29,419 bases of DNA, taken from the IMG/VR virus record IMGVR_UViG_3300025852_000010, positions 1 through 29,419 of that record; one strand, given 5' to 3'. The translations under genes were made by a program, and so were the position numbers. The stretch comes from a virus. Taxonomy: Duplodnaviria; Caudoviricetes. Positions 1 through 29,419 of the stretch are shown here, in pieces. The notes beneath the pieces were generated by a model that made no database searches, had not been told where the DNA came from, and saw only the letters and a program-made list of their open reading frames with translations. How positions within the stretch are numbered: the first letter of the stretch is position 1; the number at the start of each line of letters is the position of its first letter.

Positions 1-623
1 ACAACGTGGAACCCGCCGTAGTTCGTCGAGATAGTCGCGTCGGTGAGCGCGTTCTGCTCGGCCGGAGCGGCGACGGGACGGCTGGCGAGGTCTTCGAGGA
101 TGATCTGCTCAATCTGCGAGCCGACCACGAGGGCGCGGCCCGAAGACGGAACGTAGCAATCGTTGAGCTGCCTGCGCGCATCGAGCACGCTGTGGAGCGG
201 CGCCGCCTCGCTGAAAGCCCCGGTGAGCGCGTAGGTCGCCTCGGAGATCGAGCCGGCGAGTTCGTCCTCGACGCCCACGACGATGGAGCGCAGGATCGGG
301 CTGAGGACCTGAGCGCTGAAGTCGACGATGTCGAGCGTCAGATTCTCGTCCGTGACGTTGATGCCCTTGTAGACATCGGTGTCGAGTTTCACGTCGACCG
401 AGGTCTCGGACAGATCGTCCATCACGAGCGGGCCTGAACTACGCAGCGCGCGAGTGCGCGCCACGATGTAGGCCGGAACGCGGATCGTGACGGTGTCGCC
501 GTAGACGCCAGCAAAGTCGCCGGCCGCGTCACGCCACACGAGTTGCGGCAGGACGGTCTCGCGCATGAGCACGCCGAGCGCGGTGTTCACAACTTTTGTT
601 GCTTTGATGAAGGTATTGGACAT
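1..623 (-). CDS. Major capsid protein (P22-coat-like family seen in actinophages), 5' part; runs off the left edge
   Basis: ATG at 623 after AGGAG; I translate MSNTFIKATKVVNTALGVLMRETVLPQLVWRDAAGDFAGVYGDTVTIRVP...LTLDIVDFSAQVLSP; lies directly after scaffold; absent from the ORF track because it has no stop in the window. Confidence 0.88.
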   Translation of the reverse strand, partial: MSNTFIKATKVVNTALGVLMRETVLPQLVWRDAAGDFAGVYGDTVTIRVPAYIVARTRALRSSGPLVMDDLSETSVDVKLDTDVYKGINVTDENLTLDIVDFSAQVLSPILRSIVVGVEDELAGSISEATYALTGAFSEAAPLHSVLDARRQLNDCYVPSSGRALVVGSQIEQIILEDLASRPVAAPAEQNALTDATISTNYGGFHV

Positions 624-635
624 GGTCTCCTACTT

Positions 636-1184
636 TTAGAGTCGCGGCACGGATGCCGCAAGTTTGCGCGGGTCGGTCTCGTCGGGCTCCTCATCTGGGG
701 CCGCGCCCGAGCGTAGCCGCTCTCTCGGCCTTGTCGGCTTCTGCTTGTCGGCGTCCGTGCCGGACTGCCCGTAGGTCTCCGGGAAGTCGTCGAGGATGCC
801 CTTGCCGGACTCCTCAATCTCGTCCTTGGTCGACCCAGTGAGGTACTTCAGGTGCTTGTTTTGGATGCCAAGCTCCGCGGCGACCTCATACCGCGTAGAC
901 TTGGCCTCGGCGTCAGTGGCGCGTTTCTCCGCGACCGTCGCCTTGTCGGCGAGCTTCTGACTCTCAGTCTTGTTCGATTCCTCGATCTCATCGAGCTTCT
1001 TGGCGGCGGCGGCGTTGGTCTTGGCCTGTGCCTCGTGACGCCGGGACATCGCTTTCCACTTCGCCTCGCCGGCCTTGTAGTCGTGCTCCCCGTCCGTGTC
1101 GGTCGGCTCGCTGTCGTCATCCGCATTGGCCTTCTCCGCTGCCTTGGCGGCGTCGGCGGCTGCCTGCTTCTCTTCGTCGGTCAT
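636..1184 (-). CDS. Capsid scaffolding protein
   Basis: Acidic N-terminus, KWKAMSRRHE, helical KTESQKL...AEKRA segment; position just upstream of capsid; start trimmed to ATG 1184 after GGGAG. Confidence 0.85.
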   Translation of the reverse strand: MTDEEKQAAADAAKAAEKANADDDSEPTDTDGEHDYKAGEAKWKAMSRRHEAQAKTNAAAAKKLDEIEESNKTESQKLADKATVAEKRATDAEAKSTRYEVAAELGIQNKHLKYLTGSTKDEIEESGKGILDDFPETYGQSGTDADKQKPTRPRERLRSGAAPDEEPDETDPRKLAASVPRL

Positions 1185-1211
1185 GGTCGCTCCCGTGTCG
1201 GGTAAGGGCGT

Positions 1212-1236
1212 AAAAAAGGCCACCATGGCGGCGGCC
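1212..1236 (-). terminator. Terminator-like hairpin
   Basis: - strand GGCCGCC-GCCAT-GGTGGCC followed by T6. Confidence 0.6.
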
Positions 1237-1241
1237 CACGC

Positions 1242-1268
1242 AAAAGGCCGCTCCGAAGAACGGCCTTT
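1242..1268 (-). terminator. Intrinsic terminator after HNH gene
   Basis: - strand AAAGGCCGTTC-TTCG-GAGCGGCCTTTT with C(UUCG)G tetraloop. Confidence 0.7.
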
Positions 1269-1298
1269 ATACGGTCGAGCTGTTGTTAGAGAAGTGTC

Positions 1299-1976
1299 TT
1301 ACAAAAGTCTGCCGGCGAAGTCCATCGGGTGCTTCGCGTTCTTCGTCATATTGCACGTCGGGCAGGCGATGACGAGGTTTTCGGGACCGTTGGAGCCGCC
1401 GAGAATGACCGGCGTGACGTGATCGACGTGGTACTTGTCGAGTTTCTTCTCACACCAGAAGCACTTTCCGCGCTGGCGCTCGTACTGAGCCGTCACGTCG
1501 GCGGCGGTGTGAGTACCGCCGTTGCCCTTCTGGCGGGCTCTGCGGTTGCGGGTATAGGCTGCGCGGCTCTCTGTGTGTTCGGCTCGGTAGGCCGCCATCT
1601 CTTCGCGGTGTTCGGCGTACCAGGCCACATGGCGGGCCGCTATTTCATCGCGGTGTTCGACGCGGTAGGCAACCATCTCTTCGCGGTGCTCGGCGTTGTA
1701 GGCGGCCTGGTAGGCGAGAACCTCGTCGCGGTGTTCGGCGCGCCATGCCGCTCGCTCCTCGCGGTGAGTGGCGCGGTAGGCGGCGTCGTTGGCCGCCTTC
1801 TCTGCGCGGTGAGTGACGTGGTAGTCTGCCCAGTAGGCGGCCTCGCAGGGCTTGCACTGATACCGGAGGCCAGACTTGCTACGCTTGCTAGCGTGAAAGT
1901 ACCCCCGGGTGGCGGGGTACTCGTGGCCACACTTGGTGCAGGTCTTGAGCGGGGGTGTGGTACAATCGGGTTGCAT
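1299..1976 (-). CDS. Free-standing HNH endonuclease (Zn module + helical repeats + HNH)
   Basis: KTCTKCG..PAT N-terminus, YRAEHREE-type repeats, C-terminal CFWC..YHVDHVTP...GSNGPENLVIACPTCN. Confidence 0.9.
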   Translation of the reverse strand: MQPDCTTPPLKTCTKCGHEYPATRGYFHASKRSKSGLRYQCKPCEAAYWADYHVTHRAEKAANDAAYRATHREERAAWRAEHRDEVLAYQAAYNAEHREEMVAYRVEHRDEIAARHVAWYAEHREEMAAYRAEHTESRAAYTRNRRARQKGNGGTHTAADVTAQYERQRGKCFWCEKKLDKYHVDHVTPVILGGSNGPENLVIACPTCNMTKNAKHPMDFAGRLL

Positions 1977-2080
1977 CGGACTCCATTTCCGCTGCCACGC
2001 CCCCGGAGCCGCAAGCTCGCGGGGGCACTCTGTAGGGTGAACCGCCCTATACCCTACACCTTATCGGGGGGCCGTGTCAA
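1955..2080 (-). promoter_or_regulatory. HNH leader cassette copy A
   Basis: TTGACA(2080-2075)-N18-TAGGGT, hairpin GCCCCCGCGAGC..GCTCCGGGGGC, RBS GGAG, antisense TGgTACAAT at 1958-1966 on +. Confidence 0.65.
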
Positions 2081-2797
2081 ATCGCGCCTAAACCCGTTCA
2101 GCGTGTGATCGCTGGCGTCCCAAAGCCGCTTTTGCTCAACCGACCGAGTATTCATCTGGTAGCCTTCGTATGCGACCTCGATGCTGCAATCGCAGTGCTC
2201 ATGCCAGGACATCTCCTGACCCTCAATCGAGCCCGCCGATTCCGCGCTGAGGTAAATGGGGCCACGTGAAGCTAACATGGCACAAAACCCGCACGGGGAA
2301 GCGCCCGTGATCCTCGCCACCCCCATCGCCCTCGGGTCGCGTACCTGCTCGGCGAATATCGTGTCGCGCCCGCCGGCCAGTACATCTCGCGAGACGGTGC
2401 CCGACACCTCGACTAGGCTGTTACGCATAACCGTCTCGAATGGCTTCCCGGCCGCCAGCGACCTGTACACCGCGCCCCTTGTGGTGGCCCCAATCGCCGC
2501 GCGAATCGCGGCCTCGGATTTCGGAGCCGCAAGCGGGACTGTTCTGAGTGCTGCCGACGCGGGAGCCTCAACCGCCCGATACATCTCGTAGTAGCGAGCC
2601 GCAAGCGCCGCCGACTGGGCGGAGCGCGACTGCACGAGTAGTACCATCGCGCGCTCGAATGCTTGGTACGATTCCGGCTGACTCGGCTGCCACGCCGGCC
2701 AGAGCTTCATCACGTCGCGCACGACGGATGCACGCAGCGCGCCTTGCTGTCTGCGGTGCAGGTCGGTGAGGATGCGGCCCTCTGCGGTGCGCGCCAT
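2054..2797 (-). CDS. Minor head / head morphogenesis protein (actinophage MuF-like type)
   Basis: C-terminal ARITGASPCGFCAMLASRGPIY...HEHCDC motif; located between portal and scaffold. Confidence 0.8.
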   Translation of the reverse strand: MARTAEGRILTDLHRRQQGALRASVVRDVMKLWPAWQPSQPESYQAFERAMVLLVQSRSAQSAALAARYYEMYRAVEAPASAALRTVPLAAPKSEAAIRAAIGATTRGAVYRSLAAGKPFETVMRNSLVEVSGTVSRDVLAGGRDTIFAEQVRDPRAMGVARITGASPCGFCAMLASRGPIYLSAESAGSIEGQEMSWHEHCDCSIEVAYEGYQMNTRSVEQKRLWDASDHTLNGFRRDLTRPPDKV

Positions 2798-2825
2798 TAG
2801 GCTCCTAGGTAAACGTTGTCGTGTG

Positions 2826-2834
2826 TGCTATACT
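2826..2834 (+). promoter_or_regulatory. Extended -10 promoter for the antisense two-gene insert
   Basis: TGcTATACT upstream of + ORFs 2866 and 3189. Confidence 0.5.
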
Positions 2835-2865
2835 GACTAGACCGTAAAGCGGGGAGGGGGCTGTT

Positions 2866-3192
2866 TTGCCGAATACCAAATGTAGGGATCGTCTTCCATG
2901 GAGTGAGGCTGAGGTGGCACAAGCGCGATATGAGCAGGCCGAGGCCGAACTGGCAGCCGTTGGCAGCGACCTGCAAGACCAAGTGGAATACACCATCACG
3001 CTGCGTGAGCGTGCCGAGCAGGCCGAGGCGGAGAACGAGCGGCACAAGTGGATGCTCGACCGTCTCAGCCACCAGCACTGGCCATACAACGAGGATGGGA
3101 ATGAGGCGCGCCGCGTAGCCCATCTCATGGCCCTACGTAGCGAATACAACGCCCGGTGTGAGTCCGCCTCAGACACAGGAGGCGAAGGGTGA
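2866..3192 (+). CDS. Hypothetical coiled-coil protein (moron-like; start may be GTG 2914)
   Basis: RAEQAEAENERHKWML resembles early-gene paralogs; GTGA overlap with next gene. Confidence 0.6.
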   Translation: MPNTKCRDRLPWSEAEVAQARYEQAEAELAAVGSDLQDQVEYTITLRERAEQAEAENERHKWMLDRLSHQHWPYNEDGNEARRVAHLMALRSEYNARCESASDTGGEG

Positions 3193-3434
3193 GCGACTTC
3201 GGATGCAGCCTTGAGCAGTACGGGCCGCGACACGAGATGTCTGGCCGCGCCAGCAAGGCGGACCTGAGACGGCGCATCGCCGAACTGGAGAGGCACGAGG
3301 AAACGTGGCAGGAAGTCCACCAGCAGGACTGCGCCGCCAACCAGAGGCTAGCCGAATCGCGCGACGAAGCACGCGACGAGGCGAAGCGGCTACGGACAGT
3401 CCTTCTGCAGATGGCCAACGCAGAGGGCGAGTAA
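3189..3434 (+). CDS. Hypothetical coiled-coil protein
   Basis: Coupled to previous gene; RRRIAELE motif; fills the gap up to the portal stop. Confidence 0.6.
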   Translation: MSDFGCSLEQYGPRHEMSGRASKADLRRRIAELERHEETWQEVHQQDCAANQRLAESRDEARDEAKRLRTVLLQMANAEGE

Positions 3435-3442
3435 TCTAGCGG

Positions 3443-4780
3443 TCATGCGGTGACCGCCGGTGCAGCAGCCGCCACCGGTGCCACCCCGCCCGCCTGCCTA
3501 TCGAGCATCGCGCTCAGCTGCGCGAACGAGTCGCCCTGCGCGGCGGCGGACTTCCACCGCTCCACGTCGGCCTGCGTCACGCCAGGCACGCGCTCCCAGA
3601 GCTCCTGCACAGGAATGCTCAACATGGTGGCCATTTTGCCGAGAGCGTCGACGGTGGCGGCAAAGGCGCGCGCCTCGGTATCCTTCCAGCGGACCTGGGC
3701 GGCGGGGTCGGTCTCGAGGCCGGCAACGTCGGCGGCCAGCGCCAGAGTCTGTTCCCATGCCTCGCCGAACATCGTCTCGCGCTCGGTGACCTTGCGCTGC
3801 TCAGCCTGCTCGGCCGCGGCCAATGCCTCAGCCGAGAGGTTGACCAACTCTCCGCGCAGGGCGTGGGCCGGCGTCTGCGAGATTGCGGCGAGGTTGCGCA
3901 GGCTGTCACGGCGCGACTCGATGTAGCCGGACAGGTCTGCGGCGGCGAACTCGCCGAGCTTCGTGTCGGCATCCTCGAACGTCAGTACCTTGTTGGCGGC
4001 GACCTGGACCTTCTCGTCGGTCGTGGCGGCCATCCAGCCGGCGATCCACTTCTGCGGGAATGCGCCGTAGTGCTGGACGACGAGCAAGCCGAATGTGGTC
4101 AGGTTGATCTGGTCCTGAATGGTGATGAGGTCGTCGACCTCGGATGTGATCTCTTCGTCGAGGTCGGACTTGGACAGGAAGCGGATGACGGGGACGTGGC
4201 CGACGCCGTGGATCTCTGAGGAGACGAACTCGACTGAGGCGCCGTCGTCGGCGCTCATGTAATACACGGCTTCGTCATCGAAGAGGCGATACAGGTGCTT
4301 GCCCTTGGTCGCCGAATGCCGCTTCTCGAGCGCCCACATCGGCCAGTCGTCGTCCTCGCCGTAAACGGCCGTCATGTGGCGCGGCGAGATGCCACGGACC
4401 ACGGCTACCGGGTCTCCGGGCAGGACCGTGGCGTAGGCGACCCCGTAGCTCAGGGCGGCGCGGTGGACGCCGAGTTGGCGCGCGTCGAGCTGATTTCGCT
4501 GCCAGATATCCCAAGCCGGGGCCTCGTCGGTCGTCTTCGGGGCTCTGTAGCCGTCGACGTACATGGATTGGGCCATGGAGTCGACGACGAGGCCGAGCAC
4601 GTTGACGCGGGACATTTCGGCGATGCGCCGAACCTCTAGCGGGGCGGCGGCGGGCAACCACAGAAACGCCTGACGATTCCTGATATAGCGGTAGAGGCGA
4701 TCAAGTCGGCCCGCGTCGGCGCTGCGCCATCCGAGCATTAGCTTCGTTTGCTCGATGGCTGCTGATGGTGAAAGCGGCAT
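3443..4780 (-). CDS. Portal protein (SPP1 Gp6-like)
   Basis: WDIWQRNQLDARQLGVHRAALSYG, HGVGHVPVIRF, NLSAEALAAAE, VRWKD motifs; ATG 4780 after AAGGAG. Confidence 0.93.
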   Translation of the reverse strand: MPLSPSAAIEQTKLMLGWRSADAGRLDRLYRYIRNRQAFLWLPAAAPLEVRRIAEMSRVNVLGLVVDSMAQSMYVDGYRAPKTTDEAPAWDIWQRNQLDARQLGVHRAALSYGVAYATVLPGDPVAVVRGISPRHMTAVYGEDDDWPMWALEKRHSATKGKHLYRLFDDEAVYYMSADDGASVEFVSSEIHGVGHVPVIRFLSKSDLDEEITSEVDDLITIQDQINLTTFGLLVVQHYGAFPQKWIAGWMAATTDEKVQVAANKVLTFEDADTKLGEFAAADLSGYIESRRDSLRNLAAISQTPAHALRGELVNLSAEALAAAEQAEQRKVTERETMFGEAWEQTLALAADVAGLETDPAAQVRWKDTEARAFAATVDALGKMATMLSIPVQELWERVPGVTQADVERWKSAAAQGDSFAQLSAMLDRQAGGVAPVAAAAPAVTA

Positions 4781-4812
4781 GGATCTCCTTGGAAAGCACA
4801 ATTTGCCCCACG

Positions 4813-4840
4813 AAAAAGGACCATCTCGGGGAGACGGTCC
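4813..4840 (-). terminator. Intrinsic terminator after HNH gene
   Basis: - strand GGACCGTCTC-CCC-GAGATGGTCC followed by T5. Confidence 0.7.
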
Positions 4841-4868
4841 TAGTGGAGCCTTCGCTATGTGAACGCGG

Positions 4869-5618
4869 CTAACAGAGCCTGCCGCAGAACTCCATCGGGT
4901 GCTTCGCGCCCTTACTGAGATTACAGGCCGGGCATGCTATGACGATGTTCTCTTTGCCGTTGCTACCCTTCCCCACAAGCGGCGTCACGTGGTCGACGTG
5001 GTACTTCTTTCCGGTCTTCACGTCGCAGTAGAAGCAGCGGCCCTTCTGGCGCTCGTACTGCGCCCGAACGTCGGCGGCGGTGTGCACGCCGGGCGCATTG
5101 CGTTTGCGGGCGCGGCGATTCCGCCAGTGCGTTCTCGATTCCTCGGGGTGCGCGGCGGCCCATGCAAGTTGGTAGGCGGCGCGGTCTTCCACATGCGCAG
5201 CCCTGTAGACGGCCTGGTATGCGGCTCTTTCTTCGCGATGGTCCGCGTCGTAAGCAGCGTTGTAGGCGACTCTCTCCTCACGATGCGAAGCGTAGTATGC
5301 GGCCATATAGGAGGATTTCTCTTCGCGGTGGGCGGCGGCATAGGCAAGCTTTTCTTCACGATGAGCAACATAGAACGCGGCCTGGCGGGCGCTAATTTCT
5401 TCGCGGTGAGTGGCGTGGTAGGCTGCCTTATAGACTGCCGCATTCTCGCGGTGCGCGGCATAGTAGGCATGAGCGTACTCGCGCTTACATTCCTTGCACC
5501 ATGACTGGAGACCACCCGCATACCGCTCGTCGGCGCGGAAGAACTCCAAGGTAGCCGGGTGCTCCCGGCCGCACTTAGTGCAGGTCTTCAGCGGTGGTGT
5601 GGTACAATCAGATTGCAT
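4869..5618 (-). CDS. Free-standing HNH endonuclease, paralog of 1299-1976
   Basis: MQSDCTTPPLKTCTKCG, eight helical repeats, CFYC..YHVDHVTP..GSNGKENIVIACPACN; ATG 5618 after GGAG. Confidence 0.9.
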   Translation of the reverse strand: MQSDCTTPPLKTCTKCGREHPATLEFFRADERYAGGLQSWCKECKREYAHAYYAAHRENAAVYKAAYHATHREEISARQAAFYVAHREEKLAYAAAHREEKSSYMAAYYASHREERVAYNAAYDADHREERAAYQAVYRAAHVEDRAAYQLAWAAAHPEESRTHWRNRRARKRNAPGVHTAADVRAQYERQKGRCFYCDVKTGKKYHVDHVTPLVGKGSNGKENIVIACPACNLSKGAKHPMEFCGRLC

Positions 5619-5709
5619 CGGACTCCATTTCCGTTGCCACGCCCCCGGAGGTGACACTCGCGGGGGCAATTTCAACCTCCAGTATACCACACGGCGCGGA
5701 CGGAATCAA
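5597..5709 (-). promoter_or_regulatory. HNH leader cassette copy B
   Basis: TTGATT(5709-5704)-N17-TATACT with TG extension, same hairpin, RBS, antisense TGgTACAAT at 5600-5608. Confidence 0.7.
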
Positions 5710-7355
5710 AAGAACGCCGCCCGCTGCTTCTTCCTCCGCTGCTTCTTATCGGGAAGAGCCAGGTACGCGCGCCGGGCCATTCTGGAAAGCATCAAGGCGA
5801 TGAGGGCGTCTATCTTCCGCTTCGACTCCCTACTCTCTTTCGCCACGCCCACGCCCCAAGCGTTGGGGCGGCGACGAGCATTGTGGGCATGTTGCCGCAA
5901 GCGTGCGTCGCCGTCGTGACGGAAGACCTTCTCCGTGATCTCGTTGTGCGTGAATTCTGAGCCCTCGATGGTGAACAGCTTTTTTGTCGCTCTCATATCG
6001 AACGCGATGCGGTGTTTCATGGTCGCCGCGGCGCAAAGGTCGCGCCCCAAGTCTCTCTCCCATGCGTCGACGTAGCTCTCGAACGGGTGCAGGTCCGAGA
6101 AGAATGCCACCACGTCATAATGCTCGAATGCCTGCCGTACCGCGCCGTCTATGGCCTCGCGTGGAGCCTCGCCGCCCGTCTTAGCGGGGTCCCAAACTCC
6201 GAGCGTGAATACATACCCATCGGATATGCGGCAGCCGATGAGCGCCGAGTGGTCGTCGGTCAGGCTGCCGTCGAAGCCGAGGCTGATGAGGTCGCCCTCG
6301 TCGACCCTCAATGTCTTGTCTGCCAGGACGTCGAAGTCCTGCGGGCTCACGAATGCGTCTTCGGTGGCCACGATCTGATTCAGCCAAAAGCGGCGCGACC
6401 GTGAGGGCGGGTTCCGCTTGTCCATGATGGCCTGAATGATGCGCGGGATGTCGAGCCACGTCGCATCGCCGCGAATCGCGTCTATCGTCGCCGGCAGTGT
6501 CTCCGGGTCAAGCGTCGCATCCGGCGGGGCCTCAATCGAGTCGTAGAGGAAACCGACGTCGACGGACTTGCCGAGCACGATGTTCTCGTAAGCCTCGCGC
6601 GCAACCTGAGCCACCGACTCCTCGCCGGGTTCGTAAGCGTTCGTGATGCTAAGGGCGCGTGCCGCCCCGTCCGGTGACTTGGAGAGGTTGCGGTCAATGA
6701 CCGCGTCCATCTCGTGACCCTCGTTGCTGGACAACCAGTGATGAGTTTCGTTGCGAAGTACAAAAGTGGAGCGCGCGCCTTCCATCGTCCGCGGCGAACT
6801 CGTGACGGCTTCGATGCGCTGGGCGCCGTGGTGGGCATAGATGATTTCCTTGCCCAGGTCGATCTCGTACTCTTTCAGCGCCGCCTTCGTGAAGTAGGCG
6901 GGAAACAGGGTCATCGTGTTCTTCGTCTGCGTGATGCTGACGGCGGCGGTCTGTACCCATGCCTGCGGATGCGACACGCCGGCCGGGTGCTCGTTACCCC
7001 ACGGGTCTTTGACAGTCCGGCCGCTCGGGTCTATGCGGCAGGGGCCGACGAACTCGAAGGCGCAGAGCGTGGCACCGAGAGGGTCCTTGCCCCAACCCTT
7101 CAGCCGTTGCAGTACCCCATCTCGGTACAGAAACCGGCCCGCGTCATCGACTGCGTACCAATGCAGAAGGAATCGCGCTTGCTCGGGCGTGTACCGCCAC
7201 GGCTTCCCGGTTTCGTGCTGCAGCCATTCGCCAGCCCACTGGATGGCCTGCCAGCCAAGCGAACGGCTGGGGAATATCCACTTGCCGTCTTCGCCGCGCT
7301 GCCAGGTGGGGCCGATGCAAACGGGTTCAACCGCCGAGGGCGTCGCGGTACTCAT
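5706..7355 (-). CDS. terL: Terminase large subunit
   Basis: Walker A-like QRLKGWGKD, VLRNETHHW, RFWLNQ, nuclease GFDGS..DHSAL, KIDALIA. Confidence 0.95.
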   Translation of the reverse strand: MSTATPSAVEPVCIGPTWQRGEDGKWIFPSRSLGWQAIQWAGEWLQHETGKPWRYTPEQARFLLHWYAVDDAGRFLYRDGVLQRLKGWGKDPLGATLCAFEFVGPCRIDPSGRTVKDPWGNEHPAGVSHPQAWVQTAAVSITQTKNTMTLFPAYFTKAALKEYEIDLGKEIIYAHHGAQRIEAVTSSPRTMEGARSTFVLRNETHHWLSSNEGHEMDAVIDRNLSKSPDGAARALSITNAYEPGEESVAQVAREAYENIVLGKSVDVGFLYDSIEAPPDATLDPETLPATIDAIRGDATWLDIPRIIQAIMDKRNPPSRSRRFWLNQIVATEDAFVSPQDFDVLADKTLRVDEGDLISLGFDGSLTDDHSALIGCRISDGYVFTLGVWDPAKTGGEAPREAIDGAVRQAFEHYDVVAFFSDLHPFESYVDAWERDLGRDLCAAATMKHRIAFDMRATKKLFTIEGSEFTHNEITEKVFRHDGDARLRQHAHNARRRPNAWGVGVAKESRESKRKIDALIALMLSRMARRAYLALPDKKQRRKKQRAAFF

Positions 7356-7743
7356 CCATCACGGTGACTGCAGCTAGTGCCGGCTTCTGCGGCTTGCGGT
7401 CGATCTCGATGTGGACCCGACGCCGCGCGCCCTCGGTTGTGCCGAGTTCGGATGCGGCCGAGCACCAGGCGGCGAAGAGTTGGGCCGACACGCGCGGGGC
7501 CTCGAGCATGTTGTCGAGGATGATTGCCAGCACCCTCGCCTGCCGCCAGTCGGATGGCTCATAGAACTGACTCTGACCGGAATCGGCGAGCGACTGATAC
7601 CAGCCGCGGGCCTCGGCGTGGAGGCTGGCGGGGCATGTAGCCGGCTTCACGTTGCCGGTGGCGGGCACGGTCTCGACCGGGTTCTCCTTGTTGCGCCGCC
7701 TGCGCTCTTCGCTTCTCTTTGGGATGGGTCCTGGGGAGCCCAT
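7327..7743 (-). CDS. terS: Terminase small subunit
   Basis: GPIPKRSEERRRRNK, WYQSLADSGQSQFYEPSDW, LGTTEGARRR typical of actinophage TerS; overlaps terL start. Confidence 0.88.
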   Translation of the reverse strand: MGSPGPIPKRSEERRRRNKENPVETVPATGNVKPATCPASLHAEARGWYQSLADSGQSQFYEPSDWRQARVLAIILDNMLEAPRVSAQLFAAWCSAASELGTTEGARRRVHIEIDRKPQKPALAAVTVMDEYRDALGG

Positions 7744-7799
7744 GTCGGCCTCCTAACTGAAAAGGCGCCCCTTGTCGGTGCGCCTTGGTTGTTGGCTTG

Positions 7800-7875
7800 A
7801 TAACCCGTACACGTTTGGAGGTGCTATGCTCCCCGGAGGAGCAGACGCGCGCTTTGGGGTCCACCCCCACCCCTG
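7800..7875. other. Probable cos/packaging-initiation region
   Basis: Non-coding stretch upstream of terS with GGGGTGGGGGTGGACCCC...GCATAGCA...GTGTACGGG on -; position between packaging HNH and terS; exact cut site not determinable. Confidence 0.4.
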
Positions 7876-8023
7876 TCGCTGCGCCGGAGCCACACACAGA
7901 CGCTTGCGTTGCTCAAGAGTGGCGGGACACCACTGCGTGTCCCTAGCCGTTACATCGCGTGCGCAGTCTATCACGGCGGCAGGACGACAGAGAGAAGCCC
8001 GCTCATCTTCCCTGCTATTGCGC

Positions 8024-8052
8024 TTGCATCCGTTACGGCAGTGTGATACGAT
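8024..8052 (+). promoter_or_regulatory. Sigma70-type promoter giving a leaderless mRNA
   Basis: TTGCAT-N17-TACGAT with TG extension; ATG 8059 begins 7 nt after the -10. Confidence 0.65.
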
Positions 8053-8058
8053 CTGGTC

Positions 8059-15962: not shown

Positions 15963-16320
15963 CTCCACTCCCTTCCTCGGCGCGGGCTTCAGCTACGAAC
16001 TCAGCCCAGCACTTGGGGCAGAGGTCGCAGTCGTCGTCGGTGCGGTGCCAGCCCTCGGCGTCTACGGATTCGACGGTCTTCTCGCAACCTTCGCAGCGAA
16101 TGAGGTCGCAGTGCTGCACCCGCAGCCGCTCGTTCTCGGCCTCAGCACGCTCGGCACGCCGCTTGAGTACCGGCAACGCGAACTCACCGAAGTCTTCGTA
16201 CAGGTCGTGGTACTCCTCTAGTGCTGCGTCTGACATAGCGAGGTCCGCCTCCAGTGCGGCGATGCGGGCAAGCAATGTCTGGTAATCAGGTCCGCCACAG
16301 TCTGTGCATGGTCCGCTCAC
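15955..16320 (-). CDS. Hypothetical protein (ARIAE family, Zn finger)
   Basis: ARIAALEADL, RAERAEAENER, CEGC..CPKC. Confidence 0.65.
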   Translation of the reverse strand: MSGPCTDCGGPDYQTLLARIAALEADLAMSDAALEEYHDLYEDFGEFALPVLKRRAERAEAENERLRVQHCDLIRCEGCEKTVESVDAEGWHRTDDDCDLCPKCWAEFVAEARAEEGSGDE

Positions 16321-16511
16321 GTCGCCCCCCTCTCAGCCCGGAGTTGTTCGTTCATGTCCTTGTACCTCCATGCCTCATCGCTCCAGTGCTGCTCGCGCTC
16401 GCGTTTCATGTCAAGCAGCGAATTGACTGTCGCCAGCTCCGCCTCCATCTCGGCGATGCGGGCATTGGCAAGTTTGCAGCCCGGTTTGTACTCAGGGTGG
16501 TAGTTGGTCAC
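16317..16511 (-). CDS. Hypothetical protein (ARIAE family)
   Basis: GTG after GGAGG; ARIAEMEAEL. Confidence 0.6.
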   Translation of the reverse strand: MTNYHPEYKPGCKLANARIAEMEAELATVNSLLDMKREREQHWSDEAWRYKDMNEQLRAERGAT

Positions 16512-16729
16512 GATTCCTCCGATATCAATTGCCCGCACGTCGGGCAGCACTTCGGTTCCGGTTCCGGCATGTCGAGCCAGCGGGTCGGCAGGCCGAACGT
16601 CCGCCTCTCTCCCGGTCGCCGCATTATGGTGTGACGGGGATTGATGCCCGGGCCGACGTACTCAAGAGTGTCGCCGACACGGACGGACCATGCGCCAGTT
16701 GCGTTGTCGTTGACGGTCGCGGTGGTCAC
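16508..16729 (-). CDS. Hypothetical protein
   Basis: Coupled ORF, C-terminal CPTCG. Confidence 0.55.
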   Translation of the reverse strand: MTTATVNDNATGAWSVRVGDTLEYVGPGINPRHTIMRRPGERRTFGLPTRWLDMPEPEPKCCPTCGQLISEES

Positions 16730-16899
16730 CACGGTTCCCTCAGCCGCGGGTACCTGGGGAATACCCAGCGACGATCCGACCGGCGGCTCTGGTAGTGCAG
16801 GCGCGGGATGCCGGGCCACAGGAATAGCATCCAGAAGCGGCCGCCGATGTCGAACACGATGTGTCCGCCGTAGCGGTGCAGGTCCATGCGGAGGCTCAT
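16726..16899 (-). CDS. Hypothetical protein
   Basis: 4-bp overlaps with both neighbours. Confidence 0.5.
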   Translation of the reverse strand: MSLRMDLHRYGGHIVFDIGGRFWMLFLWPGIPRLHYQSRRSDRRWVFPRYPRLREPW

Positions 16900-17147
16900 G
16901 GGGTCACCGCCGGCCAGTCCTTCGTCGAGTTGACGCACATTCCGACACCGCCGTCTTCCATGGGGCAGTTGTCTTCTGCGGCACGCGGGCACTCGGCGCA
17001 GGCATGTTTATAGCCAGGGGAGCAGTTAGTCGTCTGGCCGCCGCAGGGCGCGAGGTCGGCCAGTTCACAGCCGCACCACTCGCTGCAGAGTCCACCGTAT
17101 CCATCCGCGGCGAGCTTCTCTCCGAGATAGGTGAGCAGGTCTTTCAT
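16896..17147 (-). CDS. Hypothetical Cys-rich protein
   Basis: YL...GYGGLC..CGCELADLAPC..C.PGY; ATGA coupling. Confidence 0.6.
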   Translation of the reverse strand: MKDLLTYLGEKLAADGYGGLCSEWCGCELADLAPCGGQTTNCSPGYKHACAECPRAAEDNCPMEDGGVGMCVNSTKDWPAVTP

Positions 17148-17986
17148 GCGGGTACCTCTCTGTAGTCGCACATTGGGCATTTCGCTCGTTGCCGGTCGTC
17201 ATACGTCAGGTCCGCCTCGCACTTCGGGCACGTGGGCCGCTTGACTAATGCCGGCCCCTTCCCGTTGCCGCCGCCGTATCCGGGTGGCTTGCCGTCCTTC
17301 CAGTCCTCCCACGCCCGTTTGGGGCCGATGAACGTGGCGGGGTGGGAGACATACTGAAGGTCGGTTCCGGGTTCGTTCGCGTAAGCAGCAAGGTGGACGA
17401 CGGCGAGAATGGCGGCGGCGCGATCCTGGACGCCGAGGCGCTTCCACCTCTTCTTCGTCTCAGCTTTTCCGACCTTGCGGGGATAGGGGTTCCAGAAGTC
17501 AGAGAAACCGTCATCGGCGGGAGCCGGTGACGATATGTTCTTAGAAGGTGAAGGAGAAGGAGAAAGAGAAGCGCCTCGCGCGCGAGGGGCGCTTAACGCC
17601 ACTTTTGGCGCTTTTTTATTATTGTCGCCATTTTTGGCGAAAAGCGCCGAATGGTCAGCACGCTTCACGGCGGGGATGTATGCCTGGTAGCGATAGAAGG
17701 TCGAGGTATCGAAGTAGATGACTCCCTCGTCCGGCTTCCACGCGACCAACCCAAGGGAGTCCATGTGCCGCAGCGCCGCCTCAACATCGGCCTCCGTCTT
17801 GTCGCGGCGGGCCGGAGCGACCATGTATAGCAACTCGTCCGGTTGAGCCGTGATTGTCGCGGAATCCTCGGCGTGCGGGATCATCCACGTGTAGAGCAGG
17901 GCCGCGAAGTCGCCAGCCTCAAGTGCCAGTTGATTGATTGTGCTGTCTATGGAAATGGCGGTGGAGATGTAGCGGCGGCGACTCAC
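17144..17986 (-). CDS. Phage replication initiator / replisome organiser
   Basis: N-terminal LLYTWMIPHAED..FYRYQ winged-helix-type region, SPSPSPS linker, FSDFWNPYPRKVGK..W..HPATFI C-terminal domain. Confidence 0.75.
   Translation of the reverse strand: MSRRRYISTAISIDSTINQLALEAGDFAALLYTWMIPHAEDSATITAQPDELLYMVAPARRDKTEADVEAALRHMDSLGLVAWKPDEGVIYFDTSTFYRYQAYIPAVKRADHSALFAKNGDNNKKAPKVALSAPRARGASLSPSPSPSKNISSPAPADDGFSDFWNPYPRKVGKAETKKRWKRLGVQDRAAAILAVVHLAAYANEPGTDLQYVSHPATFIGPKRAWEDWKDGKPPGYGGGNGKGPALVKRPTCPKCEADLTYDDRQRAKCPMCDYREVPA
17565..17648. repeat. Palindromes and AT-rich patch inside initiator gene (putative ori)
   Basis: CGCCACTTTTGGCG (17597) and CGCCATTTTTGGCG (17626) flanking CTTTTTTATTATT. 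Confidence 0.5.
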
Positions 17987-18363
17987 TCTCCCGCCCTCAA
18001 CGCCAGCAACTCACCGAGACTATGCACGACAGGGATGCCGAGCCTCTCCGCTTCCACGATCTCCGCCGCGACGCCGCTAGAGACGCTCCCGTTACGGTGC
18101 AGGGTGGCGACGACGAAGACGGCGGCGGGTTTGCCGGCCAGCAGCCGCAGGAGGTCCATGCTCCGCCGCTTGAAGACTTCGTCGGTGAGTGGGATCGGAC
18201 TGGCGAGTCCTTCGAGCATGTCACCCGCCGCATTTATCGGGCACATGCCCAGGTCCATGAACTGGCGCGAGACGGCGCTCATGCGGGCGCAGTTGGCCAG
18301 GTACTCGCCGGGATAGCCGGACATGGGCGCGGCGATGTATACGTAGTAAGCCTCGTCCTTCAC
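17983..18363 (-). CDS. DUF4406 / nucleoside deoxyribosyltransferase-like protein
   Basis: VYIAAPMSG..G.CPIN..S.GVAAEIVEAERLGIPV. Confidence 0.65.
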   Translation of the reverse strand: MKDEAYYVYIAAPMSGYPGEYLANCARMSAVSRQFMDLGMCPINAAGDMLEGLASPIPLTDEVFKRRSMDLLRLLAGKPAAVFVVATLHRNGSVSSGVAAEIVEAERLGIPVVHSLGELLALRAGE

Positions 18364-18614
18364 GGCGCGGTCCTTTCGGCCTTCTGTCTGCGTCCCGGCC
18401 ATGCCAGAAGGGAGCGGAGAGCCCTGATTGTCGCGTCTTTCTCCCCCAACTCCCCGTGATACCACTTCACCTTAGCTACTACGCTGTCCACGGCCTCATC
18501 GGCTTGCCGCGACTCTTCCGCGAGGTCGGCCTCCAGCTCGGCGATGCGCTTGCCGTCTTCGATGATTCGCTTGTTCAGACTGACGATTAGTTCCGGCATT
18601 GTCATTTCGCTCAC
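18360..18614 (-). CDS. Hypothetical coiled-coil protein (ARIAE family)
   Basis: KRIAELEADL; GTGA overlaps. Confidence 0.55.
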   Translation of the reverse strand: MSEMTMPELIVSLNKRIIEDGKRIAELEADLAEESRQADEAVDSVVAKVKWYHGELGEKDATIRALRSLLAWPGRRQKAERTAP

Positions 18615-18865
18615 AGCAACTCCCCGTCTACCGCTCGCCCGATGTCGCACAGCGCCCGCTCGAGGCGGCGCAGCCGTGTGACGATCTCCTCGCATTGGTT
18701 GTGGAATGGACAGTCAACTCTCAGCTCCTGACTACTGTCGGGGGGGTTAGTGGCTACAGGCGGAAGGATGACGTCGCTGAGCCTGACGTAGTGCTCGCAG
18801 GCGCGTACGTCTTGACCAACCTTCTCGCAGTATTGGTCGTAGCAGGTTGTGCAGGTCTGGGTCAT
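18611..18865 (-). CDS. Hypothetical protein
   Basis: ATG after GAGGAG; CxxC. Confidence 0.6.
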   Translation of the reverse strand: MTQTCTTCYDQYCEKVGQDVRACEHYVRLSDVILPPVATNPPDSSQELRVDCPFHNQCEEIVTRLRRLERALCDIGRAVDGELL

Positions 18866-18905
18866 GTGATCTCCTCAATGAATCGGCCGGGCGCGAGATG
18901 TGACG

Positions 18906-19517
18906 TCAAAACATCACCCCCGCCCAGTCCATGGGGTCCTTGGCGGCCTTGCTGCCGTTGCACTTGGGACAGGAAAGCACGATGTTCTCGGGGCCGTTTG
19001 ACGACGTGCGGTCGCCGGCCAGCGGTATCACGTGGTCGACGTGGTGGCCGCCCTTGAGACTCACTGCGCAGGCGGGATTCACCTGGCGCCAGAAGCACTT
19101 GCCGTGCTGGCGCTCGTACTGAGCCTTGACGTCGGCCGCGGTGTGGGTGCCGGTGGCGTTGCGCTTGCGGGCTTTTGCGGCGCGGTTCCGCGCGGTCTTC
19201 TCCTCAGCGTGCTCCGCGTGATACTCGTGGTTGTACGCGGCAGTCTCTTCGCGGTGCGCTTGGTAGTACAGGCGGTCATACTCGGCACGTTCTTCGGCGT
19301 GCGCCGCGCGGTACTTGCGCTTGTGCTCGGCAATCTCTTCGCGGTGCTCCGCGTTGTACTTGCGCTTGCGCTCGGCACTCTCTTCGCGGTGCGAAGCGTG
19401 GTACTTGCGGCTGTGCTCGGCACTGGCGGCGCGACACGCCACGCAGCGACAGCCGTGGTTCGGGTACAGGTATCCGCTCGGCGAGCCGTGCGCCCGCAGT
19501 AGGTTGATTCTTCGCAT
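18906..19517 (-). CDS. Free-standing HNH endonuclease (alternative start 19559)
   Basis: HGSPSGYLY..GCRCVACR, five 15-aa repeats, HHVDHVIP..NGPENIVLSCPKCN. Confidence 0.88.
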   Translation of the reverse strand: MRRINLLRAHGSPSGYLYPNHGCRCVACRAASAEHSRKYHASHREESAERKRKYNAEHREEIAEHKRKYRAAHAEERAEYDRLYYQAHREETAAYNHEYHAEHAEEKTARNRAAKARKRNATGTHTAADVKAQYERQHGKCFWRQVNPACAVSLKGGHHVDHVIPLAGDRTSSNGPENIVLSCPKCNGSKAAKDPMDWAGVMF

Positions 19518-19523
19518 ACGTCC

Positions 19524-19553
19524 AGCATGGGCGGCCAGATTGGGGACGGAGGA
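19524..19553 (-). promoter_or_regulatory. 13-bp box promoter/operator copy 2
   Basis: TCCTCCGTCCCCA-N11-CATGCT-N6-ATG. Confidence 0.55.
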
Positions 19554-19555
19554 GC

Positions 19556-19972
19556 TCATACCGCCATTTCCTGCTGACCGAACTCCCCGAGTATCTCAAG
19601 GCAACCCGCGTGTACCCGCCGCTCCCAGCAGGCTGAGCAACACCCGCTACCGTTGATGATGTGGTCGCGGGCTAAGTACGTGATGCAGCCCGGCGTTCCG
19701 CAGCGGCGCGGCGGCAGGGTCACCCACACGGGGCCGCTATCCGGGCTGTAGGTCATCACGTAGAGAGCGCCATCGTGGCTGCCCATGATGTAGGCGTTGA
19801 TGTTGACGATCCTGAATCTCTGGCGGCGCAACGCGGCGATGGCTTTCTGCACCTTCTTGCGGGTGTTCGGTCCCCACTCCATGCCGGCCATCTCGGCCAG
19901 CGCGAATGTGGTGCAGGGACGGACCGCGAGTGCGGAAACGATGGTGGCGCGGAGGGTGGCGGATGCGCTCAC
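19556..19972 (-). CDS. Putative winged-helix + Zn-finger protein
   Basis: TTFALAEMAG..RKKVQKAIAALRRQ; CGTPGC..CCSAC. Confidence 0.6.
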   Translation of the reverse strand: MSASATLRATIVSALAVRPCTTFALAEMAGMEWGPNTRKKVQKAIAALRRQRFRIVNINAYIMGSHDGALYVMTYSPDSGPVWVTLPPRRCGTPGCITYLARDHIINGSGCCSACWERRVHAGCLEILGEFGQQEMAV

Positions 19973-20526
19973 GAGTTCCCCCTGTATTCAGCACGGGTCA
20001 TCCCGTACTTCCCGATGTAGTAGCGGTCCAGCTTCGCCCTGTTCTGCCGGTTGCGCCGCCCATTGTCGCGCTCGTGCTGCGATCTCCTAATGTCCGAGAC
20101 GCAAGCGCGGCAGGGATTCCGTAGCGGCACCCAGTGAACGTCGCCAACCGGCTTCGTCTGCCCGCACCGCAAGCAGCGTCGAACTTTGGCCGCATCTCTC
20201 GCGGCCTTGTCCGTCGCCCGCTTCTGCTTCTGTTCGCAGCCTAGGCAGGTCGTCGAGTGCCCGCGCGTCAGCCGCCGGAACGCCTTCTCGGCGTCCAGCC
20301 GGCCGCACGTGTCGCAGACCTTGAACCGCCTCCCGAGGTAGACCATGAAGTCCGGCGCCGGCTGATGCAGGTCGCACGTCTCGCCTCCGTTGTACCGGCT
20401 CAGGATCGTCTTGCATCCGTCGTGGCAGCAGCGGCGGCCGGCGGCGTACTGCCTCGGCCACTGCGCCTGACACTGCATGTGGGCGAGGTCGATGTCGGGG
20501 AGTTGATTGTCGGGATGGCCGGTCAT
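19969..20526 (-). CDS. Multi-Zn-finger hypothetical protein
   Basis: RRCCHDGCKTILSRYN..C.LH plus further CxxC pairs. Confidence 0.65.
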   Translation of the reverse strand: MTGHPDNQLPDIDLAHMQCQAQWPRQYAAGRRCCHDGCKTILSRYNGGETCDLHQPAPDFMVYLGRRFKVCDTCGRLDAEKAFRRLTRGHSTTCLGCEQKQKRATDKAARDAAKVRRCLRCGQTKPVGDVHWVPLRNPCRACVSDIRRSQHERDNGRRNRQNRAKLDRYYIGKYGMTRAEYRGNS

Positions 20527-20774
20527 CCTTCAATCAGCTCCCGCACGCTTTTAGTCGACACTAGGAACCCAGGCACGTCCGGGACCCGCCGCAGCTTCCC
20601 GGCCTTGACGAGCCTCCTAACCGTGCCAACTCCGCGGTAACCAAGCTCAACCGCGGCTCGCTCGATGGGTATGGCCCCCGGCAGCAAGGCCCAGTGGTCG
20701 ATCTGGACGATGACGTTAGGACCGCCGGGGGCCGCGCCTGATACGGCGTCGCGGAGGAGGGCGTGGGCGGTCAC
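20523..20774 (-). CDS. Excisionase-like HTH protein
   Basis: IERAAVELG..TVRRLVKAGKLR...VSTKSV. Confidence 0.65.
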   Translation of the reverse strand: MTAHALLRDAVSGAAPGGPNVIVQIDHWALLPGAIPIERAAVELGYRGVGTVRRLVKAGKLRRVPDVPGFLVSTKSVRELIEG

Positions 20775-21298
20775 GCCTCTGGCCCCATATCGAATCCGAA
20801 GCCCTCATCGGGGTCGGTACCGCCCTCACTCGTGGCGACGCCGTCCTGTGCGGATGGGGCAGCCGTGGGGGTATCTTCGGTATCGTCGCCGACTTCGCCG
20901 GTGACGGGGTCGACGTTGGCGGGCGGCTTGGTGGTTGCGGCGGGCGGGTCGATGAAGAGGATGCGGTAGCCGCTGTTTGACTTGCCGCTCTCGTCGGTGA
21001 CGGGGTGCAGGGTGACCTTGTGGCCGATTGCGGTGCCGCTCTTCTTTCCGAAGTTGGCCCTGAGGAAGCGGGCGTTGGTTTTGTTCAGGACGTACTCGCG
21101 CTTGGTGCTCGCGAACGACACGACGTAGGCATCGCTCGGACGACTGCCAGGAATGCGCAGTTGCTCTTTGTAAACGTCTGTGATCGTCAGGGTGACGTCG
21201 CGCAGGTGGCCGGCTTCGTCCCGGAGATCGTCGGCGTGCAGCCAACGCTCCGGGAAGGCATCGTCCCAACTGAAATCGCGCTTGGTGCTCTCGGTCAT
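20771..21298 (-). CDS. Putative ssDNA-binding/annealing protein
   Basis: FPERWLHADDL..VTLTI..LNKTNA..GHKVTL; acidic tail; follows the RecE-like gene. Confidence 0.6.
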   Translation of the reverse strand: MTESTKRDFSWDDAFPERWLHADDLRDEAGHLRDVTLTITDVYKEQLRIPGSRPSDAYVVSFASTKREYVLNKTNARFLRANFGKKSGTAIGHKVTLHPVTDESGKSNSGYRILFIDPPAATTKPPANVDPVTGEVGDDTEDTPTAAPSAQDGVATSEGGTDPDEGFGFDMGPEA

Positions 21299-22128
21299 TC
21301 GGACCCTCCGAAGGAAAGGATTGATTCGACGTCGTTCTCATCCATGCCAGGCGTCCACGGCGGCAAGTCGAGGTCTTCCTCGTCCTCATACAGGAACGGC
21401 CAGTGGTCGTTTGCCTCGCACTCGGCGATCTGTTCGAGAAGGCGGTGGAAGAGGTCGGACCCGGCCCAGACTTCGGCCGGCGATACCTTGAGGACGGCTA
21501 CCTCGAACGCGCCCTGCGCCTCGGCGACGATGAGTTTGGATTCGACGTCGATTCCGAGCGCGGCCTTGATGCCGTCGCGGTACATGCCCCGCTGCCCGTG
21601 GTAGAGGAGGTCGGCGCCGGCGTTGCGGAACTTGCGGAGGTTGCCGAGCTTCACTCCCGTGGTCTTGAGGTCGGCCTCGACCGGGTGACCGCTCGTGCGG
21701 ATGCGGTCGACGCGGGATTTGCACTGCCGCCCCGTCGCCTCGTCGGTCCATGTGATGACGTGTTCGGTGTAGCCCTTGCCGCCGAGCAACTTCTTCGCCT
21801 TGGGGTGGGAGTGGACGGCGTCGCGGACCTTGAGGGCGCGCTTGTAGTCGACCTCGCGCACGGGCTGCTTACCCTTGTTCTGAGCGAGGAAGTCTGCCCA
21901 CTTGTTTCCGGCGCGGCTGCCCATGTCGGCCATCCACACGGCGTATTCCAGCAGTAGGGAATCGGGCTCGAAGACGGCACTGTGAACGAGGCTGCCGAAG
22001 TCCATCGCGTCCGTCGAGTCTCGGGGACCGTCCATGTGGTCGCGGTAGGAGCGGGGGCCGTCGAACATCGTCTTGACGTTGCTCCAGCGGTCGCCGGGGA
22101 GGGCGTCGTATTCGGCGTAGGTGCTCAT
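21295..22128 (-). CDS. RecE/exonuclease VIII-like PD-(D/E)XK nuclease (DUF3799-type)
   Basis: TDAMDFGSLVHSAVFEP, CKSRVD, DLKTT, YHGQRGMY. Confidence 0.88.
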   Translation of the reverse strand: MSTYAEYDALPGDRWSNVKTMFDGPRSYRDHMDGPRDSTDAMDFGSLVHSAVFEPDSLLLEYAVWMADMGSRAGNKWADFLAQNKGKQPVREVDYKRALKVRDAVHSHPKAKKLLGGKGYTEHVITWTDEATGRQCKSRVDRIRTSGHPVEADLKTTGVKLGNLRKFRNAGADLLYHGQRGMYRDGIKAALGIDVESKLIVAEAQGAFEVAVLKVSPAEVWAGSDLFHRLLEQIAECEANDHWPFLYEDEEDLDLPPWTPGMDENDVESILSFGGSE

Positions 22129-22373
22129 GCCTCCACCGCCGCCTTCCGCGCCGCCTGCCGAGCCTCGTAGGCGTCGTCAATCAGCTTCCCGGCGACGTCC
22201 TTGCTGCAGCAGTAGGCATCCGAAAACATCTCGACTGCGATGTCGAATTGATCCTCAAGCTGGTCGCGGTAGCCGCACAGCAGCCGGATCTGCATCTCAC
22301 GCTTGGCCAGTGCCCGCTCGTGGTTCTTCTCGATATCGCTCAGTTGCCGGCGGATTGCGTCGAAGCGGGTCAT
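22125..22373 (-). CDS. Hypothetical protein
   Basis: MTRFDAIRR..., coupled overlaps. Confidence 0.6.
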   Translation of the reverse strand: MTRFDAIRRQLSDIEKNHERALAKREMQIRLLCGYRDQLEDQFDIAVEMFSDAYCCSKDVAGKLIDDAYEARQAARKAAVEA

Positions 22374-22570
22374 CAGAATCCCACCCAGCGGCGGTCGGCT
22401 TCCGAGTCGCACTCTTCGCACACGAGCACGTCGTACCCGGTGCCCCACGGGTGGGCGTTCGTGATCTCGACAGCCCACGCGAGCCCACCGCCGCACTTCG
22501 CGCACTTGCGGCAGTGACGGACGCGAGGCAGGCCGCATAGGCGTGCGGCTTCCTCCATAGTCAAAGTCAC
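22373..22570 (-). CDS. Hypothetical Zn-ribbon protein
   Basis: CAKCGG...CEEC; coupled. Confidence 0.5.
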   Translation of the reverse strand: MTLTMEEAARLCGLPRVRHCRKCAKCGGGLAWAVEITNAHPWGTGYDVLVCEECDSEADRRWVGF

Positions 22571-22773
22571 GAGTCCCCCTCCGGCTCGCACGTCTCGATG
22601 ATCTCGCCGCCCTGGTGTTTCGGGTGGCGGACCCATGCCAGTGCGCTGCGCTTTGCCATGACGAGGTAATTGCGGTGCAGACGACAGACGCAGTAGGGCT
22701 CGCTCCCGTCGTTTGCCTCACGCTGGGCGCGGGCGACGTTCTTGGCGAGGTCGCGGAACGGCTTGCTGCTCAT
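22567..22773 (-). CDS. Hypothetical protein
   Basis: ATG after GGAGG. Confidence 0.55.
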   Translation of the reverse strand: MSSKPFRDLAKNVARAQREANDGSEPYCVCRLHRNYLVMAKRSALAWVRHPKHQGGEIIETCEPEGDS

Positions 22774-23003
22774 GGCCTCCTCCCGTGGATGCAGCCGAAG
22801 TCGGCCTCGGTGAGCAGGCCGCCGGGCGCGCGGAACGATCCGGACACGCGGCAGGAGCCGAGCTTGGCGCTGTCCGGCTCGCCGCCCCAGTGCCGGCAGT
22901 CCGCACAGAGGCATGGCGGGGGGGCGGAAGATGCTTGCCAACTCGCGAGGGCGGCGGCGTAGCGGCGGCCGTTCTCGCGGCGCTTGATGATGGCGTCGGT
23001 CAT
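22770..23003 (-). CDS. Hypothetical Cys-rich protein
   Basis: CADCRHW..G.C..TEADFGC. Confidence 0.6.
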   Translation of the reverse strand: MTDAIIKRRENGRRYAAALASWQASSAPPPCLCADCRHWGGEPDSAKLGSCRVSGSFRAPGGLLTEADFGCIHGRRP

Positions 23004-23311
23004 CGGACGCCTCGCACGACCACGAGCCCGACCAGAACGAGGCCGCCAAGGATGACGACGGCCGTGGGCACGTGGACGGCGATGTAGCCGACCAGGTACG
23101 CGGCGGCCACCACGAAGGCGATCAGGAAGAGGTCGAAGGCGAGGGCGAAACGGAGTCCGCGGAAGAAGTTCGAGCTGACGCGGGTGTTGCGCTCCGGCTG
23201 AGTACGGGTATAGTACGCGTGTGTCTGGTGGTTCTCGGACGTTCTGCTGGGCTCTTCTACCGGGGTCGTCCCTGCGCTAACGGGGGCGGCCCCAACTTTC
23301 GTGGGGGGCAT
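23000..23311 (-). CDS. Membrane protein, first gene of the early operon
   Basis: ATG after GGAGG; two hydrophobic C-terminal segments. Confidence 0.6.
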   Translation of the reverse strand: MPPTKVGAAPVSAGTTPVEEPSRTSENHQTHAYYTRTQPERNTRVSSNFFRGLRFALAFDLFLIAFVVAAAYLVGYIAVHVPTAVVILGGLVLVGLVVVRGVR

Positions 23312-23488
23312 GACTTCCTCCAAGTCATAGACGGGAGAGCGGATGGTGTTTCAGATGCGTTTCCCCTTCCGTAGCGTCCTCACGGTTTCAACGCTTCCTA
23401 TCAAATACCCTGCCGGCAGCGATTGCAAGGGCTTTAGCGGTTTGAGACGGAACAACGTTGGGAACTTAATAAACGAGGGAGGTGAACT
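23312..23488. promoter_or_regulatory. Divergent control region
   Basis: AT-richer intergenic gap between the - early operon and the + two-gene unit. Confidence 0.6.
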
Positions 23489-23692
23489 GTGATGAAGACA
23501 GGAGATGCGCGCAACCGGCTCGAGGCCGAGCACGGCATCGTCGTGACGACGCAGACTGTGACCGGATGGGTAAGGGCGGATAGTTCCCTTGGCCGCAAGA
23601 TCGTGGGCCGCTGGTATGTGAACTGGGATGCGCTGCTGGCATTCGTGGGCGAGCAGGCGAAAGACGACATGACGAACGAGGGGGAGAAATGA
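23489..23692 (+). CDS. Small Xis/AlpA-like HTH DNA-binding protein
   Basis: Strong RBS GGAGGTG; TQTVTGWVR...GRKIVGRWYVNWDALLAF. Confidence 0.7.
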   Translation: MMKTGDARNRLEAEHGIVVTTQTVTGWVRADSSLGRKIVGRWYVNWDALLAFVGEQAKDDMTNEGEK

Positions 23693-23925
23693 CGCAGACC
23701 TGCGACAGTTGCCAGACAGAACTCAACGACGAGGTGAAGTTCTGCCCAGAGTGCGGGCAGGGCGTGGGGCAGGAGGTCGAGGCGCCGGTCGAGTGGCCGC
23801 CGCGCATGCCCGAACGGCCCCGGCCGCGGATATTCGGGGCGGTGCTCGGGGCGCTCATAGTGTGGTCGATCCTTGTCGGCGTCCTCGCGATATTCGTCTT
23901 CGCGCTCGCGAGTGCCACGCCGTGA
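23689..23925 (+). CDS. Zn-ribbon membrane protein
   Basis: CDSC..KFCPECG plus C-terminal TM helix; ATGA coupling. Confidence 0.7.
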   Translation: MTQTCDSCQTELNDEVKFCPECGQGVGQEVEAPVEWPPRMPERPRPRIFGAVLGALIVWSILVGVLAIFVFALASATP

Positions 23926-23926
23926 C

Positions 23927-23968
23927 GAAAAAAGGCCCGCGCCTGCCGGAGGAAGACAGGACGCGGGC
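23927..23968 (-). terminator. Terminator between convergent units
   Basis: - strand GCCCGCGTCCTG...CAGGCGCGGGCC followed by T7. Confidence 0.65.
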
Positions 23969-23989
23969 GTGGCCGGGGAGTTGGCCGGG

Positions 23990-24250
23990 TTACCGGGAGA
24001 TAGAATCTAAGGGTTCGGTCTTTGCGCTAACTCCTTCTATCAGGTTGGTCGTCGCGACGGTCGGGCCGCTCTTGGCGATTGCTGAGTGGAATGAAATTCC
24101 AGTCAGGACGCCGACGACTAGGGTGACGATCTGTACGTACACCGAGTCGACGGACACTACGCCGGCTGATGCCAGCACGCCGATGATGCCGAGGATGATG
24201 GTGCCAAGTACCGATTTCTTACCGTCCATGAACGCGATGATTGCCTGCAT
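23990..24250 (-). CDS. Holin-like two-TM protein
   Basis: MQAIIAFMDGKKSVLG.. two TM helices..HSAIAK; RBS GGGAGG. Confidence 0.6.
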   Translation of the reverse strand: MQAIIAFMDGKKSVLGTIILGIIGVLASAGVVSVDSVYVQIVTLVVGVLTGISFHSAIAKSGPTVATTNLIEGVSAKTEPLDSISR

Positions 24251-24482
24251 GCTACCTCCCTTCGTGTTAGTGATAACTCCTGTTTGTATAAGCAGCGGGT
24301 TCCCTCCGGCGTCCTTCGGCTCAGCCGAGACACCGCAGCCAGCTTCCCGCGCACCGCCTAGCCCCATGTGTCAATTAAGTAGCTGGCCCAAGTGATCTGC
24401 TAAGCGCCCACATCTCGATAAGTCGTGTCTAACTAGAACGCTGCCCTCAGTTAGCAACAAGTGTGGACACTTTTGTCCGTGG

Positions 24483-25412
24483 TCACTCAGCGGGTCCCGA
24501 ACTTTTCAGACTAGACGCGACTTTCGCCGGAAACGTAAGTTCGTGGCCGAACCTGTCCACCAGGTCATAGAACTCGCCGTCGGACCATTCCTCGGACCGG
24601 TCCTTGCGTAGCTCTGGTGAATCCTTCCGGAACACCTCGTCTCCGTGTTCGTCCGCGCCGATCCCGAGTACACGGATGAGCGTCATCCCGCGCAACTCAT
24701 CGTCGCTGACCACGTCCGGGCGCGGAGAGTGCAGGTCTTCGATGTGCCGGGCCAGCCACAGCGCCTGCACATGGACCGGGACGCTGAAGCCCTCATCCAC
24801 GTACTCAATGTCCGTCACGGTCCCGCACTCGGAGCAGGATTCAGCAACAGTTACTAACGGTTCGCCATCGTGACGGTTACCGTCCTTGTCGGGCTTCCAG
24901 CGCAGTTCCTTCTCGCCGAAGAAGTCGCCCGGCATCACGGTTTCGCCCGTGTCGGGGTCGAGGTAGCAGGTGCCGATGCGATGTGACGGTGCTGCGTTGA
25001 TAACGGAATCCGTTACTTTCGCAGTCTCATCGCACACCGTGGCGTCATCTTTCCTGTCGCAGGAAATATCGGGGCTGCTGGAAACATCGCACCCCGGCGC
25101 GGCGCGGCACTCGTCGCACTGGTCTGCGCCGAGGGTACCACTCGCGGTAGTGCTAACTGCGCGCTCCGGTACGCCCACCCGGCTGGCCATATACGCCCAC
25201 GCAGACTCGGGAGTGCTGTCGTCCGGTCCGTCGCTGGGGTACCGCTCGCTCGGCCGGCAGCCCTGATAGGTTGGGTCTGGGCTGTCGTTGTGTTCGCTTG
25301 GGGGGGCAGGACCAGGCAGGATACGTTGGTCAGTTGACAGCGCGTCCGATGTCACGGGCACAGAGCACTCGCTGAGCCAACGATGCCAAGCGGGCGGGGT
25401 CGACGTGGTCAT
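24483..25412 (-). CDS. Hypothetical acidic, low-complexity protein
   Basis: ATG 25412 after GAGGGAG, coupled to upstream stop; long open frame. Confidence 0.6.
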   Translation of the reverse strand: MTTSTPPAWHRWLSECSVPVTSDALSTDQRILPGPAPPSEHNDSPDPTYQGCRPSERYPSDGPDDSTPESAWAYMASRVGVPERAVSTTASGTLGADQCDECRAAPGCDVSSSPDISCDRKDDATVCDETAKVTDSVINAAPSHRIGTCYLDPDTGETVMPGDFFGEKELRWKPDKDGNRHDGEPLVTVAESCSECGTVTDIEYVDEGFSVPVHVQALWLARHIEDLHSPRPDVVSDDELRGMTLIRVLGIGADEHGDEVFRKDSPELRKDRSEEWSDGEFYDLVDRFGHELTFPAKVASSLKSSGPAE

Positions 25413-25690
25413 GTCGTCTCCCTCAAGACAGCCGCGTGTTCGGTGACGAACTGGAAGAAGCTCCCGGGGTAGCCGCTCTGAGCGTGCCGACCCATCCAAA
25501 AACCATCTATGTGGTGAGCCGTCTCCATCACACGACAGTGCGAACACACCGCCGGGAACAGGCAGGGACGGTCACTCTTGGATTTGCGCCAAGGACGCTC
25601 GACAGCCCATGAGTCGTAGCCGCAGTGCGGGCATGGGAGGCAGGGGTGCCCGGTCTGCGTCTCGGCTTCGACGCGGTCCTGGTAGGTCAC
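25409..25690 (-). CDS. Hypothetical Zn-ribbon protein
   Basis: LPCPHCG...CSHC; GTGA coupling. Confidence 0.55.
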   Translation of the reverse strand: MTYQDRVEAETQTGHPCLPCPHCGYDSWAVERPWRKSKSDRPCLFPAVCSHCRVMETAHHIDGFWMGRHAQSGYPGSFFQFVTEHAAVLRETT

Positions 25691-26427
25691 TCCGACATCC
25701 CTGCGATTCCGACCGTGAGCGCCCCCCGTGTGGAACGTGACCACTTGCCGCAGTCCTTACAGACGAACCGCTGGAACCGGGACTGCGACGTGTACGCGAA
25801 CCCGCGCAGCTTGAGCCGACCCCCACCACATGCCGGGCACGTTTCGCCGTCTCCGGAGTGGGCCGCGTGGCTGGGAATGTTGGGAATCCACGGCAGCAGC
25901 TTCCAGTACAACATTTCGGTCAGGGCCACGTCGTTGACGTTGTACTGGCGCATCAGCCGCCACGCGCCCTTCTCATTCGCCATGCAGCCAATCCACAGGT
26001 CGAACCCCTCGTGCTTGAGCTTGCTGCCGATGCCCAACTTGTCGCTGACGTACGCCAGCTTGTTCGAGGGGAAGCGGAACCGCCGCTTGACCGCCTGGAG
26101 GAGGTCTATCTGCTTGTACGGGGACGGCGGGTCCATGCCCGCCTCAAGGAACTCGCGGTTGATGTGGGGGATGTCGAAGCGGCGTCCGTTGAAGTGGATG
26201 ACGGCGTCGGCCTCGTCCACCAGTTTCCACAGGTCGCGCAGCATCTTCTCTTTGCCGTCGTGGAATGTGGAGCGGAAATGGATCTTGGTGTGGTCAGTCC
26301 ACTTGGCCGACCAGCAGATCATCTCCGTCGAGGCCGCGATCTGGTTGAGGCCCACGTTCTGATCCCACAGGCCCCAGACGTAGGCTAGATTGGGCCTCGT
26401 CTCGATGTCGATTGTGAGCAGTCTCAT
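25687..26427 (-). CDS. DnaQ/RNase H-like 3'-5' exonuclease with C-terminal Zn ribbon
   Basis: IDIET, HFNGRRFDIP, SNKLAY, YNVNDV, CPACG..CKDCG. Confidence 0.88.
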   Translation of the reverse strand: MRLLTIDIETRPNLAYVWGLWDQNVGLNQIAASTEMICWSAKWTDHTKIHFRSTFHDGKEKMLRDLWKLVDEADAVIHFNGRRFDIPHINREFLEAGMDPPSPYKQIDLLQAVKRRFRFPSNKLAYVSDKLGIGSKLKHEGFDLWIGCMANEKGAWRLMRQYNVNDVALTEMLYWKLLPWIPNIPSHAAHSGDGETCPACGGGRLKLRGFAYTSQSRFQRFVCKDCGKWSRSTRGALTVGIAGMSE

Positions 26428-26518
26428 CCGGGCCTCCGCCCTAGCTCACAGGATTCGCGAATGATGTTCAGCCTCAACTAGCGCCCCCCGTATCGTTTCC
26501 TAGCGTGCTCATAGGGAT

Positions 26519-26553
26519 AGTGTGACGCACCAGTGTGGGGACGGAGGAGGCTA
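26519..26553 (-). promoter_or_regulatory. 13-bp box promoter/operator copy 3
   Basis: TCCTCCGTCCCCA-N11-CACACT, immediately after GC hairpin 26562-26590. Confidence 0.55.
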
Positions 26554-26632
26554 GCGCGAACGCGGCCGCTACAGGAGTTGCAGCGGCCGCAGTTGTGTGA
26601 TATTCGCGCGCGCGTCTGTTCGCGTTGGGCGG

Positions 26633-27178
26633 TCAGCCCGTGATCTTGTCGAAGTGGTAGAACTTGCCGGGAAGCTCCACCAGGCCGGCGTGAAACAGCC
26701 TATGGCAGGTAGCGCAGAGAACGACGCACTTCTCAAGTTCCGCCATCACCCTCGGCCATGGGTAGTTCTGCCAGTGGTACATCGCTATTTCTTTGGTGGC
26801 CGTATCGCGATGGTGGAAGTCGAGAGCTTCGTAGTGCTCGTCGTAGCCACAGACGGCACAGCCGCGAGCCAACTTGTAGTCGCGGAGAACATCCGCCTTC
26901 TCGTGCCGACGAGCAGTGTTGTATGCCCGTTGGCGGTCTTGCGCCCCGGGCTTCTGACGCCGCGCTTTGGCGACCTCCGGGTGGTCCCGGTTCCACCGCG
27001 CTGCACGATCCTTTTTCGGCTCCGGGTTGGCCCGATACCGAGCGCGGTCCTCTTTGCGAGAGCAGTCAAGACACCGCGCCTCAAGTCCACACTTGACCTG
27101 CTTGCGCAGCCCGAAGAACTCGCTGGTCGCTGGCTTGACCTCGCCACACTTGGAGCACGTCTTCAAGCCGGTCATCAC
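26633..27178 (-). CDS. HNH endonuclease
   Basis: KTCSKCGEVKPATSEFF; GCAVCG..ALDFHHRD..KCVVLCATCH. Confidence 0.85.
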   Translation of the reverse strand: MMTGLKTCSKCGEVKPATSEFFGLRKQVKCGLEARCLDCSRKEDRARYRANPEPKKDRAARWNRDHPEVAKARRQKPGAQDRQRAYNTARRHEKADVLRDYKLARGCAVCGYDEHYEALDFHHRDTATKEIAMYHWQNYPWPRVMAELEKCVVLCATCHRLFHAGLVELPGKFYHFDKITG

Positions 27179-27837
27179 GATCCCGTAATCTTCGCAAATC
27201 CAAAGAATCGGCCTGGACAGGCTGTCGAGTTCCCGCTCATGTTCTTGTGCTGCCAGTCGGGCCGCCCGTACTTCTTGTGCACGTAGCGGTGGACTGCCTG
27301 CGCGGCCTTGAGCTGCGCGGTCGGCATGTCGTCGTGGGCCTCGTAGTTCCCTTCGAGGCAGACGCCGATGCAGTCGTTGTGGCCGAGGCAGTGAGCGCCC
27401 ATGGTGTTCTCGGGGCGGCCCTCGTAGACCTTGCCGTCGCGGCGGATGTAGAAGTGATACGCGATGCCACGGTCACCGATATTGAGATGAACCTGGTTGA
27501 TCTCCTCGGGGCTGCCGAATCCGGCGGCGTGATGCCAGACGATGCCCGGAGGACTGCCCCGCCGCGCGACCGGCGCACCGTTCCACTTGTAGTTCGGGTG
27601 GAGAATCTTGAGCGCCGGCACGAGGTCTGGGAACAGGTAGGCGACGAGCTGGTCTGTCTTGCGCGCCGACTGCGTGATCTTCTTGCCGTGCTTGTGCAGG
27701 TCACCCGAGACACGCCAGGCGAGGCGTGCCTTGCCGAGCCCCCACATGGGGTTCGTGGTGCTGGGGTTGCCGGAGTCGAGCTTGTGTTCCTTGGCGTACT
27801 TCATCATTTTCTGCGTAACGGCGATGTTCGACGGCAT
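27175..27837 (-). CDS. Endolysin, N-acetylmuramoyl-L-alanine amidase (Amidase_2/PGRP-like)
   Basis: IVWHHAA, GIAYHFYIRRDGKVYEGRP, GAHCLGHN, IGVCLEG, H..TACPG; ATG 27837 after GGAGG. Confidence 0.92.
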   Translation of the reverse strand: MPSNIAVTQKMMKYAKEHKLDSGNPSTTNPMWGLGKARLAWRVSGDLHKHGKKITQSARKTDQLVAYLFPDLVPALKILHPNYKWNGAPVARRGSPPGIVWHHAAGFGSPEEINQVHLNIGDRGIAYHFYIRRDGKVYEGRPENTMGAHCLGHNDCIGVCLEGNYEAHDDMPTAQLKAAQAVHRYVHKKYGRPDWQHKNMSGNSTACPGRFFGFAKITGS

Positions 27838-27847
27838 AAGTGGCCTC

Positions 27848-28114
27848 CTACTTCCTCTTGACCAGGAAGCGATTGAGTAGCTGGTAGAGGTAGACAGTGT
27901 GCGCGAGGATGAGCGCGTAGAACGGCAGGATGGCGCCATAGTCGAGGATGCAGGGCGCGTACGGCTGGACTACGCGGTAAACCGTGAGGTAAGCCATGGC
28001 CAGCGCCATGAGAAGGAACGCGGGGGAACGCACGACCCGGTAGAGCTTCACTTGAAACCAGCATGACACGATGGCGATAGCGATGATGATGATGTTCAGG
28101 GTCAGTGGTTCCAC
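27848..28114 (-). CDS. Three-TM membrane protein (holin candidate)
   Basis: Three hydrophobic segments, basic C-terminus, directly upstream of endolysin. Confidence 0.6.
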   Translation of the reverse strand: MEPLTLNIIIIAIAIVSCWFQVKLYRVVRSPAFLLMALAMAYLTVYRVVQPYAPCILDYGAILPFYALILAHTVYLYQLLNRFLVKRK

Positions 28115-28582
28115 TTAGATTCCTCCATTTATGAATGGCTTTCGCGCAAGAGTGCTGAGCTGCACCTCGACCCTGCTTAGGAGCATCGCCCCAATCAGTC
28201 GTAGGCCCACGTCGTTGCCGGCGTCCGCCTCGTCCAGCATCTGCTCCAGCTCACCGCGCAACTCGCGCAGGTCCGACTCGGGGATGCTCCCCTTCGGTGC
28301 GGCGAGCCACTCGTCCATGAGCTGGTCTCTGCGTTTATGTATAGGGCTATGGATGATGCCTCCTAGGTGTGGCGCCAACACTTTCCAGAACACGTCGTCG
28401 GCGGCGTTCAGCTTCGCCAAATCAATCTGCATTTGCGGCAGGCAATCGTAGGCATGGGCGCGGCCGATGCACGTTGACTTGATGGCCGCGAGTTCTGCCG
28501 TGATCTTGACCACGAAGCCGAAGTAGGTGAAGACCACACCCAGGACGGCCACGAGGATGGAAACAAAAGGGAGATAGGTCAT
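28115..28582 (-). CDS. Membrane-anchored protein of the lysis region
   Basis: N-terminal TM helix, FWKVLAPHLGGIIHSP. Confidence 0.65.
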   Translation of the reverse strand: MTYLPFVSILVAVLGVVFTYFGFVVKITAELAAIKSTCIGRAHAYDCLPQMQIDLAKLNAADDVFWKVLAPHLGGIIHSPIHKRRDQLMDEWLAAPKGSIPESDLRELRGELEQMLDEADAGNDVGLRLIGAMLLSRVEVQLSTLARKPFINGGI

Positions 28583-28595
28583 CCTCTCCCGCCCC

Positions 28596-29419
28596 CTATG
28601 CCTTGTCCGGCGTCAGCCGCTCTACGAATGCGCGCCGGTTCTCGCCGATGCCGATGGTCGCAACGCCCCGGTCTGCGTCCATGCTGAATCCGGTTATCAT
28701 GAGCGGCCCGGTGTCGAGGTTGCTGTCTTCGATGTAGTCGCCGCCGCGGATGTACGCGGTGGGCTTCGTCCCTTCCGCGCGCAGCGGCACCGTCGCCGGA
28801 GCGATGGAACCCCCGCCCTGGTAGGCGTTGGCTGAAAGCCAGGCGAGAATCTGATCGCCGAGGTCGCCCGCCTGCGCCGTGGTCAACGACAGGTCGGCCC
28901 ACTCGTTCCACACGTCGAGCACCGGCGAGGCGTCTGACCACTCGGGCGTCGAGTAGGAGCCGCCCGTCAGGTAGCGCACGACGACGATGCCGCTGCCGCC
29001 CGCGCCCGAGACTTTGCCGCTTGCATCAGCCGCGTTCCGGCCGCCGCCGCCGCCACCGCCGGTGTTCGCCGTGCCGCTACCAGCGGGCGTATCGGTGCCC
29101 TTCGAACCTGCTCCAGAGCATCCGGCACTCCCCATCCCGGCCGTAGTGTCAGCCGAACCACCGCCACCAGCGCCGTAGACGACGTTGGTGCCCCTCTTAA
29201 CGATGTCGCTGGTGTAGGGGTTCCCGCCGGTGCCGCCAGTAGCACCTGAGCCGCTCTGGCCACCGCCGTTAACGCCGCCGCCCGCGCCGACGCCGCCGCC
29301 GCCGCCCGCGCCGCCTGCGGAGCCAACGCCGCCGTTCCCTCCTTGCGAGCCGATGCCTCCGGTGCCTGCCGTGTAACCGCCCGCGCCGCCGCCGCAGCCG
29401 CCGTTGCGGCCATTGGCGG
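28596..29419 (-). CDS. Minor tail protein with Gly-rich domain, 3' part; runs off the right edge
   Basis: Frame stays open upstream of 29135 as Gly-rich sequence; TANTGGGGGG..GAGGSGIVVVRY motif; position before lysis genes. Confidence 0.75.
   Translation of the reverse strand, partial: ANGRNGGCGGGAGGYTAGTGGIGSQGGNGGVGSAGGAGGGGGVGAGGGVNGGGQSGSGATGGTGGNPYTSDIVKRGTNVVYGAGGGGSADTTAGMGSAGCSGAGSKGTDTPAGSGTANTGGGGGGGRNAADASGKVSGAGGSGIVVVRYLTGGSYSTPEWSDASPVLDVWNEWADLSLTTAQAGDLGDQILAWLSANAYQGGGSIAPATVPLRAEGTKPTAYIRGGDYIEDSNLDTGPLMITGFSMDADRGVATIGIGENRRAFVERLTPDKA

Follow-up and report, generated by a model that had tools for sequence, protein, structure and literature searches.

The window analysed here, 29,419 nucleotides long, is the entire 29.4-kb viral record, and a Pfam search identified in it the gene set of a temperate phage, including portal, VG15, tyrosine integrase and amidase. 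The best relatives of its portal protein lie in actinobacterial phages (~41% identity), which makes an actinobacterial host likely. Three free-standing nuclease genes, A, B and C, are found on the minus strand (Table 1), and a cassette of about 90 bases is common to the starts of all three. Proteins A and B, both HNH endonucleases (PF01844), are 52% identical, whereas the alignment of C with A is weak; we confirm the claim of a preliminary description of this DNA that copy C heads a gene of another nuclease family (PF02945). The N-terminal module of C resembles the N-terminus of a further HNH gene at 18906-19559.

Table 1. Genes and cassette features in the window, with the basis for each assignment.
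Feature	Position	Strand	Basis
Gene A, free-standing HNH endonuclease, 225 aa	1299..1976	-	PF01844, E 3.8e-9
Copy A, putative antisense extended -10 (TG-n-TACAAT) in codons 4-7 of gene A	1958..1966	+	exact 13-mer and family enrichment; presumed promoter activity
Copy A, predicted antisense RNA: P2 1973-1995, CAC linker, P1 1999-2026, short tail	1973..2034	+	fold z -3.4; covariance model R1 57.6 bits (training member); predicted ends
Copy A, candidate sense promoter TTGACA-18-TAGGGT	2051..2080	-	read directly from the sequence; fails strict sigma70 scan
Gene B, free-standing HNH endonuclease, 249 aa, paralog of A	4869..5618	-	PF01844
Copy B, putative antisense extended -10 inside gene B	5600..5608	+	exact 13-mer
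Copy B, predicted antisense RNA: P2 5615-5637, CAC, P1 5641-5667	5615..5675	+	fold z -4.1; R1 match (training member)
Copy B, sense promoter TTGATT-17-TG-TATACT	5681..5709	-	passes sigma70 scan
Gene C, free-standing endonuclease VII family nuclease, 222 aa	8639..9307	-	PF02945, E 1.9e-19
Copy C, putative antisense extended -10 inside gene C	9292..9300	+	exact 13-mer
Copy C, predicted antisense RNA: P2 9308-9333, CAC, P1 9337-9365	9307..9373	+	fold z -2.0 (longer stretch z -3.1); R1 match (training member)
Copy C, candidate sense extended -10 (TG-A-TATACT)	9386..9394	-	read directly from the sequence

We found the 13-mer GTGTGGTACAATC exactly on the plus strand at 1955, 5597 and 9289, as had been described; with up to two mismatches it has 4 matches in the window against 0.30 expected by chance (0/100 shuffles). 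The three-copy alignment contains CCCCGCGA..CCGGGG.CGTGGCA.C and the D-C-T-T codons in every copy, and over 127 nt copies A and B share 83% identity. A second hairpin, P2, carries the ribosome binding site (RBS) in its loop and has CGTGGCARC as one of its arms; the earlier account of a first hairpin followed by CGTGGCA(A/G)C therefore holds in the alignment, but the stretch belongs to P2 and is not a free linker. In the predicted fold of copy A, the P2 loop carries the anti-RBS CUCC. The three units fold with z-scores of -3.1 to -4.2 on the plus (antisense) strand versus -0.3 to -1.7 on the mRNA strand, and just 3 U are present in the 8 nt after P1. Of the sigma70-type promoters previously assigned to each gene, that of B (TTGATT-17-TATACT) passes our scan, whereas those of A and C fail it; in copy C a TTGACG lies 31 nt from the sense extended -10, too far for a -35. 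The predicted antisense start of copy C is the A of its ATG, so that the RNA would cover the RBS and little of the AUG. The proposed coverage of both thus stands, as a prediction, for the RBS and hardly for the AUG in copy C.

Additional features of the window were also observed. Two further nuclease-like genes, at 18906-19559 and 26633-27178 (-), are without the cassette and abut upstream genes; the former joins a C-type N-terminus to an A/B-type HNH end and so demonstrates module shuffling. A lone plus-strand gene of 201 aa (8059-8664), preceded by a promoter-like GTGTGATACGATC at 8041, converges on gene C, and its product has no Pfam match. In copy A, P1 and the candidate sense -10 are separated by an inverted repeat at 2031-2058, TGTAGGGT / ACCCTACA, which is a possible operator or third hairpin. 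The covariance model R1 gives exactly three strong matches in the window, copies A, B and C, which are training members, and its search found no fourth full copy there. A degenerate cassette-like stretch at 23921-24020 (+; R1 16.5 bits, E 0.0014) has a P1-like hairpin, GTGGCC and A...TA at the expected distance, without a start codon; on the minus strand it forms a hairpin ending in a U6 tail and following the ORF 23990-24367, so the stretch is a terminator or a cassette remnant.

Across sequence collections, the cassette consists of two hairpins, the RBS, the start codon and then a backward-facing -10 in codons 2-7. A first search pattern, limited to the P1 base and the GTG behind it, with nothing downstream of the GTG included, matched at least 121 stretches in viral sequences (~440 estimated). 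A slightly stricter pattern matched at least 120 stretches in bacterial genomes (~870 estimated), mostly Streptomyces and Solirubrobacterales by name, and a variant with a compensated base stem, representing a second subfamily, matched at least 121 further viral stretches (~240 estimated). R1, built from 89 members, gave 4-13 matches per genome in 5/5 Streptomyces genomes. In cultured Arthrobacter phages the cassette lies ahead of annotated HNH and endonuclease VII genes; phage Persistence (L402) has it in front of HNH gene 41. Using blastn, copy A returned nothing from annotated phages, the L165 query did find matches, and plasmids gave short partial matches only. A 16-mer scan produced mostly chance matches, with 7 loci being members by eye besides the near-identical relatives of this phage. 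The exact 13-mer with CAT directly after it occurs in 78 viral stretches, accompanied by the cassette only in those near-identical relatives; it was therefore rejected as a family mark, and the special role earlier ascribed to it is not supported. Five copies, from Thermoleophilia/Anaerolineae bins (L277, L301, L307, L310, L330), keep both hairpins and the antisense -10 and have no ATG, GTG or TTG at the expected place, three of them having ACG or GCG instead.

No Rfam family reaches its gathering score in the window, and none matches the three copies by E-value. The earlier statement that this is no named RNA family is accurate for the core family, which is without an Rfam match, but has to be qualified by a named sibling, scr4677 (RF02673), described below. 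The int-alpA RNA (RF02996) gave a single sub-threshold match, at L146 583-650, off the cassette and with another fold, and the combination of Rfam match and three-stem junction that would mark membership was not found. We found no description of the core family in the literature searched, mostly non-subscription full text; the candidate lists of large RNA-motif screens may hold one. Core motif sequence strings retrieved no relevant paper text and no supplement rows, and the accessible parts of PMC8388888, PMC8269248, PMC3765725 and PMC5415839 contain nothing bearing on it. Overall, the cassette is a real, widespread and uncatalogued variant of a known control logic.

When examining the genes headed by the cassette, we observe nuclease-associated Pfam matches in 23 of 92 viral genes (61 without a match; about a third truncated) and, in the second subfamily, in 30 of 60 (the first 60 of 93, those with long flanks), whereas in bacterial genomes only 1 of 52 headed genes is nuclease-associated. 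The other bacterial genes comprise 3 tyrosine integrases, 3 DUF6415, 1 ArdC-N and 44 small unknown proteins, while viral cargo also includes a primase-polymerase, a helicase and a RhuM protein. In Streptomyces, the headed gene is often divergent from an XRE regulator (XRE-DUF5753 in 6 of 10 picked by eye). Nucleases are the commonest named phage cargo and the cassette is not nuclease-specific, contrary to the initial restriction to such genes. Its portability, also proposed there, is borne out: cassettes that are 89-95% alike head proteins without a BLAST link.

We examined the backward -10 in 229 distinct hits with enough flank, after duplicates and short flanks were dropped; the upper stem pairs in 210. 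In 177 of these 210 hairpin-forming hits, TAnnnT is present on the antisense strand 26-38 nt past P1; the three windows beyond give 2, 1 and 3 of 210, and the non-pairing hits 0/19. Since the 26-38 nt interval was chosen post hoc on this first set, the second subfamily was used as a held-out test without the pairing filter, and there the -10 lies at the fixed distance in 107 of 112 (0, 1 and 2 in the next windows). Among called gene starts, 151 of 168 with a cassette have the -10 versus 6 of 214 others at the same loci. At the cassette starts it underlies 95 distinct tripeptides in all three frames (133/15/3), so the DNA, and not the DCTT peptide, is conserved; it is kept in 50 of 56 protein clusters, a count inflated by truncated proteins and made up of related sequences that are not independent. 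G occupies positions -14 and -13 in 66% and 53%, respectively. A DCTT peptide conserved with free third positions, named beforehand as grounds for abandoning the idea, was not seen; for instance, a relative of gene C (L290) keeps cassette and -10 while encoding HRST. Judged from these comparisons, the antisense -10 is a DNA-level constraint, in agreement with the conservation of the 13-mer region first noticed in this phage, and it places a conserved antisense -10 inside the first codons, as in repressors of the SymR, sar and RNA-OUT kind. In 95 of 151 members its offset implies an RNA that begins roughly at the A of the initiation codon and would thus barely cover the AUG.

Next to the -10, the structure itself points to the antisense strand. 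The upper P1 pairs, none of which the search pattern specified, show covariation among all four Watson-Crick types. In an alignment of 60 distinct members, which is model-fitted and whose fit leans towards structure, 97.8% of P1 cells are paired and 7 of 10 pairs are changed on both sides, and the covariation exceeds all 500 shuffles (0/500) and all slid controls; the early observation of a kept base stem under a varying yet pairing apical part thus withstands a covariation test. Among non-canonical cells in the first three variable P1 pairs, those reading A.C on the mRNA (G.U on the antisense strand) number 36 versus 1 reading G.U on the mRNA, and the held-out set gives 19 versus 0. This bias makes it likely that the antisense RNA is the molecule that folds. 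In 165 of 177 cases the entire unit forms the better structure in antisense, as does P2 in 162 of 177; P2 is better than shuffled in 177/177 on the antisense strand and in 79% on the mRNA. The predicted RNA measures 61-69 nt, within the ~55-75 nt first proposed. Its U-rich tail averages 3.4 of 8 versus a background of 1.4, with none on the sense side. The antisense-strand structure is complementary to the RBS, as in repressors of the SymR, sar and RNA-OUT kind, although no more than 93 of 174 predicted folds leave the anti-RBS mostly unpaired.

These results bear directly on leader control of the T4 type, in which P2 on the mRNA would hide RBS and start codon and the antisense -10 would be incidental. 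Hairpins that hide the RBS do control T4 homing endonucleases, according to the available passages of PMC2988022, and P2 also forms on the mRNA, as the 79% above indicates. Against this, the wobbles are A.C mismatches on the mRNA, so the same counts (36 versus 1, 19 versus 0) give no sign of structure selected on that strand, and an incidental -10 would not hold at 151/168 versus 6/214 starts. We regard this explanation as very improbable.

Transcriptional interference, by competition or collision between the two facing promoters and with the two-hairpin RNA as no more than a terminated by-product, also makes sense of part of the data. A facing sense -10 is present in 68 of 103 viral members, so that in most of them facing promoters lie ~70-90 bp apart; on the antisense strand P1 looks like an intrinsic terminator; and extra scr4677 supplied in trans has a weak effect (see below). 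A terminator alone, however, needs neither a P2, whose antisense fold beats shuffled sequences throughout, nor a fixed length of 61-69 nt and a CAC linker, and we consider interference unlikely.

In our preferred reading, which is probably correct, a cis-antisense RNA lies over the start of the headed gene and is predicted to mask its ribosome site. A promoter in the first codons would make a two-hairpin antisense RNA of ~60-70 nt (~65). Comparison across members supports the first two steps, namely an antisense-strand TAnnnT -10 whose distance from P1 is fixed whatever the peptide, and a covarying P1 whose wobble pairs are G.U on that strand. Production of such an RNA, starting inside codon 2, has been demonstrated only for the sibling scr4677/as4676. 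P1 and the modest U tail would end and stabilise the RNA, P2 would display the anti-RBS in its loop and seed pairing with the mRNA, and the resulting duplex would lower translation, keeping nucleases, integrases and replication proteins low. The unit moves from gene to gene and takes the first few codons along.

The RNA could instead act via a protein or in trans, with the P1 base, bulge and CAC linker forming a binding site and similar cassettes cross-regulating each other. Bulge and linker persist across covarying stem variants, copies A and B are closely alike, every Streptomyces genome searched has several model matches, and a few copies are without a start codon. Part of the invariance stems from the search patterns, however, P2 always mirrors the gene's own RBS, and inspection of gene contexts revealed no partner protein; this alternative is quite unlikely.

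RNA reads placed on a Streptomyces copy (L384) did not reach its cassette. On L403, a contig from a paralogous cassette region has depths of 712 and 487 in two runs versus ~5-50 for other contigs; as contigs show neither strand nor ends, this is not taken as evidence of expression. At 5107-5204 (-) of L403, two raw-read runs show an abundant ~95-nt RNA with sharp ends, a tRNA-like cloverleaf fold and a UCC loop, which is unrelated to the cassette.

The closest known relative is scr4677 of Streptomyces coelicolor, which the accessible parts of two papers describe as a ~70-nt antisense RNA at the start of SCO4676 (PMC3896431, PMC2602773), with northern blots from three Streptomyces species (PMC3896431). 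In the supplement of PMC4895711, the antisense transcription start is 5108124(+) and the SCO4676 start 5108129(-), which places the former five bases inside SCO4676 and within codon 2. Table S6 of PMC4681348 gives as4676 as 5108124-5108202; the mapped RNA is 78 nt long and starts at offset +5. Published scr4677 probes yielded four orthologs, all members of Rfam RF02673 (4/4 match, 111-244 bits). Like the cassette, they have a P1 hairpin, a CAG/CAC linker, P2 over the RBS, an ATG and an antisense TAnnnT at offset 13, and the window cassettes share this two-hairpin antisense layout over the RBS with a -10 in the first codons. Unlike in the core cassette, P1 has an extra internal loop, and scr4677 is described as a single locus tied to SCO4676, whereas the cassette heads many genes. 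The orthologs score 7.8-8.6 bits under the core model (<9), RF02673 has no match in the window nor in 11 core loci, and no SCO4676 ortholog lies beside the window cassettes, whose genes encode HNH and endonuclease VII proteins. By score in either direction, scr4677 is not a member of the core family, and its data therefore transfer by shared layout and not by family membership. Furthermore, RF02673 models 246 nt of the mRNA strand, while the papers describe an RNA of ~70-78 nt on the opposite strand.

From likeness to the orthologs, we take primer 4676-1IN to begin at the G of the start codon. If so, as4676 would start 8 nt below the -10, so that the RNA would cover RBS and AUG. The 2008 and 2014 papers, in the parts available, reported a 5' end by RACE that lies 14-15 nt ahead of the ATG (PMC2602773, PMC3896431), for which reason RBS pairing was not expected there; the position of this end corresponds to the P2 loop, and cleavage may have produced it. 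Upon ~3-fold overexpression of scr4677, SCO4676 mRNA was similar or slightly reduced and a read-through transcript was raised; no phenotype was reported, the outcome was RNase III-independent, and SCO4676 protein could not be followed (available text of PMC3896431). These data count against a strong silencing role. Additionally, the accessible Table S6 of PMC4681348 lists two RNAs antisense to gene 5' ends, as3252 (82 nt) at SCO3252, a replication initiator, and as4618 (76 nt) at SCO4618; both start 10-11 nt upstream of the annotated gene starts and are possible further members.

The cassette offers a candidate explanation for the low level of free-standing homing nucleases, and of risky genes in general, in actinobacterial phages, for which we found no control in the literature searched. 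It also gives scr4677, whose mode of action had been left open, a family context and a candidate mechanism, and suggests that its 5' end by RACE is a processed end. Furthermore, the cassette marks true start codons, which is useful in phage annotation. A broader and rather doubtful proposal is that actinobacterial mobile DNA uses the cassette as an all-purpose, exchangeable module for taming genes, which would graft onto any dangerous one with a few codons and whose RNAs would cross-silence similar cassettes in trans, so that resident copies (4-13 per Streptomyces genome, three here) would confer a sequence-specific immunity to homing nucleases, integrases and replicons arriving from outside, with scr4677 as a domesticated member.

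P22 sar, acting on ant, and IS10 RNA-OUT, acting on the transposase, are likewise short antisense RNAs that lie across the site where translation of a mobile-element gene begins. Both are enterobacterial and each is bound to one gene, whereas the cassette RNA heads many. Rfam searches gave no match to sar or RNA-OUT; P22 sar is named in the accessible part of PMC5415839. T4-type homing endonucleases are restrained in translation by leader hairpins that sequester the RBS (PMC2988022, PMC2677866, in the passages available), and these stand, as the cassette hairpins do here, where nuclease genes begin, both free-standing and intron ones; however, it is the mRNA that folds there, and a late promoter relieves the restraint, with no antisense RNA in those passages, while the cassette fold is selected on the opposite strand. 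In Escherichia coli, SymR masks the symE ribosome site (RF01809; PMC1891008, as far as accessible), as is proposed for the cassette RNA. RF01809 has no match at the cassettes and one weak match elsewhere (5838-5914, E 0.45), and no SymE target gene was found. SymR is tied to one toxin family, whereas the cassette heads many unrelated genes. Overall, the regulatory logic is already known from the SymR/SymE type, and the core family has no Rfam model.
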